In this document: positions 1 to 64,000 of the stretch, one piece after another
Numbering within the stretch: the stretch's first letter is position 1
Layout of the letters: the number at the start of each line of letters is the position of its first letter
Virus record (IMG/VR): IMGVR_UViG_3300044633_000521
Origin: a virus
Reading direction: 5' to 3' (one strand)
DNA length: 64,000 nucleotides
Position numbers and translations under genes: made by a program
The notes under the pieces: generated by a model
The model's input: the letters and a program-made list of their open reading frames with translations, nothing else
What the model was told of the DNA's origin: nothing
Database searches by the model: none

Positions 1-3000
1 AATGCTGACGAATTGTACGAAGCAAACTATCGAGTTTTAACAGCTAATTCAATCATTTCAGTTAACGGCGACGCAGTCGGGACAGGCACATATACTAATG
101 TTTATGTAGCACTGAGCAGTACTGGCGTATTGGCAGGAACCTACGGGTCAAACACAAATATAGCTCAATTAGCAGTTGACTCTGCCGGTAGAATAACTTC
201 GGCTAATAATTTAACTCTTGAGCAAGTTGGAAATCTAAGTGTAGTTGGTACCACAATCACGCCACTCAGCGGAGATTTAAATATTGGTAGTAATGTTAAC
301 AGTATAGCAGTTACTAATTCAATAACATCTAATATTATTATCGCAAATCAAATTTCTGCGTCAAGTATAGATGTATTAGGTGCTGAAATATTAACTAGTA
401 ACAGCAACATTATTGTTAACGGCGATGTTGTTGGGTATGGCGCAAACAGTAATGTTTATGTTGGGTTAACGACCACTGGTGTGACAGCAGGCACCTACGG
501 TAGCAGTGGCACTATTCCGCAAATTGTTGTTGACGACAAAGGACGGGTAACCTACGCAGCTAACTTGGCTATCTCTAGCACCATCGGTAACTTAACAGTG
601 TCTAATACAACTATATCGTCAGGAACGGGCATGACGTTTACTGCCTCTAACGGAAACATTGTACTTGATGCACAAGGAACAGGCGTAGTACAGATTATAG
701 GTTCCGACGCTATCGGTATTCCAGCAGGTGATACTGCTAGCCGCCCAGGGTATCCTGAAATAGGTTATACACGCTTTAATACAGAAGCAGGTAGTATCGA
801 ATACTGGGACGGAACTGATTGGGCTGTACCTGGATTTTCAACAGTAACCAGCGAAACTATAAATCCAGACGGTAGTGCTAACACATTTGTCCTAAGTTCA
901 AATACAACCACTTACGGCGTATTCGTTAGCATTAACGGTACAGTACAACAACCAGTAACCGCATATAACGTCCACGACGATAACCAAATAACATTTACTG
1001 AAGTACCGCACGACACAGACGTAATTGAAGTTCGCCACTTTGCAGCAGGTGTAACTGTTACTGCTCTACAATACGGTAATACTAAAGTACAAGCTACTGC
1101 TACTGATGTTGAAATAACAGGAAATTTAGTTCCAGTAGCTAATGTTACCTACGATCTAGGTAGCCCAACTCATTGGTGGAAGGATTTGTACTTAAGTGGT
1201 AATTCTATCTATCTCGGTGGGATGGCAATTACAAATAATAATGGAGTATTAACATCTACAGTCAACGGTAACTTAACAGTGCTACAATCAGCTGACCCGA
1301 CATTGGCACAGGATGTTGTTACACTAAATTATTTACAAACACAATTAAGTGGGATTGATACTACTGTTATTCAAGCAGATGATTCTAGCATACAAATTAT
1401 AGACAGCGGTACTAGTGCTGGTAATATTGTTATTGCGGTTGATGGATCAAATATTGCTACAATTGGTGCTAACGCAGTATCTATTACACGCACTGTTGAA
1501 GTTAACGGAAACATATCAGCAAACAACTTTAACTATGCTAACGGTGTGAGTATATTAGATGCGGTGTACAGCAACGCCGCAGTTCAGTCAGGTGCTATCG
1601 CCAGCGCAACAACAGCCATCACCACAGCTAATACTGCTATGAAAGGCTATGTTGACGGACAACTGTCGACAGCTAATACCGCAATGAAAGGATATGTTGA
1701 TGGTCAAGTATCAACATTAACATCAAATGCCGCAGCACAGGCCGGTACACTAGCAACTATACAAAGTACCTATGCGCAATTGGCAGGAGCAACATTCACA
1801 GGTGCTGTAGTTGCACCAAACATAACGCTGACGGCGGCATTAGCAATAACGTCGGGCGGTACAGGAGCAACGAGCTCAAGTGAAGCGTTAAACAATCTAT
1901 TTCCAAGCGGTGAAACCAGTGGATATGTATTAAAAACATCTGGACCGGGTAGTTATTATTGGGCTGCTGAATCAGGTGCTAGTAGCACGGTAGGTACTAC
2001 AATTAGTACTAGCCGTACTTATAAAACAGCTACAGCAGGACAAACAGTATTTACAGGATTAGGCACCTATACACCCGGGGCAGGACAATTACGCATATAT
2101 ATCAACGGTGTTAGACAGTTTGACAGTGCTTATACAGAAACTAACAGCTCGGCTGTTACATTATCGACTGGGGTAAGTTCTGGTACAGTATTATTGGCTG
2201 AAGTCGATGCCTATACTGACTTTACATCATATGCCAGTGATGTAGTGTTTAGTAATGTTGGCGGAATATCGGCTACTAATGTACAAGATGCCTTAGCAGA
2301 ATTAGATACTGAAAAAGCTGCACTTACAGGAGCATCATTTACGGGCAATGTAACTACTACTGGCAATGTATCTATAACTAGCACGTTGCGTAGTAGTTCA
2401 AGTTCAACGGGCGCACTAGTAGTAACTGGTGGTGTAGGCATAGGCGGTAACTTATACATTGGCGGAAACTTACAGGTTGCAGGTAATGTAACATATTTTG
2501 ACAGTAACAACGTTACATTCAACGATGCTATGATTTACCTAGCCGATGATAACACCGGTGATGTATTAGATATTGGGTTTATTAGTTCGTTTACTAATCC
2601 TAGTTATCAACATACTGGATTTGTTCGTGATGCTACAGATGGCGTTTGGAAACTATTTGCTAATGTAGTAGGAGAACCTACTACAACAGTTGACTTTACT
2701 AATGCTAACTACAGTAACTTACGTATCGGTAACCTAACATCAGTTGGTGGAACATTTACAGGTAATGTAAGTGCAGGTAACCTAAGTGCTACTAATTTAA
2801 CTGGAACACTAACAACTGCAGCACAGACTAACATTACCAGTGTTGGCACATTAACTGGTTTAACAGTAAGTGGTGCTCCTGTACCTAATGCCAACGTAAG
2901 CGTAAACTTAGGTAGCACATCAGCTTGGTGGAGTACATTCTATGCTAATACCTACGTTGGTAGAACAGCAACCTTTACAGGTAATATCACAGCCGGCAAT

Positions 3001-3612
3001 GTGAGTGCTACAAATTTAGCTGGAGCAATTACTTCTAGTCAAGTTACTACTGCACTAGGATTTACACCATATAATGCAACTAATCCAAGTGGATACTTAT
3101 CAACAGCAGTGACCAGTGCAGTGGCTGGCACAGGAGTTAGTGTAAGTGCAGGCACAGGAGCAGTTACGTTTAGTATTGGACAAGCAGTAGCTACATCGTC
3201 TAGTGTACAGTTCGGCAGTTTAGGAGTAGGTACAGCCGCAAGTGGAACCACTGGTGAAATACGTGCTACAAACAACATTACTGCTTACTACAGTTCAGAC
3301 TCACGCTTAAAAGAAAATGTGCGTGACATACCCGACGCACTAGATAAAGTTACTGCCATTGGTGGTAAACTATTTGATTGGACTGATGAATACATTGCCG
3401 ATCACGGTGGCCTAGATGACTATTTTATGCGTAAAGCAGACTTTGGTGTTATAGCACAAGATGTTGCGCAGGTATTACCTGAAGCAGTGCGCACCCGTGA
3501 TGATGGCTATCTAGCAGTTGACTATGAAAAAATGTGCGCCCTAGCGTTTGCGGCTATTAAAGAACTACAACAACAGGTCCAATTGCTAGAGCAACAAATA
3601 AAGGGCAAGTAA
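1..3612 (+). CDS. Tail fibre protein with C-terminal intramolecular chaperone (peptidase S74-type); 5' truncated by the window edge
   Basis: Frame is open from base 1. T/S/G/N-rich modules. C-terminus SSDSRLKENVRDI...FGVIAQDV...VDYEKMCALAFAAIKEL is a typical auto-cleaved chaperone domain. Confidence 0.85.
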   Translation, partial: NADELYEANYRVLTANSIISVNGDAVGTGTYTNVYVALSSTGVLAGTYGSNTNIAQLAVDSAGRITSANNLTLEQVGNLSVVGTTITPLSGDLNIGSNVNSIAVTNSITSNIIIANQISASSIDVLGAEILTSNSNIIVNGDVVGYGANSNVYVGLTTTGVTAGTYGSSGTIPQIVVDDKGRVTYAANLAISSTIGNLTVSNTTISSGTGMTFTASNGNIVLDAQGTGVVQIIGSDAIGIPAGDTASRPGYPEIGYTRFNTEAGSIEYWDGTDWAVPGFSTVTSETINPDGSANTFVLSSNTTTYGVFVSINGTVQQPVTAYNVHDDNQITFTEVPHDTDVIEVRHFAAGVTVTALQYGNTKVQATATDVEITGNLVPVANVTYDLGSPTHWWKDLYLSGNSIYLGGMAITNNNGVLTSTVNGNLTVLQSADPTLAQDVVTLNYLQTQLSGIDTTVIQADDSSIQIIDSGTSAGNIVIAVDGSNIATIGANAVSITRTVEVNGNISANNFNYANGVSILDAVYSNAAVQSGAIASATTAITTANTAMKGYVDGQLSTANTAMKGYVDGQVSTLTSNAAAQAGTLATIQSTYAQLAGATFTGAVVAPNITLTAALAITSGGTGATSSSEALNNLFPSGETSGYVLKTSGPGSYYWAAESGASSTVGTTISTSRTYKTATAGQTVFTGLGTYTPGAGQLRIYINGVRQFDSAYTETNSSAVTLSTGVSSGTVLLAEVDAYTDFTSYASDVVFSNVGGISATNVQDALAELDTEKAALTGASFTGNVTTTGNVSITSTLRSSSSSTGALVVTGGVGIGGNLYIGGNLQVAGNVTYFDSNNVTFNDAMIYLADDNTGDVLDIGFISSFTNPSYQHTGFVRDATDGVWKLFANVVGEPTTTVDFTNANYSNLRIGNLTSVGGTFTGNVSAGNLSATNLTGTLTTAAQTNITSVGTLTGLTVSGAPVPNANVSVNLGSTSAWWSTFYANTYVGRTATFTGNITAGNVSATNLAGAITSSQVTTALGFTPYNATNPSGYLSTAVTSAVAGTGVSVSAGTGAVTFSIGQAVATSSSVQFGSLGVGTAASGTTGEIRATNNITAYYSSDSRLKENVRDIPDALDKVTAIGGKLFDWTDEYIADHGGLDDYFMRKADFGVIAQDVAQVLPEAVRTRDDGYLAVDYEKMCALAFAAIKELQQQVQLLEQQIKGK

Positions 3613-3613
3613 C

Positions 3614-4513
3614 ATGGCCTTACCAGCAAGCGGTGCGATATCATTTAACGCAATCAACGTAGAACTTGGCTTAACCGCCACAGCACAGATATCATTAAAT
3701 GACTCAGCTGTGCGTACATTGTTTGGAGTGGCTAGTGGTGCTATAGCTATGAACGTTGGCTATGGTAAAGCAAATCGTGTAGCAAGAACAATTACTATAG
3801 CGTCAAATACAGCAAATTACACCCTTAATACAGCCGCAGTTTCTGGTTATTCTGCAGGTTTAACTGATATTACATTGGCGATTTCTTCCGGAGTAACACT
3901 AACTGGATTAACTATTGCTGCATTTGCTTCTGGTGACACTGTCCGCATTAACAATAGAGGCACAATTGTTGGAACAGCTGGTACAGGTGGTACTGCTGGA
4001 GCTGGCGGATTACCAGCGAACTCGGCCGTTACCGGTAAACCCGGTGGTACCGGCGGCAACGGTGGTGCTGGTGGTACAGCAATAACCCTGAATTATTCAG
4101 TTTCGATAGATAACACCGGAGCTACTATTATTGCCGGCGGCGGCGGCGGCGGTGGTGGTGGTGGCGGGGGTGGCGGCGCTGGCAATACAGATACTGGAAA
4201 TTATTCCGGCGTGGCCGGTGCGGTGCCTACAGGTAATGGTGGTCGTGGTGGTACGGGTGGTAACAGTATTAATGTTATAAACCGAGATCCAGTTGGTTTA
4301 GCTGGAGCACCCGGAGCAGTTGGCGGAGTAGGAGTAGCCGGGCTAGCAGGTAATAATGGAACTGCCGGAGGTCGAGGAGCCAACAGTATCTCAGTAACAG
4401 GTGGGGCAGGTGGAGCAGCCGGTACTGGTGGCGCAGTAGGTAAAGCTATTACGCTAAATGGGCGCACAGCAACCTTCATAGTAAACGGAACAGTTACTGG
4501 GGTAATAAGTTAA
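3614..4513 (+). CDS. Glycine-rich tail fibre tip / adhesin-like protein (gp38-like)
   Basis: N-terminus MALPASGAISFNAINVELG, polyglycine tracts, directly follows the S74-chaperone fibre. Confidence 0.65.
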   Translation: MALPASGAISFNAINVELGLTATAQISLNDSAVRTLFGVASGAIAMNVGYGKANRVARTITIASNTANYTLNTAAVSGYSAGLTDITLAISSGVTLTGLTIAAFASGDTVRINNRGTIVGTAGTGGTAGAGGLPANSAVTGKPGGTGGNGGAGGTAITLNYSVSIDNTGATIIAGGGGGGGGGGGGGGAGNTDTGNYSGVAGAVPTGNGGRGGTGGNSINVINRDPVGLAGAPGAVGGVGVAGLAGNNGTAGGRGANSISVTGGAGGAAGTGGAVGKAITLNGRTATFIVNGTVTGVIS

Positions 4514-4536
4514 ATACACTATAACAGAGAATTAAT

Positions 4537-5337
4537 ATGGCATTAACACAGGTAACACCAGACGTATTACATAACACACAAGGCAATATTACCACCGTAG
4601 GTACCTTAGGTAATCTAACAGTCTCGGGTAATATCTCCAGTACAAACTACAACTACGCAAATGGTGTTAGCATAACAACTCCAATTACTAGTGCCATAGC
4701 AACTCTTACAAGCAATGCCGCAGTACAAGCTGGCGCAATAGCCAGCAAAGCAAACTCAACAGATGTGCTATATGTTGGAACAACATCGATAGCATTAAAT
4801 CGTACATCAGCCGGACAAACACTATCGGGTGTAAATATTGACGGCTCGGCTAGTTATGCGTCTAGCGCAGGATCAGCAAGTTACGCTTCTAGTGCTGGAT
4901 CAGCATCTACTGCTGGATCAGCATCGACTGCTGACTATGCTACTAGCGCGGGATCAGCATCTACTGCTGGTTCAGCTACAACAGCCACAAAACTAACATC
5001 CGCTTCGGGTAGTGCGCCGTCGTATTCAGCTAGAGCGTTTGTTAACTTTAACGGACAAGGTACAGTGGCAATAAGAGCAAGTCAAAATGTCAGTTCTATC
5101 ACTGATAACGGTACTGGTAGGTATGTAGTAAACTTCATTACAGCAATGTCTTCTACTACCTATACCTGCGTGGGCTGTTGTTCGGCAATTCCCGGGCGAG
5201 GACAAGCTGCCCTTATGCCAAATGAGATATCAAATTATTTAACTGATCCTACTACCACTGCTCAAGCGATATTTACCTGTCATGACCAAGGCGGCGTGAT
5301 GGATGCAGCCTGGGTTATGGTATCTATTTTTGAGTAA
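4537..5337 (+). CDS. Short tail fibre-like protein
   Basis: SAGSAS/T repeats; C-terminal ARAFVNFNG...NVSSITDNGTG.Y.VNF fibre-tip motif; TAAATA upstream at 4511. Confidence 0.65.
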   Translation: MALTQVTPDVLHNTQGNITTVGTLGNLTVSGNISSTNYNYANGVSITTPITSAIATLTSNAAVQAGAIASKANSTDVLYVGTTSIALNRTSAGQTLSGVNIDGSASYASSAGSASYASSAGSASTAGSASTADYATSAGSASTAGSATTATKLTSASGSAPSYSARAFVNFNGQGTVAIRASQNVSSITDNGTGRYVVNFITAMSSTTYTCVGCCSAIPGRGQAALMPNEISNYLTDPTTTAQAIFTCHDQGGVMDAAWVMVSIFE

Positions 5338-5346
5338 GGATAAAAT

Positions 5347-5541
5347 ATGAAAAGAATTATATATAAAAAAGAAGACGGCGGAGTAGCAATACTAGTTCCT
5401 ACTGCTGAATATTTAGCCACACATACAATAGAAGAACTAGCAGCTAAAGATGTGCCCGCCGGCGCAGAGTACAAAATTGTAGAAGAATCAGACATACCTT
5501 CAGATAGAACATTTAGAGATGCTTGGGAGTATACAGCATGA
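5347..5541 (+). CDS. Tail fibre assembly-like protein (N-part)
   Basis: IAAKDVP-like motif and IPSDRTFRDAW; follows a fibre gene; AAGGA Shine-Dalgarno. Confidence 0.6.
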   Translation: MKRIIYKKEDGGVAILVPTAEYLATHTIEELAAKDVPAGAEYKIVEESDIPSDRTFRDAWEYTA

Positions 5542-5762
5542 TTACAATAAACTTTGCCAAAGCTCAAGAAATTACTAAAGCACGATTACGTGAAGAACGT
5601 GTGCCTTTATTAGCCGCACAAGATGTGGCATTTCAACGTGCGTTAGAAACAGGCGCTGATACTTCTGCTATTGTAGCTGAAAAAGAAAGATTACGTGACA
5701 TTACAAAATTAGCCGATACAGCAGAAACATTAGATGATCTAAAAGCAATCACAGTAATCTAA
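5538..5762 (+). CDS. Tail fibre assembly-like protein (C-part)
   Basis: ATGA overlap with the previous stop gives start MITINFAKAQ; RxERxPLLAAQDVAFQRALE...LRDIT resembles Tfa-type chaperones. Confidence 0.6.
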   Translation: MITINFAKAQEITKARLREERVPLLAAQDVAFQRALETGADTSAIVAEKERLRDITKLADTAETLDDLKAITVI

Positions 5763-5836
5763 ACATACCACCAAACTCAAAAACTTCTCTCTCAGCCAAT
5801 CCTCTCAGTTAAATACTGTATCTTGGAGCACATGTA

Positions 5837-6439
5837 ATGTCAAACTATATTTTTACACCCCCGCCTGCTTTTGGTGTCGGCGAAGAACCTTTCGTAATGT
5901 GGGAAGGTGGATTCAACGACGAAGATGTTGCGAATATCATTAACATCGGCGAAGCAAGACCTGCTCAAGATGGTAATGTAGGCACTGCTGAAAATAATGA
6001 GTTAATTGAGGAAATTCGTAGATCAAAAATTTCCTGGATTGATCTACAAGCCGACAGCCAATGGCTCTATGATAGACTATCACATATAGCATCAACCCTA
6101 AATGGCCAATACTACAAGTACGACTTATATGGATTTCATGAGCATTTTCAATATACGGTCTATGATAGTACCAATCAAGATCACTATACTTGGCATCTTG
6201 ACAGTGGAACTAAATCAACTGCTCCTAGAAAATTCAGTTTAGTTTTACAGTTAAGTGACCCTAGCGAATACGAAGGCGGCGATTTAGAATTGTACTACAG
6301 TGCACAACCTACGCAGGTCCGCAAAGAAAAGGGACTAGTAGTAGCATTCCCTAGTTGTATGCTACACCGAGTAACACCAGTAACTAGTGGAATAAGAAAA
6401 ACCTTAGTTATGTGGTGTGTAGGACCTGCATTTCGCTAA
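5837..6439 (+). CDS. 2OG-Fe(II) oxygenase (PKHD/prolyl hydroxylase-like)
   Basis: WHLD...RKFSLVLQLSDPSEYEGGDL...FPS.MLHRVTPVTSGIRKTLV: HxD...H...R motif. Confidence 0.9.
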   Translation: MSNYIFTPPPAFGVGEEPFVMWEGGFNDEDVANIINIGEARPAQDGNVGTAENNELIEEIRRSKISWIDLQADSQWLYDRLSHIASTLNGQYYKYDLYGFHEHFQYTVYDSTNQDHYTWHLDSGTKSTAPRKFSLVLQLSDPSEYEGGDLELYYSAQPTQVRKEKGLVVAFPSCMLHRVTPVTSGIRKTLVMWCVGPAFR

Positions 6440-6570
6440 AATAGCACACATCATTTCTTGCCGCCTCAGCTAAATACATATAACAAACTGTGCCAGCTCA
6501 GGGGAATATGGAACCGCCGCTACCCAGTAGTATAAATTAACAATTATAATATGCGGAGTTTTAACCTAAA

Positions 6571-9500
6571 ATGGCGAATCTAACCAGAATTAAGAATAAT
6601 CAGATTACGGATTCAACGATCCTTGCTAATACCAAGATTGTTCCGGGATCTATTGTAGGTAGCTTATTCAATGCTAGCCTAACGATGACCAGTGATGTTA
6701 CTATTACTGGTAACTTGACAGTACAAGGGTCAAGTACATACCTAACAGTAGCTTCTACTAACACCTACGTTAACGATCCATTATTAGTCTTAAACAATGC
6801 GTTTAGTGGCACTAACACCTACGACGTCGGTCTGCTATTTAATCGTGGCAATCAAGCAACTACTGCGCTTATCTGGAACGAAGACACTAACCAATTCGAA
6901 TTAACCTATACCACTGATGACGGTACTGGTTACGGCACTATTAATAACAGCGGATATGCTAACTTAAAAGTTGGTAACATTACTGTAGCAGGTATTTCTA
7001 CTGTTGGTAGTCTATCAACCACTGGTGATCTTACTGCGGTCGGGTTGACTTTGAGCGGTGATGCGGCAGTTAACGGTGGCGACATTACTACTACAGCAGC
7101 AACATTTAATTTATTAAATGCCAATGCGACCACAGTAGACGCATTTAAAGCGGCAACAGATTTAGAATTTGGTGCTACTACCGGTACATTAACAATTAAT
7201 AACCCAACAGTAGTTGGTTCACAAACAACTCAAGCATTGTACAATACAACTGCTACAACGTTAAACTTCGCTGGAGCAGCAACTAGCGTAGTTGCTGGTG
7301 CTACTACCGGTACATTTAATATTCGTAACGCAAACGTGTACTTGCCAAATGCCACTACATTATACAGCGGCCAATCGACACTTGATATTGCTAACGTAAA
7401 TGTAACTACATTAACTATTGGTGGAGCGGCTACTGCGTTTGTTCTTGGTGCTACTACTGGTACATTAACATTACGTAACGCTACAGTTACAACACCTGGA
7501 CAGATAGTTAGCACACGTGCTGGTAGTGCTATAACTGGTGATGGACAGATCTTCTTAAACGGTAGCACTAGCAATCGTATTGATTGGGCAGCCGCAGGTA
7601 CAGGTGCTCCGGCATTTACTACAAGAACTGCTGGTACTAAAGTAGTTCTTTACCCGGCACTAAGTGGTAGTACAGTTGATTATGCTATTGGTATCGACGC
7701 CGCAACTATGTGGTCTAGCGTGCCAGAAAATGGCAGCTCATTTAACTTTAAATGGTATGGTGCTGAAACTCTAGTAGCAAACTTATCGGGTACTGGTAAC
7801 TTTACCACTGTGGGTGATGTTGCTGTTAACGGTGGTGATTTAACAACTACTGCTGCAACATTTAACTTAGTAAACACTGATGCTACTACTGTAAACCTTG
7901 CTGGCGCGGCAACAACTGTTAATATTGGTGCCGTAAGCGGTACCACAAATATTAAAAACAATTTAGATGTTGACCTAACATTAAATGCTCGAGACATCAA
8001 CAGCACTGTAATTGGTAATGTTACACCAGCAACTGGTAAGTTTACTAATATCTATGATACAGCACTAACAGAAACTCGTATTCCGTTTGTAGGCGCAGCC
8101 AATGTTTTAACAGACAGTACATCACTTACTTTTGATAATGTAAGTAATATTTTAGATGTAGACGGCCTTCAATTTGATGGCGGTAACGCTATTATCAAAA
8201 CAACAACCGCTGACGCCAATTTAGTATTAAGCCCAAACGGGGTTGGAGTAGTTAGCTTAGATACATCACGCCTTGTCAGTGTTAGTGATCCGGTTGATGC
8301 TCAAGATGCGGTAACACTAAGTTACTTACAAACTCAAATTAACAGTGGTGTTACTAACATTCAAAGCGACGATAGTGATATTACTATTACTGATGATGGT
8401 ACAAATCCGGGTATAATTACAGCCAACGTAGATGCTGTAAGTGTATTTGCTATTGATGCTAATACAACAAGTTTATACAGTGGTTTTGTTACTGTTGATA
8501 ATTTAGCTAGTAATGTAGCAGTAGACGGGTCAGTACATGTTGCTAGTAATGTTACATTAGTTGGCGACCTAGCAGTTAACGGTGGAGATATCACTACAAC
8601 TAGTGCCACATTTAACCTAGCCAATGCTAACGCAACTACAGTAGATGCTTTTAAAGCCGCTACAGATTTAGAAATTGGTGCCACAAGCGGCACATTAACT
8701 ATTAACAATCCAACGGTTGTTGGCACACAAACAACACAATCGGTATTCAACACAACTGCTACAACAGTTAATGCGTTTGGTGCTGCTACTACTATAACAA
8801 TTGCTGCCACTACTGGTACAACAACAGTTCGAAATAATTTAACAGCAACTGGAAATATTAATATTGACAGTACTGAACAGAGTACAAACTCAACTACAGG
8901 CGCATTAATTGTAGATGGCGGTGTTGGTGTTGCTAAAAACTTAAACGTAGGTGGTGATGTAGTAATTACAGGTAACCTACAAGTTGACGGTGCTGTTACT
9001 ACAGTTAATACAGCAACACTTGATGTCGAAGATTTAAACATTACAGTAGCCAAAGGCGCAAGTAGCAGTTCGGCAGCTGATGGTGCTGGCTTAACAGTCG
9101 ATGGAGCTAGTGCTACAATATTATACACACATGCGACTACTAGCTGGAATTTAAACAAACATTTAATAGGCACATCTGCGCAATTTAGTACTACGTTAGG
9201 AGTAACAGGTGATACCACCCTTACTGCCAATTTAGCAGTTAATGGTGGCGGGTTAACCACGTCGGCGAGCACATTTGATTTATTAAACGCAAATGCAACT
9301 ACTCTAAACTTAGGTGGCGCTGCGACAACAATTAACGTTGGTGCTACTAGCGGTACATTAACAATTAACAACCCAACCGTAGTTGGTACACAAGCAACAC
9401 AAGCCCTATATAATACCACAGCAACTACCCTTAACTTTGCTGGTGCCGCTACTACACTTATCGTTGGTGCTACTACTGGTGTAGCAAATATTCGTAACGC

Positions 9501-12108
9501 AACTACTAATATCTTAGGCAATGCCACAGTAGGCGGAACATTAGGTCTGACAGGTGATGTTACATTAGCGGGCGATATAGCTGTTAACGGTGGTGATATA
9601 ACTACTACTGCTACAACTGCTACTGTGTTTAACACAAACGCAACTACTGTAGACGCATTTAAATCTGCTACTGACTTAGAATTTGGTGCTACTACTGGTA
9701 CATTAACCCTTAATAATCCGACCGTAGTCGGTACGCAAGCCAGTCAAGACCTATACAACACAGCAGCAACAACATTAAACTTTGCTGGAGCGGCTACAGC
9801 ATTAACATTAGGTGCTACTTCAGGCACAGCAACTATACGCAATGCTAACGTTGCTTTCCCTAATGCTACAACATTCTTTAGTAGCCAGGCAACAGTATCA
9901 TTATTCAACACAAACGTAACCACAGTGGATATGTTTGGTGGAGCAAGTGATATTGAATTTGGTACTACCAGCGGTACATTTAAAATTAATAACCCATCAC
10001 TTGTAGGTAGTCAAACTACTCAAGATGTATTCAACACAGCTGCTACAACTGTAAATGCATTTGGTGCAGCCTCTACATTAATAGTTGGTGCTACTACTGG
10101 TGTAGCAAACATCCGCAACGCAACTACAAACATCATTGGTAATGCCACAGTTGGTGGTACACTAGGTGTAACAGGTGATGTTACATTAAGTGGCACGCTA
10201 GGAGTTACAGGCGCGGCAACATTAACTGATGATTTAGCAGTTAATGGTGGTGATATAACAACTACTGCTAGTACTTTTAATTTAGTTAATACTAATGCTA
10301 CCACAGTAGACGCATTTAAAGCTGCAACTGACTTAGAGTTTGGTGCTACTAGCGGTACGTTAACTATTAACAACCCAACCGTAGTTGGCTCACAAACAAC
10401 ACAGGCAGTGTTTAATACAACGGCTACTACAGTAAACGCATTTGGTGCTGCAACTACAATGATACTTGGTGCTACTACAGGCACAGCAAACATACGTAAT
10501 GCAACTACTAATATCTTAGGTAATACAAGCATATTAGCATCAACAGAAAGTACATCAACTGATACAGGTGCATTAATTGTAGCCGGTGGCGTGGGTATAG
10601 CTAAAAATGCCTACATCGGTGGTAACACTCACATTGCTTCTACTAAAGTATTAACCGTTGGCAAGGATATTGCTAGCGGAGTTTATCCAGAAAGTGTAGC
10701 ACAATTCACCAGCAACGCTAATTTACACAGTAGCGTAAGTATACAAAATCTAAGTAGTGGCCCAGGAGCAGCGTCTGAGTTCACTGCTATTAATAATACA
10801 GGTTCAAATGCCAGCGGGTATATATCAGTTGGGATAGCCAGTACCGGATTTAACAATAACAGTGCCATTAAAGCCACTGACGGGTATGTATTTACTGGAG
10901 CCTACACAGGCAACTTAGTAATAGGTGCTGGTTCAGCTGATGTAGTAATTACTGCCGGCGGAGTATCTGACGAAAAAATAATAGCAAGATTTGATGCCAC
11001 ACACGGTAACCTTTCAGTATTGTCAGCAGCTGAATCAGTATCGCCACTATCGGGTGCTATAACAACAGCGGGTGGTATTGGTGTTGGCGGCAACTTATAC
11101 GTAGCCAGAGGCGCAGTGTTTAATGAACAGTCGACTCCTCGAAACTTCACAGTCAAAGGTGTTAACACTACAACATTAATACATGCTGATAGCAATTACG
11201 GAGCAGTAGTTATCGGCGGCAGTAACGCAACACCTACATTAGGTGCTGTGGTTAAATTTAACAGCTCAGATTCTATCCGAGTTCCGGTGGGTAGCACTGC
11301 TGATCGCCCAAGTAATACAGGCAATGTTGATGTTGCTGGTATGGTGCGTTTTAACACTACAAACTCATCACTTGAGTTTTATAATGGTACTGATTGGGCA
11401 GTTGCTGGTAGTGACAGTACATTTACTATTATTACAAGTGAACAGTTTACAGGCAACGGCCTGGCTAATGTTTACGCATTAGGCTCAAATACAACCACTA
11501 ACGGTACTGTAGTTAGTATCAACGGTATCGTACAGATTCCAACACTTGCTTATAGCATTACAGGATCCACACTAACATTCAGTGAAAATCCAGCAGACGG
11601 CGACTTAATTGATGTTCGTATATTAACAACTACACAAACAGCGGGCCAAGAAGTATCTAGCTCAAGCGGGTTTAATACATTCAGTCCAGCAGACGGTGTA
11701 GGTTCATCGATATATTCAGGTTCAAGCTCAAAAATACTTCGTGTTACAATGACCGAGCCGGGAGTATGGACATACCAAGACAGTACTAAAACAGCGTATG
11801 ATGTAACTGCCACCACAGTTAGTTCAGCAAGTGCTCCAGTAATAGTGGATCAATTTGCGACAACTGCTTACTCAAGCGCAAAATACATTGTACAAATTAA
11901 ACAAAGTAGTGCTAACGTACAAATAATGGAAGCGTTAGTAGTTCACGACAGTAGTAATGCGTATGTATCAACCTACGGTGTAGTTGATACTAATGGTTCA
12001 TTAGGTACATTAACAGCCAACGTAGTTAGCGGTAATGTTCGACTATACTACACTAGCTCGTCGTTGACTAATAGCAATGTTAAAGTTGCTACTACTTATA
12101 TTGTTTAA
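6571..12108 (+). CDS. Very large repetitive tail fibre / virion structural protein (1845 aa)
   Basis: About six GDLAVNGGDITTT...GATTGTLTINNPTVVG repeats; shares modules with the fibre at 1-3612; preceded by a TAAATA late promoter. Confidence 0.75.
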   Translation: MANLTRIKNNQITDSTILANTKIVPGSIVGSLFNASLTMTSDVTITGNLTVQGSSTYLTVASTNTYVNDPLLVLNNAFSGTNTYDVGLLFNRGNQATTALIWNEDTNQFELTYTTDDGTGYGTINNSGYANLKVGNITVAGISTVGSLSTTGDLTAVGLTLSGDAAVNGGDITTTAATFNLLNANATTVDAFKAATDLEFGATTGTLTINNPTVVGSQTTQALYNTTATTLNFAGAATSVVAGATTGTFNIRNANVYLPNATTLYSGQSTLDIANVNVTTLTIGGAATAFVLGATTGTLTLRNATVTTPGQIVSTRAGSAITGDGQIFLNGSTSNRIDWAAAGTGAPAFTTRTAGTKVVLYPALSGSTVDYAIGIDAATMWSSVPENGSSFNFKWYGAETLVANLSGTGNFTTVGDVAVNGGDLTTTAATFNLVNTDATTVNLAGAATTVNIGAVSGTTNIKNNLDVDLTLNARDINSTVIGNVTPATGKFTNIYDTALTETRIPFVGAANVLTDSTSLTFDNVSNILDVDGLQFDGGNAIIKTTTADANLVLSPNGVGVVSLDTSRLVSVSDPVDAQDAVTLSYLQTQINSGVTNIQSDDSDITITDDGTNPGIITANVDAVSVFAIDANTTSLYSGFVTVDNLASNVAVDGSVHVASNVTLVGDLAVNGGDITTTSATFNLANANATTVDAFKAATDLEIGATSGTLTINNPTVVGTQTTQSVFNTTATTVNAFGAATTITIAATTGTTTVRNNLTATGNINIDSTEQSTNSTTGALIVDGGVGVAKNLNVGGDVVITGNLQVDGAVTTVNTATLDVEDLNITVAKGASSSSAADGAGLTVDGASATILYTHATTSWNLNKHLIGTSAQFSTTLGVTGDTTLTANLAVNGGGLTTSASTFDLLNANATTLNLGGAATTINVGATSGTLTINNPTVVGTQATQALYNTTATTLNFAGAATTLIVGATTGVANIRNATTNILGNATVGGTLGLTGDVTLAGDIAVNGGDITTTATTATVFNTNATTVDAFKSATDLEFGATTGTLTLNNPTVVGTQASQDLYNTAATTLNFAGAATALTLGATSGTATIRNANVAFPNATTFFSSQATVSLFNTNVTTVDMFGGASDIEFGTTSGTFKINNPSLVGSQTTQDVFNTAATTVNAFGAASTLIVGATTGVANIRNATTNIIGNATVGGTLGVTGDVTLSGTLGVTGAATLTDDLAVNGGDITTTASTFNLVNTNATTVDAFKAATDLEFGATSGTLTINNPTVVGSQTTQAVFNTTATTVNAFGAATTMILGATTGTANIRNATTNILGNTSILASTESTSTDTGALIVAGGVGIAKNAYIGGNTHIASTKVLTVGKDIASGVYPESVAQFTSNANLHSSVSIQNLSSGPGAASEFTAINNTGSNASGYISVGIASTGFNNNSAIKATDGYVFTGAYTGNLVIGAGSADVVITAGGVSDEKIIARFDATHGNLSVLSAAESVSPLSGAITTAGGIGVGGNLYVARGAVFNEQSTPRNFTVKGVNTTTLIHADSNYGAVVIGGSNATPTLGAVVKFNSSDSIRVPVGSTADRPSNTGNVDVAGMVRFNTTNSSLEFYNGTDWAVAGSDSTFTIITSEQFTGNGLANVYALGSNTTTNGTVVSINGIVQIPTLAYSITGSTLTFSENPADGDLIDVRILTTTQTAGQEVSSSSGFNTFSPADGVGSSIYSGSSSKILRVTMTEPGVWTYQDSTKTAYDVTATTVSSASAPVIVDQFATTAYSSAKYIVQIKQSSANVQIMEALVVHDSSNAYVSTYGVVDTNGSLGTLTANVVSGNVRLYYTSSSLTNSNVKVATTYIV
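7057..10520 (+). repeat. Degenerate protein-level tandem repeats (units up to about 90 aa) in the giant fibre gene
   Basis: Recurrent AVNGGD(I/L)TTT, TTVDAFKAATDLEFGAT and INNPTVVG(S/T)Q motifs with synonymous divergence; boundaries approximate. Confidence 0.8.
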
Positions 12109-12116
12109 GGACAATC

Positions 12117-12857
12117 ATGTTAAAGATCAATAAACTATATAGAAAGTTTTATCAAGGCGAAAATATTGTAGTTGAGCGTAACTACTCTGACGGAGTTTGG
12201 CACGACACTACAGAGGTAGTACCAAACGCTATCATTAATAATCAGATATCTAACCAAGCAGTAGTACTCGGAAATGGTCCTAGCAGATTAGCGTTTAATC
12301 TTAATTTAATTAAGAATCATCGTGGTGGTCTACTAGGATCTAGGGCATTGCAAAGTTACGGATGTAATGCGCTATACAGAGATTTTCAACCTAACTTTTT
12401 AGTAGCTACTGGCAATGTTAATTTAATTAACGAAATAGCCACTAGCGGATATACTGATGAGAACATAGTTTATACAAATAGTATACACACACTAGAATAC
12501 CCTGGAAAATTTTATTTAATTCCACATGACCCGTATGCTGATGCTGGCACTACTGCTGCATATCTTGCTGCGTTTGACGGCCATAAAAATATCTATATGC
12601 TAGGATTTGATTGGCAAGACACTCCTGGCCACAACTATAACGTCTATGCCGGAACAGCACACTACGATTCGTTGACGACAACTGTCTTAGACCAAAAGTG
12701 GAAAACTAATCTTAAACAGTTAATGCAGATATACAACGATGTAAATTTTGCTTTTGTTTATACAAAAGCAGGACATCCTTTGCCCGCAGAGTGGGCAGAC
12801 TTAACAAATGTGCGTGCGATAAACCATAACACATTTGCGTTAGAAGCAGATTTATAG
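12117..12857 (+). CDS. Maf/DUF115-like (glycosyltransferase-like) protein
   Basis: VVLGNGPSR, YGCNALYRDF.P..LVA and AG..AAYLAAFDGHKNIYMLGFD motifs. Confidence 0.5.
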   Translation: MLKINKLYRKFYQGENIVVERNYSDGVWHDTTEVVPNAIINNQISNQAVVLGNGPSRLAFNLNLIKNHRGGLLGSRALQSYGCNALYRDFQPNFLVATGNVNLINEIATSGYTDENIVYTNSIHTLEYPGKFYLIPHDPYADAGTTAAYLAAFDGHKNIYMLGFDWQDTPGHNYNVYAGTAHYDSLTTTVLDQKWKTNLKQLMQIYNDVNFAFVYTKAGHPLPAEWADLTNVRAINHNTFALEADL

Positions 12858-13280
12858 TATAGATTCTAAGGTTTTAATCTTAGCAATAACTTCTTTGAAA
12901 TTAATAGTTCGCCAAACGCCAGGGTGTAGTGGTTTGGGATGATCATCTAATTTAACCCAGCAGTATCCGCGATGTTCGTGATTTAATTGCGGAATAAATT
13001 CTTCAGTGATTGGCAATATGAATGTATGATAAGAAAAATTATTCTTATCGCTGGTAAATTTTTCTATCGGAATAAGTTTAACTCCAGAAAAATCTACTCC
13101 TAACTCTTCAGTTAACTCTCTATATAGTGAATCTAAAAGATTTTCGTTGTGTTCGATGGTGCCACCTGCTAGACCCCATGTACCTGCGTATTTTTTAGTA
13201 TTTCTTAATAAGAATAAGTAACGATGTGTAGTTACACAATAGATGAACGTGCCAACACCTTCTATAGCACTAGAGTCCAC
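12852..13280 (-). CDS. NUDIX hydrolase
   Basis: Nudix box GGTIEHNENLLDSLYRELTEELG; likely GTG start at 13280. Confidence 0.9.
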   Translation of the reverse strand: MDSSAIEGVGTFIYCVTTHRYLFLLRNTKKYAGTWGLAGGTIEHNENLLDSLYRELTEELGVDFSGVKLIPIEKFTSDKNNFSYHTFILPITEEFIPQLNHEHRGYCWVKLDDHPKPLHPGVWRTINFKEVIAKIKTLESIL

Positions 13281-14677
13281 AGTCCGTTTTTGTATTCGCC
13301 TTCCCAGCTTTTCACCCATTGAACACCATCCCACTTATATTGAGTCCCAGTATTGAGATTACTTACATATTCTACACTAGTTGCCTGTTGGTTGTCAAAT
13401 GAAACGGCCCAATGTGTACCATTGTATTCAATGATGTCATTTGCTCGTGCCACTAGATCTTGCCCGTCTGTTCCTCGCCATACGCTAGGCCCATCACCAG
13501 GCGCAGTATCCCAGCTGCCAATGTCATTTAATATCAAAAATCTAGATCCATTGGTAGCAGATGCTGCCATAGCAACCGCAGTGTTTTTTCTCGGGTCAAT
13601 GATCGCATCTATAGGATTTAATGTATTTGCTGGATATGTATCTATATCTGCGTTGAATATTAATAGACTATCATCAGTCGGGTGATAACTCACAGTACCA
13701 ACAATTTCATTTATACCATCTGTGCTAGTTAACCGCACTTGGCTAATGCCATTTTCTATCACACCGTAGACATTAATTAAATTACGCCAAATATCTCTAG
13801 TACCGATCTTAACAGGGGTTTCGATTAACACCTGTCCGTGATCATCTCTAGGAGCTTCTACTTCGCTCACTTTAAGTAAAGTTAAGGTATTACCAATTAG
13901 TAATACAGCATAATCCATGGGAGTAAAATATTGTCTATTACCCAATAGGTTAGCTTCACTAAACAATGCTGAATTTAAATCGCCTTGCGCATCGTGTATA
14001 CTAGAAATAATTTTTTGAATCACTCCAAGTTTTTTAACTTTAGCGGGCGGACTAATCCATACAGGTAACTTAAATGTTAGCGTAGCAACATCAATCGGAT
14101 CAGTGGTACCAATGGGTACTGATCGACTAGTCCAGTTAACATTTTCTAAATAAATTACACTCAAGCTAGTCCAGTCGATATAATTGTCGGTACTTTGTAT
14201 TTCTAATGCCGGATTAAACAATACCTGAAGTTGCTCAATTAACTGTAATTTTTGTTTAGTATTGCTAGTCCATATATCTAACTTAAGTTCTAACGTATAT
14301 GGAACAGGCATCATACGTTCAATAGTAAATGCGTTTCCTTGACGTTGTTCGTACTCTTGCGTAGACTCGTTGTAGTAGCGTTGGCGAATATTCATCTTAC
14401 CAACAAACGTAGGATCTTGAACACGGTCGCGATCGTAGGTTAATCCGTTGATATACACAGTCATAGCAGGGACAGGGGGTAGTGCGTTACCTGCTGAGTT
14501 ATTCTGTAATATACTTGCTACCTGACGACTGCCGTCACCCCAGTAAACAGGCACACGCTGTAAGGTAGTAGTACCAGTACGGTCCTTACCGAACTCTACT
14601 TGAAACCCTGACACCATACGAATGAACTGCGCTAAAAAGCGTTCGATTTGCGCATCATAAAAAAATTGTTGAGCCAT
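13262..14677 (-). CDS. Tail sheath stabiliser / terminator (T4 gp15-like)
   Basis: FFYDAQIERF..., RVPVYWG and PVPYTLELKLDIW...QLIEQLQVLFNP motifs; adjacent to the neck gene. Confidence 0.75.
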   Translation of the reverse strand: MAQQFFYDAQIERFLAQFIRMVSGFQVEFGKDRTGTTTLQRVPVYWGDGSRQVASILQNNSAGNALPPVPAMTVYINGLTYDRDRVQDPTFVGKMNIRQRYYNESTQEYEQRQGNAFTIERMMPVPYTLELKLDIWTSNTKQKLQLIEQLQVLFNPALEIQSTDNYIDWTSLSVIYLENVNWTSRSVPIGTTDPIDVATLTFKLPVWISPPAKVKKLGVIQKIISSIHDAQGDLNSALFSEANLLGNRQYFTPMDYAVLLIGNTLTLLKVSEVEAPRDDHGQVLIETPVKIGTRDIWRNLINVYGVIENGISQVRLTSTDGINEIVGTVSYHPTDDSLLIFNADIDTYPANTLNPIDAIIDPRKNTAVAMAASATNGSRFLILNDIGSWDTAPGDGPSVWRGTDGQDLVARANDIIEYNGTHWAVSFDNQQATSVEYVSNLNTGTQYKWDGVQWVKSWEGEYKNGLWTLVL

Positions 14678-16107
14678 TAGTTATCCGCCGAAGGTCTTAG
14701 TGCGTCACTTAAACTTTGACGCTGGTATGTTACATTAGCATATACTGTGTATTCTAATACATCGTTAGTATTGAGTGTATTAGACACTGTAAATGACAAA
14801 TTACCACCAGTATTGGCTATGGTATTGGTAATAATTAAGCTATTAAGCACAGTTTTAACGCCATAGGTACTAACATACGGTGTTTTTGTAATTACAGTTT
14901 TGTTACTCAATGTGAATGAATTTGTGTGAGCTCCGGTGGACGGAGTATATGGACTTGCAACTTTAATAGCATCCCACCCTAGCGCATTTTTATAGTTAGC
15001 ATCTGTATTATTAACGAAGCCACTACGTTGTGTTGTATTTGTAGCACCGGGTGTAAGATTTGTTCTCACGTTATCCTCAATTTTAATCCATCGACGTCCA
15101 TCGTAACGGAATAGTCGATTGGGGATATAATCTAAACGTAGGTAATAGTCACCAACAGTTGGTGTATTAGGAAAAGCGACACCAGCGGCTACTACACCGC
15201 CATTAGGTAATTGACCGTCACTGGTTAAATACCCCTGTACTTTACTCGACGAGGTTGTAGTAATAGCACTAGCATCACTGATGCTTTCGCTGGCATCTTC
15301 AGTGGCATTACTAGCATCTAAAGCACCGGGATCGCCCGGGTAGCCGGAGGCATCCTGTACAGGTTCGTGGTAGATAAAGCTAGTATCATACCCACTAGCC
15401 GGAACATCTGATTCAGCACGTGCTACCACCGCATCATTAATATCAATATATTTGTTATAGGTACTTAATAACTCTCCTAACGACGGTTCACCTGGATCGA
15501 GTATACCGTTACCATTGGTATCAACTCCTGGAATGTTATTAAGAATATCTTTGTATTCTTGGCTATCTACTAGCGGAGCAACTTTAACACGCCATAGGTG
15601 TGGGTACCAAGTCGGAGCAAATCCTTCGGCAGCACGAGTAGCATCTTGTACTACATAGTAGCGTTTAAGTGCTGCGGCAATTCCCTCGTCTAGTGGATAA
15701 AAGTCCTTAAGGTGCGGCAATTCTAACACATCACCTATCATAATCTTGCGCCCTAAGTTCTCAACCATGTCATTTAAATGGAATACCATGAATATAGTAT
15801 CGCCAGTTAGGAATAGACCGAATTGTGTTAGATCAAAATCATTATCGTTCATGCGATAGATAGTACGCATAGTATATACACTAGTGTCGTACTTGCGATC
15901 GCGATTTTCTAAGAATAATAAGTCTTGAATAGTAGTAACACTAGTGCCACCGGGTTCGGTGTTGCTAGTAAATCCCTGATCTACAGGACCTAAGTATTTG
16001 TGAAGATTAATGTCAGTACCACCAGTGGTGAACATTTCACTAATTCTTCGATCAAAGAACTTGTAGTCATTGCCCTTATTTGGACGATAAAGTGAAAGAC
16101 GTGGCAT
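14677..16107 (-). CDS. Neck protein (T4 gp14-like)
   Basis: LTQFGLFL..D.IF..FH...GDVLELP motif; context next to gp15-like gene. Confidence 0.6.
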   Translation of the reverse strand: MPRLSLYRPNKGNDYKFFDRRISEMFTTGGTDINLHKYLGPVDQGFTSNTEPGGTSVTTIQDLLFLENRDRKYDTSVYTMRTIYRMNDNDFDLTQFGLFLTGDTIFMVFHLNDMVENLGRKIMIGDVLELPHLKDFYPLDEGIAAALKRYYVVQDATRAAEGFAPTWYPHLWRVKVAPLVDSQEYKDILNNIPGVDTNGNGILDPGEPSLGELLSTYNKYIDINDAVVARAESDVPASGYDTSFIYHEPVQDASGYPGDPGALDASNATEDASESISDASAITTTSSSKVQGYLTSDGQLPNGGVVAAGVAFPNTPTVGDYYLRLDYIPNRLFRYDGRRWIKIEDNVRTNLTPGATNTTQRSGFVNNTDANYKNALGWDAIKVASPYTPSTGAHTNSFTLSNKTVITKTPYVSTYGVKTVLNSLIITNTIANTGGNLSFTVSNTLNTNDVLEYTVYANVTYQRQSLSDALRPSADN

Positions 16108-16138
16108 TACTATATCCTATTATCTAGTATTTAGCTGA

Positions 16139-16167
16139 TTGACAACTAGAAGAAATGATAGTATACT
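16139..16167 (+). promoter_or_regulatory. Sigma70-type early promoter
   Basis: TTGACA-17 bp-TATACT. Confidence 0.75.
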
Positions 16168-16176
16168 TATGAAACT

Positions 16177-16446
16177 ATGAAACATCAAATACAGACAAGT
16201 TTAGATTGGCCTGTTGTACAAACAGCACTTGAAGCTCCACTACACCGTATGAAAAAGTATACACACGAAATGTGGAACATCAGTCATAATATTGGCTTAA
16301 TGGTTAAAGATATAAGTAAAGAAGAAATCAATTGTCGCAGGCATCAAAAGCAAACTAGACTACATAAAGAATTAGTTGACAAAGTCAATGAAGAGATAGC
16401 AAACTATGAACGCATGATAACGTTTGCTGTATTATTAACAGGTTGA
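16177..16446 (+). CDS. Hypothetical early protein
   Basis: 89-aa ORF directly after a consensus promoter. Confidence 0.6.
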   Translation: MKHQIQTSLDWPVVQTALEAPLHRMKKYTHEMWNISHNIGLMVKDISKEEINCRRHQKQTRLHKELVDKVNEEIANYERMITFAVLLTG

Positions 16447-16471
16447 CAAATTACCAAAAAGGCTATATAAT
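16443..16471 (+). promoter_or_regulatory. Sigma70-type early promoter
   Basis: Perfect TTGACA-17 bp-TATAAT. Confidence 0.8.
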
Positions 16472-16478
16472 GTTAATT

Positions 16479-16658
16479 ATGACAATAGAAGAAGCATACG
16501 CAGAAGTACAAGGGTTTGGAGAAATGAGCGGTGTCTGTAACCTGTGGGCGGCACTTAAGGCAATCGAAACTGAATGGGATGACATAGACACCCACACAAA
16601 AACAGCCTATAAAATGGTTAAACGCGAGTTAGAAAAGGAAATAACAAATGGCAATTAA
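16479..16658 (+). CDS. Hypothetical protein (probably leaderless, starts MTIEEAY)
   Basis: ATG 7 nt after TATAAT; the TTG start in the ORF track is the -35 box. Confidence 0.55.
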   Translation: MTIEEAYAEVQGFGEMSGVCNLWAALKAIETEWDDIDTHTKTAYKMVKRELEKEITNGN

Positions 16659-17841
16659 AGTAGATGGCGCAAAGAAAAAAGCTAAAACAGCAACACGTGA
16701 TCCTATTTTTGCTGATGAGAAAGCGATGGGCGGTGAACCAGTTTGGGATACTGAGCGTGCTCTTAAAATGGATGAAGCAGATTTTGACCATCATATGCGC
16801 GAAAGTCTGCGCTATTATAACTATTTCTATTCTAGCAAAGAACTTAAAAAGTATTTGGTAGATTGGTTAAAACAAACAGCGGGTATTGCCCATAAACTAG
16901 ATGCGGCAACTATTACACGCTTTGCTAAAAGCACAGACGGGTATACTCCATTAACTGCTCCTGCACTAATTAAAGCACACACTAAAGGTATGCCGTTGTT
17001 GGCCAGACACATCAAATACATCGTTGATACGGTACATAAAACACTAGCGTTAGATGACGCAGATGAAAAAGTAGTTGAGGAAGTAGCCGATAAAACTAAA
17101 CCAGCTGTTAAAGTTATTACAATTCAAGACCGTATGAATGATATCATGAAGACTCATATCCTACACTTTGAAGAACTTGAAGATAAACTATACGAGGGTG
17201 AAACAATTGACCCTAAAGCATACGATTATCTAAGCGGTAAAAGCGTACCACAGGCAATGCTGGGTAAAATACAGGCTGTGTTTGAACGCCGGTATGCTGA
17301 AATTACAGAAGCCAAAACAACTAAAGACGAAGATCTTAAAGATGCTTATGCTTATATGAAAACAGCAGATTGGAAACGCTATGATGCGTTTTATACAAAA
17401 CTGTTTGAGGGACTAACACAGTACGGACAAGTTAAGAAGGCAACTAAGAAAGCGGCAGTACGTAAGCCGCCACAAAAAGAGAAATTAGTCGCTAAACTTA
17501 AGTATCTTAAAAATGACCCTACTACTAAATTAGTAAGTATTAGCCCAGTTGATATCATCGGCGCACAAGAGCTTTGGGTATATAATACCAAGACACGCAA
17601 ACTAGGCAAGTACGTGGCGGAAGCAATGGGTGGAGCACTAGGCGTTAAAGGTACTGCTATAACAGGTTTTAACGAGTCTACAAGCGTACAAAAAACTTTA
17701 CGTAAGCCAGAGCTACAGTTAAAAGAGTTTATGGCCGCAGGAAAGATCCAATTACGTAAGTTCTTAGATGATATCAAAGCAACTGATATTAAATTAAACG
17801 GACGTATCAATCAAGACACTATCTTACTCAGAGTAGCATAA
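16648..17841 (+). CDS. Hypothetical protein (397 aa, Lys-rich)
   Basis: Long ORF with AAGGA Shine-Dalgarno; no recognisable catalytic motif. Confidence 0.75.
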   Translation: MAIKVDGAKKKAKTATRDPIFADEKAMGGEPVWDTERALKMDEADFDHHMRESLRYYNYFYSSKELKKYLVDWLKQTAGIAHKLDAATITRFAKSTDGYTPLTAPALIKAHTKGMPLLARHIKYIVDTVHKTLALDDADEKVVEEVADKTKPAVKVITIQDRMNDIMKTHILHFEELEDKLYEGETIDPKAYDYLSGKSVPQAMLGKIQAVFERRYAEITEAKTTKDEDLKDAYAYMKTADWKRYDAFYTKLFEGLTQYGQVKKATKKAAVRKPPQKEKLVAKLKYLKNDPTTKLVSISPVDIIGAQELWVYNTKTRKLGKYVAEAMGGALGVKGTAITGFNESTSVQKTLRKPELQLKEFMAAGKIQLRKFLDDIKATDIKLNGRINQDTILLRVA

Positions 17842-17846
17842 ACCTA

Positions 17847-17892
17847 ATATTATCCTGTTGTTGGACATAAATACACAATAATAGGATAATAT
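17847..17892 (+). promoter_or_regulatory. RBS-sequestering 17-bp hairpin with late promoter TAAATA in the loop
   Basis: ATATTATCCTGTTGTTG (17847-63) pairs with CAATAATAGGATAATAT (17876-92) with 2 G-U pairs; TAAATA at 17868-73. Confidence 0.75.
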
Positions 17893-18811
17893 GATGGCCG
17901 ACTTACCAGCAAATGTAACAGCAACAACTGATTTAACATCTCATCTCAGTCTAACTACTAAATCTTTATTTGACCCAGTCGCAGGTACAGGTGCTGGCCA
18001 TATCGCGTTTGATCAAAATTTACAAGATCAGCTTGAGACAGTAGCTAAACAACGGAACGATATCATTGACTATATTCGCTTTAGATTGGGTGATGGTATG
18101 GTTGATGTTGAAGCAGACAAAGAGCACTTTGATATGGGGATTACCCAGGCATTATTGCGCTATCGTCAGAAGAGTTCTAACTCAGTAGAAGAAAGTTACG
18201 CTTTCTTAGATGTCTATCCTGAAACGCAAGAATATATTCTTCCTAAAGAAATTATGAATGTACGTGCTATGTACCGTCGTGGTATTGGATCAGTTACAGG
18301 CACGACTGCTAGTCAGTTTGAACCATTTGCTAGTGGGTATCTAAACACTTATATGCTAGTAGCAGGTCGTGTTGGTGGTTTGGTGAACTACGAATTATTT
18401 GTAGACTATCAAAAGCTAGCTATGCGTATGTTTGGTGGATTTATTCAGTTTTCATTTAATCGCACTACTAAAAAATTAGTACTAACTCGTAAAATTCCAA
18501 ATTTTGGACAAAACTATAATGAAAATATCAGTGAAAGCGTTCTACTACATGTAGATAACTATAAACCCGATATTATGTTGTTTAATGACACACACGCATT
18601 GCCTTGGATCCAAGACTACGCTCTAGCATTTGTCATGATTAGTATCGGTAATGCTCGCGAAAAGTTTGCGCAAATTGCTGGCCCACAAGGAGGTACCACT
18701 CTAAATGGTACACAACTTAAAACAGAAGGCGCTGCCTTGTTAGAGCGATTAGATGAAGACGTTAAAAATTATGCTGATGGGGGAACACCCTTAACCTGGT
18801 TTATGGGCTAG
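17891..18811 (+). CDS. Neck protein (T4 gp13-like)
   Basis: IDYIRFRLGDGMVDVE...WIQDYALA...REKFAQIAGPQGGTTLNG motifs. Confidence 0.8.
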   Translation: MMADLPANVTATTDLTSHLSLTTKSLFDPVAGTGAGHIAFDQNLQDQLETVAKQRNDIIDYIRFRLGDGMVDVEADKEHFDMGITQALLRYRQKSSNSVEESYAFLDVYPETQEYILPKEIMNVRAMYRRGIGSVTGTTASQFEPFASGYLNTYMLVAGRVGGLVNYELFVDYQKLAMRMFGGFIQFSFNRTTKKLVLTRKIPNFGQNYNENISESVLLHVDNYKPDIMLFNDTHALPWIQDYALAFVMISIGNAREKFAQIAGPQGGTTLNGTQLKTEGAALLERLDEDVKNYADGGTPLTWFMG

Positions 18812-18818
18812 TGATGGC

Positions 18819-20081
18819 ATGACTACGCATGTCATAGATTTGTATGAGCTATTTTCGGGGTTATACCAGCCTAATTTAGATATAGGTATAGATTCAATAT
18901 TTGATAATTATAGAGCAAATCAAACTTCTCAGCCCGATCGTGTAGTCTTATTATGGCATCATGATTTTAATACAGAATTTTTTTACACTGTTCCGTATAC
19001 GTTAGAAAAATTTACAATTAAATTTGCTTCTATTGGCATCACAGATTTAATCTTTACTGTTAGTGACTTGGCGAAAGATTTTAGATCAGAGCTAAGTGCT
19101 TACAATGTAATATATCTCAGCAGTGTCATCTCAATGATAGATTATTACAATCCAATTATACCGACACCCAATCGAATCGAATACAAAAATAAATTTTTAT
19201 TTCTACCCGGTAAGTTAGATAAATTTAACAGGATAGGATTGTTGTCAGAACTGTATAAACATAATCTAATAGATGATAGATACGGTGAAATAAAAATTTC
19301 TACGCAACAACTATCATTGGACCTTGCTTTGTTTGTTGCGGCAGACATTGACTTTAACAAATTCATAAATCATCTAACTTCTTTTAAATCGACCGAATAT
19401 TTAGACAAGAAGTTTTCATATTTTGATTTAGCTGTTGATCTTCATAAAAAGACTAAATTTAGTTTAATTGCTGAAACTGAATTTAATACTAATAACAAAC
19501 AATTTATTTCAGAAAAAACATTTAAGGCTATAGTTAATAAGCATCCGTTTGTGTTAGCTGCCAATGTTGGTGTGCTATCGACACTTAAAAAAATGGGATT
19601 TAGGACTTTTGAAAATTACTTGCCTGTATCGGATTATGATTCAATAACTGATCCTAATCTAAGATTAACAGCTATTGTAAAAAATGTCCAAGGCATATTA
19701 GATATGTCTGATGACGAATTTTTACCGCTTAAACAAGACGCAGAGCATAACTTTAATATATTCGCAGAATTGGTACTTAATAATCGAGCAGAGCTAGCGG
19801 CAACAATTAATGAAACGAATATTAGTACTTTGCTAGATAATAAATCTATAATAGAACTTTTACATAGCAAAGCATTATATTACTACAACAATTTAGATAA
19901 GCTACAGACTCTAATAGAAAAAAATAATCAAACCCACCGTATCTATGATGATATGATCAACTGGCGAATATTTTATTCTTCGGTAAAAGGAGAAAACTGG
20001 CCAAAGTTTTGTGAACAAGATAAAATCAACACATTACCAGAATGGATTCAAAAAGAAATAAAAGAATTCCAAAATAGCTAG
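18819..20081 (+). CDS. Hypothetical protein, glycosyltransferase-like C-terminal region
   Basis: FSLIAET...FISEKTFKAI..KHPFV...LKKMGFRTF motif; more AT-rich than its flanks. Confidence 0.5.
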   Translation: MTTHVIDLYELFSGLYQPNLDIGIDSIFDNYRANQTSQPDRVVLLWHHDFNTEFFYTVPYTLEKFTIKFASIGITDLIFTVSDLAKDFRSELSAYNVIYLSSVISMIDYYNPIIPTPNRIEYKNKFLFLPGKLDKFNRIGLLSELYKHNLIDDRYGEIKISTQQLSLDLALFVAADIDFNKFINHLTSFKSTEYLDKKFSYFDLAVDLHKKTKFSLIAETEFNTNNKQFISEKTFKAIVNKHPFVLAANVGVLSTLKKMGFRTFENYLPVSDYDSITDPNLRLTAIVKNVQGILDMSDDEFLPLKQDAEHNFNIFAELVLNNRAELAATINETNISTLLDNKSIIELLHSKALYYYNNLDKLQTLIEKNNQTHRIYDDMINWRIFYSSVKGENWPKFCEQDKINTLPEWIQKEIKEFQNS

Positions 20082-20130
20082 ACTTTGTGATATTTTTGTA
20101 ATAAAATATACATATCAATTAGGAGTTTTT

Positions 20131-20793
20131 ATGAGTTCTATCATCGCTATCTGCGGCTTTATGGGATCTGGCAAAGATACTATAGCCGATTATCTAGTTA
20201 ATTTCCACGGTTACAAACGCGAGAGCTTTGCTAACAGCCTCAAAGATGCTATAAGTGTGATATTTGGATGGGACCGTGAGCTATTAGAAGGCCGTACTAA
20301 ACAATCTAGAGAATGGCGAGAAACTCGAGACGAGTGGTGGAGTGCTCGCTTAAAGCAAGACATCACACCGCGATATATTTTACAATATTGGGGCACAGAA
20401 GTAGTACGTAGGGGCTTCCACAATGATATGTGGGTAGCGAGCTTAGAAAATAGGCTACTTAACAGCAAAGACGATATTGTTATTACTGACTGCCGTTTTC
20501 CAAATGAAATTAAAGCCCTTAAAAACATTGGTGCTAAGGTGCTTAGAGTCAAACGTGGAGTAGAACCCGAATGGTATGAGCATGCTAAGAACTATAATAA
20601 AGGAATGAAGCGTATTGGCTGGGCAATAGGCAAGGATGTATTAGAAAAAGCTAATGTTCATGCCAGCGAGTACAGTTGGGTGGGCAGTAAGTTTGATCGA
20701 GTTATTGAAAATGATGGAACCATCGAAGAGTTGTATGCGCAGGTAGAAGCACTATTAAAAGTCGGGAACGAGGTCGCCCTGGCGCCAGCCTAG
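20131..20793 (+). CDS. Deoxynucleoside monophosphate kinase (T4 gp1-like)
   Basis: P-loop GFMGSGKDT, SFANSLKD, TPRYILQYWGTE, ITDCRFPNE, HASE. Confidence 0.9.
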   Translation: MSSIIAICGFMGSGKDTIADYLVNFHGYKRESFANSLKDAISVIFGWDRELLEGRTKQSREWRETRDEWWSARLKQDITPRYILQYWGTEVVRRGFHNDMWVASLENRLLNSKDDIVITDCRFPNEIKALKNIGAKVLRVKRGVEPEWYEHAKNYNKGMKRIGWAIGKDVLEKANVHASEYSWVGSKFDRVIENDGTIEELYAQVEALLKVGNEVALAPA

Positions 20794-21105
20794 CCCGTCA
20801 CGAGCTACTTCGTATTGGCAGTTGGCACATATTGTTCTTAAATTGGATAGACTATTATTGTTAAGATTACCATCAGTGTAGTAAACAAATAGTTGCTCTT
20901 TATATTTTGCCTTAAAGCCGCACTTTTCACAGTGCGGTTTCTTTTTGTAACCTGCCTTGTGCCAACTTGGCACAGGTGCGGCTTTATTTTTCTTTTTACG
21001 TATACAACTGTCACAACGAGTCCTATAATAGGTTACGCCTTCACGTTTATAGTTGATCGCTGCGGGTTTTTTGCCGCAAACCTCACATAATTTTCGCCAT
21101 TGCAT
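20755..21105 (-). CDS. Zinc-finger / degenerate HNH-like protein
   Basis: Four CxxC pairs; DGNLNNNSLSNLRTICANC HNH-like tail lacking the catalytic His; TAAATA-N5-ATG upstream. Confidence 0.65.
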   Translation of the reverse strand: MQWRKLCEVCGKKPAAINYKREGVTYYRTRCDSCIRKKKNKAAPVPSWHKAGYKKKPHCEKCGFKAKYKEQLFVYYTDGNLNNNSLSNLRTICANCQYEVARDGLGWRQGDLVPDF

Positions 21106-21205
21106 ACATCTATTTAGTTGAACCTTTTAAAGGGCACCTAACAGCACCGATTTTGATAATATAAAATAAATAGTTTAAAGTATTATTATAAAAGGATACT
21201 ATACT

Positions 21206-24200
21206 ATGGCACTAATTTCCCCAGGCGTACAAGTTACAGTTACTGACGAAAGTCAATACCAACCAACTGCAGCTGGTACTATACCTTTAATTCTTCTTGC
21301 AACAGCGCAAGACAAATTTAATCCCAGTGGCACACTAGCCACGGGCACTACAACAGTTAACTCTGATAAATTAATTACTATTACAAGTCAACGAGAACTT
21401 ATTAGTACATTTGGTTACCCATCATTCCAATTAGATGCGAATGGCAACCCAATCAATGCTAGTGAACTTAACGAATATGGTTTATTGGCCGCTTACAGCG
21501 CATTGGGCGTGGCCAATCGTGTTTATGTACAACGTGCTAATGTTGATTTAAATCAACTAACAGGCACAAGCGTTCGTCCAACAGGAGAACCATCTGATGG
21601 AGTTTATTGGTTAGATCAATCATTAACTACACTAGGTCTATTTGAATTCGATGCGTCGACTGGCGGATTTACAAATACTACAGTTACACCTATTACTGAT
21701 ACAGCATACTTGTCAGGGGCAACACCAATTAGTTCATACGGTGCTATTGGCGACTACGCTATTAATAGTACAGACGGAACAAATCCTTTATACTATAAAC
21801 GATACGACAATACATGGACACTAGTTGGTTCTGCTCCATGGCAGTTGTCTCAATCAACAATTACAGGTACTAGTATCCCTAGTGGTGGTACTGCGTTACA
21901 AATTGGTGACGCTTTGTGGATTAATAATGCTCAGGTTGCTATTTCAGGTACAACAGTAGCAGATGTAGCCGCAGATATTACAGCCGCACACATTAAAGGT
22001 GTTATTGCTACAGTTGATGCTGCTGGTTACTTAGAAATTCGTGCTAATGCGGCTGCTATTACTACAGGTAACGTTTCAGCTACACCTGATGGTAATGTTC
22101 GTATTAAATCAGATTTAACTTCCGATTGTGCTGTTAAATTGGGATTGTTTACTACTGCTGAAGTTACTGCTAATATTCACATATCAGGTAAAACTATAGC
22201 AACACCAACAATCCAATATGGCGATTATCGCGATACACCAGCATGGTTAGCTACAGATGCTTTACCAAGACCAACTGGTAGTGTATGGTTTAAAACAACG
22301 GCAATTGGCAACGGCGCCAATTGGGCATTTAAACAATACAATTCTTCTGCTTCTGCGTTCGGTTCAGTTAGTGCTCCGCTATACGCAAATGATAACGCTG
22401 CTATATTAGGACTAGATCCAACAGGTGGCGGCACACAAATTTCAGTAGGTGCTGTGTATGTAAGATACGACACAGCAGAGAACAACACAGCTAAATTTAC
22501 AGCCTATGTAAAAGACGTGGCCGGTTTACTAAAAATTACAGGTACAGCTACTAGCCCAACATTTAACGCTAGTCATGATCTTACTATTGAAGTTTCGGTT
22601 CCGGGTACAGTATCAACATCAAGTGCTACTATCAATTTAAGCGGTACTACAGCACAGAGTTTAGTGGCAGATATTTTAGCCGCTAATTTGCCTAATCTAG
22701 TAGCTAACGTAGAGTCGACTGGCGCAATTAGTTTAACACACCTAGCTGGTGGTACTATTCGACTTACTGATGTTGGCTCAGGAACTACCGTAGCTACTGC
22801 TGGTTGGAATAATGACAGTAATGTTACACTAGTTGGCACTAAAGAATATTTGGCAAGCCCATTTATTCCACTAACCTACACATTCTCTTCATCTGCTCCA
22901 TATAGCGACCCAAACAATGGTACATTATGGTATTATAATGATGCTACAGAAGTAGATATTATGATTAATGATGGCGCAGGATGGAAAGGATATAGCACAG
23001 TAAATAACGATGCTCGTGGTTATGATCTAACTGCTACTGACTCAGCAGGTCCTATTATTAGTACTTCTGCTCCTACAGTACAAAGTAATGGTAATCCGAT
23101 TGTTGCTGGTGACTTGTGGATTGATACAAGTAACCTATTTGCTTTCCCTGTAATTTATCGCTATGATGGCGCGGAATGGAATCTAGTTGATAACACAGAT
23201 CAAATTAGTTCAAACGGAATTACATTTGCTGATGTTCGTTGGGGTGTTGATGGAACAGAAGATCCGATCGTTGATACTTTACCACTAATTTCAGATTTAC
23301 TAAATTCATCTTACATCGACAGTGATGCTCCTGATTACGCATTATCACCACGTGGCGGCCTATTGTTTAATACACGTCGTAGCGGTTTCAATGTTAAACG
23401 TTTCGAGGGTAATTACTTAACAGACCACGCAAGTGTTGGCGCTAATTTTGTAGCGGCTACTTGGGTAACTCATAGTGGTGTTAATACTACTACAGGTGTT
23501 CCGTACTTTGGCGGATTTGCTCAACGTAATACAGTAGTCGAAGCATTAAAAGCGTCAGTTGAATCAAGTACAAATGTACGTGAAGAGCGTGTCGAATTTA
23601 ACTTAATTTGTGCTCCGGGTTACCCAGAACTAATTCAAAACATGATTACTTTAAATAACGATCGTAAACAAACAGCATTTGTTATTGGTGATAGTCCAAT
23701 GACGTTACAAAGTAACTCGACAGAAATCACTAATTGGGCCACTAATGCCGGCTTAGCTGCTGAAAATGGTTTATTTGGTCTTGTAAGTCGTAGCGAATAC
23801 TTGGGTGTTTACTACCCAAGTGGTTTAGCTACTAACTTAGACGGCAACAGCGTAGTTGTTCCTCCAAGCCACGCAATGTTACGTGCTATTATCCGTAGCG
23901 ACAATCAAAGCTATCCGTGGTTTGCTCCAGCAGGTGTGCGTCGTGGCGTATTGGATAATATTACAGCTATTGGTTATGTAGATGTTCTTGATAACTTTAC
24001 ATTTAAGAGCATTGGCGTAACAGTAGGCCTGCGTGATACATTGTATGAAAACAATGTTAACCCGTTAACAGTATTACCAGGTGTTGGTTTAGTGGCATAC
24101 GGTCAAAAAACACGTGCTAGTTCAACTACTGCGTTAGATCGTATTAACGTAGCCCGTTTAGTTTGTTATTTACGTCTAGTGCTTGATAAAACTGCTCGTC

Positions 24201-24457
24201 CGTATATATTTGAACCAAATGACACGATTACACGTAATCAAGTTAAATCATCATTCGAAGCAGTGTTAAATGACTTAGTTGCTAAACGTGGTATCTACGA
24301 CTACGTAGTGCAATGTGATGAAACAAACAACACACCAGATCGTATCGATCGTAATGAGTTGTATGTTGATATTGCTATTGAACCAGTTAAAGCAATCGAA
24401 TTCATCTATATCCCAGTTCGCATTAAAGGTACTGGCGAGATAGCTGCTGGACTATAA
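21206..24457 (+). CDS. Contractile tail sheath protein (T4 gp18-like)
   Basis: LISPGVQVTVTDES N-terminus; PWFAPAGVRRG, RDTLYENNVNP, GQKT, DRINVARL, FEPND, CDETNNTPDRIDRNE, PVKAIEFIYI. Confidence 0.95.
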   Translation: MALISPGVQVTVTDESQYQPTAAGTIPLILLATAQDKFNPSGTLATGTTTVNSDKLITITSQRELISTFGYPSFQLDANGNPINASELNEYGLLAAYSALGVANRVYVQRANVDLNQLTGTSVRPTGEPSDGVYWLDQSLTTLGLFEFDASTGGFTNTTVTPITDTAYLSGATPISSYGAIGDYAINSTDGTNPLYYKRYDNTWTLVGSAPWQLSQSTITGTSIPSGGTALQIGDALWINNAQVAISGTTVADVAADITAAHIKGVIATVDAAGYLEIRANAAAITTGNVSATPDGNVRIKSDLTSDCAVKLGLFTTAEVTANIHISGKTIATPTIQYGDYRDTPAWLATDALPRPTGSVWFKTTAIGNGANWAFKQYNSSASAFGSVSAPLYANDNAAILGLDPTGGGTQISVGAVYVRYDTAENNTAKFTAYVKDVAGLLKITGTATSPTFNASHDLTIEVSVPGTVSTSSATINLSGTTAQSLVADILAANLPNLVANVESTGAISLTHLAGGTIRLTDVGSGTTVATAGWNNDSNVTLVGTKEYLASPFIPLTYTFSSSAPYSDPNNGTLWYYNDATEVDIMINDGAGWKGYSTVNNDARGYDLTATDSAGPIISTSAPTVQSNGNPIVAGDLWIDTSNLFAFPVIYRYDGAEWNLVDNTDQISSNGITFADVRWGVDGTEDPIVDTLPLISDLLNSSYIDSDAPDYALSPRGGLLFNTRRSGFNVKRFEGNYLTDHASVGANFVAATWVTHSGVNTTTGVPYFGGFAQRNTVVEALKASVESSTNVREERVEFNLICAPGYPELIQNMITLNNDRKQTAFVIGDSPMTLQSNSTEITNWATNAGLAAENGLFGLVSRSEYLGVYYPSGLATNLDGNSVVVPPSHAMLRAIIRSDNQSYPWFAPAGVRRGVLDNITAIGYVDVLDNFTFKSIGVTVGLRDTLYENNVNPLTVLPGVGLVAYGQKTRASSTTALDRINVARLVCYLRLVLDKTARPYIFEPNDTITRNQVKSSFEAVLNDLVAKRGIYDYVVQCDETNNTPDRIDRNELYVDIAIEPVKAIEFIYIPVRIKGTGEIAAGL

Positions 24458-24469
24458 TCAATTAAGTAC

Positions 24470-24496
24470 GCAGATAATGGCCACGCCATTATCTGC
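24470..24496 (+). other. Perfect 11-bp hairpin between the sheath and tube genes
   Basis: GCAGATAATGG-ccacg-CCATTATCTGC with no U-tract. Confidence 0.6.
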
Positions 24497-24529
24497 TAAA
24501 ATGGCTAAATATATAAAAGGAATAACAAA

Positions 24530-25171
24530 ATGGCAACAGCGTCATTAAATAAATTTACAGTACCGTTGAGTACAAACCAAAGCGCAAGCGCACAAGGTTT
24601 GTTGATGCCTAAACTTAAATTCCGCTTCCGCGTGACATTTGAGAGCTTTGGCGTTAGTTCACCGAGTACTGAACTAACAAAACAAGTTATGGATTTTAAA
24701 CGTCCAACACTAACATTTGATCCTATCGAGATCCCAATTTACAACAGCAGAGTTTACTATGCTGGTAAACCAACTTGGGAAACAGTTACTTGTCAACTAC
24801 GCGATGATGCAGGTGGCGAAGTTACTCGTCGTGTTGGCGAGCAACTACAAAAACAATTTGACTTTATGGAACAATCTAGCGCCGCTACTGGTGTTGACTA
24901 TAAATTCTTAACACGGTTTGAAGTATTAGACGGCGGCAACGGAGCAGATACTCCATTAACATTAGAAACGTGGGAAATGTACGGTTGTTTCTTGACTAGT
25001 GTTGATTATGCTAATGCTGAATATAGTTCAAACGACCCTATGACAATCCAACTAACTATTCGTTATGATAACGCAATCCAGTACAAAGAAGGCAAAGTAG
25101 ATGGCGTTGGCTTTGCGATAGGTCAAGAAGCTGTGAAATCAGTCAAAGGCGTAGGTTCTATTACTGGTTAA
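24530..25171 (+). CDS. Tail tube protein (T4 gp19-like)
   Basis: Follows the sheath gene; PKLKFRFRV, YAGKPTWETVT..LRDD, W.MYGCF, IQLTIRYDNA. Confidence 0.9.
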   Translation: MATASLNKFTVPLSTNQSASAQGLLMPKLKFRFRVTFESFGVSSPSTELTKQVMDFKRPTLTFDPIEIPIYNSRVYYAGKPTWETVTCQLRDDAGGEVTRRVGEQLQKQFDFMEQSSAATGVDYKFLTRFEVLDGGNGADTPLTLETWEMYGCFLTSVDYANAEYSSNDPMTIQLTIRYDNAIQYKEGKVDGVGFAIGQEAVKSVKGVGSITG

Positions 25172-25196
25172 TCCAGACGAAAAATATAATAATAGT

Positions 25197-25224
25197 AAAG
25201 CCCGGTTAAAACCCGGGCTTTTTT
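25197..25224 (+). terminator. Intrinsic terminator
   Basis: AAAGCCCGG-loop-CCGGGCTTTTTT. Confidence 0.85.
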
Positions 25225-25256
25225 ATCTCGATAAATAATATAAACAGGATTAATAT

Positions 25257-26357
25257 ATGGCTGGTTTTTTAAACCAATTCTTTCAAGGGGTAAGCACCGG
25301 GACTGATCTAAAAGATTATCAGCATGCAGCCCGTACCTTTGTTGATGGTTTGTATCGTTTGGGCCCAAAATCTGGGGCAATGTTCCATGTGTTCATTGAT
25401 GTTAACCCTCAAATTTACCAACAAGACAATGCCAATCCTAGTACATTGTATGAAATAGGACTACTAGCAAAAACAGCAACCTTGCCGAAATTTACAGTAC
25501 AGAATAAAGTACTAAATGCCTACAATAGAAAAAATATAATACAAGAAAGAATTACATACGATCCAATAACATTAACGTTTCATGATGATAGTAGTGATAT
25601 CGTTCGTAATTTTTGGTACGGCTATTATTCGTATTACTATAGAGACTCTGACCACTCAGAGGAATTATATCATCAAGCTCACAAATACACAACACGTCAG
25701 GCAACCTCGTGGGGATACACTCCGTTGGGTACGGATGCGCCAAATTATATAAACAGTATTAGAATTTACAGCCTACATCAAAAAAGTTTTAGTTCATATA
25801 TATTGATAAATCCTACTATTACAAGTTTTCAACATGGGCAACACCAACAAGGTGAATATAATACCCTAGAACATTCGATGTCATTGGCGTACGAAGCTGT
25901 ACAGTACGAGTACGGTCCAGTAACTGATGGCACAGTTAGAGGCTTTAATATGGGTCACTATGACAATAGTCCTAGTCCACTGACTGCTTTGGGTGGGGGT
26001 ACACAAAGTATACTAGGTCCCGGCGGCCTGGTTGAAGGGGTGGGCGGCATTCTTACTAATTTACAAAGTGGTAATTTTGCTACAGCAGCAGTAACAGCGG
26101 CTAGAATGGGTACAAATTTTAAAGGAGCAAATCTTAAAACTATTGCTACCCAAGAATTTAATCAATTAGCAAAAGATGTTATCCGTGGGCAAAATACACA
26201 AAGTACAATATTTGTACCAACTCAAGCATCAGCGCAAAACGGTAGATCTACATCAATTTATGGTATACCCAAGGCCGCTAGTGCCAATAAAGTACTTAAT
26301 ATGAATTCAGCGGATTCATTAATACCGTCGATTGGGTTAGGTAGAATAGATTTATAA
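25257..26357 (+). CDS. Tube-like baseplate / tail tube initiator (gp48/gp54-like)
   Basis: AKTATLPKF...YDPITLTFHDD...YILINPTITSF tube-fold pattern; position after the tube gene. Confidence 0.6.
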   Translation: MAGFLNQFFQGVSTGTDLKDYQHAARTFVDGLYRLGPKSGAMFHVFIDVNPQIYQQDNANPSTLYEIGLLAKTATLPKFTVQNKVLNAYNRKNIIQERITYDPITLTFHDDSSDIVRNFWYGYYSYYYRDSDHSEELYHQAHKYTTRQATSWGYTPLGTDAPNYINSIRIYSLHQKSFSSYILINPTITSFQHGQHQQGEYNTLEHSMSLAYEAVQYEYGPVTDGTVRGFNMGHYDNSPSPLTALGGGTQSILGPGGLVEGVGGILTNLQSGNFATAAVTAARMGTNFKGANLKTIATQEFNQLAKDVIRGQNTQSTIFVPTQASAQNGRSTSIYGIPKAASANKVLNMNSADSLIPSIGLGRIDL

Positions 26358-26366
26358 GGATCAAAT

Positions 26367-26996
26367 ATGGCCGCAGTTGTTGGAAATTTACCCGTTGTTA
26401 CTGTAAACAACGTTACAGATGACTATTTTACTAATTTTTTCAAATCAGAAGTGAGTATTGATCCTAATGCTAACGAAGCTGTAATCGGATTCTTTCAGGC
26501 ATTTACTGGCGATAAAGAAACAGGCAAATTGCTCGCAGCATCTGTAGTCTATACAGCATCTACACGGGGTGTAGATCCTATGTCAATCATCGATGAATTG
26601 CGCCGCCTAAAAACAGGTAGAAAGACTGAAGTTAAAACCCCTGTTGATTCAGAAATGTTTATTAGTAGTTATACTTCTTACCAAACTGCTAATGCTGATA
26701 GAACTAACTATACAGCAGGCCAGTTGTTTTATATCCCTCTATTAAATGTGTTTTATGAATTAACTGAAAACTATAGACTAATAGCCTCTACAAAATATAA
26801 GGCAGAGTTAGTTACTGGTCCTCAAATAGAAGACCCTATATACAATTATTATGAAGTTCAATACAATTTTGAAGAAAATGAACTTAATGCTTACCTATGT
26901 ATGTTTTTGAATTTAGATCGTGTTAATACTAGCCTATTAGGAATTAACAACAGCCCAAAAACTAACAAATACATTCAACGTGCCATCTTACCATAA
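26367..26996 (+). CDS. Hypothetical virion-module protein
   Basis: ORF with Shine-Dalgarno in the structural operon. Confidence 0.6.
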   Translation: MAAVVGNLPVVTVNNVTDDYFTNFFKSEVSIDPNANEAVIGFFQAFTGDKETGKLLAASVVYTASTRGVDPMSIIDELRRLKTGRKTEVKTPVDSEMFISSYTSYQTANADRTNYTAGQLFYIPLLNVFYELTENYRLIASTKYKAELVTGPQIEDPIYNYYEVQYNFEENELNAYLCMFLNLDRVNTSLLGINNSPKTNKYIQRAILP

Positions 26997-27427
26997 TGAG
27001 CAAATACGCCAACGGCAAATATCAAATAAAGAACATAGAAAAGTACATAGGTAAAAGGTCACCCACGTATCGTAGTAGTTGGGAATTTACTTTTTGTAAT
27101 TTCTGTGATAATAATCCTGCTGTAGTTAGCTGGGCTAGTGAAGCTATTCAGATCCCATACTTTAATCCAGTTAGCGGTAAACAAACAATCTATGTGCCTG
27201 ACTTTTTGGTAGTATACGTAGACAAAAATCAACGTAAGCATACAGAACTAGTAGAAATCAAACCAAGTACACAAACTACAATGGAATCAGCTAAAAGCTA
27301 TCGCGATAAACTAAGCGTAGCTATTAATATGGCCAAGTGGGCCGCTGCTGATGCCTGGTGTCGTGCTAACAATATACGATTTCGTGTAATCACAGAATAC
27401 GATATCTTTAAAAATCTTAAACGATAA
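26996..27427 (+). CDS. Head completion nuclease (T4 gp4-like, TnsA-type)
   Basis: KYIG...YRSSWE..FC.FCDNNP.V..WASE...Y.PDF...VEIKP...N.AKW.AA...F.VITE. Confidence 0.9.
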   Translation: MSKYANGKYQIKNIEKYIGKRSPTYRSSWEFTFCNFCDNNPAVVSWASEAIQIPYFNPVSGKQTIYVPDFLVVYVDKNQRKHTELVEIKPSTQTTMESAKSYRDKLSVAINMAKWAAADAWCRANNIRFRVITEYDIFKNLKR

Positions 27428-27453
27428 TCTATAATAGTGTAAATAGTATTACT

Positions 27454-27957
27454 ATGACACAAAAACTATCCGAACTTTTTAACCTTCCTACTGAGGAAGA
27501 AACTACAGTAGAAGAAGCAGAAACAACCATTGAAGAAAATCGTGAGATGATCGAAGCTGTGGATACTGCTATTGATAAAATTGATGCTGCTTTACCGTTT
27601 GTTCATGATTTGGACGTCGGTGATAAAGAGCTTGATGAACTAAGCGACTTAGCTAAAGAAAAGTTCCAAGACTTAATTGACTTGGGTATGAATGTAGAGG
27701 CACGCTTTAGTGGGCACATATTAGCCACTGCTGGCACATTACTAGGCCATGCTATTACAGCTAAACAAGCTAAACTAGATCGCAAGATGCGTACTATTGA
27801 TCTACAACTTAAAAAAATGCGTTTAGATCAGCAGGCCGCCAAGGATGCTAACAAAAATGACGGTGATAAGTTGCTAGATGCAGAAGATGGGCAAGGCGTA
27901 GTCATTGACCGAAATGAACTACTGAAGCAAATATTATTAAACAACACTAAGAAGTAA
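27454..27957 (+). CDS. Probable terminase small subunit
   Basis: Helical 167-aa protein ending V.IDRNELLK.I, in the packaging neighbourhood. Confidence 0.55.
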   Translation: MTQKLSELFNLPTEEETTVEEAETTIEENREMIEAVDTAIDKIDAALPFVHDLDVGDKELDELSDLAKEKFQDLIDLGMNVEARFSGHILATAGTLLGHAITAKQAKLDRKMRTIDLQLKKMRLDQQAAKDANKNDGDKLLDAEDGQGVVIDRNELLKQILLNNTKK

Positions 27958-28001
27958 AGTTGTCAAATTAGCATAAATAACACTATACAGGACCTATAGG
28001 T

Positions 28002-28598
28002 ATGAAAAACTTTTTAGAACATTTAACTCAATCACAAAAAACATACGAATTTCGTATTAAACTAGCCAATATCGATCCAGCAGAAACAGTAGATCGTTTA
28101 AAAACTGCGTTAGATTCGTATGGTTTAGAAAGTCTTAGTGAAGCTAAACGCTTACCAATAATGGAAAGTGATATCGATTTCCCTAGCATGAAAAATTGTC
28201 AAATTTATCTAATGGATGCGGTGTTAACATATCCAGTAACTGATCAACAATTACGTGCTATAATTGCAGAACGTGCCGGATACCCGTCAGCTAATATAGT
28301 TGTAGTTCCTACTAACCATCCGGAAGAAGCCTGGCGCTGGAACTTAGAGGGTAATGAACTTCGTGAATTTAAAAAAGGCGAAGCAGTATTAGATAAACCT
28401 CTTGAGGAAACTTCTAATGGTGCTGGTAAATCATACGCAGAAGCAGGTACCTTGTTAAAAGAACTAAGCAAAGTAACATTTGATATAGCCGGCAACGATG
28501 AAACTAAGTCACAAACCTTAAATGATATTCCAACAGGCAACACAAGCCCAGTTGGCAGCACAAAAAATAAAATCCCATCAGCGGTAAAAGGACAATAA
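28002..28598 (+). CDS. Hypothetical protein (possible internal head protein)
   Basis: N-terminus MKNFLEHLTQ resembles T4 internal-protein targeting peptides; late promoter upstream. Confidence 0.6.
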   Translation: MKNFLEHLTQSQKTYEFRIKLANIDPAETVDRLKTALDSYGLESLSEAKRLPIMESDIDFPSMKNCQIYLMDAVLTYPVTDQQLRAIIAERAGYPSANIVVVPTNHPEEAWRWNLEGNELREFKKGEAVLDKPLEETSNGAGKSYAEAGTLLKELSKVTFDIAGNDETKSQTLNDIPTGNTSPVGSTKNKIPSAVKGQ

Positions 28599-28599
28599 A

Positions 28600-30684
28600 A
28601 TGAGCAACAGTAACAACATCTATAACATCTTAGGCAAATTAAAAGGTATCACTGATACTGCGGCCTTAACACCAGAAACACCGGTAGAAAAAATCTATGA
28701 GAGTGTAGAAGCCAAAGGCGATATTATGGAGGCTGTTCGAAGCCTGGAATCTAAATTTCAAACTTTTAAAGAATCTGCTAAACCAGACTTCTTAGATATG
28801 GACAAAGACGGCGACAAGAAAGAGCCAATGAAGAAAGCCGCTAAGGAAAAAAAAGCTAAACCGTTTAGTAGCGACGACTACGATGAATACGGTGTACGTC
28901 ACTCCTCATCTTTTAATCAACCACCTAAGAAAGCAGTTAAAGATAAAAACAATGCCAAAGGTGCGTTTAAAGATATGTTTGGCGGTGACGCAAAAGATCT
29001 AACCAGCAAACTAAAAATTAAAGAAGGTCAAGGTCCATATACACTTGATGATCCTAAGCACCCTAAGTTCAAAGCAAACTACGAAAAATTTAAAAAATCC
29101 AACCCTGACTGTAAACTGGCAGACTTTGTTGCGGCTATGAAGAAGAAAGAAAAAAATCTTAGCGAAGCGGCCTACGATGAACCAGAAGCGCCAAATGCTG
29201 ATGCCATTGCTAAACGTAAACGTCTACAAGCACTAAAAGACCGTCAAGAAGACGAACGTGCTGAGCGTGGTGGTAGCAATACAAACACCCCAATCCGTAA
29301 AGTTGCTGGTAAAGCCTACGGTGGCGCTGCACAAAAAGATGATGTTAGTGATTTAGATGAAGTGGCACCTCCGGGCAAGAAAGCCGAACGTATGGTTAAA
29401 CACATTAAGAAAGGTTATGCTAAAGACGGTAATCTATCTAAGAAAGAAAAAGGCATTGCTTATGCTACCGCGTGGAAAGCTAAAAAAGCCGGACATGTAG
29501 AAGAAGGCTGTAAATTTGGTGACACCATTGAAAACTCTGCTCCTAAGATGAAAAAATCTAAACTAGCTAAACTTAAAGAAGCACGTGTTATGGAAGAAAC
29601 CGATTACTTCTACGAACAAATTGCTAAAGCATTGGCTGGTGTAAATCCACATTTAGACACAGCAGGTCCTGAGTTTGTTGATGCCGTACGTAAAGAAATG
29701 GTAGCACAAGGTATTGCTCCTAATAAAGCTAGAAACATTCTATTAATGGACGAAGATTTCTTAGGTGACGTAGCAACATCATACGGTCACTATTGTAAAG
29801 ATGTAGCAGAGTGTGGTGCTCCAATGAATAGTCATTTAGGCGGTGTAGAAGAGTTAGATGAGATTGCTAAACTAGCGGGCTTAACTGCTCCCACAGTAGA
29901 GCAATCTACAGGATTAGAACAATCAGATGACGTGATGGATGAAGGTAATGCGTTTACTGGTAAACTAGCTGCCACACCACAGGGCGAAAAGTTTGAGCTA
30001 GGCACCAAGGAGTTTACTGACACTAGTACCATTGAAGAGGCCGCAAGCCGTAAAGACTTCCGTATGGTAGCAGATTTAATTAAAAATATTCCAGATGAGG
30101 CTAAACGTAAAGAGTTAGCACAACATCACGCTGATATATTTAAACAACAAAACCCACGCTTCAGCCATGATAAATTCTATGCTGCCGCAGATGTTGTTAA
30201 TGAAGCTGATATGGCAGAAGGCAACGAATTTTCAGGCGCATTAGCGGCTGCTAAAGCCAGCGGTGCTAAAGAGTTTGAAGTTGACGGTAAACGTTACACA
30301 GTTAAAGAAGATATCAACGTTAGCATTACTGCTAATGGTCAAGAAGATGCGCTTAACTTATTCCGTAAGTTAGCAGGCATGGAAGAAGTAGAAGCTCCAA
30401 CAGCACTTGCGGTTGAATTGCCGCATGACGCAGAAACAGCGATCGCACAAGGCATTGTTGAACCTGTTGAAGTAGAAGTTGATGAAGAACGTGATATTGA
30501 ATATACTAATACACCAAACGAAAAAATTGGCCCAGTAAGTGCTGCTATTCCTAGCGGTGATGATTTACATCGTAGCAAGGAACAATTCCGCAAAGAATAC
30601 CCAGGTGACAATCCGATGGCTGTTAGAGAAGACAGCAACTTATGGAAAAAATACACAGGCATGTTAAAAGGATTATTAAAATGA
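28600..30684 (+). CDS. Charged low-complexity protein, probable protease-processed internal head polyprotein
   Basis: KPDFLDMDKDGDKKEPMKKA motif; many (L/I/V/M)-x-E sites; internal duplication EGNAFTGKLAA / EGNEFSGALAA. Confidence 0.6.
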   Translation: MSNSNNIYNILGKLKGITDTAALTPETPVEKIYESVEAKGDIMEAVRSLESKFQTFKESAKPDFLDMDKDGDKKEPMKKAAKEKKAKPFSSDDYDEYGVRHSSSFNQPPKKAVKDKNNAKGAFKDMFGGDAKDLTSKLKIKEGQGPYTLDDPKHPKFKANYEKFKKSNPDCKLADFVAAMKKKEKNLSEAAYDEPEAPNADAIAKRKRLQALKDRQEDERAERGGSNTNTPIRKVAGKAYGGAAQKDDVSDLDEVAPPGKKAERMVKHIKKGYAKDGNLSKKEKGIAYATAWKAKKAGHVEEGCKFGDTIENSAPKMKKSKLAKLKEARVMEETDYFYEQIAKALAGVNPHLDTAGPEFVDAVRKEMVAQGIAPNKARNILLMDEDFLGDVATSYGHYCKDVAECGAPMNSHLGGVEELDEIAKLAGLTAPTVEQSTGLEQSDDVMDEGNAFTGKLAATPQGEKFELGTKEFTDTSTIEEAASRKDFRMVADLIKNIPDEAKRKELAQHHADIFKQQNPRFSHDKFYAAADVVNEADMAEGNEFSGALAAAKASGAKEFEVDGKRYTVKEDINVSITANGQEDALNLFRKLAGMEEVEAPTALAVELPHDAETAIAQGIVEPVEVEVDEERDIEYTNTPNEKIGPVSAAIPSGDDLHRSKEQFRKEYPGDNPMAVREDSNLWKKYTGMLKGLLK

Positions 30685-30986
30685 GTTCAGACTTATTAAA
30701 AAAATATGCGATGATTGTTGAAAACGGTAGTTCATTAGAACAGCCAGTCCAAGAAGCACTTTGGGATGATGAAGGCACTAGCCACGCGGCTGATCTAATA
30801 GATCAACTCGAGGAAGCATTATCGGAAGCGGTTAGAATTGCGAATCAACTTGAATCTACTAAAGAAGTAGGTAATGTTGTTGGTGCATACACTCGCCCGT
30901 GGCTTGAAGCATTTTTGCGTAGTAATAGTCAAACAGGTTCTGTAACTGATCTACGTGGTAGACTAGAAGAAGAAGACGAATATTAA
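30681..30986 (+). CDS. Hypothetical protein
   Basis: ATGA overlap gives start MSSDLLKKY. Confidence 0.6.
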   Translation: MSSDLLKKYAMIVENGSSLEQPVQEALWDDEGTSHAADLIDQLEEALSEAVRIANQLESTKEVGNVVGAYTRPWLEAFLRSNSQTGSVTDLRGRLEEEDEY

Positions 30987-31339
30987 TGAAAATTAATGAA
31001 ATAGTTACTGAAGGTGATATTAGGAAGGGTTCTAAAAATGCTCTTCCTAATCTTCAGTCTTTTCCTCATTTAGATAATAACGCTAATCCGTACCTAGCAT
31101 ACCGCTTTGGTATTGAGCTAGCAGGCGCTCCTGATGTAGATGCTGATCAACGTGCCGGCACAGGCAGTGACTTTGTAACAATAGGCTACAGTGCTGCCGA
31201 TCAAGAAATAATTGATCATGCTAGTAAGAAGTTTGGCCTTAAACGCAAAACACATGGCGGCAAAGGTAGTGTTGAATCTAACAAAGCAAACAAAGTTAGT
31301 CCTGTAGCTAAACCTAAGAAAAACAAATACGGCGTATAA
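30986..31339 (+). CDS. Hypothetical protein (MKINEIVTE N-terminus)
   Basis: Translationally coupled ORF in the late operon. Confidence 0.65.
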   Translation: MKINEIVTEGDIRKGSKNALPNLQSFPHLDNNANPYLAYRFGIELAGAPDVDADQRAGTGSDFVTIGYSAADQEIIDHASKKFGLKRKTHGGKGSVESNKANKVSPVAKPKKNKYGV

Positions 31340-31566
31340 TGGACGAATTAGAACAACTTAGAGTGATGGCTGGCATCGGTAATAAAGCTGATCTTCAAGA
31401 ATATAGTGGCTATGGTAGTGTAGCAAAAACAGAAGGCAGTAATCCTAGCATTACAGCTAACGAAAAAATTCAATACCAAAACAACAATAACATCCAACCA
31501 GGCACACCAGAGTGGTTTAAACTTTGGTTTAGTATGCCTCATCTAACAGGCGAAAAGCCCTGGTAA
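31339..31566 (+). CDS. Hypothetical protein
   Basis: Coupled ORF with NIQPGTPEWFKLWFS; precedes the terminase gene. Confidence 0.65.
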   Translation: MDELEQLRVMAGIGNKADLQEYSGYGSVAKTEGSNPSITANEKIQYQNNNNIQPGTPEWFKLWFSMPHLTGEKPW

Positions 31567-31602
31567 TTTAACTCTCTAAACCAAGCCAGGATAAGTAACT
31601 AT

Positions 31603-33171
31603 ATGGCAACAGCAAAAGGTACAGATAATGTTCTAGTAAAGAAACCTCATCAGCAGGATTCGTTTACACACGAACAACTACAAGAATTTGCAAGGTGCGC
31701 AGATCCTATAACAGGACCCGAGTACTTTATGAGTAATTACTTTTATATCCAGCATCCCACTAAAGGGCGCATGCTATATCAACCGTTTACTTATCAAAAG
31801 CGTTTAATTGACGCCTATCACAACTATCGTTATAGTATATCATTGATGCCACGTCAAACCGGTAAGTCAACAAGTGCCGCGGGTTATTTGTTATGGTACG
31901 CAATGTTTGTGTCAGATAGTACTATTCTTATTGCCGCACATAAGTTTACAGGTTCGCAAGAAATCATGCAGCGTATACGCTACGCTTATGAAAGTGTACC
32001 GGACCACATACGTGCTGGAGCGGTAAGTTATAACAAAGGTAGTATAGACTTTGATAATGGAAGTCGTATTGTAAGTGCTACAACTACTGAAAACACCGGT
32101 CGTGGTATGTCTATATCACTACTGTATTGCGATGAGTTTGCGTTCGTTCGCCCTACCATAGGACGAGAATTTTGGACTTCTATTAGTCCCACACTAGCCA
32201 CTGGTGGTAAATGTATTATTACTTCAACTCCCAACAGCGATGAAGACCAGTTTGCTACCCTATGGAAAGGTGCTAATAAAACACTTGATGAGTTTGGTAA
32301 TACTACAGAACTAGGTGTAAACGGATTTAGAGCATTTCGTAGTTATTGGAGAGAACATCCAGATCGAGATGAAAAATGGGCCAGCGAGCAACGTGCGCAA
32401 TTAGGCGATGAGCGTTTCCGCCGAGAAATGGACTGTGAGTTTATTATTTGGGACGAAACACTGATTAATCCTGGCCACTTAGTTGAAATGGCAGGAATAG
32501 AGCCAATAGAACGACAAGGGCAAGTGCGTTGGTATAAAAAACCAAATCCTAGCATGACTTATATGATAGCGTTGGATCCTAGTCTAGGTACAGGCGGTGA
32601 TCCTGCAGCTATACAGATATTTGAATTACCTAGTTTCCAGCAAGTCGGTGAGTGGCAACATAATCGCACTATGGTACAACGTCAAATCGGTATCCTCAGC
32701 GAAATTACTAAGTATCTAGCAGAAACAGTACCAGTGAATAGCATTTACTACTCAATGGAAAACAATACCTTAGGTGAGGCAGCACTTATTAGTGTAAGTG
32801 AACTTGGTGAAGAAAACATTAAAGGTACATTCTTAAGTGAACCTAAGCAGTCTAGTTCTGGAAGAAGATATCGTAAAGGATTTAACACTACTAACAAGTC
32901 AAAACTAAGTGCCTGCGCTAAATTAAAAAATTTAATTGAAAGTAAACGCATGACTATTTGTAGTAAAAACTTAATTTCAGAACTTAAAACGTTTGTAGCC
33001 AATGGCCCTAGTTATGCTGCTAAACCGGGCGAAACCGACGATCTAGTAATGAGCTTGCTACTAGTAGTACGTATGGCAATGATGCTTCAATCATTCGACA
33101 GTCAGTTAGACAATGCAATGCGCGACACAATGGATGATGTGATTGAGCCAATGCCCTTTATAATGTTTTAA
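31603..33171 (+). CDS. Terminase large subunit (T4 gp17-like)
   Basis: Walker A PRQTGKST, Walker B LYCDEFAF, ITSTPN, nuclease ALDPS...DDLVM. Confidence 0.95.
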   Translation: MATAKGTDNVLVKKPHQQDSFTHEQLQEFARCADPITGPEYFMSNYFYIQHPTKGRMLYQPFTYQKRLIDAYHNYRYSISLMPRQTGKSTSAAGYLLWYAMFVSDSTILIAAHKFTGSQEIMQRIRYAYESVPDHIRAGAVSYNKGSIDFDNGSRIVSATTTENTGRGMSISLLYCDEFAFVRPTIGREFWTSISPTLATGGKCIITSTPNSDEDQFATLWKGANKTLDEFGNTTELGVNGFRAFRSYWREHPDRDEKWASEQRAQLGDERFRREMDCEFIIWDETLINPGHLVEMAGIEPIERQGQVRWYKKPNPSMTYMIALDPSLGTGGDPAAIQIFELPSFQQVGEWQHNRTMVQRQIGILSEITKYLAETVPVNSIYYSMENNTLGEAALISVSELGEENIKGTFLSEPKQSSSGRRYRKGFNTTNKSKLSACAKLKNLIESKRMTICSKNLISELKTFVANGPSYAAKPGETDDLVMSLLLVVRMAMMLQSFDSQLDNAMRDTMDDVIEPMPFIMF

Positions 33172-33184
33172 GATAAATAATACT

Positions 33185-35074
33185 ATGAGAGAAATTAATA
33201 AAATAGCCGAATCATTATTTGAAAAGATCCGTGATCGTTTCGAAGATGTCACGCTCGGTGACGAAAACGCCAAAGCTACACAAGAACCAGAAGAAGCGCG
33301 GTTTTTTAACTTTGACTATGTATCTGAAGGACACGACTACGGTAACATCACACTTAGTCTAATTGATGAAAATAGCCTTAAAGTCTACTTCAGCAAAAAC
33401 ATTAGCTCAGATCTAGACGAAGAACAAAAAAACACATGGTACGGATTCCTACGTGAACTACGTGAGTTTGCTAAACGTAACTTATTGAGCTTTGAGCCAC
33501 GTGATATTACACGTAGTACACTAAAACATCGTGACCTACAACAAGTAAGTAAGTCAGACAGCACATACGCCAAAGATGAAGTTGTATCTGAAAGTCGCTT
33601 ACACGGCACTAGTCGTAGCAGTTACGAAAATGACGGTAATGTGCGTATTATAGTACGTCATAGCCAGCCTGTAGTAGATGAAGTTAGAGGCGCACGTGCT
33701 CGTCACATTAATAGTATTTTTGTTGAAACACACGACGGCGAACGATTCAAATTACCACACAATAACTTAAAGTATGCTCGTGCTATGGCACGTCATATTA
33801 GTGAAGGCGGCAGTCTAATGGATGACTTTGGTCAACACATTACACGTATTGCTGAAGAATGTGGTAAACTACGTCCTTTTAAATCAGCAATGGTTCGTAG
33901 AACATTTGAAGATGCTGAAACACAATCGATGGTTGAAGCAGCATTTGAATACCACGGTTTATTAAATAATGCTCTTAAACGTATTGGTGGTCGAAAAGGC
34001 TATGCTGCGTGTAAAGAACATTTCCACAATGAAGAACATACATTGATGGACGATTACGACGCAGACAGTATGCGTGAACGTTTTGTTAAACGTACTTATA
34101 ACGATAAAATGGAAGATGCGCTACCTCTAGTGCAAAAGGCTTATAAAATGAAAAAAGAAAATAAATTTGCAGAACAGTTTGAAAGTTGGGCTAACAATGT
34201 AGCTGAAGGTACTTGGGCTAAACCAGAAGGTGAAGACCAAGTTTCGGAACTAATTGACCTATTAAGTGAACCACTTATTGTTGGAGTTGATGCGCAAAAC
34301 GCTACCAACGCACTGTATAATATTATAGGTGATGATAGATTATTTGATCAATTGGGTGAATTGGCAGAAGCAAATCCCGATGCCGATGCTCGTGATGTAG
34401 TTATGGTCTGGGTAGAAGAAAACATGCCAGAAATTTACGGGCAAATTATGTCTACTATTGGCGACGAAGATACTCCTGATCAATACAGTGAAGGTGATAC
34501 TTATGGTGCTAGTGGTATGGATGACCCAGTAGTTGACGAAGATAATAGCAGCAGTGATTGTTGTGAAGCTGTTCAATCAGCAATTATTCGTCGTATTATT
34601 AACCAACACAAAGACTTATTAGTACAACACGGCCCACAAGCAATTATGGATGCGGCTAGAGATGTTGCTGAATGGGTAGGTGATGTTGAAGAAATCGGTT
34701 CTAGCGATGTTAGTGCTTATGTTCAACAAGTTGTTGATCAGTTAGAAGGCAGTGGCGAACTAGCAGAAGGCAAAATGAAAGAAGTTGACATGGATCTTAC
34801 AGAACTGTCAGACGAAGAATTCCAGGCAAAATATGGCAAATCTAAAGAAGAAATGAAAGCAGCACTGGCAGAAGGTTACGAAGACCACGTTAACAAAGAT
34901 GAAAAACTAAAACGTATGGGCGCAAAAGACTTAAACTTTTTAGACAAACTTAAAACTATTCCTCATGGTATTAAGGCAATAGCTAAAGATGAACCAGAAG
35001 ACGATGTATCATTATATAACAAACAGTTTGATGAAGATATTGCGCAGATGCGCAGAATAGCAGGTTTAAAGTAA
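33185..35074 (+). CDS. Hypothetical late protein (629 aa, acidic C-terminus)
   Basis: TAAATA-N5-ATG; ends MRRIAGLK, echoing KLAGL motifs in the 28600 protein. Confidence 0.7.
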   Translation: MREINKIAESLFEKIRDRFEDVTLGDENAKATQEPEEARFFNFDYVSEGHDYGNITLSLIDENSLKVYFSKNISSDLDEEQKNTWYGFLRELREFAKRNLLSFEPRDITRSTLKHRDLQQVSKSDSTYAKDEVVSESRLHGTSRSSYENDGNVRIIVRHSQPVVDEVRGARARHINSIFVETHDGERFKLPHNNLKYARAMARHISEGGSLMDDFGQHITRIAEECGKLRPFKSAMVRRTFEDAETQSMVEAAFEYHGLLNNALKRIGGRKGYAACKEHFHNEEHTLMDDYDADSMRERFVKRTYNDKMEDALPLVQKAYKMKKENKFAEQFESWANNVAEGTWAKPEGEDQVSELIDLLSEPLIVGVDAQNATNALYNIIGDDRLFDQLGELAEANPDADARDVVMVWVEENMPEIYGQIMSTIGDEDTPDQYSEGDTYGASGMDDPVVDEDNSSSDCCEAVQSAIIRRIINQHKDLLVQHGPQAIMDAARDVAEWVGDVEEIGSSDVSAYVQQVVDQLEGSGELAEGKMKEVDMDLTELSDEEFQAKYGKSKEEMKAALAEGYEDHVNKDEKLKRMGAKDLNFLDKLKTIPHGIKAIAKDEPEDDVSLYNKQFDEDIAQMRRIAGLK

Positions 35075-35098
35075 AATAACAATTATAATATCAATTAG

Positions 35099-35126
35099 AA
35101 AAAGGCACTTTTATAGTGCCTTTTTT
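35099..35126 (+). terminator. Intrinsic (possibly bidirectional) terminator
   Basis: AAAAAGGCACT-loop-AGTGCCTTTTTT. Confidence 0.85.
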
Positions 35127-35146
35127 GTTGGCTGATAAGTATTATT

Positions 35147-36499
35147 ATGAATGTAGTTGTCTGCAACTTCCCACCAATGCCAAGTTGGAACTTACCGGGT
35201 GCCCCTGCTGTCTTATTAGGGGCAACTAAGTGGTTAGGTCTATCAGCGGCATTTCTTGATTTCAATAAAGACCCCAACGGTACTGTGTCATTCTGGGCAG
35301 AACAAATATTAGCGTTTGATCCAGAAGTAGTTGCTTTAAGTGTATTTACTTACAAGAGCAAACCCAAAGCACAGGAATTAGTAACGTTATTAAAACAGTT
35401 AAATCCCAAAATAACAATAGTAGCCGGCGGCAGTGGCATTAAAGATAGTATAAACGGCAAAGTGGCAATGACTGCTGACGTTTGTATAGAAGGTGACGGC
35501 GAGGTGCAGTGGCCAAAGTTTCTAACAGAGTTCTTTGGTATTGATAGACAATTAGATTTTACTCCAATGACAGCTCCCTATCTACCGTATTACGGTGATT
35601 ACGATGTTAACTTTTATAAACAAGAAGCTGAGAAAGTTGAACAACCGATCTGGGTTCCTATATCAGGATCTAGGGGGTGTGTACGTAAATGTACATTCTG
35701 TGAAATACACGAGCATTGGAAGTTTTCTCAACGTGCGCCCAAATCTATTGCGGCTGAAATAGAGCAGATCCTAACAACATTTGATCATGCCCATATCCAT
35801 TTTACTGACAGTTTAGTTAACGGATCACTGCCGGCATTTTATGAGTTGTTAGATCATCTGATTGAAATTAAACAGCGTTTCCCTAAATTTTCGTGGGGCA
35901 GCCAGTTTATTATAAGAAACGCTAGTCAGTCTAATGAAGATTACTGGCGCAAAATTGCAGCCTCTGGCAACATTGTTTTAGAGATAGGGGTAGAAACAGG
36001 CAGTGATAATCTTAGGCAGCAAATGAAAAAGAACTTTACTAATGCTGATTTAGATCATAGTTTAGAATACATGGATAAGTTGGGCCTTCGTGCCATTTTA
36101 CTTATGTTTGTTGGTTACCCTACAGAAACACTCGACGACTTTCATCAAACCCTAGCAATGCTAGAACGTTACAAGCATCTAGTAGGTAAAACAATTATAG
36201 AGTTACAGGCAGGCTACAATCTAAGTATCCACCCAGGCACACCGTTGTATACTACTAGTCGAGCAGATCCTAACATGATATTAACAAAAGAAGTAGGTAT
36301 ATGGTATAATAAGTCAAACCCTACATTAACTGCGGAAGAAAGAGTGCGCAGACGCAAACAGCTACAAGAAGTAGCAGTATCGTTGGGATATACTATGACA
36401 TACGATAATACTATTGCTATTAAAGAATTAGAAGGGCAACTCAAGCGTGATGCTATTATCATCGACATAGTAGAACGTAAGATTGGTAAAAATAGTTAG
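35147..36499 (+). CDS. B12-binding domain radical SAM protein
   Basis: N-terminal cobalamin-type domain (VVALSVF...IVAGG...GDGE); SRGCVRKCTFC; FTDSLVNG; IGVETGS; FVGYPTET. Confidence 0.85.
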   Translation: MNVVVCNFPPMPSWNLPGAPAVLLGATKWLGLSAAFLDFNKDPNGTVSFWAEQILAFDPEVVALSVFTYKSKPKAQELVTLLKQLNPKITIVAGGSGIKDSINGKVAMTADVCIEGDGEVQWPKFLTEFFGIDRQLDFTPMTAPYLPYYGDYDVNFYKQEAEKVEQPIWVPISGSRGCVRKCTFCEIHEHWKFSQRAPKSIAAEIEQILTTFDHAHIHFTDSLVNGSLPAFYELLDHLIEIKQRFPKFSWGSQFIIRNASQSNEDYWRKIAASGNIVLEIGVETGSDNLRQQMKKNFTNADLDHSLEYMDKLGLRAILLMFVGYPTETLDDFHQTLAMLERYKHLVGKTIIELQAGYNLSIHPGTPLYTTSRADPNMILTKEVGIWYNKSNPTLTAEERVRRRKQLQEVAVSLGYTMTYDNTIAIKELEGQLKRDAIIIDIVERKIGKNS

Positions 36500-36597
36500 A
36501 AATATCTCTTGCGAGATAAATATATATAACGTATAGTATATAGATGCTTATACGTTTTAGGCATATTAAAGACCAACTTAACATAAAGGAAATTATC

Positions 36598-37617
36598 ATG
36601 GCAACATCATTAGCAGAAATCAGAGCAAAACTACAAGCCCAAGAAAACCGTAGCAGCGGCAACGGTCAATCACAAGGCGACAACGCAATCTACGCACACT
36701 GGAACATTCCAGAGGGTTCAAACGCTAGAGTGCGCTTTCTTCCAAACGCAAATCCAAAAAACGACTTCTTCTGGGAAGAACGTTTAATGATCAACTTGTC
36801 TTTCGCAGGCATTAAAGGTCAAACAGACAGCAAACCAGTAACAGTACAAGTACCATGTGTAGAAATGTATGGTGAATCTTGCCCTGTACTAGCAGAAGTA
36901 CGTACATGGTTCAAGGATCCAAGTTTAGAAGAGATGGGTCGTAAATATTGGAAAAAGAAATCATACTTGTTCCAAGGTTTTGTTCGTGAAAATCCACTAA
37001 CAGATGACCAAGCACCTGCGAATCCAATTCGTCGCTTTATCATCAGCCCACAAATCTTTAACTTAATCAAGTCAGCGTTACTTGATCCTGAGTTAGAAAA
37101 CTTACCAACAGACTACCAAGGTGGTTTGGACTTTACAGTTAGCAAAACATCAAAAGGTGGATATGCTGACTACTCAACTTCAAAATGGTCACGCAAAGAA
37201 TCTGCGCTAACAGCAGAAGAAGCTGAATCTATCGAGAAGCACGGTTTGTATAATCTTAGCGAATTCCTTCCTAAGAAACCAAGCGATGTTGAGCTTAAAG
37301 TTATCAAAGAGATGTTTGAAGCATCAGTTGATGGTCAACCATACGATACAGAACGTTGGGGTGCTTACTATCGCCCACGTGGTGTGGCAGCAACAGCAGC
37401 TCCGGCAGCAACAGCTACAGCAGCTCCAGTAACGGCAGATCGCGCAGTAGAAAGTGAACACGTAGAAAGTAACCCTCCGTTCACTCCTGATCCTGTTGTA
37501 GTGGAAGATGAAGTGGCAGTTAGTGCTCCAACAGCACCAATAGCTACTCCAGCAGCTGGCGGCCAACGTGCTGAAGACATCCTAGCGATGATTCGTAACC
37601 GTCAAAAAACTAACTAG
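36598..37617 (+). CDS. Single-stranded DNA-binding protein (T4 gp32-like)
   Basis: Start MATSLAEIRAKL after AAAGGA; VRFLP, C...CPV, GGYADYSTSKW, acidic tail. Confidence 0.9.
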   Translation: MATSLAEIRAKLQAQENRSSGNGQSQGDNAIYAHWNIPEGSNARVRFLPNANPKNDFFWEERLMINLSFAGIKGQTDSKPVTVQVPCVEMYGESCPVLAEVRTWFKDPSLEEMGRKYWKKKSYLFQGFVRENPLTDDQAPANPIRRFIISPQIFNLIKSALLDPELENLPTDYQGGLDFTVSKTSKGGYADYSTSKWSRKESALTAEEAESIEKHGLYNLSEFLPKKPSDVELKVIKEMFEASVDGQPYDTERWGAYYRPRGVAATAAPAATATAAPVTADRAVESEHVESNPPFTPDPVVVEDEVAVSAPTAPIATPAAGGQRAEDILAMIRNRQKTN

Positions 37618-37627
37618 TAGTATATAG

Positions 37628-38272
37628 ATGTTATCTAGGTTAGATGAAATAATCTTTCCTAACCGCTGTGAAGTATTAGAAATAGTACCGTCACAGCGGT
37701 ACGTCTACCCCATCTTTAAAAATGGTAGCAGTTCCTTAGCAACGGAAGCTATAATACAGGGCTGGCGACCATTGCTAAATCAGCAGATCCGAAAGTTGGG
37801 TAGGATCGAAGTATTCCTCAGAGAGCCGTCTGTTCGGTTTATCTCTGGGGTTAATACTTTTATTACTGAAACTCTAATCCTAGAACCCAATCTAGATCCT
37901 AAAACAATACTATATTTTGCTGAAAACTATCTATTTTTAGATAGACATTTTTTACCACAATTCCATTGGCTAATTCAGTTAGCAAGATACGCAGATCCTA
38001 ACGTAATATTGTATCTTAGAGATATTGCTGAATTATCTGAGCTAACTACAGCTAAAGAAAACCAGCAAGAAGTCAATGAAGACCTACGATTACACCTGCT
38101 AAACAATCAACACATTATCAAATACAATAATTTAGATCGTGTGCTGATAGATAATTTTATAGGTAAAGAAACTACCTTAATAGAAATTGTAACATATATA
38201 CAAAATACACAACCTGTGCTATTCAATAAAATAATTAAACATAGTCGAGATATCGTTAATGTACTGCCCTAG
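37628..38272 (+). CDS. Sulfotransferase-like protein
   Basis: IFKNGSSSL (5'-PSB-like), LREPSVRFISG (3'-PB-like), DRHFLPQ. Confidence 0.55.
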   Translation: MLSRLDEIIFPNRCEVLEIVPSQRYVYPIFKNGSSSLATEAIIQGWRPLLNQQIRKLGRIEVFLREPSVRFISGVNTFITETLILEPNLDPKTILYFAENYLFLDRHFLPQFHWLIQLARYADPNVILYLRDIAELSELTTAKENQQEVNEDLRLHLLNNQHIIKYNNLDRVLIDNFIGKETTLIEIVTYIQNTQPVLFNKIIKHSRDIVNVLP

Positions 38273-39143
38273 ACTTGATCATTTTGTACGCTTTAATCCT
38301 AACGGTACTGTAGGCCGTTGTGGTCACATGATTGAGTCACCGCAGTTTGAAAATTTAACTGCTATGGATAGTAGTACGTGGCTTAAGAATATTAAACAAG
38401 AGTTTGCTGATGATACGTGGCCCATAGAATGCGTTCGTTGCAAAGAAACAGAAGCAATTAATAGTTCTAGTATTAGACTAAATGCTATTAAATTTGATAG
38501 AATACAACAGCAACCTGACTATTTGATAGTAGGCGGGGTGCTAGACAATGTATGTAACAGTGCTTGCCTAACCTGTGATGAAAATCACAGCACATTAATT
38601 GGCGGATTAAAAAGCAAAACGTACACTATAGTGGATAATTCAAATAAGTTTTGGGAATTGCCACTAGATAGAATTGTACATTTAGACATCAATGGCGGCG
38701 AACCTAGCTATAGTAAAAACTATAAACATATACTAGCTAACTTACCTACTAGCATTAAGTCAGTTAGACTAAACACAAACTGTAGCACAGTGTTAGAAGA
38801 ACTATTACCGTTAGCTGATCGCGGAGTTGACATCACAGTAACCGTTAGTTTAGACGGCATAGGCCCTGTACACGATCTTGTACGTTATCCCATCAAATGG
38901 GCCAAGTTCTATGCTAACCTACAGCGTTATATGGAAATGCCTGTAAAGTTGAATACATGGACTACTGTTAGCGTATTAAACATAGACGATTTACCTAACA
39001 TATTAGCGTTCGTTAAAGAGCATAAGTTAGATCACAGTTATGCTTATTTAAAACATCCATCTGAGTTAGATGTTAAAAATAAAGACACCCCGGAATCCTT
39101 GGCATACATACAACAACAAAAACAATTACGAGGAATAGAATGA
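38259..39143 (+). CDS. Radical SAM protein with N-terminal Cys cluster (twitch/SPASM-like)
   Basis: CNSACLTC, GGEP, N-terminal C..C..CxxC. Confidence 0.85.
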   Translation: MYCPRLDHFVRFNPNGTVGRCGHMIESPQFENLTAMDSSTWLKNIKQEFADDTWPIECVRCKETEAINSSSIRLNAIKFDRIQQQPDYLIVGGVLDNVCNSACLTCDENHSTLIGGLKSKTYTIVDNSNKFWELPLDRIVHLDINGGEPSYSKNYKHILANLPTSIKSVRLNTNCSTVLEELLPLADRGVDITVTVSLDGIGPVHDLVRYPIKWAKFYANLQRYMEMPVKLNTWTTVSVLNIDDLPNILAFVKEHKLDHSYAYLKHPSELDVKNKDTPESLAYIQQQKQLRGIE

Positions 39144-39694
39144 AAATAGCTATTACAGGACATACCGCAGGAATAGGACAAGCATTGGCTAACGTGTATG
39201 CTGCCCGCGGCCACGAGATTGTAGGGCTAAGTCGTCGTAGTGGATACAACATTAAAATACCTGCTAAGATCTTAGAGCAAGCAGCAAGCTGTGATATGTT
39301 TATCAGTAATGCTCAAGCAGGATTTGCTCAAGTTGAATTATTGTACAAACTAGCAGCGGCGTGGCAAGGGCAACGTCATAAACGCATCATGGTAATTAGT
39401 ACTGCGTCAACATTATGCCCGGTTAGTCCCCAACCCGGGCTTGGTATGGATGAATATCGCACACAAAAGGTAGCATTAGAAGAAGCTGCCAGGCAGTTAG
39501 CTTGGCAAAACATAGGTCCTAGACTTCTATTAGTTAAACCCGGTGGTGTAGCAACACAGCCGGGCGATGTTAGTCCGTGGCCGGCCGCTGATGTCAATGA
39601 ATGGGCAACTAAGTTAGTAGACTGTATTGAGTTAGTTGAACCTAATTTAGAAATTGTAGAAATAACCCTATTATCCAAGGATCCTACTAGATAA
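39140..39694 (+). CDS. Short-chain dehydrogenase/reductase
   Basis: ITGHTAGIG Rossmann motif, SNA, YRTQK (YxxxK). Confidence 0.85.
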   Translation: MKIAITGHTAGIGQALANVYAARGHEIVGLSRRSGYNIKIPAKILEQAASCDMFISNAQAGFAQVELLYKLAAAWQGQRHKRIMVISTASTLCPVSPQPGLGMDEYRTQKVALEEAARQLAWQNIGPRLLLVKPGGVATQPGDVSPWPAADVNEWATKLVDCIELVEPNLEIVEITLLSKDPTR

Positions 39695-40854
39695 TGGAAG
39701 CTAAAGAATACCTAACTAATAAACATTTTTGTCCACTGCCGTGGTCGGGGTTGGTGTATAATCCGGATGGCACAGTGGCAAATTGTACAAGAAGTAATGG
39801 CTTACTAGGTAATATTAAAGACAACACCATTGAAGAAATATTACATAGTTCGAAAAACATAGGTATCAAAGAACTAATGTTAGCAGATGAGCCTGGTCCG
39901 GACTGCTACGGTTGTTATGACAAAGAACGTGGCAAGAATAGTTTTGAAATCATTAGCGATCGTATATTCTATCTTAAAGAACTGCGAGAAGTCGATCGAA
40001 CGCTGTACACCGACCCAATAAATTACAATTTACATAAGATAGATGTACGCTGGAGTAACTTATGTAACTTTGCTTGTGTATATTGCGGGCCAGAGTTGAG
40101 CAGTAAATGGGCTACAGAATTAGATATGCCCGTCGAAAGGCCCTCGGCGGATAAGTTAGATCAACTTAAAGCCTATATATTTGAGCATGCTAGCGATCTT
40201 AAACATGTGTACCTAGCTGGCGGCGAACCGCTATTAATGAAGGAAAACTTTGAATTACTTACATTATTACGTAAAGTTAATCCCGGTGTACATCTTAGAG
40301 TTAATACTAACCTAAGTAAAGTTGATACTAGAATATTTAATTTAGTCTGTGAGTTCAAAAATGTACATTGGATAGTAAGTGTAGAAGCAATTGAGGACGA
40401 ATACGAATATATACGCTACGGCGGCGAATGGCAGACCTTTTTAGATAATCTAAAAATTATTAGTAGTTTGGATCACAAAATAACATTTAATATGTTACAC
40501 TTTGTATTAAACTATCGATCTATTTTTGATTGTGTTGACTTTTTATCAGCACAGGGGTTTCACAATAATAGTTTTGTCATATCAAATTTAACTGGCCCTT
40601 CCCAATTAGATGTTAGAAATCTACCCGATAGTGTATTAAAAGTAGTAGCAACAGCAATACAAGATCGTATTAGCCAAAATCCAAAGTTTTTACTTGAAGA
40701 TGGGCTAAAGAATATGTTACAATACATACATAAACCATTTGTAAAGAATATAGATTCTAGTTTACAATTTTTATCTCAACTAGATCAAAGAAGAAATATA
40801 AGTAGTAGGAATACATTTAAAGAATTATATAGTTTAATAGAGAGAGGCAAATAA
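39694..40854 (+). CDS. Radical SAM protein with N-terminal twitch/SPASM-like domain
   Basis: FCPLPW...C...CYGC; CNFACVYC; AGGEP; NTN. Confidence 0.9.
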   Translation: MEAKEYLTNKHFCPLPWSGLVYNPDGTVANCTRSNGLLGNIKDNTIEEILHSSKNIGIKELMLADEPGPDCYGCYDKERGKNSFEIISDRIFYLKELREVDRTLYTDPINYNLHKIDVRWSNLCNFACVYCGPELSSKWATELDMPVERPSADKLDQLKAYIFEHASDLKHVYLAGGEPLLMKENFELLTLLRKVNPGVHLRVNTNLSKVDTRIFNLVCEFKNVHWIVSVEAIEDEYEYIRYGGEWQTFLDNLKIISSLDHKITFNMLHFVLNYRSIFDCVDFLSAQGFHNNSFVISNLTGPSQLDVRNLPDSVLKVVATAIQDRISQNPKFLLEDGLKNMLQYIHKPFVKNIDSSLQFLSQLDQRRNISSRNTFKELYSLIERGK

Positions 40855-40856
40855 TC

Positions 40857-41963
40857 ATGGCAAAACCGTTTGATATTAGTAAGTTTAGAAAGAGTATTAC
40901 CAAGAGCATTGAAGGTCTGGGCATTGGCTTTAATGATCCGACTGATTGGATCTCAACAGGCAACTACACATTAAACTACCTACTCAGCGGAGACTTTAAC
41001 AAAGGCATCCCAATGGGTAAGGTAACTGTGTTTGCTGGTGAATCAGGCGCGGGTAAATCATTTATCTGTTCAGGTAATATTGTGCGCCACGCACAAGAGC
41101 AAGGCATTTATGTTATCTTAATTGATACAGAAAACGCACTTGACGAAGCATGGTTACACGCACTAGGCGTAGATACTACAGAAGACAAATTGCTAAAACT
41201 GAACATGGCTATGATTGATGATGTGGCTAAAGTTATCAGTGACTTTGTTAAAGAATATCGCACACTACCAGAAGAAGACCGCCCTAAAGTGTTGTTTGTT
41301 CTAGACTCACTTGGTATGATGCTTACTCCAACAGATGTTAACCAGTTTGAAGCAGGCGAAATGAAAGGTGACATGGGTCGTAAACCTAAAGCACTTACAG
41401 CACTTGTACGTAACTGTGTAAACATGTTTGGTACATTAAACTTGGGCTTAGTAGCAACTAACCACACATACGCTTCACAAGATATGTTTGACCCAGATGA
41501 TAAAATTTCAGGTGGTCAAGGTTTTATCTACGCATCAAGTATTGTAGTTGCTATGCGTAAACTTAAACTTAAAACAGACGCTGATGGTAATAAGACTACA
41601 ACTGTTAACGGTATCCGTGCTGCTTGTAAGATTATGAAAACACGTTATGCTAAACCGTTTGAGTCGGTACAAGTAGAAATTCCATATGAAACTGGTATGA
41701 GTCCTTACTCAGGTATGGTAGATATGCTAGAAGCTAAGAACTTGCTTAAGAAAGAAGGCAACAGCTTAGTCTATACACTATCAGATGGTGTTGTTATTAA
41801 AAAGTTCCGTAAAGCATGGGAACGTAATGAAGATGAGTGTCTAGACAAAGTAATGGCAGAAATTTCAGCTAATGTTAACCCTTTGCTAAGTACTGAAGCT
41901 GTTGAAGCCTCAGATGAGGACTTAAGTGAAAACGTAGCACCAGAACAAGGAACAGAAGAATGA
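40857..41963 (+). CDS. uvsX: RecA-like recombinase UvsX
   Basis: Walker A GESGAGKS, IDTENA, VLDSLG, NHTY, SGGQG..YASS. Confidence 0.95.
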   Translation: MAKPFDISKFRKSITKSIEGLGIGFNDPTDWISTGNYTLNYLLSGDFNKGIPMGKVTVFAGESGAGKSFICSGNIVRHAQEQGIYVILIDTENALDEAWLHALGVDTTEDKLLKLNMAMIDDVAKVISDFVKEYRTLPEEDRPKVLFVLDSLGMMLTPTDVNQFEAGEMKGDMGRKPKALTALVRNCVNMFGTLNLGLVATNHTYASQDMFDPDDKISGGQGFIYASSIVVAMRKLKLKTDADGNKTTTVNGIRAACKIMKTRYAKPFESVQVEIPYETGMSPYSGMVDMLEAKNLLKKEGNSLVYTLSDGVVIKKFRKAWERNEDECLDKVMAEISANVNPLLSTEAVEASDEDLSENVAPEQGTEE

Positions 41964-42202
41964 GCTTAGAAGTAGATATCTTAGGCGAAATGTGGTTAAC
42001 GACAAAAGAGTATATTAATTCTAAAGATCGTCAAGCAGCCGCAGACCATGTGATCAGTGTAGTAGCTGATCACAGCATCACAGAAGCAGACCTTAAAAAG
42101 TTTGGTGGCACAGATGCATACCTTAAACGTGCTGTTGAAGAATATTTAGGTGAAGATGACGCAGCTGAATATGATGACGACGATGGAAGTGACGACTATT
42201 AA
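41960..42202 (+). CDS. Hypothetical protein
   Basis: Coupled ORF between uvsX and uvsY. Confidence 0.7.
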   Translation: MSLEVDILGEMWLTTKEYINSKDRQAAADHVISVVADHSITEADLKKFGGTDAYLKRAVEEYLGEDDAAEYDDDDGSDDY

Positions 42203-42657
42203 TGTGGTATAACCGAGTAGTTCAGAATATTGCCAATCTCCCCGACTTTATAGATTACTACACTAATGAATTAGCTGTAGCTAAAAAAGAAGTTGGAGTG
42301 TACGGTAATATTGAAAAGAACTTAGCCGCACTACCAGGCATTACTGAGCAACGCTTTAATCAACTACAAGAGATTGAAGCTGTGCTTAATCTTCTTAACA
42401 TTCGCTTAAGAAAAATCCGCAAGGAACACTTTAAAAAATACCTAGAAGCATACGCACGTGCGTTAACCTCACGTGATGCTGAAAAGTATGTAGACGGTGA
42501 AGATGAAGTCATTGATATGGAAACTATCATCAATGAAGTGGCCTTACTACGTAACAAATGGCTAGGTATTATGAAAGGCCTAGAAAGTAAGAACTTTATG
42601 TTAGGTCACGTAACCCGTTTGCGTACCGCCGGTATGGAAGATGCCTCAATCAATTAA
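42202..42657 (+). CDS. uvsY: Recombination mediator UvsY-like
   Basis: Helical protein with KKYLE.Y...DAEKYVDGE motif, next to uvsX. Confidence 0.7.
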   Translation: MWYNRVVQNIANLPDFIDYYTNELAVAKKEVGVYGNIEKNLAALPGITEQRFNQLQEIEAVLNLLNIRLRKIRKEHFKKYLEAYARALTSRDAEKYVDGEDEVIDMETIINEVALLRNKWLGIMKGLESKNFMLGHVTRLRTAGMEDASIN

Positions 42658-42910
42658 CGAACTCTTAGAAGAGTGGGAACAAATAAAACAATTAGGTTGC
42701 CCGACTGCTGTTGATATTATAGATGTAAGTGGATATGCCCATGCTAAAAATCAAGTTGATATACTAGCACAAGAGATACGCAATAGCAGATTACTCAATG
42801 ATCAATCTAAAGAACTACGCAGTACTGCTAAATTTATAGAGGCTTATTGTGATTTTAGTAGAGATTTCTTATTTAGGACCCTAAAAAATGACCGAAAGAC
42901 ACAGTCTTAA
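42641..42910 (+). CDS. Hypothetical protein
   Basis: Overlapping ORF in the operon. Confidence 0.5.
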   Translation: MPQSINELLEEWEQIKQLGCPTAVDIIDVSGYAHAKNQVDILAQEIRNSRLLNDQSKELRSTAKFIEAYCDFSRDFLFRTLKNDRKTQS

Positions 42911-43790
42911 AATATTAAATCAGCTATACGAGTACGATAGTTTCCTAGACAGTATTCATACGATTGCCGACATGGGCTGTGGTTCAGGCGAAGATACTCT
43001 ATGGTGGGCAACTTTAACTACCCGTGACGACCCTCCACAACCTCATAATTACACAGTCTATGCCGTGGATCGAGACCCTGGAAAGTTAGCGCAGGTGCCC
43101 GACCTTCCAAACATTGTTAAACGAGAAAAAGATTTTACAGAGCTATGTCTGCCCATTAAAGTTGATTTTATGTGGGCACACGATAGCCTACAGTATGCCA
43201 CTAACCCATTAGACACATTGCGATTATGGAATAGTATGCTAAATGTAAACGGTATGTTGGTTATTTGTGTGCCTCAGCATAGCGGAGTTGCTGACAACAA
43301 GTACTACAGTAGATCGCACAGCGGGTGCTTCTATCATTATACACCCGTTAACCTATTGTACATGTTAGCAGTTAATGGATTTGACTGTCGTGATGCTTAT
43401 CTATTAAAACAATTTAATGATTCTTGGCTACACATAGCAGTATATAAATCCTCAGTGGCTCCGATGGATCCAAAAACAACCACATGGTATGATCTAGTAG
43501 ACAGCGGCCTACTGCACACTACCTTAGTTAACAGTATTAACAGTTACGGTCATCTCAGACAAGAGGACATATTGTACCCGTGGCTAGATCGCGAAAACTA
43601 TTTTGTTGACTATGTTAGCCAATGGACAGAAATTCCTGAAGAAGCAGGTGAACCGTCAATTACTGGGGTATTTAATACTAGCGAAGAATCTAACATCTCA
43701 ATTATTAAACAAGCAAAAGAAACTACAATCGGCACTAAAATAGCCAAACCAATTGGCGTTATGCGCCCTCCAAAGAAAAAATATGATTAA
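42888..43790 (+). CDS. Class I SAM-dependent methyltransferase
   Basis: IADMGCGSG, AVD, HDSLQY..NP...L..NGML. Confidence 0.85.
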   Translation: MTERHSLKILNQLYEYDSFLDSIHTIADMGCGSGEDTLWWATLTTRDDPPQPHNYTVYAVDRDPGKLAQVPDLPNIVKREKDFTELCLPIKVDFMWAHDSLQYATNPLDTLRLWNSMLNVNGMLVICVPQHSGVADNKYYSRSHSGCFYHYTPVNLLYMLAVNGFDCRDAYLLKQFNDSWLHIAVYKSSVAPMDPKTTTWYDLVDSGLLHTTLVNSINSYGHLRQEDILYPWLDRENYFVDYVSQWTEIPEEAGEPSITGVFNTSEESNISIIKQAKETTIGTKIAKPIGVMRPPKKKYD

Positions 43791-44544
43791 TCGAGTTGTA
43801 CTAGTTACTGGAGGATTTGACCCACTTCACAGCGGGCACATAGAATACTTCAAAGCTGCTCGAGCACTTGGCAACATACTGGTTGTTGGCATTAATAGCG
43901 ATGCGTGGCTAGAACGTAAGAAAGGTCGTGCGTTTATGCCCGGCACAGAACGTATTGCTATTATACAGAACCTAAAGATGGTTGATCATTGTATATTGTT
44001 TAACGATGACGACGGCAGTGCTGTGGAAGCAATTAATAATGTTAAGATGCTGTATCCTAATAGTCACATTGTATTTGCCAATGGCGGCGACCGTACTGCT
44101 AAGAACATTCCGGAAATGAAGTGTAAAGATGTTGAGTTTGTCTTCGGGATCGGTGGAGCAAACAAGCTCAACAGTAGCAGCTGGATTTTAGAGGAGTGGA
44201 AAGCGCCTAAAACCATTCGATCTTGGGGCTATTATCGTGTATTACACGACGTTTCTGGCACCAAAGTGAAGGAATTAACCATCGACCCAGGTAAGAGCTT
44301 ATCAATGCAACGTCATATGTTTCGTAGTGAGGATTGGTTAGTTACTGAAGGCAAGTGCGCAGTACGTCAATTTGAAAGAGTATCGGGGCAGATAATCGAA
44401 CAACAATTTAGTAGACACCAACGAGTCCACATAACTATTGAATCATGGCATCAACTAAGCAATCCGTTTGCTGAACCTTGCCGCATAGTGGAACTACAAT
44501 ATGGCGCACGTTGTTCGGAGAATGACATTGAACGAAAAGAATAA
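43783..44544 (+). CDS. Cytidylyltransferase-like domain fused to a mannose-6-P isomerase-type cupin
   Basis: TGGFDPLHSGH (HxGH), ANGGDR, NSSS; then RSWGYYRVL...SLSMQRH..RSE.W...WHQLSNP...ELQYG..C.E.DIER. Confidence 0.85.
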   Translation: MINRVVLVTGGFDPLHSGHIEYFKAARALGNILVVGINSDAWLERKKGRAFMPGTERIAIIQNLKMVDHCILFNDDDGSAVEAINNVKMLYPNSHIVFANGGDRTAKNIPEMKCKDVEFVFGIGGANKLNSSSWILEEWKAPKTIRSWGYYRVLHDVSGTKVKELTIDPGKSLSMQRHMFRSEDWLVTEGKCAVRQFERVSGQIIEQQFSRHQRVHITIESWHQLSNPFAEPCRIVELQYGARCSENDIERKE

Positions 44545-44554
44545 ATACAATACT

Positions 44555-45670
44555 ATGAAAATATTTGAAGTTGTACAAAAAATAGCAGAGGGTGGCGGTA
44601 CTGGACCTGTTCGTTATAACAGCGAAGTTGGTCTGCTATTTGGCCTTATAGGACAGGGTCAATTTGACCCACAAAATCCAGAAGCAAGTATACCTGCGGC
44701 TAGATTGGCAAATCCTGTACAGACCTACAATGATATTAAAAAACTTTTAATTCCTAACTTTGACCCTAAGATTTTTACACAATGGGCAAGCCTTGCGCAA
44801 CAAATTATGCCCAAAATTAAAGCCAAATCTGGCGGCCTGCCTACTAAACTAGGTTGGGCAGGCGGCGCCAACATTGCGGGCGGCGTCGCTGATATTAGCT
44901 TTGCGCAAAGTACTACATTAGGTATTAGTATTAAAGCGGAAGGCGGTATTACGCTGGCTAATCTAACACCTAAGAAATTAGGTATTGCTACTGCTAAGGG
45001 CGTAGATGTATTCAAATTCCACGCAGAACAAGAATACAATACTATGAAGCAGGCAGTATTTGCTGATGTTATTGCTGAAGCCAAAGCAAGCCCAGATCAA
45101 GAAATTATTCCTATTAGTCGCTACAGTATTAAATTTAATAGCTCACGCGGTGAGTTTGAGATTGTATACAAAAAAGGAAAATCATTAGTTTCAACCAGTG
45201 TAAGCGAAGAATTTATTTTAAATAACATCGGTAAGAACTCGACATGGCAACGTGTATTTGGTGATTGGTTCCAAAAAAACTGGCAAACAAAGAAAAGCTA
45301 CGCTACTCCATTATATTCTAAGATTGCCAAGGCATTTGAATTAATAATTGAAAACCATCTACGAGAAAGCGGTGAATTAACGCAGATGCTACGTTTTGGG
45401 GCAGAACCTTACTATTATCTTACTCCACAAAATTTGTACTATGTTCCAACTATCGATCAAGTAGCACAGCTAACTATCAAACGTTTACGCTATGCTGAGC
45501 CAGATGGTACTAGTCAACGCTTTATTGCTGAGATTGGTCGCCCAGACAGTAAAGAAAACGCAGAGTTGGACATATACGTGCGCTATGCTAATGGTATGTT
45601 TGCTTGTAATCCTACGGTACGTATTCAAAGTTTAAAAAATCCACAGTTTATCAGCTGGGAACTATTGTAA
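44555..45670 (+). CDS. Hypothetical protein, possible PD-(D/E)XK-like nuclease
   Basis: TAAATA upstream gives start MKIFEVV; ADISF...GISIK motif; adjacent to a DNA methyltransferase. Confidence 0.5.
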   Translation: MKIFEVVQKIAEGGGTGPVRYNSEVGLLFGLIGQGQFDPQNPEASIPAARLANPVQTYNDIKKLLIPNFDPKIFTQWASLAQQIMPKIKAKSGGLPTKLGWAGGANIAGGVADISFAQSTTLGISIKAEGGITLANLTPKKLGIATAKGVDVFKFHAEQEYNTMKQAVFADVIAEAKASPDQEIIPISRYSIKFNSSRGEFEIVYKKGKSLVSTSVSEEFILNNIGKNSTWQRVFGDWFQKNWQTKKSYATPLYSKIAKAFELIIENHLRESGELTQMLRFGAEPYYYLTPQNLYYVPTIDQVAQLTIKRLRYAEPDGTSQRFIAEIGRPDSKENAELDIYVRYANGMFACNPTVRIQSLKNPQFISWELL

Positions 45671-45698
45671 TTTAATTCAACTGACTGTATAATACAGT

Positions 45699-46640
45699 AT
45701 GACTCTCAAACCTGTTAACGCACATCTAGATAGTGTTACCATCAGTGATATTGAACTTCACAAATTAATCACGACTGCTGAACTAGATAAAGATCTAAAG
45801 AATCTAGACAAGTTTGATGCTGACACCAACGCCAATAACTTTGCTGGCAATCCGTTCCTATACCACTTTCAATTTAAGAATCTACTTAAATGTCGCAGAC
45901 AAGATGGCAAAACAATCTACGACATTGCTAACGATTCAACAGAATGGGCTAAGTTAATAGACAGCACACGCAAACGTAATCGTGGCGGTCGCACAGCGGC
46001 AGGTAATGTGTTTGAATGTTTCCGTATTAACTTAGGCAGTATTGTTATGTTCAAAGCAACTACTGCCAAATACCTATATAAGAAGTATCGAGCAAAGAGT
46101 GTACTAGATCCTACAGCAGGATGGGGCGGACGTATGTTAGGTGCTTGGAGTTTGGGCATCGACTATACAGGCATAGACACTAACATAGAAATGAAACCTG
46201 CTTATGAAAGCATGATCACATTCTTAGATGAGTATACAGGATTTAAGAATAAAAACTTTAAAGTCGAACGTGCTGGACTGCGTCAAATGATATGGGATAG
46301 CTGTTTAGCAGTAGACTTTAGTAAATTAGACTATGACTTTGTACTTACTAGCCCGCCGTATATCAACTTAGAGATATACGAGCACATGGAATTATGGGAC
46401 AGTGACACTGCGTTCTATAAAGAGTTCTTTATACCCTTGTGGCAGAAATGTGTAGATAATATCAAGCAAGGCGGGCATGTTTGTTTTAACATTAGTCCTA
46501 AGATGTACGAAGACGCTGTAAAGAATGGACTTACACCTTGCGATGAAGAAGAGGATCTATTACAGCAAATGGGTCAGAAGAAAGAGTTGCTGACCACAGG
46601 TAAAAAGAAACATGATAAGATTTACATCTGGCACTGTTAA
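45699..46640 (+). CDS. DNA amino-methyltransferase (N4-C/N6-A)
   Basis: SAM-binding VLDPTAGWGGR and catalytic TSPPY. Confidence 0.85.
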   Translation: MTLKPVNAHLDSVTISDIELHKLITTAELDKDLKNLDKFDADTNANNFAGNPFLYHFQFKNLLKCRRQDGKTIYDIANDSTEWAKLIDSTRKRNRGGRTAAGNVFECFRINLGSIVMFKATTAKYLYKKYRAKSVLDPTAGWGGRMLGAWSLGIDYTGIDTNIEMKPAYESMITFLDEYTGFKNKNFKVERAGLRQMIWDSCLAVDFSKLDYDFVLTSPPYINLEIYEHMELWDSDTAFYKEFFIPLWQKCVDNIKQGGHVCFNISPKMYEDAVKNGLTPCDEEEDLLQQMGQKKELLTTGKKKHDKIYIWHC

Positions 46641-46645
46641 AATGA

Positions 46646-46674
46646 TTGACACTGATCAATAAAGGTGTTATAAT
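46646..46674 (+). promoter_or_regulatory. Sigma70-type promoter
   Basis: Perfect TTGACA-17 bp-TATAAT. Confidence 0.85.
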
Positions 46675-46705
46675 AGTTTTTTAAATGATAATTTAGGACA
46701 ATAAA

Positions 46706-46948
46706 ATGGCCGCAACAAAAAGTTCAGTAGAGGTTTATAATATCGACGATGCGCTAGCAGTATTTGATAATAATCAATTTAAGTTAATACTTGCGGCTGC
46801 TATACGTGCTCGTGAAATTGCTACTGCTCGTACTATAGCCGAACGTGCTGGCTCTAAAGTTAAATATGCTAATCGTGCCAATGTATCTGCAATTATTGAA
46901 TTTGCTGAAGGTAAGATTGGTAAAGAGTATCTAGACAAGGTACGATAA
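46706..46948 (+). CDS. rpoZ: RNA polymerase omega subunit homologue
   Basis: IDDALAVFDNNQFKLILAAAIRAREI...VSAIIEFAEGKI matches omega motifs (N.F.L.L.AA.RAR; A..E...G.I). Confidence 0.75.
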   Translation: MAATKSSVEVYNIDDALAVFDNNQFKLILAAAIRAREIATARTIAERAGSKVKYANRANVSAIIEFAEGKIGKEYLDKVR

Positions 46949-46954
46949 GAATTT

Positions 46955-47033
46955 GGGCCCGAAGCTTAAACCTGGTATAAGCACTCGGCTCATAACCGAA
47001 AGACAGTGAGTTCAAATCTCACCAGGCCCACCA
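46955..47033 (+). tRNA. tRNA with CAT anticodon (Ile2 or elongator Met)
   Basis: Cloverleaf; loop CTCATAA; T-arm GTGAG-TTCAAAT-CTCAC; CCA encoded. Confidence 0.85.
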
Positions 47034-47047
47034 AATAAAGGACAAGT

Positions 47048-47221
47048 ATGACAAACGAAGAATATGAACAAGCAATGAAAGAGTTTTTAGCCACCGGCGG
47101 AGAAATCAAACAAATCGCTCGCGGTGTACAAAGTGAAACAGCAACAACTAACTTCTGGGGCGCACCTAAAAAGAAACCAAAAGAAGTTGAAGTAATACCA
47201 GGGACAGATTTAGAAGTATAA
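47048..47221 (+). CDS. 57-aa SutA-like RNAP-binding peptide (not in the ORF track)
   Basis: AAAGGA Shine-Dalgarno; MTNEEYEQAMKEFLATGGEIKQIARGVQSE...; the AMxEFLxxGGxIxxI core resembles the Pseudomonas SutA domain as I recall it. Confidence 0.6.
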   Translation: MTNEEYEQAMKEFLATGGEIKQIARGVQSETATTNFWGAPKKKPKEVEVIPGTDLEV

Positions 47222-47251
47222 ATAAAAGATATAAATAAATTAACAAACAGG

Positions 47252-47280
47252 TTGACAGGCTAATAAATAGACTGTATAAT
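47252..47280 (+). promoter_or_regulatory. Sigma70-type promoter of the tRNA operon
   Basis: Perfect TTGACA-17 bp-TATAAT with an AT-rich UP region. Confidence 0.9.
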
Positions 47281-47323
47281 AGTTGTTATAGTAAGAAATT
47301 AATTAAAGGAATGCGAAAGCAAA

Positions 47324-47455
47324 ATGTTTAACCAGCTACATCAATTTAATATATCAAAACAAGTGTGCGCACTTGCCACGATGTCTTATTGGTCAGCGAT
47401 TGAGACATTAGGCAATGATCGCACACCGAATAGTATCTATGGGGATCTTAATTAG
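47324..47455 (+). CDS. 43-aa leader peptide of a putative attenuator (not in the ORF track)
   Basis: MFNQLHQFNISKQVCALATMSYWSAIETLGNDRTPNSIYGDLN*; AAAGGA Shine-Dalgarno brought close to the ATG by a TGC-GAAA-GCA mini-hairpin. Confidence 0.6.
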   Translation: MFNQLHQFNISKQVCALATMSYWSAIETLGNDRTPNSIYGDLN

Positions 47456-47494
47456 AGTTTATATATAATATAAGTTAATTTTAATTAAGAACCC
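47442..47494 (+). promoter_or_regulatory. Putative antiterminator stem
   Basis: GGGATCTTAATTAGAGT (47442-58) pairs with ATTTTAATTAAGAACCC (47478-94), overlapping the terminator 5' arm. Confidence 0.65.
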
Positions 47495-47525
47495 TAAGAT
47501 CGAAAGACTTAGGGTTTTTTGTTTT
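47490..47525 (+). terminator. Intrinsic terminator upstream of the tRNA operon
   Basis: AACCCTAAG-a-TC-GAAA-GA-CTTAGGGTT followed by TTTTGTTTT. Confidence 0.85.
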
Positions 47526-47716
47526 ATGTGTCTCGGAAACGAGGTCCAACAAGGCACATTAAAGATAGTTTGTAAACGGGCGGACAAGTGGATGGCATGT
47601 TCTTATGTGAACAGAAAATACTTGTTATAATAAAGTACACTGCGTCAAGAGCAAAGCGTCTTCTGATTTCAAGGGTCAACCAGTGTATTTTATTATACGC
47701 TTTCATATGAGAGCGT
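47526..47716 (+). ncRNA. Unassigned multi-stem RNA leader before tRNA-Tyr
   Basis: Stems ATGTGT/GCACAT enclosing CTCG-GAAA-CGAG; ACAAGTG/TACTTGT; 17-bp TATAATAAAGTACACTG/CAGTGTATTTTATTATA; ACGCTTTCA/TGAGAGCGT. Confidence 0.5.
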
Positions 47717-47719
47717 CGA

Positions 47720-47803
47720 GGAGTGGAAGCATCAACGGTGATGCAGTGGACTGTAAATCCGCCGCCTATGGCACGCCTGGTTCGATCCCAGGACACTCCA
47801 CCA
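47720..47803 (+). tRNA. tRNA-Tyr(GTA)
   Basis: Loop CTGTAAA, long variable arm, CCA. Confidence 0.92.
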
Positions 47804-47808
47804 GTAAT

Positions 47809-47885
47809 GCGGTGTTAGCTCAGTTGGTTAGAGCGCCAGCCTGTCACGTTGGAGGCCGTGGGTTCGAGCCCCATACACCGCGCCA
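47809..47885 (+). tRNA. tRNA-Asp(GTC)
   Basis: Canonical cloverleaf, loop CTGTCAC, G73, CCA. Confidence 0.95.
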
Positions 47886-47893
47886 AAGTTTCT

Positions 47894-47970
47894 CTGCCCA
47901 TAGCTCAGCTGGATAGAGCACAAAGCTTCTACCTTTGGTGTCGGGAGTTCGAATCTCTCTGGGCAGGCCA
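47894..47970 (+). tRNA. tRNA-Arg(TCT)
   Basis: CAAAG-CTTCTAC-CTTTG anticodon arm, CCA. Confidence 0.95.
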
Positions 47971-47995
47971 GTTTTAAATCCTTTAGTAGTTTTTT

Positions 47996-48071
47996 TGGCA
48001 TATAGCTCAGTTGGTAGAGCAGCGGACTGTTAATCCGCGTGTCCCTGGTTCGAGCCCAGGTTTGCCAGCCA
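47996..48071 (+). tRNA. tRNA-Asn(GTT)
   Basis: GCGGA-CTGTTAA-TCCGC, CCA. Confidence 0.95.
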
Positions 48072-48076
48072 AATAT

Positions 48077-48150
48077 TCCGGTGTAGTATAATGGCAGTGC
48101 GATGGTCTCCAAAACCATTAGTGGGAGTTCGATTCTCTCCACCGGAGCCA
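48077..48150 (+). tRNA. tRNA-Trp(CCA)
   Basis: ATGGT-CTCCAAA-ACCAT, G73, CCA. Confidence 0.95.
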
Positions 48151-48219
48151 AACATAAAGTATATAAAGATGTATATTAAACATATAAAAACCTTTAATAT
48201 ACATAATTATGTACATTAC

Positions 48220-48296
48220 GCAACGGTACCAGAGTGGCCCAATGGCAGGGACTGCAAATCCTTTGTACGTCGGTTCAAATCCGACCCGTTGCTCCA
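48220..48296 (+). tRNA. tRNA-Cys(GCA)
   Basis: Loop CTGCAAA, U73, CCA. Confidence 0.92.
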
Positions 48297-48299
48297 AAT

Positions 48300-48374
48300 G
48301 CCCTGTTAGTTCAACGGATAGAATTAGAGTCTTCGAAACTCAGGATGGGGGTTCGATTCCCTCACAGGGCTCCA
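48300..48374 (+). tRNA. tRNA-Arg(TCG)
   Basis: GAGT-CTTCGAA-ACTC, CCA. Confidence 0.9.
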
Positions 48375-48442
48375 AATATTACTGCTCAGTAACATTTCTA
48401 GTCAAAACTGACTAAATCAATGAAAATATTACTGCTCAGTAA
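48374..48442. repeat. 19-bp palindromic direct repeat, two copies, 50-bp period
   Basis: AAATATTACTGCTCAGTAA at 48374-92 and 48424-42. Confidence 0.85.
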
Positions 48443-48451
48443 GATTATAAT

Positions 48452-48525
48452 GCGGGTATGATGTAATGGTAACCTACGACTTTGCCAAAGTTGAATTGCG
48501 AGTTCAATTCTCGCTACCCGCTCCA
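48452..48525 (+). tRNA. tRNA-Gly(GCC)
   Basis: GCGGGTA/TACCCGC acceptor, loop TTGCCAA, U73, CCA. Confidence 0.93.
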
Positions 48526-48531
48526 GTTTAC

Positions 48532-48609
48532 GTTGCTTTGCTGGTTCGAGTCCAGCTTGTAGGTCAAGCGAAATAGCAGCCTACGGTAGTTTAATGGTAA
48601 AACAGCAAC
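48532..48609 (+). ncRNA. Circularly permuted tRNA-like RNA (YrlA/Y-RNA-like topology)
   Basis: Order: GTTGC, T-arm (GCTGG-TTCGAGT-CCAGC), acceptor hairpin TTGTAGG...CCTACGG, D-arm (GTTT-AATGGTA-AAAC), GCAAC. Confidence 0.75.
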
Positions 48610-48615
48610 CTCTAT

Positions 48616-48690
48616 GGTGTCTATAGTGTAGTGGTAACACTCAGGATTGTGATTCCTGCATCACGGGTTCGAACCCCGTTAGACACCCCA
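48616..48690 (+). tRNA. tRNA-His(GTG)
   Basis: G-1 and C73, CAGGA-TTGTGAT-TCCTG, CCA. Confidence 0.95.
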
Positions 48691-48691
48691 T

Positions 48692-48720
48692 TTGACAAGT
48701 CAACTAAATGACTGTATAAT
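48692..48720 (+). promoter_or_regulatory. Sigma70-type promoter (leaderless transcript)
   Basis: TTGACA-17 bp-TATAAT; ATG 6 nt downstream. Confidence 0.85.
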
Positions 48721-48726
48721 ACGCTT

Positions 48727-48987
48727 ATGACCGAAGAACAACAATTAGCCTGGGATATACTAAGCACGCCAAATAATGCGGACTTTAAGAATTATCGCAG
48801 ACAGCATCGTATGACATGGTTAACTAAAGATCGCAAGATATTGTTAATTAGAGACATGGAAACGGCACATATCATAAGTTGCGTCAATATGTTAGAAGCA
48901 TTGGGGCAAGAAGAAACCTTGGCCTATAATGGCCTAATAGATGAACTAAGAAAGCGAGGAGAGCACGATGATGAAACCGTGGATTGA
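48727..48987 (+). CDS. Hypothetical protein
   Basis: 86-aa ORF with W.TKD....I.DMET.HI motif. Confidence 0.65.
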   Translation: MTEEQQLAWDILSTPNNADFKNYRRQHRMTWLTKDRKILLIRDMETAHIISCVNMLEALGQEETLAYNGLIDELRKRGEHDDETVD

Positions 48988-49387
48988 AAATATCAGTCTT
49001 GATGATGTACGCAAGGGCTATCATTACGACCCAGGTTTCAACAGTATGCTAATACAGATCGTAGATCCTGGTGTAGAGTTTCCAAAGCCTAAATATGACT
49101 TTCGCCGAGTACATCAGTTCTACTTCTTAGATGTAGAAGAAAGCGACAGCGAAAAGTTTTACTATGCGGCAGCCATTACCAACGCTGATGCTAAGGGTAT
49201 TGCCGAAGCATTAAAAGAAGCATGGAACGAAAGTATGAATGTAGTGGTACACTGCCATATGGGGGTAGCACGTAGTGGTGCCGTGGCAGAAGTTGGGCAT
49301 ATGATTGGGTTTAGAGATACAGAAAAATATCGTATACCAAACCTTATGGTAAAACATAAGTTAATGTACTACTTGGATTTAGTGTAA
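48968..49387 (+). CDS. Protein-tyrosine / dual-specificity phosphatase-like protein
   Basis: VHCHMGVARSGA (HCx5R) and PN motif. Confidence 0.8.
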   Translation: MMKPWIENISLDDVRKGYHYDPGFNSMLIQIVDPGVEFPKPKYDFRRVHQFYFLDVEESDSEKFYYAAAITNADAKGIAEALKEAWNESMNVVVHCHMGVARSGAVAEVGHMIGFRDTEKYRIPNLMVKHKLMYYLDLV

Positions 49388-49412
49388 TAGTAAATACAAT
49401 AAAGGGCAGTAT

Positions 49413-49883
49413 ATGAAAAAACTGAATTTCGACGAAGTGCGTGATTTTATTAACGCACAAACTCCAGAAACTAAAATATACATTGGCGGCGATAGTACAC
49501 GCTTTCGTAAGAACGGACAATGGCATGCCGAATATACTTTGGCTATTGTAGTTCATATTGATGGGAAACATGGTTGTAAGATATTTGGTGAAACATCAAC
49601 CGAAGTAGATTACGACCAAAAGCGCAATCGACCAAGTATGCGTCTAATGAACGAAGTATATAAAATTTCAGAATTATATTTGAAATTACACGAAGTATTA
49701 GAAGGGCGCGATGTTGCTGTTCACTTGGATATCAATCCAAACGAAGCGCACGGTTCGAGCTGTGTAGTAACACAGGCAATTGGTTACATTCGCGGTACTT
49801 GTAATGTTATCCCAATGGTTAAACCCAACGCCTGGGCCGCTAGTTATGCTGCAGACCGTTTACATCACGTATTAGCAGCATAA
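49413..49883 (+). CDS. RNase H-like YkuK (DUF458) family protein
   Basis: KIYIGGDS, RLMNEV, VHLDIN, KP.AWAASYAAD. Confidence 0.85.
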   Translation: MKKLNFDEVRDFINAQTPETKIYIGGDSTRFRKNGQWHAEYTLAIVVHIDGKHGCKIFGETSTEVDYDQKRNRPSMRLMNEVYKISELYLKLHEVLEGRDVAVHLDINPNEAHGSSCVVTQAIGYIRGTCNVIPMVKPNAWAASYAADRLHHVLAA

Positions 49884-49888
49884 ATAGG

Positions 49889-49917
49889 TTGACAATAGTG
49901 TGTGTTGACTATATAAT
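49889..49917 (+). promoter_or_regulatory. Sigma70-type promoter of the second tRNA unit
   Basis: TTGACA-17 bp-TATAAT. Confidence 0.85.
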
Positions 49918-49930
49918 ATTATTATACTGA

Positions 49931-50005
49931 CGCGGTGGTGGAGCAATTGGCAGCTCGCGAGCCTCATAAGCTCGAGACCAGGTTCGAGTCCTGCGACCGC
50001 AACCA
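49931..50005 (+). tRNA. Initiator-like tRNA-Met(CAT) with atypical 8/4 fold
   Basis: C1:A72 mismatch, A11-U24, loop CTCATAA, 8-nt acceptor strands, 4-bp T stem, CCA. Confidence 0.85.
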
Positions 50006-50007
50006 AC

Positions 50008-50205
50008 ACTAGGGTTACACTTTTACTTTATGAAAGTGGGTCATTGCCAATACCATAACGGCACAGTGCATACGTTCTACTGCAAGGCTCCATTTCCGAG
50101 CGACTTGAGAAATACGTAGGGGTTTTATTGTTTCGTACCAGATGGAAACAGTCGGACAGGGTAACTACTCAGTTTAGGGCCAGGTAGTGCTGGTAGCTAG
50201 ACACC
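50008..50205 (+). ncRNA. Unassigned ~200-nt multi-stem RNA between tRNAs
   Basis: GC-richer non-coding spacer with several hairpins and long-range GGTTAC/GTAACT and TGAG/CTCA pairings. Confidence 0.5.
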
Positions 50206-50207
50206 TT

Positions 50208-50283
50208 GCTCCCATCGTCTAGAGGCCTAGGACACCCGCCTTTCACGCAGGTAACACGAGTTCGAATCTCGTTGGGAGTACCA
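50208..50283 (+). tRNA. tRNA-Glu(TTC)
   Basis: D-arm GTCTAGAGGCCTAGGAC, loop CTTTCAC, CCA. Confidence 0.92.
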
Positions 50284-50291
50284 AGTTTTAA

Positions 50292-50367
50292 GCCGGTTTA
50301 GCTCAGCAGGTAGAGCAGCGCACTTGTAATGCGAAGGTCAACAGTTCGATTCCGTTAACCGGCACCA
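50292..50367 (+). tRNA. tRNA-Thr(TGT)
   Basis: CGCA-CTTGTAA-TGCG, CCA. Confidence 0.93.
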
Positions 50368-50377
50368 AAAGTTTTAT

Positions 50378-50451
50378 GCGGGATTGGTGTAATGGTAGCA
50401 CAAGAGTTTTCCAAACTTTTAGCGAGGGTTCGATCCCCTTATCCCGCTCCA
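50378..50451 (+). tRNA. tRNA-Gly(TCC)
   Basis: GCGGGAT/ATCCCGC, loop TTTCCAA, U73, CCA. Confidence 0.93.
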
Positions 50452-50462
50452 TAGGAATATAA

Positions 50463-51569
50463 ATGACTAAAGTCTATTGCGCAGCTCCGTGGAGAGGCTT
50501 ACATATTACAACCGAAGGTGATGTTAAACCTTGTTGTTCTGGAGCATACGGATTTGGTAATATCAATGAACAAAATATTAAAGAAATATTAAATTCATTG
50601 AGCTGGCAAGAATTGCGAGAGCAAATTGCCAGTAATGATATTCCTAATTATTGTATAGGCTGTAAACAGCAAGGTGATGTCACTACTAGCGAACGTAACT
50701 GGCATAACAATAATAGTTTGGATATAAATGACTTAGGTTCTAATTATCATGCTCCTGCTATATTAGATGTACGTTGGAGCAATGCTTGTAATTTGATGTG
50801 CGTGTACTGTAATCCAAACGATAGTAGTATGTGGGCCAAAAAGTTAAGTATCCCACTACAGACTAAACGCAAAGAATATTATACTAATGTCATTGATTAT
50901 ATAACTGCTCATCAACAAAATCTTAAAACTGTGGCATTAATTGGTGGTGAGCCTTTGTTAATTCCGCAATGCGCAGACCTGCTTGACAATATACCGGACA
51001 CAGTTGATATTCATGTAATTTCAAATTTAAGTTTAAACTTAGAAAACAATCCGGTATTTCAGCGCCTATCTACTAGAAAGAAAGTGCGCTGGAGTGTGAG
51101 TTTTGAAAATGTAGGAAAACAGTTTGAATTTGTGCGTAGAGGAGCAAGTTGGGAACAGTTGACTAAAAATTTAGATTTGCTATTGGGCTTAGAAAGAACG
51201 CAGGGCCATATTATAGACATACATGCTATTCTCAATATATTAAGCCTAAGTGCTTTTAAAGTATTGACTGATTTTGCCTTTGACAAACGTATTAAAATTG
51301 TATTTCAATTTTTAGATCAGCCTGCGGAATTGGATCTGCGTAAATTTCCTAAGCATATAGTTAATACTATTAAAACACAAGCAGAAAATGTATACAAAGA
51401 TATTCAAACTGAATGGGATGAGCATAATACAATTGTTCAATATTTTGCTGCTGACCAAATTGAAGTACCTGATCAAATAGATAATTTTTATAAATTTGTA
51501 AATGAGTGCAGCACTGAAGATTTAAAATTTAATCAACTGTGGCCCGAACTAGATCAATTACTCCGCTAG
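50463..51569 (+). CDS. Radical SAM protein with N-terminal twitch/SPASM-like domain
   Basis: YCAAPW...PCC...CIGC; CNLMCVYC; GGEP. Confidence 0.9.
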   Translation: MTKVYCAAPWRGLHITTEGDVKPCCSGAYGFGNINEQNIKEILNSLSWQELREQIASNDIPNYCIGCKQQGDVTTSERNWHNNNSLDINDLGSNYHAPAILDVRWSNACNLMCVYCNPNDSSMWAKKLSIPLQTKRKEYYTNVIDYITAHQQNLKTVALIGGEPLLIPQCADLLDNIPDTVDIHVISNLSLNLENNPVFQRLSTRKKVRWSVSFENVGKQFEFVRRGASWEQLTKNLDLLLGLERTQGHIIDIHAILNILSLSAFKVLTDFAFDKRIKIVFQFLDQPAELDLRKFPKHIVNTIKTQAENVYKDIQTEWDEHNTIVQYFAADQIEVPDQIDNFYKFVNECSTEDLKFNQLWPELDQLLR

Positions 51570-52124
51570 ATACCTTAAGGGTTCGTTGGCAAAGGTACAG
51601 CTTAGTACTATTCTAGGAGTAAGATTATTACCTAACATAACAACTTCGTGTGGTATGCGACTGTTAAACACAATTGGGTTCATCATATTATGATATTCGC
51701 CTACTAATGTTAATTTCTCTTTGGGGAAGTTGGTCATATCTTCGTGAAAGTATCCGTCCTTGGCAACATCGGATATCTTAGGTAAGTTTTGAAAATCTTC
51801 GTCGGACATTGTGTACCAACGGTTTACTGTATTCTTAGTGTTAAGTACAGGAAAGTTTATTTTAGCTACAACCGGTGGGCTGTCGATATGAACGGCAAAA
51901 TTGTTATAGCAGATAGTAACAGCCATATCGCGTGGGACTAGATGATATAGTTTAAAAAAGTCTAATAAAGTTGGACAACTAGCAATTACACTATTGCGAT
52001 CTAAGTAATGCCATTCTTGATCGTGCGTTTTCTCTAATAAGTCAGTATTAGAATGTAAATATTCATAGACTTCGTGACTTATTTGGTTAACGTTAGTATA
52101 CTCTAGTTCGTAGTACGGTTTCAT
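51558..52124 (-). CDS. Cupin / 2OG oxygenase-like hypothetical protein
   Basis: TAAATA-N5-ATG gives start MKPYYEL; VHID...KINFPV...PIVFNSRIPHEV...RIVLS. Confidence 0.6.
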   Translation of the reverse strand: MKPYYELEYTNVNQISHEVYEYLHSNTDLLEKTHDQEWHYLDRNSVIASCPTLLDFFKLYHLVPRDMAVTICYNNFAVHIDSPPVVAKINFPVLNTKNTVNRWYTMSDEDFQNLPKISDVAKDGYFHEDMTNFPKEKLTLVGEYHNMMNPIVFNSRIPHEVVMLGNNLTPRIVLSCTFANEPLRYLAE

Positions 52125-52262
52125 AAAAATATTTAGTGTATAGCACACTGTAAAGAATTCTTTAATCGCGTAGAGTTTGGGGTAAGCGGCACTCGGTAGT
52201 AGTTGAAAAACCCTTGTAGAGAATAGCCGACACAGCATGGAAAGAATCACAACCAATTTAGG

Positions 52263-52292
52263 TTGACGATAGTCGCGATGGCATGCTATAAT
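52263..52292 (+). promoter_or_regulatory. Sigma70-type promoter (extended -10)
   Basis: TTGACG-18 bp-TATAAT, with TGc immediately before the -10. Confidence 0.7.
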
Positions 52293-52322
52293 AGTTTTAT
52301 TAGTTTTAAAATTTGGAAGAAA

Positions 52323-52483
52323 GCCGGTACATTATGTATTCGAGGTTAGGAGAGACCGGCAAACCGTCCATATAAAGACCAGACCTCAATCTCGTAAGAG
52401 ACAATTCTGGTTCCGCTGACGCGAAAAGAGGATGGGCTGCGCTCACGGGGTTTGTTAGGTTCCTGACACAAAAATACCTAACA
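52323..52483 (+). ncRNA. Unassigned ~160-nt structured RNA upstream of tRNA-Ser
   Basis: GCCGGT/ACCGGC, AAACCGT/ACGGGGTTT, ACCAGA/TCTGGT, TCTC-GTAA-GAGA, CGC-TGAC-GCG, TGTTAGGT/ACCTAACA. Confidence 0.6.
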
Positions 52484-52492
52484 CTTGATTTC

Positions 52493-52586
52493 GGAGAGCT
52501 GGCCGAGTGGTCGAAGGCACTTCCCTGCTAAGGAAGCATACGGGCTTAAATCTGTATCGAGGGTTCGAATCCCTCGCTCTCCGCCA
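52493..52586 (+). tRNA. tRNA-Ser(GCT)
   Basis: CTTCC-CTGCTAA-GGAAG, long variable arm, G73, CCA. Confidence 0.95.
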
Positions 52587-52625
52587 ATTACTTTTTTCAC
52601 CCTTTTGTAGTAAATAAATATTGCT

Positions 52626-52865
52626 ATGAATGTCTTAACAAAACTCAAACAATTAATAGTACCAACTAAAACTTATGAAATACAAAAAGTAGCATCCAAC
52701 GATCTACTTATAACGCACCGTAGTGGTGTAGTAATACAAATTAAAGAAGATGGCACTGTGTTAGTAGCAAGTCCAAGTAACTTAGAACTATATGCCAAGG
52801 GCAACCTACAAATTACATCAGGTACCCACATCGGGTTAGTAGCGCCAAGGATTGATTTAAATTGA
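52626..52865 (+). CDS. Small gp5 C-terminal beta-repeat-like protein
   Basis: HRSG..I.IKEDG.V... ending APRIDLN like spike C-termini; upstream of PAAR. Confidence 0.5.
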   Translation: MNVLTKLKQLIVPTKTYEIQKVASNDLLITHRSGVVIQIKEDGTVLVASPSNLELYAKGNLQITSGTHIGLVAPRIDLN

Positions 52866-53296
52866 ATCGTGAACAAGCAAACGAACGCTTATGGCAATTT
52901 AAACCTGTACACACTCAGGTTGAAGCAGATGAGTTTGTAGGAGTAACTCCATTTCAACCTACTGATATTACAGTAACTAAGCAAGACGATTGCTATGTTA
53001 TAGAAGGTAGTTACGGTATAGATATATTCTCTAATCATAAGTTTACTGTGTTAGTCAATGGCAAACTAGTAACATACACTCGCTTAGAAGATATACCGTT
53101 TGAGATTGACAATGTAATTAACTTTGCCCCAGATGACACACACGACATCACATTCACTTACACGTTCAAACGGCAAGATGAATTAATTAAATACACACAC
53201 TGGATACATCATGACATGAGCCCATGGGAAAAGATATTGCCAGAATTAGTAGCTAGAGAAACAAACGGAGGATGGAATCGTGCCCGCAGTAACTAG
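52862..53296 (+). CDS. Hypothetical protein
   Basis: Coupled ORF between the gp5-like and PAAR genes. Confidence 0.55.
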   Translation: MNREQANERLWQFKPVHTQVEADEFVGVTPFQPTDITVTKQDDCYVIEGSYGIDIFSNHKFTVLVNGKLVTYTRLEDIPFEIDNVINFAPDDTHDITFTYTFKRQDELIKYTHWIHHDMSPWEKILPELVARETNGGWNRARSN

Positions 53297-53567
53297 AGTT
53301 GGTGACGCAGACGTAACACACTGTTCGGGTATGACACGTGCCGTCGGTAGTCCGGATACGTTCTGTAATGGTATTCCTATTAGCCGTCAAGGCGATGTAA
53401 ATACAGGACATTTATTACCAGGAGCACCTTGCCCCGGCCATTCGGCACCGATAGCTGCTGGTAGTGCTACTGTATTTGTTAATGGTAAGGGTATGGGTCG
53501 AGTAGGTGATGCTATCGCTGGGTGTACTGCGGTAGCTGCTGGTTCGGGCGATACGTTTGCTGGTTAA
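53280..53567 (+). CDS. PAAR-repeat spike tip protein (gp5.4-like)
   Basis: PAVTRVGD, PISRQGD, GMGRVGD repeats with His/Cys metal ligands. Confidence 0.9.
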   Translation: MPAVTRVGDADVTHCSGMTRAVGSPDTFCNGIPISRQGDVNTGHLLPGAPCPGHSAPIAAGSATVFVNGKGMGRVGDAIAGCTAVAAGSGDTFAG

Positions 53568-54163
53568 TGTTTTTTAGCAGTATTCATAAAAATAAGAAAA
53601 TACAAGCTGTAACGATCTTTGTCTGCTGTACGGTTGAACCCTTCGTGCCACGCATCGTTTGTATTAGCAGCAAACCACCCCTGGGCATAACCTGTAGGTA
53701 TACGTAACGGATTATTTCCGTTTTTATCGGAATAGAAGAAAGTACTTTGGTTAGGATCGTCTCCCTCAGTGAAGAATATCATGCCGTTTCCTATTATACG
53801 CCGATTGTCTAGATGCGTAGCAGCATGATACCCGGGCTTATCTAAAGTCCAAAGAGCACTAGAATGCGTAATGTTATCAAGCTCTTCAGCTGACAATTTC
53901 CACTCATTGAAGTATTCTTCGTCTTGATACATATTTTTAATTATTTTAAGGCAAGCAGAATCTTGTGTAAACCATTCAATGATGTATTTTAATTTTTCAC
54001 TCTTGAGAGTTGGCGCACGAAACTTGCCCAATAAACCCTCAGATTCTGAGCTGATCCAATCCTCTTGTTTAAGGTCAGTTAACAGCTCTTCATAACTATA
54101 AGGGAATTCAGTTAAGAATGTTTCGTATACAAAATTACGTTTTTTGTCAAATATAATATCCAT
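53564..54163 (-). CDS. 2OG-Fe(II) oxygenase-like protein
   Basis: DKPGY...HLD...GWFAAN...WHEG.N...DRYSL; start MDIIFD from TAAATA-N5-ATG. Confidence 0.65.
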   Translation of the reverse strand: MDIIFDKKRNFVYETFLTEFPYSYEELLTDLKQEDWISSESEGLLGKFRAPTLKSEKLKYIIEWFTQDSACLKIIKNMYQDEEYFNEWKLSAEELDNITHSSALWTLDKPGYHAATHLDNRRIIGNGMIFFTEGDDPNQSTFFYSDKNGNNPLRIPTGYAQGWFAANTNDAWHEGFNRTADKDRYSLYFLIFMNTAKKH

Positions 54164-54190
54164 ACTAATATTTACCCAATAAATAACAAC

Positions 54191-54823
54191 ATGAAAATAG
54201 AATTCAGTCAAGCAAGATATTTGCTATCGTCGATTAAATTTGACCCAGGTGTAGATCACACAACGTTAATAGAAGAACTTAAAAAACAAAAGTGGACTAG
54301 TTGGGGAGAAAGTGTTCCTATGGGACACGAAAACTATAACTGGAGTCGACGCTACAGATTAATGCGTGAAGATATAACTAGTCCTTTGTTAAAACAAATA
54401 CACGATTTCTTACAAAGCATCGACACGCACGAACCTTTATTAGAAGCACTATATTCTTTTAATCCCGGATTCGAAGGTATGTGGAGCCTATCGAAAGATC
54501 AAATGCGCAAGTGGGCAACACTACACATGGAATTTATGTTAGACAAACCTGGATTTAAATTAGAACCACACAACGACTATCGTAGACTTGTCGGCGCAGG
54601 CATGATATATTTTACAGAACATAATGACCCTGATGTAGCTACAACATTTTACGAAGATCGCCAATTAACTAATCCTGTAGTAATGAACACAGAGTTTGGC
54701 TCAGGCTGGTTTGCGGCAAATGCTTATGAGAATTACCACAGTGGTATTAATAATAGCAACTACGATAGATATAGTGTCTTATTAGGCCTAACAATTAAAA
54801 CTCCGGATGAATATGACCGATAA
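54191..54823 (+). CDS. 2OG-Fe(II) oxygenase-like protein (paralogue of the divergent neighbour)
   Basis: DKPGF...PHND...GWFAAN...YHSG.N...DRYSV. Confidence 0.65.
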   Translation: MKIEFSQARYLLSSIKFDPGVDHTTLIEELKKQKWTSWGESVPMGHENYNWSRRYRLMREDITSPLLKQIHDFLQSIDTHEPLLEALYSFNPGFEGMWSLSKDQMRKWATLHMEFMLDKPGFKLEPHNDYRRLVGAGMIYFTEHNDPDVATTFYEDRQLTNPVVMNTEFGSGWFAANAYENYHSGINNSNYDRYSVLLGLTIKTPDEYDR

Positions 54824-56144
54824 TCGCAAAGTATGGCCAATAAAATCAGATACCTCATGCTACCTTAAATGGTCATGGAGTACGATCTATCTCAATCGTG
54901 CTACTACTGCTAGTTGTCATCGCACAGTACACAACGATTTAACTGTAGAAAACTTTGATAATTTCCACAACCTACCTAAAAAGTTAGATGACCGTAAGCG
55001 TATGCTTGCTGGTGGGTGGCCTGAGGAAAGTGAAACAGATAAGTTCGGCCTTAACGGCTGTACATATTGTAAGCACATGGAAGACAAAGGCGGAGTTAGT
55101 GATCGCCTAGTGCAACTGCGTAATCTTAAAGGTGTGTTTGAAACCCACACCAACGTACTGCCTCCGGAACTTATCGAAAATCCAGAAGCCATAGAAGTTA
55201 CTCCTACTATTGTAGAAGTCTACTTTAACAATGTATGTAACATGGCCTGCTTGTACTGTGGTCCGCATTTCAGTACCATGTGGGAAGAAGAGAATCGCAA
55301 ATTTAGTGCTGTGGAAGATGGCATTTTAGTTAACCCAAGTTGGGAACGTGATCAAACTCGCTATGATGATATGCGTGATAAGTTGTTTGAGTGGTTACGC
55401 ATTCACGGGCATAAGATCTGGAACTTTGGTATGTTGGGTGGCGAACCCTTCTTCCAAAAAGAATTTGACATGGTCTTAGATCATTGGGACAACTATCCTA
55501 ACCCAGACCTGTTCTTTACTATTGTTACCAATCTTAAAGTAGAGCATAAGCGTTTTGTTGGCTATATTGATAGACTTAAACGTATGGTTGACGATAAAAA
55601 GATTAAACATCTTAATATCAGTGCTAGCATGGACTGTTGGGGTCCGCAGGCAGAATACATTCGTTGGGGATTAAAACTTAGCGAATGGGAAAAGAACTTT
55701 GAGTACATGGCCAAACAAGAATGGATTATTCTTAATGTTAATCTAACCATTACTCCACTTAGTATTAAAACTCTACCCGAGCTTATTGAGAAACTAAATG
55801 CTTTAGATAAGTTTAGAGCACCTACTAAGCATATCTGTATTAGTTTTATGCACGTCTTACAACCTACACAGTTAAACCCCTTGTGGTTTGGCCCTGGTGT
55901 ATTTACTGAAGATATGCAGAGAGTCATTGACGTCATGCCTACGGTCACAGAATATCAGCGGAACTTTAAAGAGTATATGGCAGGTATTGCTAACAGCATA
56001 GAAAAGACACCGCGTGATCCTAGTAAAATTCTTATGCTAGAAACCTACTTAAATGAAATGGATCGTCGCAGGGGCACTAACTGGCGAGATTTGTGGCCTT
56101 GGTTAGAAGATCAATTTGCGCAAGCGCACCAGGAAGTGTTGTAA
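54807..56144 (+). CDS. Radical SAM protein
   Basis: CYLKW...SCH...CTYC; CNMACLYC; GGEP; DRRRGTNW tail. Confidence 0.9.
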   Translation: MNMTDNRKVWPIKSDTSCYLKWSWSTIYLNRATTASCHRTVHNDLTVENFDNFHNLPKKLDDRKRMLAGGWPEESETDKFGLNGCTYCKHMEDKGGVSDRLVQLRNLKGVFETHTNVLPPELIENPEAIEVTPTIVEVYFNNVCNMACLYCGPHFSTMWEEENRKFSAVEDGILVNPSWERDQTRYDDMRDKLFEWLRIHGHKIWNFGMLGGEPFFQKEFDMVLDHWDNYPNPDLFFTIVTNLKVEHKRFVGYIDRLKRMVDDKKIKHLNISASMDCWGPQAEYIRWGLKLSEWEKNFEYMAKQEWIILNVNLTITPLSIKTLPELIEKLNALDKFRAPTKHICISFMHVLQPTQLNPLWFGPGVFTEDMQRVIDVMPTVTEYQRNFKEYMAGIANSIEKTPRDPSKILMLETYLNEMDRRRGTNWRDLWPWLEDQFAQAHQEVL

Positions 56145-56185
56145 AAATACAACATTTTATCAAACTATGTTGTCAAAAGGCAACA
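56137..56185. promoter_or_regulatory. Tandem TGTTG-N8-CAACA palindromes upstream of the porin gene
   Basis: TGTTGTAAAAATACAACA (56137-54) and TGTTGTCAAAAGGCAACA (56168-85). Confidence 0.55.
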
Positions 56186-56264
56186 CTCTGTTAACGACTA
56201 CGATAAATACGTATACACTGATAGTATAACATTAGTGTTATCCATTAAAAGGAGAAGTAAAGTA

Positions 56265-57476
56265 ATGAAGAAATTATTATTAGCAACATTATTAGCTGGT
56301 ATGTACTCTACAGCAAACGCAGGTATTCAAGTTCCGGCAGGTGATTGGACATTAGACATTGGTGGCGTTGTTAACGCTTACTATACAAACACACGCGGCA
56401 CAGGTAGTGCAGTGGTTGGTGGTCTAGGTGGTCCTAATGCCAATGCTCAACGTAACGAATCAAACATTACAACAGGCTTGTTACCAAACGTATTATCAAT
56501 TTCTGGTAAATCACGTCAAAATGATTTAGACATTGGTTTTACAATCGCTATTAACCCAGGTGCTTCAACAACACAGGGTGGCGATCAAGGTGCTAATCAA
56601 GAAAATCGTCAAGCATTTTTAACTATCGGTGATAAATCATGGGGTAGTGTAAAACTAGGTAAAGACCTGGGTATTTTTGCTAGTGATGCTATCTTAAACG
56701 ATATGACATTGTTAGGTGTTGGTGCAGGTGCTGGCGCACTAGCTGGTAACACAACTACATTAGGTCGTATCGGTAGTGGCTTTATGTATGCTGACTGGAA
56801 ATCACAAGTTGCTTACACATCACCAAACTTTGACGGCTTCCAATTCACAGTAGGTGTAACACAGGCATGGAACGCTCAAACAGCTGATCTAAATGCCGTA
56901 ACTGCTGGCGTACAAGCTGCTTCAGCTACATCAACAGGACGCGGTGGTGCTCAACCAGCATTTGAAGGTAAAGTATCTTACTCATTAGAAGGTCCTATTG
57001 CTGCTAAAGTATGGTCAAGTGCTATTTCACAAAAAGTTGAAGGTGTAACTGGCTCTGCCGCAGATGACCGCGCTTATGCTTGGGACGTTGGTACTAATTT
57101 AGCTGCTGGTCCATATGGCTTAACTGCTTACTACTATGATGGTAAAGGTATTGGTCGTACTATTCAATTAGTAGACGGGTTTGATACTACAGGTCGTCGT
57201 CGTGATTCAAACGGTGGCTACGTTCAAGGTACATACACATTGCCTACAGCAACTAAACTTGGCGTAAGCTGGGGTCAAAGTAAACTAGGCCGTAACAGTG
57301 GTGAAACAGCTACCGCATTGGTTTCGAAAAACGAAATGTGGACTGTTGGTGCTTATCACCCACTCACAAAACACGTGAACTTAGTAGCTGAATACTCAGA
57401 CGTTAAATCAGAAGCACAAAACGGTGCTGAAGGTAAATCACGTTCAGTATCGGCAGGCGCTATCTTATTCTTCTAA
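56265..57476 (+). CDS. Outer-membrane porin
   Basis: Signal peptide MKKLLLATLLAGMYSTANA; RQAF...WGSVKLG and Y.SPNF.GF motifs; C-terminal Phe; strong Shine-Dalgarno. Confidence 0.9.
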   Translation: MKKLLLATLLAGMYSTANAGIQVPAGDWTLDIGGVVNAYYTNTRGTGSAVVGGLGGPNANAQRNESNITTGLLPNVLSISGKSRQNDLDIGFTIAINPGASTTQGGDQGANQENRQAFLTIGDKSWGSVKLGKDLGIFASDAILNDMTLLGVGAGAGALAGNTTTLGRIGSGFMYADWKSQVAYTSPNFDGFQFTVGVTQAWNAQTADLNAVTAGVQAASATSTGRGGAQPAFEGKVSYSLEGPIAAKVWSSAISQKVEGVTGSAADDRAYAWDVGTNLAAGPYGLTAYYYDGKGIGRTIQLVDGFDTTGRRRDSNGGYVQGTYTLPTATKLGVSWGQSKLGRNSGETATALVSKNEMWTVGAYHPLTKHVNLVAEYSDVKSEAQNGAEGKSRSVSAGAILFF

Positions 57477-57494
57477 GAATAATTTAGTTTAACC

Positions 57495-57524
57495 AAAAAA
57501 GCTCACTTCGGTGAGCTTTTTTTT
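57495..57524 (+). terminator. Intrinsic terminator
   Basis: AAAAAAGCTCAC-TTCG-GTGAGCTTTTTTTT. Confidence 0.9.
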
Positions 57525-57557
57525 GACTATAAATAATAAAGCATATATAATAGTATC

Positions 57558-58376
57558 ATGATAAAAATTAGTCTAGACACCAAAGTAAAAATGTTGCAAA
57601 CGTTTGCCTATGTTGGTTTTATTTACACCATGGCATATCAATTTAATTTAATATATCTGCTATTAAGTTTGGCATTTAGCTGGATATTATTCCTAATAGG
57701 CGCTAGCATGGGCCTACACAAATACAGTAGTCATAAAAGTTTTGAATGTAAACACCCTGCCTTTAAGGTGATTATGTTATTTTGTAGTTCTATCCTTAGC
57801 CTAGGTAGCAATATTAGTTGGGCCGCTACTCACCGTAAACATCATCAGTTCAGTGATAAACCAGAAGACCCACACAGTCCTAACACTCATGGCGGTGGAG
57901 TTTGGCGCAGTATTAAACTTTGGTTTTATTATTTCCCTACCTATCATATTAACCCAAGAACAGTTAAAGACTTGATGTCAGACTCTACACATAAATTTTT
58001 CCATCATCATTATTTTAAAATTGTGCTAGGGTATGTATTGCTGCTGTCTCTAATAGATATTAAGTTAGCCTGTTACCTTTACTTTGTTCCGGTAATTTAC
58101 GGATTTACTGCTATCAGTTATATCACAGTGCTAGCACACAATACTTGGTTGTCTCGGTTTGGCTATAAGAATTTTGATAGTCGAGATTTAAGTTTTAACA
58201 GTCGTGTGGCTAGTGTTTTTGTGCCAGGCGACGGCAATCATAATAATCATCATGCTAGACCAGGCGCCGCCCGCAATAAGTTCACAGATCAAGATTGGGA
58301 TTTGGGTTTTTGGCTAATCAAATTGATTGGGCGTGTGCCAAATAGAGTTCAGTACAACCAACACTTTCCTACTTAA
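57558..58376 (+). CDS. Membrane fatty acid (delta-9-type) desaturase
   Basis: His boxes HKYSSH, HRKHH, HNNHH; DPHSP; transmembrane segments. Confidence 0.9.
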   Translation: MIKISLDTKVKMLQTFAYVGFIYTMAYQFNLIYLLLSLAFSWILFLIGASMGLHKYSSHKSFECKHPAFKVIMLFCSSILSLGSNISWAATHRKHHQFSDKPEDPHSPNTHGGGVWRSIKLWFYYFPTYHINPRTVKDLMSDSTHKFFHHHYFKIVLGYVLLLSLIDIKLACYLYFVPVIYGFTAISYITVLAHNTWLSRFGYKNFDSRDLSFNSRVASVFVPGDGNHNNHHARPGAARNKFTDQDWDLGFWLIKLIGRVPNRVQYNQHFPT

Positions 58377-59163
58377 GAAAACGGATGATCCAACCAGCTG
58401 GATCAAAGCGTTCATTAACTTCTTGATAATTGTATTTTCCGGGATAGACATGGTGGCTGTGGTGATATCCTTCTCCAGCAAACAATACTGTAAAGAACAA
58501 ACTATCCCAGCTGTGGTCTAGTTCGTTGTAACTGTTTGTGCCATTAAACAATTTCTTCCATCGAGGGCTGTGCGCTACAACAGTGACATAGCTCATCCCT
58601 AAAAATACATACACTGCCGGTAAAGCAAAGAAATACACAAAGTACATTGGACCAACTAACAATAGACTAGCAGGAACCACTGACCATATTGTCCAATAGT
58701 TTTTATGAAAGAATTTGTAATCGCTATCGGCTGTTAGGTCTTTAACTATTCTGGGACTAATAGTGCTAGTAGGGAAATGATAGAACCACAACTTAATATT
58801 GTGCCATAAACTATCAGTCAATATAAACGGATCAGTCGGACCGTCACTATCTCTATGATGTTGACGATGCCCAGCAGCAAATCCTATACTAGTACCTAGA
58901 GTTGTTTGCGTACCTGCCCATAATAGGAATAACTTTATTAATCTATTACGCGGCTCAAATGTTCGATGACTTGCCCATTTGTGTAAACTAATACTAACTC
59001 CAACGCAAAATAATACCCAACCTATTAATAATCCCCATAAGAATAACTCTAAGTCAAAGACAAATACTAATGTAAATAATACCGTTAGATATAACAGTGA
59101 TTGGACAATCAAAGTCTGCTGATAGTTTGACAAGTTTTTTACATGATAGTATAATTTAAGCAT
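58369..59163 (-). CDS. Membrane fatty acid (delta-9-type) desaturase
   Basis: His boxes HKWASH, HRQHH, GEGYHHSHH. Confidence 0.9.
   Translation of the reverse strand: MLKLYYHVKNLSNYQQTLIVQSLLYLTVLFTLVFVFDLELFLWGLLIGWVLFCVGVSISLHKWASHRTFEPRNRLIKLFLLWAGTQTTLGTSIGFAAGHRQHHRDSDGPTDPFILTDSLWHNIKLWFYHFPTSTISPRIVKDLTADSDYKFFHKNYWTIWSVVPASLLLVGPMYFVYFFALPAVYVFLGMSYVTVVAHSPRWKKLFNGTNSYNELDHSWDSLFFTVLFAGEGYHHSHHVYPGKYNYQEVNERFDPAGWIIRFLK
59127..59155 (+). promoter_or_regulatory. Sigma70-type promoter embedded antisense in the desaturase 5' end
   Basis: TTGACA-17 bp-TATAAT, 24 nt before the acetyltransferase ATG. Confidence 0.7.
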
Positions 59164-59179
59164 AATTATATTTACTTAT

Positions 59180-59893
59180 ATGACAATCACTGACAAAAAA
59201 TCACCATTGGTAATTATCGGCTGTAGACAAACGTGGGACTTTATAGTCGACACCTGCGCGGCCTTAGATATAGAAGTTCTGGGATTCTTAGATCAATACT
59301 ATGCTGGTCGTATTGAGTCAGTCGACGGACTACCTTGCTTAGGTAGTGAACTTGATCTAATATCAAATCCTAAAAAATTCAATGACGCTAAATTCTTTGT
59401 AGGTAACTTCTGGGATGGTAATAGTAACCTAGGCAGTGACGTCCTAAGTGGCTATCAATTACGCCTACAACGAATTAAGTTTATAGATGATCTACAGCTA
59501 CCGTTACATACTTTAATAGATCCACGCAGTCTTTTAAGTAAAAATGTAGAATTCGGACCAGGAACATTTGTTAGCCGAGGTGTAAACATCAGAGGTGGGG
59601 CACGTGTAGGCCAACATTGTAACCTATTGGACAATTCAGGTTTTGCCAACGACGTTACAGTTGGTGACAACTGTATACTAAGTGCTGGTGCGTACTTAAT
59701 GAGCAATGTTATCTTGGGCAATAATGTTTATGTGGGTACTAAGGCCACAGTGTTAAATGGACATAGTGCTAAACAGCCTAACGTAACGATTGGCGACAAT
59801 TGTAAAATTTACGCACATGAACTGGTAACAAAAGACATGGAGCCTGGAACTACTGCGGCCTATGGAAAATTATTAAAAAGAACTGATCTGTGA
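59180..59893 (+). CDS. NeuD/PglD-like sugar acetyltransferase (hexapeptide repeats)
   Basis: N-terminal LVIIG...GFLD domain, TLIDP, left-handed beta-helix repeats. Confidence 0.8.
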   Translation: MTITDKKSPLVIIGCRQTWDFIVDTCAALDIEVLGFLDQYYAGRIESVDGLPCLGSELDLISNPKKFNDAKFFVGNFWDGNSNLGSDVLSGYQLRLQRIKFIDDLQLPLHTLIDPRSLLSKNVEFGPGTFVSRGVNIRGGARVGQHCNLLDNSGFANDVTVGDNCILSAGAYLMSNVILGNNVYVGTKATVLNGHSAKQPNVTIGDNCKIYAHELVTKDMEPGTTAAYGKLLKRTDL

Positions 59894-60963
59894 TATTATT
59901 ATTCAATGTAAAAATTACCAGCCAAGGACTAAGTTATTATCATCGCAGTGACTGGTTACCTAAATATAGTCGAATGGACATATTTAAATATTGCCTGGCT
60001 AGTTACGCAGCAATGCTACCAGTAATTTCTAAATGTATTTTCTACATTCAAATTGAAGCTGAGTTTGCTAATCGTAAACAAGAGCTAGAAGAATATATCT
60101 ACACGTTGTTTCCTGATGTAGAGCTACATTGGCACCGTATCAATCATACCAGAGACTGGCGTACACTATGCGAACAGTTTACAGATGACAATGAACTAAT
60201 CTTCTTTGCTGGCAATGACGACCATATCTTCATTGACAGTAGTTTGGATATGCTACGTGCTGGTATTAAAAATCTACAACAAGACCCTAATCCCTACAGT
60301 GTAATCTATTACAGCCATTGGCCTGAACAGATGCGATTGAGTAAGCACCATAACTGTGAACTTACAGCAGATGGGAACTATGTCAAATATACTTGGCGTA
60401 CCTTTGATGCTATACGTATTCTTAAGGTAGCACGCTTTAAGAAGTATTGGGCAGACAATGAATACGGCGATGAAGTGGTATTCCGCACAGATACACTGTG
60501 GCACAAAGGTTACGAGCTAACCGCTCCAGTATACGCACCATTGCGCGAGCTAGTCAGACATTACGACGGATACAGTCACGTAAGCCCACAGATAATTAAC
60601 GTTGCTCCGCCGTTGGTTATCCCGGATGGCTTCTTTGGTACTGGTATGGAAATACGTATCGGCTACACTGAAAGAGATAACACCTGGACTAATTTTAATC
60701 CTACTAGCCAATGGCTCTATGCTGCCCAACCCACAGGTACTGATTATCGTTGGGTTCAAGAAGATATTCCTTTATTTTGGAAGGATAAGATTGTTTGGGT
60801 TGACACAAATGAAGACTATGATCAACTAGCAATGAAACAAGCACGTGATGCAGCCTATATAGCTAGCACACGTGTACCTATGCATTGTTATAGCACCGAC
60901 TTTGATCATACCAATAGCATACCAGTTGAATGGCTAACTCCACATTTGAGATCACGTGGCTAA
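59890..60963 (+). CDS. Glycosyltransferase-like hypothetical protein
   Basis: FFAGNDDHIFID DxD-like motif, RHYDGYSH; sugar-gene context. Confidence 0.5.
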   Translation: MILLFNVKITSQGLSYYHRSDWLPKYSRMDIFKYCLASYAAMLPVISKCIFYIQIEAEFANRKQELEEYIYTLFPDVELHWHRINHTRDWRTLCEQFTDDNELIFFAGNDDHIFIDSSLDMLRAGIKNLQQDPNPYSVIYYSHWPEQMRLSKHHNCELTADGNYVKYTWRTFDAIRILKVARFKKYWADNEYGDEVVFRTDTLWHKGYELTAPVYAPLRELVRHYDGYSHVSPQIINVAPPLVIPDGFFGTGMEIRIGYTERDNTWTNFNPTSQWLYAAQPTGTDYRWVQEDIPLFWKDKIVWVDTNEDYDQLAMKQARDAAYIASTRVPMHCYSTDFDHTNSIPVEWLTPHLRSRG

Positions 60964-61696
60964 CTTAATAAAAACATTTCGTGGCTTTAGCGGCAATCAA
61001 ATATTCCTAATGGAAAACGAGCAGGGCTTGTTTGTTAGGAAAGTTGGGGCAGTTGGCCGAAACGTAGAACGACTAACAGCCTTAAGATTAGGTGGATATC
61101 CTGTGCCTTATATAATTAGGAATAGTGATATTACCCTAGACATGGAATACATACACGGCCTAGATATTAAAACATATCTTAAGAGCCATCAACCTAATCG
61201 TCTACTACAATTTTTAATTGAACTTATAGCACAACTAATGGGAGATCAATCGCTTAAAGACTATACCGAAGTTTATAAATCTAAACTATCTGAAATAGAC
61301 TTTACTCTACTACCATTTACTGCTGAAGAACTTATAGCCAGATTGCCCACACACTTACCACATAGCAATTATGTAGGTGACCTGACATTAGAAAATATCA
61401 TTTACACAGAAGGTGGATTTTATCTAATTGACTGTGCTACTATAGAATATGACAGTTACGTATTTGACATTGCTAAATTGTGTCAAGACTTGGATTTACA
61501 TTGGTTTACTCGTAACGATGATATTGTATTAGATGTTAAAACAAATTACATCAGTCAGCAACTTAAGTTATGCTATCCAGAAGCAGATAATGATTACTTG
61601 TTAATCCTAATGCTACTACGTGTTTATAGACATGCTCAACGAGGTACGTTTGAGCATATATTTTTATTAGAAGGAATTAAACGATTATGGAAATAA
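60956..61696 (+). CDS. APH / choline-kinase-like phosphotransferase
   Basis: VRK, MEYIHG, GDLTLENII, YLID, DIAKL.QD. Confidence 0.75.
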   Translation: MANLIKTFRGFSGNQIFLMENEQGLFVRKVGAVGRNVERLTALRLGGYPVPYIIRNSDITLDMEYIHGLDIKTYLKSHQPNRLLQFLIELIAQLMGDQSLKDYTEVYKSKLSEIDFTLLPFTAEELIARLPTHLPHSNYVGDLTLENIIYTEGGFYLIDCATIEYDSYVFDIAKLCQDLDLHWFTRNDDIVLDVKTNYISQQLKLCYPEADNDYLLILMLLRVYRHAQRGTFEHIFLLEGIKRLWK

Positions 61697-62709
61697 TTGT
61701 ACCAGCCGCAGGATTAAGTACACGCTTTCCGGGTATGCGCCCTAAGTACAGTCTTGCTGACTATACTGGTGACATGATGTTTGAACGTAGTATTGCTCCT
61801 TACCTGGGTAAGCATCACATCACAATAGGGTTGATAGAAGAAAATGAACAACGGTATTCGGTTGTAGATTATATTCTAGACAAATATCCCAACGACATTA
61901 CTGTTATTGTTTTACCTAATCGTACAACTGGCCCAGCCGACACAGTATATCAGATCATCAAAGCCGCAGAAATTGCCCCAAGTACGGAGATATTAGTTAA
62001 AGACTGCGATAGTTTCTTTAACCACGAATACCAAGAAGGCAATTATGTCTGTGTAAGCAGTATTAAAGATCACGACGTGCTTAAGAAGTTAGGCAGTAAA
62101 AGTTTTATTATCAGCAACGATCAAGGTATTATTACTAGCATTATTGAAAAACAAGTGATCAGTGATAAATTCTGCGTTGGCGGCTATAAGTTTGCTAGTG
62201 CTAGTATGTTTGTTGACGCATATAATCGCCTTAATGCGGCTAATGTAAAAGAAATCTTTGTTAGCCACGTTATCGAACAGTGCCTAAATGATCAACACAT
62301 TTTTAAAGAATCATTAGTCACTGACTATGACGATGTGGGCACCGCTGAAGATTGGTTTGAGTATAATGACAAAGCAGTGGTGTTCTGTGATATAGACGGT
62401 ACAATTATTGTGGCGCAGAATCGTATGAAGGATGATCCAGTTACACCATTGCCTAAAAACATTGAACGAGTTAAACAACTAGTAGCCAACGGCGGCCAAT
62501 TAATCTTTACCACAGCTAGGCCCGAAAGCCGTCGCAAAGAGGATATCGCCATGCTTAAGAGCTTGGGCTTTGTTGACTTTGAATTAATCAGTGGGTTAAA
62601 GAATGTTAAACGTATCCTTATTAATGATTATAATGAAGCAAATCGGTATCCGCGTGCTATTGCTGTTAATTTAAAACGTGATAGTGATAATTTAACAGAT
62701 TTTATTTGA
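61687..62709 (+). CDS. Nucleotidyltransferase fused to a HAD phosphatase
   Basis: IVPAAGLSTRF..PK, T.GPADT, KDCD, D.GT; then FCDIDGTI, TARP, INDY. Confidence 0.85.
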   Translation: MEIIVPAAGLSTRFPGMRPKYSLADYTGDMMFERSIAPYLGKHHITIGLIEENEQRYSVVDYILDKYPNDITVIVLPNRTTGPADTVYQIIKAAEIAPSTEILVKDCDSFFNHEYQEGNYVCVSSIKDHDVLKKLGSKSFIISNDQGIITSIIEKQVISDKFCVGGYKFASASMFVDAYNRLNAANVKEIFVSHVIEQCLNDQHIFKESLVTDYDDVGTAEDWFEYNDKAVVFCDIDGTIIVAQNRMKDDPVTPLPKNIERVKQLVANGGQLIFTTARPESRRKEDIAMLKSLGFVDFELISGLKNVKRILINDYNEANRYPRAIAVNLKRDSDNLTDFI

Positions 62710-62734
62710 CTTATTCACAGATATAAGGTATACT
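62706..62734 (+). promoter_or_regulatory. Sigma70-type promoter (leaderless)
   Basis: TTGACT-17 bp-TATACT; ATG 6 nt later. Confidence 0.7.
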
Positions 62735-62740
62735 AATTAT

Positions 62741-62980
62741 ATGAAATATACACAAGAAGAAATCATACAACTTGCTAAAGAAGTAGAACTTAGTGATGAA
62801 ATTGATTGGGAAGGCCTACCTTTAGAAAAGGACAGGATCTATCAATTAGTTGGCAGTCAAGCGTATGAGTTATATCAACATTACACGCAAAGTGACGATG
62901 GCGAAGCAATATTGTTAGCAACAGTAACTAAACTGTTAGTAGAGAATTTTGTATTAAATCTAAAAGTAAACTCAATCTAA
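62741..62980 (+). CDS. Hypothetical protein
   Basis: 79-aa ORF after a promoter. Confidence 0.65.
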   Translation: MKYTQEEIIQLAKEVELSDEIDWEGLPLEKDRIYQLVGSQAYELYQHYTQSDDGEAILLATVTKLLVENFVLNLKVNSI

Positions 62981-62990
62981 GGAGAGCAAC

Positions 62991-63185
62991 ATGGCAAAAA
63001 CAAACGCAACATTTAAATTTGGTAAAATGAACAAGATTCAATTGGGTGGGATATTAGATCCAGAGGCACGTCGCATTTATAAAAACGCAATGGTTGATGC
63101 TCAGTCAAGTTTTACGGCCAGCAAAAATCGTAAGTTTAGTGAATTGCGTTCTAGCAATACTCCGCAATTACCTAAGGCTGAATAA
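62991..63185 (+). CDS. Hypothetical basic protein
   Basis: AAGGAG Shine-Dalgarno, 64 aa. Confidence 0.65.
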
Positions 63186-63186
63186 T

Positions 63187-64000
63187 ATGGATTATAAAGT
63201 CGCAGACATTGGCCTAGCCGCATGGGGCCATAAAGAAATAGCAATTGCGGAAACGGAAATGCCGGGATTAATGGCAGTTAGAGAAGAATACCGACTACAG
63301 CAACCACTTGCGGGTGCTCGTATCGTAGGGTCATTACATATGACTATTCAAACTGCGGTGCTAGTACAGACACTTATCGCCTTAGGTGCTGATGTACGCT
63401 GGTCAAGCTGTAACATCTTTAGTACACAGGATCATGCGGCAGCTGCCTTAGCTGAACAAGGTGTTCCTGTGTATGCGTGGAAAGGTGAAACAGAAGCTGA
63501 TTACTGGTGGTGTATTGAACAGACAATCAGTGGTAAAGAAGGTTGGACACCAAATATGATCTTAGATGACGGCCATGACCTAACTTGGTATATTCATCAA
63601 AACTATCCAAACTTACTAGCAGGCATTCGCGGAGTTACAGAAGAAACCACAACAGGTATCCATAAGATCAACGAAGCTATTGCCAACGGCAGTTTTAAAC
63701 TACGTGCTATTAACGTTAACGATAGTGTAACTAAAACTAAATTTGATAACTTATACGGATGTCGTGAAAGTTTAGTTGATGGTATTAAACGTGCTACTGA
63801 TGTTATGATCGCAGGCAAGATTGCTGTGGTAGCAGGGTTTGGAGATGTGGGCAAAGGTAGTGCGGCTGCATTACGTGCCTTAAGTGCTCAGGTTTGGGTA
63901 ACTGAAGTAGATCCAATCTGCGCACTACAGGCCGCAATGGAAGGCTATCGTGTGGTTACTATGGACTATGCCGCAGACAAAGCAGACATCTTTGTAACAG
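63187..64000 (+). CDS. ahcY: S-adenosyl-L-homocysteine hydrolase, 3' truncated by the window edge (not in the ORF track)
   Basis: [81 protein letters not shown]. Confidence 0.97.

Follow-up and report, generated by a model that had tools for sequence, protein, structure and literature searches.

A jumbo-phage transcription unit encoding an omega homologue and a small protein related to the RNA polymerase-binding domain of SutA

Introduction

Known means by which phages gain control of host RNA polymerase (RNAP) are sigma factors, anti-sigmas, ADP-ribosylation and small inhibitors, and most of the known small RNAP-binding phage proteins are inhibitors. Among bacterial factors, CarD has a conserved tryptophan and basic residues positioned so as to reach the promoter bubble at its upstream fork. 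The omega subunit of RNAP is dispensable in E. coli. Its established role is that of a beta′ chaperone (PMC7700224, PMC5811629), and in E. coli omega variants expressed from a plasmid are dominant over the chromosomal copy (PMC7700224). Residues 2-5 of E. coli omega, together with other omega residues, coordinate the phosphates of ppGpp at site 1, and E. coli without site 1 alone has a modest phenotype (PMC7676912). Pseudomonas aeruginosa SutA binds the beta protrusion, for which residues K60, R64, L67, M71, F74, L75, G78, G79, V81 and I84 are needed, as determined by mutagenesis (He et al., PMC9300723). SutA without its D/E-rich N-domain or its wedge loop (residues 54-57) does not activate; beyond residue 90, the chain of SutA comes close to sigma region 3.1 (PMC9300723).

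Here we describe a phage locus that encodes an omega homologue and a protein related to the RNAP-binding domain (RBD) of SutA. The locus lies in a window of 64,000 nt, the whole stretch of DNA analysed, which comes from an IMG/VR virus record of 99.6 kb with a CheckV completeness of 29%. The source phage is an uncultured giant from a lake. Our literature search found no papers on omega subunits encoded by phages or on phage proteins with a SutA-RBD. The JGI pipeline already labels the omega homologues; what is new here is the partner with its SutA-RBD and tail, as well as the lack of SutA in the probable host.

Results

A transcription unit with two open reading frames and a tRNA

The initial annotation had described a perfect sigma70 promoter ahead of an rpoZ homologue, a CAT tRNA and a 57-aa open reading frame (ORF), and we found all four elements at 46646-47221. 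The promoter (46646..46674, + strand) consists of TTGACA, 17 nt and TATAAT, with TG before the -10, and is located 60 nt upstream of the ATG of a divergent omega (RpoZ) homologue of 80 aa (46706..46948, +; AGGA 7 nt before the ATG). A tRNA(CAT) gene between both ORFs (46955..47030, with encoded CCA to 47033, +; Rfam RF00005, 53.5 bits) precedes the ORF of the 57-aa SutA-RBD-type small protein (47048..47221, +; AAGGA 5 nt before the ATG). Shine-Dalgarno sites are good for both ORFs. The genes have a consensus sigma70 promoter in common and are located immediately ahead of the tRNA array, as had been proposed. A second perfect sigma70 promoter (47252..47280, +) begins 31 nt past the stop of the 57-aa ORF, and we saw no terminator in the sequence between the two, so read-through from the 46646 promoter into the next unit is probable. 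The 3′ limit of this read-through is probably the first downstream terminator-like hairpin (47490..47525, +; 9-bp stem, 9-nt loop, T run), which we read from the sequence and which is absent from the automated terminator scan, where the loop limit was 8 nt.

The minimum free energy fold of the tRNA(CAT) (46955-47033) is a cloverleaf with a z of -3.2, and relatives have homologous CAT tRNAs at the same place with compensatory stem changes. ARAGORN did not detect this tRNA, perhaps because of the A at position 8. Besides this A, the molecule has a C6-A67 mismatch and C4-G69/C5-G68 pairs; these pairs are TilS determinants of tRNA-Ile2, so the tRNA may decode AUA rather than AUG. Further along the tRNA region, the window encodes a radical SAM/SPASM enzyme (50463-51569) and, between tRNA blocks, two ORFs (48968-49387 and 49413-49883), one of which is weakly dual-specificity phosphatase-like and one RNaseH-like (PF04308).

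In comparisons with relatives, dN/dS was 0.05-0.25 for the omega ORF and 0.10-0.28 for the 57-aa ORF, with dS largely saturated. Values this low argue that both ORFs are real genes, and the sequence comparisons indicate that both are under purifying selection.

An omega homologue with an altered N-terminus

The first ORF is an open frame without an alternative start. The encoded protein matches PF01192 (RNA_pol_Rpb6; E 3e-4, 21.1 bits, curated cut-off 26) and TIGR00690 (15.8 bits, cut-off 23.6), and all 22 of the 22 hits that a profile of its clade obtained in the PDB at E up to 1 were omega. This clade profile scored Methylophilaceae omegas (n=5) at 32-35 bits versus 22.9 bits for the best PDB omega. 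The AF2 model (pLDDT 83.8) has four helices, and the top 50 Foldseek matches were all omega chains, with probability up to 1.00 and TM 0.5-0.65. The protein is 35% identical to one Methylophilaceae omega over 69 residues; in an alignment with three Methylophilaceae omegas, L29, R34, A62, G69, G72, E74 and L76 are invariant and N23 and F25 nearly so. The rpoZ assignment of the initial annotation thus stands, and we conclude that by clade profile, predicted fold and core motifs the phage protein is an omega homologue. Its relatives in metagenomes fall into 58 clusters, many of which already bear PF01192; PHROGs has no omega family, and tblastn of the omega against 50,697 cultured-phage records gave no hit.

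The N-terminus begins MAATKSS and, as had been noted, is without MAR. Alignments place host M1-A2-R3-I4-T5 opposite phage V8-E9-V10-Y11-N12, after a 7-residue N-terminal extension, so that A2 and R3 of the host MAR correspond to E9 and V10; the Arg of the host ALREI is replaced by I64. In the host-omega register the phage protein therefore lacks the residues 2-5-type site-1 motif (MAR) of the proteobacterial subgroup. The lack is conserved in the clade, across which S7, E9, N12, I13 and D14 are invariant. The phage omegas of contigs L012, L013 and L015, which are more distant, start MARI in the canonical register, so the loss of MAR is clade-specific.

The core helices are conserved, and phage omega would occupy the omega site on beta′. 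The dominance of plasmid-borne omega variants in E. coli (PMC7700224) shows that an expressed variant is able to enter RNAP, and we infer that phage omega replaces the resident omega. With the ppGpp-phosphate residues replaced behind a 7-residue extension, RNAP carrying phage omega should bind ppGpp poorly at site 1, and we hypothesize from the sequence that the variant weakens this site. Alternatively, phage omega could be an extra omega that helps beta′ to stay folded and RNAP to remain stable while slow-growing cells undergo a long infection, its N-terminus having drifted without regulatory significance. The established chaperone role of omega (PMC7700224, PMC5811629) fits such a function, and a general function independent of ppGpp must exist since some phage omegas keep MAR. 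However, the extension and S7, E9 and N12 are invariant in a clade under strong purifying selection and hence are not the product of drift, and the host already has an omega, the level of which varies little with growth (PMC7676912). We regard an extra omega as quite unlikely, and prefer a variant that weakens site 1.

A SutA-type docking segment with an invariant tail

The core of the 57-aa protein had been likened to the RNAP-binding segment of SutA. We detected a match to the Pfam SutA-RBD family PF20661 (E 7.5e-7), so this motif is a real profile match; its score is borderline in the protein scan (28.8 bits, cut-off 29.3) and was flagged as above the cut-off in the genome-frame scan (29.0/29.5 bits). 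Profile searches, named in advance as the means of refuting the initial annotation, therefore found both omega and the SutA-RBD. The protein also matches NCBIfam PFL_1563 (NF058628; E 1e-7, 31.5 bits, cut-off 60) and NCBIfam SutA (NF041490; E 0.0057, 17.5 bits, cut-off 145). PF20661 is present in 81 of 81 clusters of its homologues. The family profile has P. aeruginosa SutA as its top match in the PDB (E 3e-4); the single 57-aa sequence found nothing useful there, SutA being reached by the family profile only.

The protein consists of a SutA-type helix and strand (residues 3-27), a TTNFWGAPKKK tail and a short acidic end. Phage Y6, M10, F13, L14, G17, G18, I20 and I23 align with SutA L67, M71, F74, L75, G78, G79, V81 and I84. 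Eight of the ten SutA interface residues are thereby kept; of the other two, K60 lies before the phage start and R64 is replaced by Asn (N3). The phage protein starts at about SutA residue 62 and is therefore without the D/E-rich N-domain and the wedge loop. AF2 predicts one helix (residues 3-15) and leaves the remainder unstructured, and this lack of further structure is as expected of a segment that becomes ordered on its target.

The most conserved stretch is not the helix but G-V-Q-S-E-T-x-T-T-N-F-W-G-x-P-K-K-K, which is invariant in 37 sequences. A wider family, of which 49 representatives were obtained out of 1.84 billion at an E of up to 1e-3, has F13, G17, G18, W37 and G38 nearly invariant, with a basic patch after W37-G38 and C-terminal ends that are often acidic; 34 of 39 wider-family members match the PFL_1563 profile. 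The nearest Atlas clusters of the 57-aa protein are all viral. A search of 185,579 species genomes found no bacterial genome with the tail motif, and the tail alone had no hit in the PDB. A link by circular permutation between the tail (APKKKA...) and SutA residues 44-57 was dropped, as it amounted to 1.7 bits only. PADLOC reported nothing for either protein.

Among cultured-phage records, tblastn of the 57-aa protein gave two weak Pseudomonas phage matches, one of which the family profile supports. In Pseudomonas phage vB_PeaS_FBPa47, the 213-aa protein FBPa47_0074 (2423-3064 of locus L045) has a SutA-RBD-like segment near its N-terminus (family profile E 1.2e-4, tblastn E 0.03), and its neighbours are exonuclease and SSB genes. 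PHROGs 12813, 15231 and 5249 are further weak matches. A metagenome protein of 1534 aa (P0177) combines a NACHT N-terminal-helical-domain (NNH5) with seven SutA-RBD-like repeats (PF20661 E 3.9e-14) and could be of the STAND type, with RNAP-binding motifs as its building blocks.

Gene order in related viruses

We found an omega gene followed on the same strand by a SutA-RBD gene in 18 other viral contigs, 17 of which have one or two tRNAs between the two genes, the most frequent combination being CAT plus TCT. In L028, L029, L034 and L036-L041, omega is preceded at the same 60-nt distance by a perfect promoter, and a perfect promoter also precedes L032/33/35 and L016-L019. L002 and L005-L008 contain close relatives of the omega but lack a SutA-RBD gene within 3 kb of it, and in L022-L024 a SutA-RBD gene occurs without omega, behind a perfect promoter of its own. 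Since each gene also occurs alone, the pairing is frequent, not obligate.

Small ORFs accumulate in the tRNA regions of large phages, and the single-sequence scores of both proteins are sub-threshold; the two ORFs might on these grounds be unrelated passengers of the tRNA island, their resemblance to RNAP factors functionally meaningless. Against this, two independent RNAP-related profile matches stand side by side, their order is kept in the 18 other contigs, interface residues defined by mutation are conserved and the fold match to omega is exclusive. A passenger origin is accordingly very unlikely.

More distant omegas (34-47% identity) are encoded 2-11 nt from tRNA genes. In L010, which represents another lineage, omega and a tRNA-Val are followed by an 81-aa DksA/TraR-type C4 zinc finger (3293-3538), which is a second case of omega paired with a small RNAP-binding protein. 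The complete relative G001 also encodes a DksA/TraR-type zinc finger, at 142852-142950, about 25 kb from the cassette. Another relative with the omega/SutA-RBD cassette, G003, encodes a RelA/SpoT-type HD_4 hydrolase domain (L136; 166375-166665).

Use of host polymerase by a jumbo phage of probable Methylophilaceae

Large ORFs of the record correspond to a tail sheath, a sheath stabiliser, a baseplate wedge initiator and a large terminase (PHROGs names). A complete relative of 329,321 bp with direct terminal repeats bears both the omega and the SutA-RBD genes; together with the myovirus-type ORFs, this identifies the element as a jumbo myovirus of about 330 kb. Pfam searches for the catalytic domains of beta and beta′ and for Sigma70_r2 gave zero hits in the complete relative and four partial relatives, and we reject, on these five genomes, the possibility that omega is part of a phage multisubunit RNAP. 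The window contains six perfect TTGACA-N17-TATAAT sites versus a chance expectation of 0.09, four of them clustered at 46.6-49.9 kb. Given the lack of RNAP genes in the relatives and the six perfect sigma70 sites, we conclude that the phage is transcribed by host RNA polymerase.

A phage-encoded Gram-negative porin (56235-57476; PF13609, E 5.6e-20), notable in itself, shares 55-66% identity with the porins of Methylotenera, Methylophilus and further Methylophilaceae, and the best 80 genome loci of the porin search are nearly all Methylophilaceae, with a few metagenome-assembled genomes (MAGs) labelled more broadly or otherwise. This one porin gene and the omega similarity point to Methylophilaceae as the likely host family. 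Beyond the porin, the window encodes a fatty acid desaturase homologue (57558-58376).

Over its first 187 residues, Methylophilus beta gives a gap-free alignment with P. aeruginosa beta, its top match in the PDB, at about 70% identity by our own count; S59 is kept and E73 is replaced by Asp. The SutA docking surface thus plausibly exists in host beta. SutA itself is another matter: searches of Methylophilaceae genomes for the SutA-RBD (PF20661) were negative, first for all 5 and later for all 81 genomes, whereas all three Pseudomonadales-type genomes used as a positive control had it, in one to five copies each, at 55-58 bits. Two of the bacteria, Microbulbifer epialgicus (G090) and a Spongiibacteraceae MAG (G092), with five and four PF20661 matches, respectively, in open frames of 72-127 aa, appear to hold several SutA-RBD paralogues.

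These counts bear on the notion that the 57-aa protein acts as a competitor of host SutA, blocking its docking site and thereby stopping SutA-dependent transcription of rRNA and ribosomal-protein genes. Its RBD-only architecture with interface residues kept is what recommends that notion. With no SutA-RBD in the 81 host-family genomes and a control that worked, however, the protein is not a decoy against host SutA; its nearest clusters, moreover, are all viral and its tail motif is in no bacterial genome of the 185,579 species. We reject the decoy, to which we assign hardly any probability.

Discussion

We propose that a small transcription unit with a consensus sigma70 promoter supplies a tRNA and two RNAP-docking proteins, which would dock on two different surfaces of host RNAP. 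Binding of both proteins to host RNAP is likely, and the phage would in this way probably re-tune the transcription enzyme of its host. In addition to the placement of phage omega on beta′, the SutA-type helix and strand of the 57-aa protein are predicted to occupy the hydrophobic groove of the beta protrusion. Without an acidic N-domain or wedge loop the 57-aa protein cannot act as SutA does, and the SutA-like promotion of transcription in the initial annotation is not transferable to what is a docking segment only (PMC9300723). As the SutA chain past residue 90 is near sigma region 3.1, the invariant Trp/Lys tail should start there. The Trp-Gly and Lys-Lys-Lys of the tail would then probably contact sigma, or else the promoter DNA close to the bubble's upstream edge, and this contact would stabilise initiation or open complexes at phage promoters. 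We infer such a role by analogy with the tryptophan wedge of CarD. Taken as a whole, with loss of ppGpp site 1 and the role of the tail included, this two-protein docking model is the reading towards which we lean.

Because SutA without its N-domain is inactive, the RBD alone may do nothing or may inhibit. Inhibition is the main rival for the 57-aa protein. Positioned on the beta protrusion and extending its basic tail in the direction of sigma region 3 and the promoter spacer, the protein would shut off or redirect host transcription (compare T7 Gp2 and Xp10 P7), omega acting separately. This would be the usual role of a small RNAP-binding phage protein. It would also suit a protein that keeps the RBD while the activating N-domain and wedge loop are missing (PMC9300723). 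Conservation of the tail is silent on the direction of the effect, but a phage that relies on host RNAP and strong sigma70 promoters would hit its own early genes with a general inhibitor, and we consider inhibition unlikely compared with docking that favours phage promoters.

The initial annotation had read the pair as a module that makes the RNAP of a starved host less sensitive to the stringent response. Of this interpretation, the profile matches, the loss of MAR and the promoter and tRNA context stand, whereas SutA-type activation does not and the loss of MAR is confined to this clade. Lower sensitivity to the stringent response would be a hypothesis, and in E. coli the loss of site 1 alone has a modest effect (PMC7676912). 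Its most far-reaching version would have the phage rebuild host RNAP at two sites, with omega removing ppGpp site 1 and a beta-protrusion binder of SutA lineage, equipped with a CarD-like wedge, working in hosts that lack SutA, such that the phage tRNA and early promoters are immune to the stringent response in starved freshwater methylotrophs; in that entirety we think it improbable.

If the proteins bind as predicted, the locus offers a natural omega variant that lacks the site-1 contacts and might serve as a tool for telling site 1 and site 2 apart in vivo. The groove of the beta protrusion would be a general docking site that is exploited outside the orders that bear SutA, and phage tRNA islands would be connected with stringent-response control in lake bacteria that grow slowly.

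Several known systems resemble parts of this cassette. DksA/TraR-type regulators of phages and plasmids are likewise small RNAP-binding regulators on mobile elements, but have another fold (C4 zinc finger) and another site (the secondary channel), and none is encoded in the window. CarD/CdnL is a likeness of working only: it is anchored at the beta protrusion (beta1 lobe), the site that we predict for the 57-aa protein, yet has no sequence or domain similarity to it. Phage omega and the proteobacterial omegas (PF01192, TIGR00690; Methylophilaceae, P. aeruginosa 7f0r_E and E. coli) share a length class, a helical fold and the core motifs N-(R/Q)-F-x-L-I-L-A-A-x-R-A-R-E and E-x-A-x-G-K-I-G. Unlike them, phage omega is phage-encoded within a tRNA array, has the 7-residue extension, has MAR and the ALREI Arg replaced, scores under the curated cut-offs and is without a disordered C-terminal tail. 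The PFL_1563 family (NF058628) and other short SutA-RBD proteins are small and have the RBD at the N-terminus, as does the phage protein. PFL_1563 is the best NCBIfam match of the latter, yet at 31.5 versus 60 bits the phage protein is a relative and not a member; we found no published function for this family. P. aeruginosa SutA (NF041490; PDB 7F0R/7XL3/7XL4; PMC9300723) shares the RBD with its helix, G-G and short strand, and at the interface M, F, L, G, G and I are identical, with L changed to Y and V to I. The phage protein differs from SutA in the absence of the 55-residue D/E-rich N-domain and the wedge loop, in a helix that is about 6 residues shorter, in its new TTNFWGAPKKK tail, and in being a viral protein in a host family without SutA.

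Follow-up and report, generated by a model that had tools for sequence, protein, structure and literature searches.

The phage DNA analysed here, a stretch of 64,000 nucleotides (the window), carries an element of approximately 270 nt upstream of its tRNA genes. On balance, the sequence features of this element point to a ribosome-dependent transcription attenuator of the leader-peptide type, located downstream of a very strong host-type promoter and ahead of an operon of stable RNAs. If so, the phage probably makes its tRNAs mainly when ribosomes slow down. The sequence-only reading had proposed an arrangement comprising a translated leader, a stop codon within an antiterminator strand, a mutually exclusive terminator, and a tRNA operon that lacks its own consensus promoter, and this architecture holds in comparative tests (Table 1).

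The leader-terminator unit is common to the uncultured giant phage of the window and about 30 relatives. The comparison used 33 versions from jumbo phages of lake metagenomes, including 28 DNA-collected representatives and five distant ones. The genes located upstream of the unit fall into several contexts, while a constant tRNA block is found downstream wherever the locus extends far enough to include it. Nucleotide searches of the phage collection returned only an unrelated 38-nt match, and tblastn with the leader peptide gave no match. The element is known solely from metagenomic contigs. The sequence-only reading knew of no described attenuator of this kind, and our literature search likewise found no paper describing translation-sensing attenuator control of tRNA genes.

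Table 1. Coordinates of the leader, its RNA structures, and the downstream operon in the window
Feature	Position	Strand	Details and basis
Consensus sigma70 promoter	47252-47280	+	−35 at 47252-57, −10 at 47275-80; 12/12 match; transcript start ~47287
5′ UTR	47287-47323	+	Highly conserved in alignment
Leader ORF	47324-47455	+	43 codons plus TAG
Conserved peptide core S21-P35	47384-47428	+	Alignment of homologs
Antiterminator 5′ strand (X)	47435-47459	+	Last codons, stop codon (47453-55), and 4 nt beyond; nascent-transcript folds, covariation
Antiterminator 3′ strand (Y)	47477-47500	+	47490-47500 common to terminator
Intrinsic terminator	47490-47525	+	5′ arm 47490-47501, GAAA loop 47502-05, 3′ arm 47506-16, U-tract to 47525
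Conserved structured RNA, no known family	47526-47719	+	z = −4.18; many compensatory changes in alignment
Nine tRNA genes: Tyr, Asp, Arg(TCT), Asn, Trp, Cys, Arg(TCG), Gly(GCC), His	47720-48690	+	ARAGORN and Rfam

Promoter, leader ORF, and downstream operon

The promoter first recognised by the sequence-only reading is a perfect match to the sigma70 consensus (TTGACA-17-TATAAT). Among the homologs, the −35 hexamer is invariant, and nearly all have TATAAT or TATACT as the −10 hexamer, with a single TACACT. The only other sites nearby that match at 12 of 12 positions begin at 46646, 48692, and 49889, which bears out the claim that no further consensus promoter is present before 48692. Similarly, a scan scored against the sigma70 consensus, by which phage-specific promoters are not recognisable, yielded no site of 11 or 12 matches from the leader promoter to the end of the tRNA block in the window or in two relatives (L149 and L084).

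The 43-codon ORF is present as described earlier, and comparative analysis shows that it is under coding constraint. The conservation check that had been suggested for this short ORF gave an open reading frame in 33 of 33 versions (28 of 28 DNA-collected and five of five distant). All six indels inside the ORF are multiples of three, indels of 1-2 nt are found in the UTR and in the 3′ part, and synonymous changes occur at several leader codons. An AGGA sequence at 47307-10 lies 13 nt upstream of the AUG. This spacing is atypical for the window, where genes with an SD sequence mostly use 6-9 nt. It was counted against the attenuator reading because the leader may not be translated efficiently. 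The codon adaptation of the leader is low (4.5th percentile), which we counted in favour of the attenuator reading.

Within the conserved core of the peptide, the seven residues SYWSAIE are invariant, and 18 bases (47387-47404) are nearly so, synonymous sites included. Neither pure codon sensing nor the attenuator model explains this invariance of both peptide and nucleotides. The complement of the invariant 18-mer occurs nowhere else in the window. Searches of Pfam, of longer proteins, and of the ESM atlas with the leader peptide yielded nothing, and a 492-aa match from an exhaustive peptide search was discarded as a low-complexity repeat protein.

Nine tRNAs had been claimed for the operon. 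Eight are predicted by ARAGORN, and the ninth, tRNA-Tyr (47720-47800), is found only by Rfam, where it scores 33 bits (threshold, 29 bits). The block ends just before the promoter at 48692. The correspondence that the sequence-only reading had drawn between these tRNAs and the targets of colicins E5 and D is incidental. The set is specific to the window, and the operons of relatives, which hold up to 19 tRNAs, begin with tRNA-Pro(UGG) in nearly all cases examined (tRNA-Tyr in L146 and L149).

The structured RNA between the terminator and the tRNAs covaries and therefore must be transcribed from upstream. Unless a separate promoter drives it, this RNA would be made only when RNA polymerase passes the terminator. 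A conserved TATAAT with a weak −35 element at 47603-31 could serve as a promoter and was counted against the attenuator reading. The case for an extended −10 promoter at 47623-31 is weakened by a TG that is not conserved and by the position of the hexamer inside a covarying 17-bp RNA helix.

Competing RNA structures at the end of the leader

The intrinsic terminator noted in the sequence-only reading is present and is better described as a 12/11-nt stem with a GAAA loop, followed by a U6GU4 tail (−13.5 kcal/mol). A simple terminator scan missed this element because its gapless version has a 9-nt loop. Predicted energies in all homologs range from −12.5 to −15.9 kcal/mol. In the alignment, 93.5-98.7% of the terminator cells are paired, and compensatory changes are observed in 4-7 pairs.

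A second hairpin, the candidate antiterminator, had been described as a 17-bp stem formed by 47442-58 and 47478-94. This stem is real and spans 17 positions, but these are not 17 perfect base pairs, as one A/A mismatch and three G-U pairs are included. The stem extends outward through pairing of 47435-38 with 47497-47500, such that the first 11 nt of the terminator 5′ arm are covered, and bases 47435-44 of the X strand form the portion that competes with the terminator. The two structures are mutually exclusive as had been predicted, given that these 11 nt are common to both and that both helices covary.

The energy gained by sequestering the terminator arm in the window is −9.3 kcal/mol, compared to −2.8 ± 2.4 kcal/mol in shuffled sequences. 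Across 23 distinct versions, the gain ranges from −7.7 to −16.4 kcal/mol, whereas shuffles of these same versions give −2.5 to −5.0 kcal/mol (sd ~2.3), and the observed value is reached by at most 5% of the shuffles in each case. A cruder statistic, the number of terminator-arm bases paired upstream, showed no excess over shuffles and was replaced by this energy measure. In addition, 84.7-87.3% of antiterminator cells are paired versus at most 62% when the strands are slid, 5-8 pairs are changed on both sides, and the covariation score is exceeded by none of 500 shuffles. The suggested search for stem covariation among relatives therefore revealed compensatory changes in the antiterminator as well as in the terminator. 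In L150, the change is coordinated in all three strands, with GGAG/CUCC/GGAG replacing GGGG/CCCU/AGGG. Column 88 of alignment A4 pairs with both columns 8 and 110, and all three are changed together in this lineage.

The GGG of the X strand is kept across four different codon contexts. Furthermore, the ORF always traverses the X strand and stops within the hairpin, in at least eight different tail types. In most types, 8 nt separate the competing GGG from the stop codon, and therefore a terminating ribosome would cover the GGG. The corresponding distance in type B and L146 is 23-29 nt. For type-B tails, in which the stop codon is 23 nt past the GGG, it is less evident that a terminating ribosome would mask these nucleotides. 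Two other observations were counted against the attenuator reading. The equilibrium energies favour the terminator state by approximately 1-6 kcal/mol, and the competing zone of the window type comprises only nine pairs, interrupted by a bulge and an A/A mismatch.

Two additional pairings were considered and not retained. The large hairpin at 47364-47426 in the minimum-energy fold of the window is not conserved, as its 5′ strand varies without compensation. A fold joining the UTR and start codon to the core is 96% paired in close relatives and includes one pair with four double changes. This long-range helix, a possible 1:2 hairpin, shows covariation that is not above that of shuffles and is lost when distant homologs are included.

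Proposed mechanism and relation to known attenuators

Under the proposed mechanism, the antiterminator hairpin would fold first on the nascent RNA. If no ribosome is present, or if a ribosome is delayed anywhere within approximately codons 2-33, RNA polymerase would continue past the terminator into the tRNA genes. A ribosome that follows closely as far as the last codons or the stop codon would cover 47435-47470 and melt the antiterminator, and the terminator arm freed in this manner would end transcription at approximately 47520-25. Because the leader has no codon runs, uses 19-20 amino acids, and shows low codon adaptation, the signal would presumably be general decoding capacity (scarce or cleaved tRNA, amino acid starvation, or ribosome shortage) and not the supply of a single amino acid. 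The outcome would be a supply-and-demand feedback on the phage's own tRNAs.

The sequence-only reading went further and proposed sensing of every amino acid. All 20 amino acids are indeed present in the first 35 leader residues, and its estimate that this would occur by chance in less than 1% of cases agrees with our counts, as such diversity is found in only 9 of 16,708 35-residue windows from the long ORFs of the phage and in 0.09% of random draws. No regulatory codon runs are present, and leaders of 39-50 residues include 19-20 kinds of amino acids in 17 of 17 peptide lineages. This retention supports the proposal, which is weakened by the absence of Cys from six of the 17 lineages, by the expectation of at least 19 kinds in 14-42% of random fills per lineage when the conserved residues are held, and by the invariant core. 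Cys is found at no fewer than seven alignment positions across the 17 lineages. Its relocation is weakened as evidence for selection of the full alphabet because position 39 is a U-N-U codon at the hairpin bulge and Cys15 creates RNA pairing, and for these same reasons the Cys positions may be by-products of the RNA structure. Cys 38/39 is located within the antiterminator strand, and thus a stall there would favour termination and not read-through. The eight amino acids that correspond to the nine tRNAs of the window account for 15 of the 43 leader residues versus approximately 13.5 expected, which weakens a reading of enrichment. We advance only tentatively the notion that the alphabet is kept as a generalist 'test translation', whereby shortage or cleavage of almost any host tRNA would delay the pioneer ribosome and turn on the phage tRNA operon. 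The leader RNA or peptide might also act in trans via the 18-nt or seven-residue core.

The phage unit resembles the trpL, hisL, pheL, thrL, and ilvL attenuators of amino acid operons in having a promoter-proximal short translated ORF, an intrinsic terminator ahead of the regulated genes, an antiterminator that shares a strand with this terminator, and a stop codon placed where a terminating ribosome would mask the 5′ strand of the antiterminator. Leader-peptide attenuators can be multivalent, as with thrL and ilvL. In contrast to the trp and his type, the phage leader has no regulatory codon runs and carries its 19-20 kinds of amino acids mostly once or twice each, and is therefore a variant. 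Its output is phage tRNAs and a structured RNA rather than biosynthetic enzymes, and its peptide core and the corresponding nucleotides are invariant or nearly so, unlike those of typical leaders. With no covariation-supported 1:2 (anti-antiterminator) helix in the phage unit, read-through would be expected whenever the leader is untranslated.

The vmlR, msrD/mef, and erm/cat-type leaders, which are ribosome-mediated attenuators that respond to translation inhibitors (PMC9226507, PMC4335068), sense ribosome slowing or stalling on a short leader ORF instead of a single amino acid, and an upstream stall lets their antiterminator persist, as is proposed for the phage unit. These systems involve drug-bound ribosomes at defined motifs and control resistance genes, whereas no drug is implied for the phage unit and its output is tRNA supply. 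In T-box riboswitches, too, passage through an intrinsic terminator depends on the status of tRNA. However, a T-box binds uncharged tRNA directly and has no ORF, whereas the phage element has an ORF that is translated, as judged by sequence constraint. Rfam searches with a cutoff of E = 10, which covered 47252-47720 and its counterparts in L004 and L112, gave no match to a T-box or other cis-regulator, and assignment to these classes was rejected for lack of a covariance-model match.

To our knowledge, the regulation of phage tRNAs is largely unknown. Their purpose is debated, with codon compensation and escape from tRNA-cleaving defences as the opposing views (PMC10264068, PMC11464382). If the attenuator reading is correct, the phage would measure decoding capacity and adjust its tRNA supply on demand, and leader-peptide attenuation, which is textbook for amino acid operons, would extend to stable-RNA genes. 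If the generalist sensor is also real, the element would give the phage an inducible means of countering starvation and tRNA-targeting defence systems.

Alternative functions of the leader

We consider it rather unlikely that the leader is an ordinary small phage gene, equipped with a promoter and terminator of its own, whose 43-aa product would work in trans on a target such as RNA polymerase. The hairpin at the 3′ end would then serve mRNA stability or processing, and the tRNAs would arise from constitutive leak-through or from unrecognised promoters. Such a gene would fit with an invariant peptide core in which change is mostly synonymous, with a strong terminator and a TATAAT conserved downstream of it, and with the frequent synteny of the unit with two small genes of the RNAP-binding type (omega-like and SutA-like). 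However, it leaves unaccounted for both the coordinated three-strand complementarity of the ORF end to the terminator 5′ arm and the retention of GGG across codon contexts. Also, the 18-nt core is kept at synonymous sites beyond the needs of a protein, the upstream context is variable while the tRNA block is constant, and searches provided no family, fold lead, or longer homolog.

An arrest-peptide attenuator is improbable. In this case, the nascent chain (W23...P35) would stall the ribosome at or near codon 35 on a specific signal, either a small molecule as in TnaC or prolyl-tRNA supply, and the ribosome held just upstream of 47442 would leave the 17-bp antiterminator intact for read-through. 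The conserved 15-residue block has Pro as its last residue and variable tails beyond it, 27 of 28 versions retain CCG as the codon for this Pro, and tRNA-Pro(UGG) is the first tRNA downstream in nearly all relatives examined, although the window operon lacks tRNA-Pro. As in TnaC of the tna operon, where ribosome position decides downstream transcription as it would in the phage unit, a conserved Trp is found 12 residues before a conserved Pro. The critical residues of TnaC are W12, D16, I19, and P24, and the D16E change causes loss of function (PMC10941005). Only W and P of these four are matched in the phage leader, which has E at the D16 position and G at the I19 position. Moreover, the spacing is 13 in four lineages, the Pro is absent in one, and there is no profile match in Pfam, and thus membership in the TnaC type was rejected. 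The phage Pro is not followed by a stop codon, and the terminator is intrinsic rather than Rho-dependent. A ribosome holding P35 in its P site would also be located over 47435-41, the pairs that compete with the terminator, and the nucleotide-level invariance suggests RNA rather than peptide constraint.

Finally, there is a slim chance that the terminated transcript of approximately 238 nt serves chiefly as a small RNA acting in trans, perhaps with a dual function like rnTrpL/peTrpL of Sinorhizobium and with the invariant 18 nt as its seed, as this transcript is strongly structured (z = −4.09), has sRNA-like boundaries from its own strong promoter and terminator, is nearly invariant at the synonymous sites of these 18 bases, and has a precedent in attenuator-derived sRNAs (PMC6614838), but a search of the window gave no complementary target, the ORF is clearly constrained, and such a role would be compatible with the attenuator as an added function.

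The leader element and its relatives

The IMG/VR virus record that holds the window is 99.6 kb long and estimated to be 29% complete. Its relatives are carried on contigs of 331-364 kb, and one virion protein, at ~32% identity, is a distant relative of that in PA5oct/RaK2-type jumbo phages. We collected 28 distinct DNA versions of the element by three kinds of search: viral contigs searched with neighbour genes, a peptide search with the leader, and a degenerate 35-nt pattern permitting synonymous variation. An exhaustive profile search yielded further, more distant leader peptides, and DNA was obtained for five of these.

The arrangement described in the sequence-only reading, with a promoter, a 43-codon ORF, a terminator and nine tRNAs, was confirmed. 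The order of promoter, ORF, hairpin and terminator is identical in every version, and the promoter is always TTGACA-17-TATA(A/C)T, with a single exception carrying TACACT. A tRNA block is the constant downstream partner, located 3′ of the element in every contig of sufficient length. The upstream neighbours vary among relatives and include an omega-like and SutA-like pair, a methyltransferase, a ClpP gene and other small ORFs. In two of the relatives' loci, L149 and L084, 19 tRNAs extend from the leader promoter to the next consensus promoter, which lies directly after tRNA-His as in the window.

Features of the leader locus and its surroundings in the window
Feature	Position	Remarks
Upstream unit	46646-47221	consensus promoter ahead of omega-like ORF, tRNA and SutA-like ORF
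Omega/Rpb6-like ORF	46706-46948	80 aa; PF01192, E = 3e-4
tRNA	46955-47030	called by Rfam only
SutA-like ORF	47048-47221	57 aa; SutA RNAP-binding domain, PF20661, E = 7.5e-7
sigma70 promoter	47252-47280	12/12 match; one of four in this stretch
Second extended -10-like motif	47284-47292	TG-n-TATAGT, over the leader promoter's transcription start region; kept in most homologs
5′ UTR		37 nt, conserved; between promoter and leader ORF
Leader ORF	47324-47455	43 codons
AU-rich hairpin		after leader ORF, before terminator
Intrinsic terminator	47490-47501 / 47506-47516	GAAA loop, then U6GU4; -13.5 kcal/mol
Structured RNA	47526-47719	194 nt, between terminator and first tRNA; z = -4.18
Nine tRNA genes		last ends two bases short of next 12/12 promoter
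tRNA-Gly/tRNA-His spacer	48526-48616	90 nt; T-arm-like segment and other tRNA-like pieces, no tRNA called
Next promoter	48692-48720	12/12 match
86-aa ORF	from 48727	ATG 7 nt past the -10 hexamer
139-aa ORF	48968-49387	weak dual-specificity phosphatase signature, PF00782, E = 5.7e-5

Probable leader translation and the two exclusive helices

The leader ORF is uninterrupted in all versions, and both alternative frames across it are full of stops. Within the DNA-collected set, all six ORF-internal indels are multiples of three (+3, +3, -3, +3, +3, -6), and those of the UTR and post-stop region measure 1, 2 or 4 nt. Several codons show synonymous-only variation (TCA/TCG, GTG/GTC, CTA/TTA/TTG, CGC/CGT). 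Codon adaptation is low (0.60 versus 0.716 +/- 0.071; 4.5th percentile), and the distance between AGGA and the start codon AUG is 13 nt, compared with mostly 6-9 nt in other genes of the window. Despite this atypical spacing, the leader is very likely translated.

In every tail type (variants of the ORF 3′ end after the conserved peptide core), the ORF passes through the antiterminator strand and its stop codon falls within the hairpin. When the nascent RNA of each homolog was folded as far as the terminator loop, the ORF end paired with 6-11 nt of the terminator 5′ arm. A plain count of paired arm bases was no better than in shuffles. The energy gain from this pairing was -7.7 to -16.4 kcal/mol, compared with -2.5 to -5.0 (sd about 2.3) in shuffles; for none of the 23 distinct versions did more than 5% of shuffles equal it.

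Covariation was assessed on a 25-sequence alignment, in which columns 84-94 are common to both helices. The antiterminator has 84.7% standard pairs versus at most 62% with its partner slid, eight pairs in which both partners have changed, and scores 0.231 for covariation (0.170 in shuffles; reached by 0 of 500). The terminator is 93.5% paired, with seven such doubly changed pairs, and scores 0.340 versus 0.163 in shuffles. The most telling case for the putative switch is the locus L150, where the ORF strand, shared strand and terminator 3′ strand read GGAG, CUCC and GGAG; all other versions have GGGG, CCCU and AGGG. Because the ORF-strand GGG is retained across tail types in differing codon readings (Gly, Arg-Val or split Glu-Gly), its conservation reflects a constraint on the RNA, not on the peptide. 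The terminator state is favoured at equilibrium by about 1-6 kcal/mol, as is usual in kinetically controlled attenuators.

How such a switch would operate is suggested by known ribosome footprints and by the model for trp attenuation. The antiterminator hairpin would fold ahead of synthesis of the terminator 3′ arm, so RNA polymerase would read through when translation is absent or the ribosome lags. Once its A site has reached the last codons or the stop, a ribosome would cover about 47435-47470, releasing 47490-47500 and allowing the terminator to form. If it stalled with the A site at about codons 2-33, the entire hairpin would persist. The sequence-only reading had proposed attenuation and a comparison of regions upstream of tRNA clusters in related phages; there the ORF is conserved, its stop lies within the hairpin and the stems covary. 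With an open frame, in-frame indels and covariation of both exclusive helices, we cautiously favour the attenuator reading.

The element would share its working principle with trp/his-type attenuators and appears to show four of the structural traits of that family, but it lacks their defining run of regulatory codons and differs in its putative target, a phage tRNA operon. Ribosome-mediated attenuators responding to translation inhibitors are closest in sensing logic. In the literature searched, no account of phage tRNA genes under the control of a leader peptide was found.

Amino-acid diversity and the invariant core

It had also been proposed that the leader senses shortage of almost any tRNA, with 20 amino-acid kinds in 35 residues put below 1% by chance. 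The rarity is borne out (0.09% of random draws; 9 of 16,708 real 35-residue segments). All 20 kinds are encoded by 24 of the 28 DNA versions, the other four lacking only Cys, and every one of 17 peptide lineages, distant ones included, has 19 or 20, although non-independence of these lineages limits the weight of such counts. The diversity is real and maintained, though perhaps not by selection for it. Its reading as an all-amino-acid sensor is weakened by that non-independence, by the 17 conserved residues that alone provide 14 kinds, by the absence of Cys from six of the 17 lineages, and, for versions with Cys at position 38/39, by its location inside the antiterminator strand, at a U-N-U codon over a bulge. 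When the non-conserved residues were filled at random, 14-42% of the trials for a lineage reached at least 19 kinds and 2-5% reached 20. A generalist sensor is a plausible refinement, albeit a rather doubtful one. The four GUN and two Arg tRNAs, previously linked to colicin E5 and D target classes, are peculiar to the window; relatives' blocks almost always begin with tRNA-Pro and hold a near-complete set.

The attenuator model does not account for an invariant peptide and nucleotide core. Among close relatives the peptide segment S21-P35 varies very little, and SYWSAIE is essentially fixed in all versions. With flanks that have fallen to about 50% amino-acid identity, the 17 lineages show hardly any change in the 18 bases at 47387-47404, synonymous sites included. 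The core may serve as a pause signal or act in trans, as the seed of the terminated 238-nt RNA. A UTR-to-core fold fits close relatives, but covariation support for it was not found. A TnaC-like arrest function is unsupported, with two of four critical residues matching at variable spacing.

Neighbouring features

Several relatives likewise have the omega-like and SutA-like pair upstream of their leader. The structured RNA is conserved, with many compensatory changes among relatives, and matches no Rfam family; a TATAAT at 47626-31 lies within its 17-bp helix. Just after the terminator and before this RNA, some relatives have an extra small ORF with a good SD (42-43 aa in L086, L108, L114 and L147; 80-87 aa in L115 and L150), which would be expected to be expressed on read-through only. 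Relatives L004 (at 7520-7610), L086, L112 and L113 share a homologous segment that resembles a tRNA, having a good T-arm and ends like those of an acceptor stem. It is placed after the structured RNA and before tRNA-Pro, is called by neither ARAGORN nor Rfam, and is absent from the window. The short distance from the -10 hexamer to the ATG of the 86-aa ORF suggests a leaderless mRNA. The 139-aa ORF is conserved in 30 viral contigs.

What the first reader, a model, noticed from the sequence alone, without database searches (positions are those of the whole stretch)
48526..48615. Circularly permuted tRNA-like RNA opened at the anticodon loop
Between tRNA-Gly and tRNA-His the tRNA arms occur in permuted order: anticodon-stem 3' strand GTTGC (48532-36), a perfect T-arm (48540-56), acceptor 3' strand TTGTAGG, a 16-nt linker with no CCA, acceptor 5' strand CCTACGG (48580-86), the D-arm, then GCAAC (48605-09) closing the anticodon stem. 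This is the topology of bacterial YrlA Y RNAs and of permuted tRNA genes in red algae and archaea. Here the closing stem is only 5-6 bp and no Ro/Rsr gene is in the window. Processing of the flanking tRNAs would release it automatically. Inference: a tRNA-shaped molecule with no anticodon loop could act as a decoy for anticodon nucleases or tRNA-sensing defences. Alternatively, ligating the flanks (CTCTA + AC) could build a 7-nt loop with a CTA (amber) anticodon, which is speculative.
Basis: partly seen in the sequence, partly recalled or inferred. Interest (0 to 1): 0.85.

Follow-up and report, generated by a model that had tools for sequence, protein, structure and literature searches.

The report
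Back-to-front tRNA look-alike in phage
Among the tRNA genes of an uncultured giant lake phage sits a small RNA gene shaped like a tRNA turned inside out, with a sealed acceptor end and no anticodon loop; selection has kept this fold in four related phage lineages, so it is a real non-decoding tRNA mimic whose job is still unknown.

Summary
Window 48532-48609 holds, in permuted order, a 5-bp closing stem, a canonical T arm, a 7-8-bp acceptor stem capped by a 14-nt loop, and a canonical D arm. The re-permuted sequence is called a tRNA by ARAGORN.

It is not a relic. I found homologues in four lineages of ~330-350-kb uncultured lake jumbo myoviruses. There is one copy per record, always inside the tRNA array, in six different tRNA neighbourhoods. 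Of the base-pair cells, 98.8% pair, and 7 pairs carry compensatory changes (0/500 shuffles reach this).

It is not a YrlA member. It scores 21.7 bits against a cut-off of 69, the same as ordinary tRNA-tRNA junctions. It has no long stem. No TROVE, DUF2828 or RtcB gene appears in a complete 329-kb relative.

It is not a permuted tRNA gene. The tails that would form an anticodon loop are not conserved, there is no BHB motif, no ligase or splicing endonuclease was found, and TAG is an ordinary stop codon here.

Best reading: a Ro-independent minimal tRNA mimic, released by processing of the flanking tRNAs and possibly cut by RNase P into two paired pieces. A decoy role is untested.

Earlier notes from this scan report permuted tRNA mimics on other DNA, but those sit on a "CAGCAA handle" or beside DUF7873; neither arrangement is present here.

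The parts
48526..48531 (+). 5' tail GUUUAC, directly after the encoded CCA of tRNA-Gly(gcc). It is AU-rich and its sequence is not conserved between lineages.
   Evidence: tails differ in all four lineages
48532..48536 (+). Closing stem, 5' strand GUUGC (equivalent to tRNA positions 39-43). It pairs with 48605-48609.
   Evidence: 5 pairs; the innermost covaries C-G / U-A / U.G
48537..48539 (+). 3-nt variable region UUU.
48540..48556 (+). T arm GCUGG-UUCGAGU-CCAGC.
   Evidence: two of its five pairs carry compensatory changes; loop residues U54 U55 C56 A58 are invariant
48557..48564 (+). Acceptor 3' strand UUGUAGG plus U48564, which closes the stem as G.U with G48579.
   Evidence: four pairs covary; one whole base pair is deleted in the other lineages
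48565..48578 (+). 14-nt loop CAAGCGAAAUAGCA sealing the acceptor end. The stem-proximal U-CAAG and CAG-stem are conserved in all lineages. The loop interior varies in sequence and length.
48579..48586 (+). G48579 plus acceptor 5' strand CCUACGG.
48587..48604 (+). U8 A9, D arm GUUU-AAUGGUA-AAAC, and A26.
   Evidence: D stem invariant; A14, G18, G19 and A21 kept in all lineages
48605..48609 (+). Closing stem, 3' strand GCAAC (equivalent to tRNA positions 27-31).
48610..48615 (+). 3' tail CUCUAU. G48616 is the G-1 of tRNA-His, so RNase P cleavage of tRNA-His would set the element's 3' end here.
48452..48525 (+). Upstream neighbour tRNA-Gly(gcc) with encoded CCA. In relatives L088 and L098 it abuts tRNA-His with only AT between them, so 48526-48613 is an 88-nt insertion/deletion unit.
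48616..48690 (+). Downstream neighbour tRNA-His(gtg), including G-1.
47252..47280 (+). Consensus sigma-70-type promoter (12/12) of the tRNA operon that contains the element.

Best explanation
The element is a gene for a small non-decoding RNA that folds into the L-shaped body of a tRNA, but with the chain circularly permuted. It starts and ends at a 5-bp stem that stands where the anticodon stem would be. The acceptor stem is sealed by a loop, and there is no anticodon loop.

It is co-transcribed with the phage's tRNAs. It would be freed from the precursor by the enzymes that mature its neighbours: 3' processing of tRNA-Gly sets its 5' end, and RNase P cleavage at tRNA-His sets its 3' end (inferred).

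Shown here: selection has maintained the four helices and the nucleotides that make the tRNA tertiary contacts in four phage lineages. The element moves through the tRNA arrays as a cassette, like a tRNA gene.

Inferred: it acts through proteins or ribozymes that recognise the tRNA body (elbow plus acceptor/T minihelix) and not through decoding.

I rate it about even that RNase P also cuts in the acceptor loop in front of the 7-bp stem. This happens with Mycobacterium smegmatis YrlA and with two-piece tmRNA precursors. It would give two base-paired pieces, possibly with CCA added by the host.

It works without a phage-encoded Ro60-type partner. What it does for the phage is not known. Candidates are titrating or blocking a tRNA-binding host factor such as a tRNA-targeting defence enzyme, or modulating tRNA processing.
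For: Anatomy and fold.

- Lineage B: L085 (in a complete 329-kb genome), L156, L165.
- Lineage C: L200, L288, L289/L290.
- Lineage D: L182/L183.

Covariation:
- 98.8% of cells pair and 7 pairs change on both sides; 0/500 shuffles reach this, and slid controls give 0-1.
- RNAalifold predicts the same four helices de novo.
- Window versus L156: 13 substitutions, 8 of them in stems, none breaking a pair, 3 double changes. Joint P is about 1e-5 under random placement.
- One whole acceptor base pair is deleted on both strands in the other lineages.

Cassette behaviour: six contexts, namely Gly|His, Tyr|Lys, Ile|Lys, Glu|Pro, Thr|Pro and Gly|Gln. There is a clean 88-nt presence/absence against L088 and L098.

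One operon, no internal terminator.

Precedents for loop cleavage:
- M. smegmatis YrlA has a 7-bp acceptor stem, is cut by M1 RNA and receives CCA in vivo (PMC4201824).
- A lineage-D relative carries a permuted betaproteobacterial-type tmRNA gene. By my own knowledge of two-piece tmRNA maturation, this implies that the hosts mature such topologies.

No Ro-type partner.
Against: - No expression or end-mapping data exist.
- Only four lineages are known, all in one phage group, so covariation rests on few independent events.
- The element is absent from most related records, so it is dispensable.
- Its identity between lineages (78%) is lower than that of neighbouring true tRNAs (about 90%).
- The loop interior is not conserved across lineages, so no functional site can be named.
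- No partner protein or base-pairing target was found.
- The host may encode Ro60; this could not be tested.
Confidence: 0.72

Rival explanations
1. Decaying relic. The element is the 3' half and the 5' half left over from two tandem copies of one tRNA gene after deletions or recombination in a highly mosaic tRNA array, with no function of its own.
For: - The linker reads U-CAA-G, one base from the encoded CCA of neighbouring tRNAs. This fits an origin from a tRNA 3' end plus spacer.
- The arrays are strongly mosaic.
- The element is missing from most relatives.
- The energy z-score is only -1.7.
Against: - The same permuted unit is kept in four lineages and six neighbourhoods.
- It has 7 compensated pairs. 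Only 2 of 161 cells are unpaired (the L085 C.A, and one artefact of the bulged A in L182), and a coordinated base-pair deletion preserves the stem.
- All tertiary-contact nucleotides are invariant.
- No close parent tRNA appears among about 1200 distinct phage tRNAs.
- A tandem-duplication origin is compatible with function; it is also the accepted origin of permuted tRNA genes.
Confidence: 0.1
2. Diverged Y RNA. It is a YrlA-type RNA that works with a Ro60/Rsr ring protein supplied by the host, or by a phage protein too diverged to be seen, tethering it to an exonuclease or RNA-repair machinery.
For: - The topology is the same as the YrlA tRNA-like domain (Rfam alignment to model positions 29-81).
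- Other phages carry full YrlA-like RNAs in their tRNA arrays right behind a TROVE gene (G050 and G049).
- Some jumbo phages are known to carry TROVE proteins (PMC7824862).
Against: - It scores 21.7 bits against a gathering score of 69, equal to ordinary tRNA junctions.
- The closing stem is only 5 bp, with unconserved tails.
- There is no GNCGAAN0-1G motif near the 5' end (PMC4201824).
- No TROVE, DUF2828 or phage-type Ro60-like ORF is found in G000 or in the complete G009. The DUF2828 and protein searches had no positive control, so they are weaker negatives.
Confidence: 0.1
3. True permuted tRNA gene. The ends are joined across the closing stem to make an anticodon loop, and the acceptor loop is removed by RNase P and 3' trimming, giving a functional, perhaps suppressor, tRNA.
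For: - The re-permuted sequence scores as a tRNA.
- After RNase P and RNase E cleavage the ends would be 3'-OH and 5'-phosphate held together by a stem, which suits an Rnl-type ligase (inference).
- In this window the tails could give CU-CUA-AC.
Against: - The tails are unconserved in sequence and length in the four lineages. There is no conserved U33 or anticodon.
- In lineage B no tRNA follows directly to set the 3' end.
- There is no leader-trailer pairing or BHB motif, which defines permuted tRNA genes (PMC4090602).
- No RtcB, PF09414 RNA ligase or tRNA splicing endonuclease is found in G000 or the complete G009. The Rnl1 search had no positive control.
- The genome uses the standard code, with TAG as the stop of 21/88 long ORFs.
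- The variable region is only 3 nt.
Confidence: 0.03

Closest known systems
YrlA, the tRNA-like Y RNA of bacteria and mycobacteriophages bound by Ro60/Rsr (Rfam RF02553; Chen et al. 2014, PMC4201824), especially M. smegmatis YrlA
   Same: - The order of parts is T arm, acceptor-like stem closed by a loop, then D arm, with the chain ends where the anticodon stem would be.
- The tRNA tertiary-contact nucleotides are kept.
[quoted passage not shown]
   Different: - There is no long terminal stem and no GNCGAAN0-1G motif.
- It is about 85-90 nt instead of about 110-130.
- It is not next to a Ro60 gene, and none was detected in a complete relative.
- The Rfam score is far below the cut-off and equal to that of ordinary tRNA junctions.
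Permuted tRNA genes of Cyanidioschyzon merolae, other algae and some archaea (Soma et al. 2007; reviewed in PMC4090602)
   Same: The 3' half lies upstream of the 5' half, with the normal termini bridged by a short loop. The likely origin is tandem duplication.
   Different: - Those genes keep the anticodon loop.
- Their leader and trailer pair into a BHB motif.
- They mature through a circular intermediate made by splicing endonuclease and ligase.
- None of these features is present here, and the tails are not conserved.
Two-piece (circularly permuted) tmRNA of alpha- and betaproteobacteria and cyanobacteria (Rfam RF01850, RF04321)
   Same: - The tRNA-like domain is encoded as T arm, acceptor 3' strand, linker, acceptor 5' strand.
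- Maturation cuts out the linker and leaves two base-paired pieces (my own knowledge of the family).
- A lineage-D relative of this phage carries such a gene.
   Different: - tmRNA has a tag reading frame, pseudoknots and an alanine-identity G3.U70 pair, and it lacks a D stem.
- The element has none of the first three and does have a full D arm.
- Neither tmRNA model matched it.
Phage small RNAs with a 'CAGCAA handle' beside Ro60-like/DUF2828 genes, and DUF7873-linked tRNA-mimic RNAs
   Same: They are phage tRNA-array RNAs that display permuted tRNA modules without decoding.
   Different: - The handle is: 5' stem strand, then ACAGCAA, then cargo, then 3' strand (example L034:81-137).
- Here ACAGCAA (48602-08) is at the 3' side, is partly base-paired, and reads ACAACAA or CUACAAC in other lineages.
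- No RF01414-like RNA is found in G000 or G009.
- No protein gene precedes the element in any lineage.
Phage T4 stable RNAs species 1 and 2 (rnaC, rnaD) in the T4 tRNA cluster (my own knowledge)
   Same: They are small stable RNAs of unknown function, co-transcribed with and processed out of a phage tRNA operon.
   Different: As far as I know they are not permuted tRNAs. No sequence relation was tested.

Membership tests
YrlA (RF02553) | Reaches the Rfam gathering score (69 bits) with a full-length match | tested here: not met
   21.7 bits, model positions 29-81 only. Ordinary tRNA-tRNA junctions in the same genome score 21.1 and 19.9 bits. 13 of 14 control genomes give hits at E<=1 and none reaches the cut-off.
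YrlA (RF02553) | Encoded within about 4 kb of a Ro60/Rsr (TROVE) gene on the same strand | tested here: not met
   No PF05731 hit in G000 or in the complete 329-kb G009. No hit to two phage TROVE-like proteins. Positive control: G050 has a TROVE ORF followed by four YrlA-like RNAs.
YrlA (RF02553) | Long terminal stem and GNCGAAN0-1G motif near the 5' end (the proposed Rsr-binding site) | tested here: not met
   The closing stem is 5 bp and the tails are unconserved. Only a GCGAA core occurs, in the acceptor loop of lineages A and B, and it is absent in C and D.
YrlA (RF02553) | tRNA-like domain: T arm, closed acceptor-like stem, D arm, tertiary-contact nucleotides | tested here: met
Permuted tRNA genes (algal/archaeal type) | 3' half upstream of the 5' half, with the termini bridged by a short loop | tested here: met
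Permuted tRNA genes (algal/archaeal type) | Conserved anticodon-loop nucleotides on the new termini, and leader-trailer pairing into a BHB motif | tested here: not met
   The tails differ in every lineage and do not pair. The criteria are taken from PMC4090602.
Permuted tRNA genes (algal/archaeal type) | Splicing endonuclease and ligase available for a circular intermediate | tested here: not met
   No PF01974, PF01139 or PF09414 hit in G000 or G009, with working controls. The PF09511 search was inconclusive because nothing rang in the controls. Host enzymes were not testable.
Permuted tRNA genes (algal/archaeal type) | Mature continuous tRNA detected | not testable with these tools
Two-piece tmRNA | Match to a tmRNA covariance model; tag reading frame | tested here: not met
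   No tmRNA-family hit at E<=10 on 48440-48700. ARAGORN with its tmRNA search finds none in G000. The element is flanked directly by tRNAs.
'CAGCAA handle' phage RNAs (scan-internal family; RF01414 as proxy) | 5' stem strand followed by unpaired (A)CAGCAA, then cargo, then 3' stem strand | tested here: not met
   The motif is at the 3' side, is paired, and is not conserved. RF01414 best hit in G000 is 14.6 bits elsewhere; there is none in G009.
DUF7873-linked tRNA-mimic RNAs (scan-internal family) | RNA lies directly downstream of a ~250-aa DUF7873 gene | tested here: not met
   In all six contexts the upstream neighbour is a tRNA (lineage D: a terminator-like hairpin after tRNA-Gly; L156/L165: a ~100-nt structured RNA), never a protein gene. 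Presence of DUF7873 elsewhere in the genome was not tested because the accession was not known to me.

The most novel reading that the evidence does not exclude
The element is a self-sufficient, Ro-independent tRNA decoy. It is a minimal permuted tRNA body, possibly nicked by RNase P into two paired pieces and capped with CCA, that jumbo phages carry in their tRNA arrays. Its role would be to occupy or mislead a host factor that recognises the tRNA elbow and acceptor/T minihelix, for example a tRNA-cleaving or tRNA-modifying defence enzyme, while being immune to anticodon nucleases because it has no anticodon loop.

An even bolder reading is the first permuted tRNA gene matured by end-joining in a bacterial virus. 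I rate that at about 3%.
Probability: 0.2. Interest if true: 0.8.

Novelty: new variant of a known kind. Interest (0 to 1): 0.6.

Why it matters
tRNA mimics with this inside-out topology are so far tied to Ro60-type partners (YrlA). This family shows that the bare tRNA body, without any Ro-binding module and without a detectable Ro gene in a complete genome, is kept by selection and shuffled through phage tRNA arrays like a tRNA gene.

That points to a function resting on recognition of the tRNA shape alone: processing enzymes, modification enzymes or tRNA-directed defences. It also gives a small, well-defined RNA of about 85 nt for testing how phages interfere with tRNA biology.

It is a caution for annotation too. 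tRNA finders miss it, and the Rfam YrlA model cannot tell it from ordinary tRNA junctions.

Tried and rejected
1. Rfam YrlA as evidence. The sub-threshold hit looked supportive until the control showed equal scores at normal tRNA junctions.

2. An invariant 14-nt loop as the functional site. It is identical in lineages A and B (P about 0.03), but lineages C and D have a different interior and a 23-nt longer loop. Only U-CAAG and CAG next to the stem are conserved.

3. A base-pairing target for the loop in the 99.6-kb record. Only chance-level 11-12-mers with one mismatch were found.

4. A parent tRNA. The best matches are only shared D-arm sequence with long-arm tRNA-Ile(tat)-like and tRNA-Gly(tcc) genes.

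5. The 'CAGCAA handle' lead from earlier notes. The geometry is wrong and the motif is not conserved.

6. Sibling RNAs with the same GUUGY/RCAAC closing stem in the window. There were 13 matches against 11.7 expected. One such RNA does exist upstream of the element in L156/L165.

7. TAG recoding. Rejected.

8. Homologues in other collections. There is no near relative in INPHARED. PA5oct and RaK2 are negative. Five pattern hits in GTDB genomes were not confirmed by the model. Fifteen of 18 metagenome pattern hits were chance.

10. A phage CCA-adding enzyme. None was found.

Full report
**Setting.**
The window is part of a 99.6-kb IMG/VR virus record (G000). CheckV rates it 29% complete, so the genome is about 340 kb. 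It encodes T4-type terminase, tail sheath and gp15-like proteins. A virion protein is about 32% identical to those of PA5oct-like phages and about 26% identical to RaK2's. It is therefore an uncultured jumbo myovirus.

The genome uses the standard code. ORFs of 120 aa or more cover 86% of it, and TAG ends 21 of 88 of them.

The finding lies in a tRNA operon. A 12/12 sigma-70-type promoter sits at 47252-80, no terminator-like site is found, and the next consensus promoter is at 48692. ARAGORN and Rfam find tRNA-Gly(gcc) at 48452-48525 and tRNA-His at 48617-48690, and nothing in the 91 bases between them.

**Observation.**
The sequence reads: GUUUAC / GUUGC / UUU / GCUGG-UUCGAGU-CCAGC / UUGUAGG-U / CAAGCGAAAUAGCA / G-CCUACGG / UA / GUUU-AAUGGUA-AAAC / A / GCAAC / CUCUAU. 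Then comes G48616, which is the G-1 of tRNA-His.

- The MFE fold of the 91 nt is exactly the four-helix junction (-24.8 kcal/mol). Its z-score of -1.7 means energy alone proves little.
- After re-permutation ARAGORN calls a 73-nt cloverleaf with a 3-nt variable region.
- Among 70 IMG/VR places with the same T loop followed by the same D arm, almost all are ordinary adjacent tRNAs whose acceptor strands do not pair. The double complementarity here (7/7 and 5/5) is not what tRNA junctions give by chance.

**Homologues.**
Seventy-one related loci were fetched through the neighbouring 156-aa protein. They show that the tRNA arrays of this phage group are strongly mosaic. In L088 and L098, tRNA-Gly(gcc) and tRNA-His are separated only by AT, so 48526-48613 is a clean 88-nt presence/absence unit.

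A first homologue (78% identical) lies behind tRNA-Tyr in L085. That record is a complete 329-kb genome with terminal repeats, G009. Pattern scans plus two covariance models (R1, R2) then gave four lineages:

| Lineage | Members |
|---|---|
| A | the window |
| B | L085, L156, L165 |
| C | L200, L288, L289/L290 |
| D | L182/L183 |

All sit in records whose CheckV values imply genomes of about 330-365 kb. There is one copy per record, always inside the tRNA array. The neighbourhoods differ: Gly|His, Tyr|Lys, Ile|Lys, Glu|Pro, Thr|Pro and Gly|Gln. The element was not found in 44 of 48 related records (many are fragments), in PA5oct or RaK2, or in a pattern scan of GTDB genomes.

**Is the structure selected?**
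On the eight distinct sequences, 98.8% of base-pair cells form standard pairs and 7 of 21 pairs change on both sides. None of 500 column shuffles reaches these values, and sliding the partners gives 0-1 such pairs. RNAalifold predicts the same four helices without being told.

For the window against L156 alone:
- There are 13 substitutions in the 79-column core.
- Eight fall in stems. None breaks a pair, and three pairs are doubly changed.
- Random placement gives P about 8e-4 for no broken pair, about 7e-4 for three or more double changes, and about 1e-5 jointly.
- In addition, one whole acceptor base pair is missing on both strands in lineages B-D.

U8, A14, G18, G19, A21, U54, U55, C56, A58 and the D stem are invariant. 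This is the signature of purifying selection on a tRNA-like three-dimensional fold. It argues against a decaying relic, although an origin from tandem tRNA copies is likely: the linker starts U-CAA-G, one base from CCA.

**What is conserved and what is not.**
- The closing stem is always GUUG(C/U)/(G/A)CAAC, with one U.G intermediate.
- The acceptor stem ends in a G.U pair, flanked by CA on the 5' side and CAAG on the 3' side, in all lineages.
- The loop interior differs: CGAAAUA in A and B, ACUAAGAAU in C, and a 29-nt hairpin-containing insert in D.
- The single-stranded tails outside the closing stem share no sequence or length.

**Tests of the named interpretations.**

*YrlA.* The Rfam model matches only its tRNA-like core at 21.7 bits (cut-off 69). 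Ordinary tRNA junctions in the same genome score 21.1 and 19.9 bits, and 13 of 14 unrelated control genomes give hits at E<=1, so this hit carries no weight.

Real phage Y-RNA loci look different. In G050 a TROVE ORF is followed within 1.5 kb by four YrlA-like RNAs with long closing stems. L040 has a 55.7-bit full-length match, and the same 17.9-kb contig carries a weak TROVE-like ORF (21 bits, just under the 23-bit cut-off).

G000 and the complete G009 have no TROVE, no RtcB and no DUF2828 hit, and no match to two phage TROVE-like proteins. The defining features listed by Chen et al. (PMC4201824) are not met, apart from the tRNA-like domain itself. Those features are Ro60 adjacency, the 5' GNCGAAN0-1G motif and the long stem.

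*Permuted tRNA gene / amber tRNA.* By the criteria in PMC4090602, such genes keep anticodon-loop nucleotides and have a BHB-forming leader and trailer. Here the tails are unconserved. No splicing endonuclease, RtcB or PF09414 ligase is found, although the Rnl1 search lacked a positive control. TAG is a normal stop codon.

*Leads from earlier notes of this scan.* The 'CAGCAA handle' has another geometry. It is not conserved here and has no RF01414-like member in G000 or G009. The DUF7873 arrangement, a protein gene directly upstream, is not present in any lineage.

**Mechanism.**

*Shown:*
- A selected, permuted, tRNA-shaped RNA gene inside a tRNA operon.
- It is mobile as a cassette.
- It has no detectable phage Ro-type partner.

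*Inferred:*
- It is released by maturation of the flanking tRNAs.
- It is recognised by factors that read the tRNA elbow and the 12-bp acceptor/T minihelix.

*Possible (about even odds):* RNase P cleavage in front of the acceptor 5' strand, followed by 3' trimming and CCA addition. Two precedents support this. M. smegmatis YrlA is cleaved by M1 RNA and receives CCA in vivo, which its authors link to its 7-bp acceptor stem. A lineage-D relative carries a permuted betaproteobacterial-type tmRNA gene, a kind of RNA whose precursor is matured into two pieces in such hosts (my own knowledge). The conserved CA|G...U|CAAG next to the stem, with a free loop interior, would fit processing signals as well as a binding site.

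*Untested:* the decoy role. No base-pairing target for the loop was found.

**Limits.**
Only four lineages are known, all in one phage group, and host genes were not testable.

**Verdict.**
- The element is a functional-looking, non-decoding tRNA mimic of YrlA-like topology that is neither a YrlA member nor a permuted tRNA gene.
- I rate it a new variant of a known kind, of moderate to high interest.
- Its biological role remains open.

Noticed in passing
L182:5651-6042 (- strand); same as L183:8165-8550: A related jumbo phage (lineage D) carries a circularly permuted, betaproteobacterial-type tmRNA gene (RF01850 105 bits, RF04321 127 bits; tag AKTSTFEYFKVDFDISAMNDEADFALAA). This hints at a betaproteobacterial host and at phage-borne trans-translation.
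   Followed up: partly
L085:3245-3356; L156:981-1086; L200:2402-2356 (- strand): In lineage B and in L200 of lineage C the element is followed by a Shine-Dalgarno sequence and a 6-12-codon mini-ORF with two Lys codons. In B a hairpin of about 20 bp follows. Then comes tRNA-Lys(ttt). This could be a lysine-sensing leader for the phage tRNA-Lys.
   Followed up: no
L156:790-887 and L165:570-473 (- strand): A four-hairpin RNA of about 100 nt sits directly upstream of the element. It is closed by UUUGUUGC/GCAACAAA, the same closing-stem sequence as the element (MFE -26.5, z -2.5). No homologue was found in the window or in the other loci.
   Followed up: partly
window 46955-47030: Rfam calls a tRNA here (53.5 bits) that ARAGORN misses.
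   Followed up: no
window 48376-48393 and 48425-48442: An 18-nt direct repeat AATATTACTGCTCAGTAA lies in the spacer between tRNA-Arg(tcg) and tRNA-Gly(gcc).
   Followed up: no
many loci, e.g. L200:1725-1816, L182:885-979: Genes of 90-94 nt called tRNA-Ile(tat), with a long variable arm, are common in these phage arrays. That is an unusual build for an isoleucine tRNA.
   Followed up: no
G050:206535-209651 (L152, L171, L174, L177): A 224-kb phage has a TROVE/Ro60-like ORF followed on the same strand by four sub-threshold YrlA-like RNAs interspersed with tRNAs. It is a clear phage Ro/Y-RNA locus, used here as a positive control.
   Followed up: partly
window 50008-50205 and 52263-52484: Two further GC-richer, ORF-free stretches between tRNAs. 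The first is conserved at 72-92% identity in many relatives. They are probably additional unknown RNAs processed out of the tRNA transcripts.
   Followed up: no

Follow-up and report, generated by a model that had tools for sequence, protein, structure and literature searches.

A putative phage initiator tRNA-Met with an 8/4 acceptor/T architecture and its recurrence among viral and metagenomic contigs

Initiator tRNAs rank with the best-conserved RNAs known, and the frame of seven acceptor and five T-stem levels (7/5) on which they are built, near-universal in tRNAs, has to be recognised by RNase P, MetRS, formyltransferase and IF2 and in the P site. The tRNA gene at positions 49931–50005 of the window, i.e., the whole 64,000-nt stretch of viral DNA analysed here (IMG/VR record IMGVR_UViG_3300044633_000521), looks like an initiator and does not form the standard 7/5 cloverleaf. 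This raises the question of whether the gene is damaged, whether its ends or its pairs have been drawn incorrectly, or whether it represents an initiator that is built differently, with eight acceptor and four T-stem levels (8/4).

Layout of the gene and its initiator features

ARAGORN calls a 75-nt tRNA-Met(cat) at 49931–50005 (+), and Rfam family RF00005 matches the same interval with 53.3 bits (E 1.3e-8) in a search of the whole window. This is the lowest Rfam score among the 14 tRNAs of the window, and in the Rfam alignment the T stem is short of one pair and a non-standard G·G is present. No ORF of 50 aa or more lies over the gene on either strand. The gene is composed of the following parts.

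49931–50005, + strand: initiator-type tRNA-Met(CAU) with 8/4 acceptor/T layout, 75 nt including the encoded CCA (ARAGORN, Rfam and comparison)
49931–49938, + strand: 5' acceptor strand CGCGGTGG, 8 nt (C1 G2 C3 G4 G5 U6 G7 G7a)
49938, + strand: extra base G7a, with C65 (49994) as partner
Between 5' acceptor strand and D arm, + strand: TG linker, read directly
49941–49956, + strand: D arm GAGC-AATTGGCA-GCTC, with A11:U24, A14, G18 and G19
Between D arm and anticodon arm, + strand: single G, read directly
49958–49974, + strand: anticodon arm CGAGC-CTCATAA-GCTCG, read directly
49963–49969, + strand: 7-nt anticodon loop CTCATAA, with the anticodon CAT at 49965–49967
Within 49958–49974, + strand: anticodon-stem pairs 29:41 A:U, 30:40 G:C and 31:39 C:G
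49975–49978, + strand: variable loop AGAC, 4 nt, the final C of which never pairs with nucleotide 65
49979–49993, + strand: T arm CAGG-TTCGAGT-CCTG with a 4-bp stem
49994–50001, + strand: 3' acceptor strand CGACCGCA, 8 nt (C65 G66 A67 C68 C69 G70 C71 A72)
Within the 3' acceptor strand, + strand: G66 opposite G7, a conserved mismatch at the seventh acceptor level
50002–50005, + strand: discriminator A73 and encoded CCA, which fix the register with C49931 as nucleotide 1

A 7/5 tRNA requires at least 14 nt from anticodon loop to T loop; in the 8/4 gene this distance is only 13 nt. On the 3' side, the stretch from the T loop to the discriminator has the normal 12 nt. The D arm, with its 4-bp stem and 8-nt loop, is identical to the D arms of the 7/5 phage initiators at loci L074, L079 and L080, and compared with these the window gene has one more base before U8. 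The stack thus drawn has 12 levels, two of which (C1·A72 and G7·G66) are non-Watson-Crick. All 13 ARAGORN tRNAs of the 99.6-kb record to which the window belongs end in an encoded CCA, and in the 8/4 gene the CCA follows GC-A-A, which places A50001 at nucleotide 72, opposite C49931, and makes A50002 the discriminator.

The gene had been predicted to be initiator-like, and the features named in support of this are all present. The anticodon is CAU within the 7-nt loop CTCATAA, C49931 faces A50001 so that 1:72 is without a Watson-Crick pair, G2:C71 and C3:G70, which are formyltransferase determinants, are found together with A73, and the D stem GAGC/GCTC contains A11:U24. The claim that the anticodon stem has no 3GC pairs was, on the other hand, overstated. 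Three consecutive G:C pairs at 29:41, 30:40 and 31:39 are not found, since the window gene has A:U, G:C and C:G (au/GC/cg) and two of the three canonical pairs are missing, but G30:C40 is kept, and of the three pairs this alone has been shown to be indispensable in E. coli (Shetty et al., 2017, PMC5389676). Initiators with an incomplete 3GC set occur naturally in some Mycoplasma and alpha-proteobacteria, with au/GC/GC and similar stems (PMC5389676). The window tRNA resembles them in having A:U as the first pair and in keeping the middle G30:C40, whereas the Mycoplasma and alpha-proteobacterial variants have purine:pyrimidine at all three positions and are 7/5. The C:G at 31:39 of the window tRNA is closest to the engineered cg/GC/cg mutant, which sustains growth of E. 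coli with defects in minimal medium and in the cold, where it grows poorly (PMC5389676). Among 7/5 phage initiators the full 3GC is also missing from those of Rhizobium phage RHph_TM3_3_3 and Vibrio phage D69, with CCAGC/GCTGG.

Recurrence of the layout and comparison of folds

The search for homologues started from the neighbouring RNaseH-like gene (PF04308), which led to 71 related viral loci. The exact anticodon-to-T-arm segment gave no match in viral contigs, and degenerate patterns were required; the pattern used left positions 6–8 and 61–67 free and imposed G2:C71, C3:G70 and A73, so that the conservation of these three in the class is uninformative. The 8/4 pattern was matched by 88 viral contigs and at least 120 metagenome contigs. 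Among 185,579 prokaryote species genomes it was matched by only eight contigs, all from MAGs, with just one or two tRNA genes at six of the eight loci. The class is rare outside viral and metagenomic contigs. After pooling, 85 distinct sequences of 8/4 layout from more than 200 viral and metagenomic contigs were available. When four class members were used as BLAST queries against about 50,700 phage records, the 8/4 form was identified in the uncultured faecal contig MT835492, and no cultured phage with an 8/4 initiator was found among the hits that were opened; these carried 7/5 initiators (Rhizobium RHph_TM3_3_3, Bordetella PHB04, Vibrio D69, Rhodobacter RcXuper, Stenotrophomonas QDWS359 and IAS virus).

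Homologues that fold 7/5, with an indel private to this copy, had been named as an outcome that would overturn the original prediction. Close and distant homologues keep the 8/4 layout. The tRNA is identical to that of its relative L034 at 72 of 75 positions, and the sole internal change is compensatory, while the coding gene beside the tRNA has many differences between the two, mostly synonymous-looking; the view that the gene is not decaying is borne out by this conservation next to a coding gene that differs at many sites. Several related loci have the same tRNA with A1 in place of C1 and a compensatory change from G:C to C:G at 28:42, and the 8/4 tRNA sequence occurs in three different flank contexts. 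As judged from these sequence comparisons, the 8/4 initiators are a real structural class and not a damaged gene. Within the class the anticodon loop CUCAUAA is invariant, G30 is kept in 79/85 members, and 11:24 is A:U in 41/85 and U:A in 37/85. At 1:72 a mismatch is found in 36/85 and U:A in 49/85 (58%), and for this reason initiator function may not hold for every member.

Three folds were compared on an alignment of 50 sequences, and the pair counts were repeated on the pool of 85. With the 8/4 fold 90.8% of cells in the 50 sequences are paired, vs. 68% in shuffles and about 40% with slid partners. The pair 7a:65 is standard in 49/50 (G:C 40, A:U 8, G·U 1, A·C 1) with eight double changes, and in 84/85 of the pool (G:C 71, A:U 12, G·U 1, A·C 1). 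None of the aligned sequences (0/50) forms the canonical 49:65 pair, and the 7/5 fold was rejected on these grounds; the 8/4 architecture originally proposed is upheld by the same counts. At 6:67 the alignment has U:A 21, A:U 21, G:C 3 and U·G 3, and the T-stem pairs 51:63 and 52:62 show full covariation. At 50:64 Watson-Crick pairs make up 24/50 and other combinations 26/50 (25 G·A, 1 A·G). The 7:66 level is G·G in 44 and U:A in 6 of the 50 sequences (G·G 80, U:A 4 and C:G 1 in the pool), and sequences with U7:A66 or C7:G66 have a continuous 8-level helix. RNAalifold, without a supplied structure, predicts 7a:65 and skips 7:66.

For the window sequence the nearest-neighbour energies are -25.5 kcal/mol for the 8/4 fold, -23.7 without 7a:65 and -22.7 for a slipped form (see below), so that among the three cloverleaf models the 8/4 fold has the lowest energy. 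The unconstrained single-sequence minimum (-25.9 kcal/mol) has a shape other than the cloverleaf, is no more stable than the folds of shuffled sequences (z -0.49) and is uninformative for this reason. When a tree was drawn from these short sequences, 7a/65 switched independently only twice on supported branches, and five times on the best tree. With so few independent switches a phylogeny-aware sign test cannot reach significance, and the case against 7/5 rests on pairing potential. U8, A14, G18, G19, A21, T54, T55, C56 and A58 are invariant in the class, and N9 covaries with the 12:23 pair, matching the standard base triple. The elbow, and the distance of 12 levels from the T loop to the 3' end, should be the same as in an ordinary tRNA.

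Genomic setting

The surroundings of the gene that are relevant to its expression, and a second CAU tRNA gene of the window, are as follows.

49889–49917, + strand: sigma-70-type promoter, TTGACA (49889–49894), 17-nt spacer and TATAAT (49912–49917), 12/12 consensus matches
50006–50451, + strand: likely remainder of the transcription unit, spacer RNA followed by three tRNA genes
50006–50207, + strand: spacer RNA, about 200 nt
50208–50283, + strand: tRNA-Glu
50292–50367, + strand: tRNA-Thr
50378–50451, + strand: tRNA-Gly
46955–47030, + strand: elongator-type tRNA-Met(CAU), 7/5, G1:C72 (Rfam 53.5 bits, missed by ARAGORN)

The promoter ends 13 nt upstream of the 8/4 gene; transcription is predicted to start at about 49924, leaving a leader of about 7 nt, and the 8/4 gene likely opens a small tRNA operon downstream of the predicted promoter. 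That it is the first gene after a consensus promoter of its own had been taken as an argument against decay. A perfect promoter is indeed found directly upstream, but there is nothing special about it: the same strand of the window has seven such sites, six with 12/12 matches and one 11/12 variant with TTGACG, and the promoter is therefore typical of the phage and not particular to the tRNA gene. An ATG follows the -10 box by 7–8 nt at only 2/7 of these sites. Both are perfect promoters (48692–48730 and 16443–16482) and give candidate leaderless mRNAs, which include the ORF at 48727–48987. Two such sites do not bear out the originally proposed abundance of leaderless phage mRNAs, and the proposals that the 8/4 fold evades VapC-type nucleases or suits leaderless mRNAs are speculation.

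The spacer of about 200 nt at 50006–50207 has no Rfam family match and no ORF. The block of initiator tRNA, spacer and tRNA-Glu is conserved in L034, where the spacer differs by substitutions and indels and moves as a block with both tRNAs; downstream of the same tRNA in the L073 group the spacer is missing.

Besides the 8/4 gene the phage has another CAU tRNA, encoded by the elongator-type gene at 46955–47030. In four related records, exactly one initiator-type gene was counted per record.

G001 (complete, 329 kb): 7/5 form
G005: 7/5 form
G000 (the window's own record): 8/4 form
G003: 8/4 form

No locus was found to carry both forms among 106 loci with the 8/4 and 20 loci with the 7/5 initiator. 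Having one form per record or locus indicates that the 8/4 gene replaces the standard initiator and does not duplicate it. The different place of the 8/4 gene in the tRNA array suggests gene exchange.

The window encodes a tail sheath of 1083 aa and a large terminase that is about 54% identical to the terminase of the Pseudomonas jumbo phage PA5oct, from which the virus is taken to be an uncultured jumbo myovirus; CheckV completeness of the 99.6-kb record is 29%. When 1377 ORFs from 165 loci were clustered, no protein family was found to be constant beside the 8/4 tRNA, the maximum being 17 of 165 loci, and the recurrent neighbour families were homing endonucleases and DNA methylases. The neighbours most widely common to different 8/4 sequence types are genes for PD-(D/E)XK and GIY-YIG/NUMOD homing endonucleases (e.g., L360:5994-6779, L382:5224-6201 and relatives), which fits the idea that the tRNA genes are shuffled between phages. 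The RNaseH-like protein used in the search (PF04308, phrog_11311; window 49413–49883) is encoded in or beside the tRNA arrays of the 71 related viral loci (L002–L072), whichever initiator type the locus carries. Just past the tRNA cluster, the ORF at 50463–51569 has a SPASM domain (residues 6–68) before a radical SAM core (106–241), the usual order being radical SAM core before SPASM; a second radical SAM ORF is located at 54807–56144.

Other unusual initiator-like tRNAs were encountered. A second group (L085, L089, L111, L116 and others) has the 13-nt spacing with a 5' half of normal length, a U6·U67 mismatch and C49 facing A65; its U8 could pair with A65, leaving a 1-nt linker. Further odd cases are found in L139, L172, L113 and L115, at L032:2931-3000 and at L061-L064:935-1006. 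In some of these the 3' strand CGACCGCA stands opposite a 5' side of only 7 nt, implying a bulge, the L032 tRNA has 13 and not 12 nt after the T loop, and several are truncated or missed by ARAGORN. Finally, a recurrent element CTCATAA-GTTAT-CATACA-GG-TTCGAAT-CCTGTCCTGAC in L090, L107, L121, L124, L150, L196 and others has a T-arm-like hairpin, yet no tRNA is called there by ARAGORN.

Alternative readings and possible function

The presence of G at both 7 and 66 would also be accounted for by a slipped or bulged fold, in which G7 pairs with C65, G66 is bulged, and G7a, U8 and G9 form a 3-nt linker between a 7-level acceptor and a 4-bp T stem, either permanently or by switching with the 8/4 form. 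Pairing of 7 with 65 is possible in 44/50 sequences (G:C 35, G·U 9), and G7 with C65 or U65 and a bulged G66 in 80/85 of the pool. However, 7:65 shows zero double changes, and the slipped fold fails in all six U7 sequences, which form U7:A66 and G7a:C65. It also leaves unexplained that 7a becomes A when 65 becomes U (8/9 in the alignment; 12 A:U in the pool), lies 2.8 kcal/mol above the 8/4 cloverleaf in folding energy and has only 11 stack levels. The case against the slipped form is moderate, and we regard it as quite unlikely. Rfam and one ARAGORN mode draw the gene in yet another way, with a mature tRNA that begins at G49932 and has a closed 7-bp acceptor, a 4-bp T stem and A50001 as discriminator; such a product would be an elongator-like tRNA-Met or a lysidine-modified tRNA-Ile2. 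U is the commonest base at column 1 and a common -1 base before RNase P sites, as this start would have it. The encoded CCA would then, however, be one base off in the window and in 54/85 members. Across the class the CCA is in the register of a C49931 start in these 54/85 and in the register of the 7/4 reading in 0/85, the remaining 3' tails mostly resembling a decayed CCA (e.g., ACTA, ACAA), and the 7/4 fold from G49932 was rejected on the CCA register. In addition, this start leaves only 11 stack levels, column 1 is never G in the class, both gene ends are identical in sequence to those of ordinary C1·A72 initiators (CGCGG...CCGCAACCA), an elongator tRNA-Met is already present in the phage, and the G4:C69 and G5:C68 of the window tRNA are unlike the TilS determinants C4:G69 and C5:G68. 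A start at G49932 is highly improbable.

A tRNA-shaped RNA could also act outside translation, as a decoy or sponge for a host toxin that targets tRNAs, as a processing signal for the 200-nt RNA, or as a primer or recombination site. Homing endonuclease genes recur close to the 8/4 tRNAs, and some 8/4 allo-tRNAs seem to be inactive in translation and are tied to toxin-antitoxin loci (PMC5389517). Against such a role stand the invariant anticodon loop CUCAUAA, the elbow residues, G2:C71, C3:G70 and A73-CCA, which are kept as for a charged, ribosome-bound tRNA, and the fact that this is the only initiator-type gene in each record, so that a function of this kind is very unlikely. That the gene is a decaying pseudogene, or the product of an assembly or sequencing indel in one contig, would agree with its having the lowest Rfam score of the 14 window tRNAs and a single-sequence fold no better than shuffles. 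It is hardly credible, since 85 different sequences from independent samples share the architecture and show compensatory changes in each stem, and since near-identical copies occur in relatives whose flanks have diverged.

It is likely that the gene encodes a functional initiator-type tRNA-Met of the phage, one of a conserved and largely phage-associated class whose coaxial acceptor/T stack is split 8+4. In such a tRNA the 5' strand of the T stem would have lost nucleotide 49, and the 5' acceptor strand would have gained 7a, pairing with 65. The stack would keep 12 levels, i.e., C1·A72, five Watson-Crick pairs, G7·G66, G7a:C65 and four T-stem pairs, and the elbow contacts of U8, A14, G18, G19, T54, Ψ55, C56 and A58 would be intact. 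The 12-level length would lead RNase P to cleave 5' of C49931, the CAU anticodon and A73 would allow charging by the host MetRS, the host formyltransferase would recognise C1·A72, G2:C71 and C3:G70, and G30:C40 would permit entry into the ribosomal P site. No genes for formyltransferase (PF00551) or peptide deformylase (PF01327) were found in the window's own record and four relatives, one of them complete, and the tRNA would consequently have to be handled by host enzymes. During infection it would probably supplement or replace the host initiator.

The 8/4 tRNA can be compared with several known types. It is like the canonical tRNA-fMet of bacteria and phages (E. coli metZ/metY type; phage comparators L074, L079, L080 and the annotated tRNA-fMet of Stenotrophomonas phage vB_Sm_QDWS359) in its CUCAUAA loop, C1·A72, G2:C71, C3:G70, A73-CCA, A11:U24 and G30:C40, and unlike it in the extra 5' acceptor base, the absence of nucleotide 49, the 4-nt variable loop, the 4-bp T stem, G7·G66 and the presence of only one of the three G:C pairs. 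An acceptor stem of more than 7 bp is shared with tRNA-Sec, which is 8/5 in bacteria and 9/4 in archaea and eukaryotes and is read by specialised partners; tRNA-Sec differs in having 13 levels, a long variable arm, a 6-bp D stem, a UCA anticodon and delivery by SelB in the elongation phase. Published 8/4 tRNAs comprise those for Ser, His, Cys and Sec as well as allo-tRNAs; tRNAs with this split can function on bacterial ribosomes and in E. coli translation, and a constant spacing of T loop and 3' end is the logic of both 8/4 and 9/3 tRNAs (Mukai et al., 2017, PMC5389517). The 8+4 split of a 12-level branch is common to the window tRNA, the allo-tRNAs and the (8/4) tRNA-His and tRNA-Ser of phages and bacteria, and such published tRNAs are found in phage tRNA clusters as well (PMC5389517). 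To this extent the parallel with allo-tRNAs drawn in the original prediction is apt, but the window tRNA is not itself an allo-tRNA. Allo-tRNAs have a long variable arm, an extended D stem with a tetraloop and Ser identity (G73 or U73), whereas the window tRNA has none of the three, with its 4-nt variable loop, normal D arm (4-bp stem, 8-nt loop) and A73. The G·G that is conserved one level above the acceptor/T junction in the window tRNA and its class is absent from the descriptions in PMC5389517. The words 'initiator', 'fMet' and 'Met' are absent from the text of Mukai et al. (2017) (PMC5389517), initiators are unmentioned in a review of non-canonical tRNAs, and no paper describing an 8/4 initiator was found in a search that left subscription journals mostly outside, for which reason absence is no proof. 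The class is apparently undescribed so far.

Together with the conserved G7·G66, which is often accompanied by G50·A64, the 8/4 split may be an adaptation, and more than a variant that is tolerated, which makes the tRNA a poor substrate for host readers of the acceptor/T helix while it is still accepted by MetRS, formyltransferase and IF2. This is a tentative and rather unlikely suggestion. Candidates for the factors evaded would be anti-phage toxins against initiator tRNA or tRNA ends, peptidyl-tRNA hydrolase and EF-Tu. That phage tRNAs escape anticodon nucleases is a published hypothesis, which concerns anticodon loops and not architecture (PMC10264068). If the adaptation reading is true, the phage would possess a private initiator that survives host translation shut-off, and a fold that insulates a tRNA from host factors would represent a novel type of phage counter-defence. 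The 8/4 tRNA could also serve as a ready-made scaffold for orthogonal translation initiation. As standard tRNA finders give these genes the wrong 5' end or overlook some of the related tRNAs with the 13-nt spacing, phage initiators are probably under-annotated. A widespread natural family in which the acceptor/T junction is shifted by one pair may indicate how much of the initiator frame is truly required, and would bring the 8/4 architecture, published for Ser, His, Cys and Sec tRNAs, to an ordinary tRNA with a short variable loop and to initiation.
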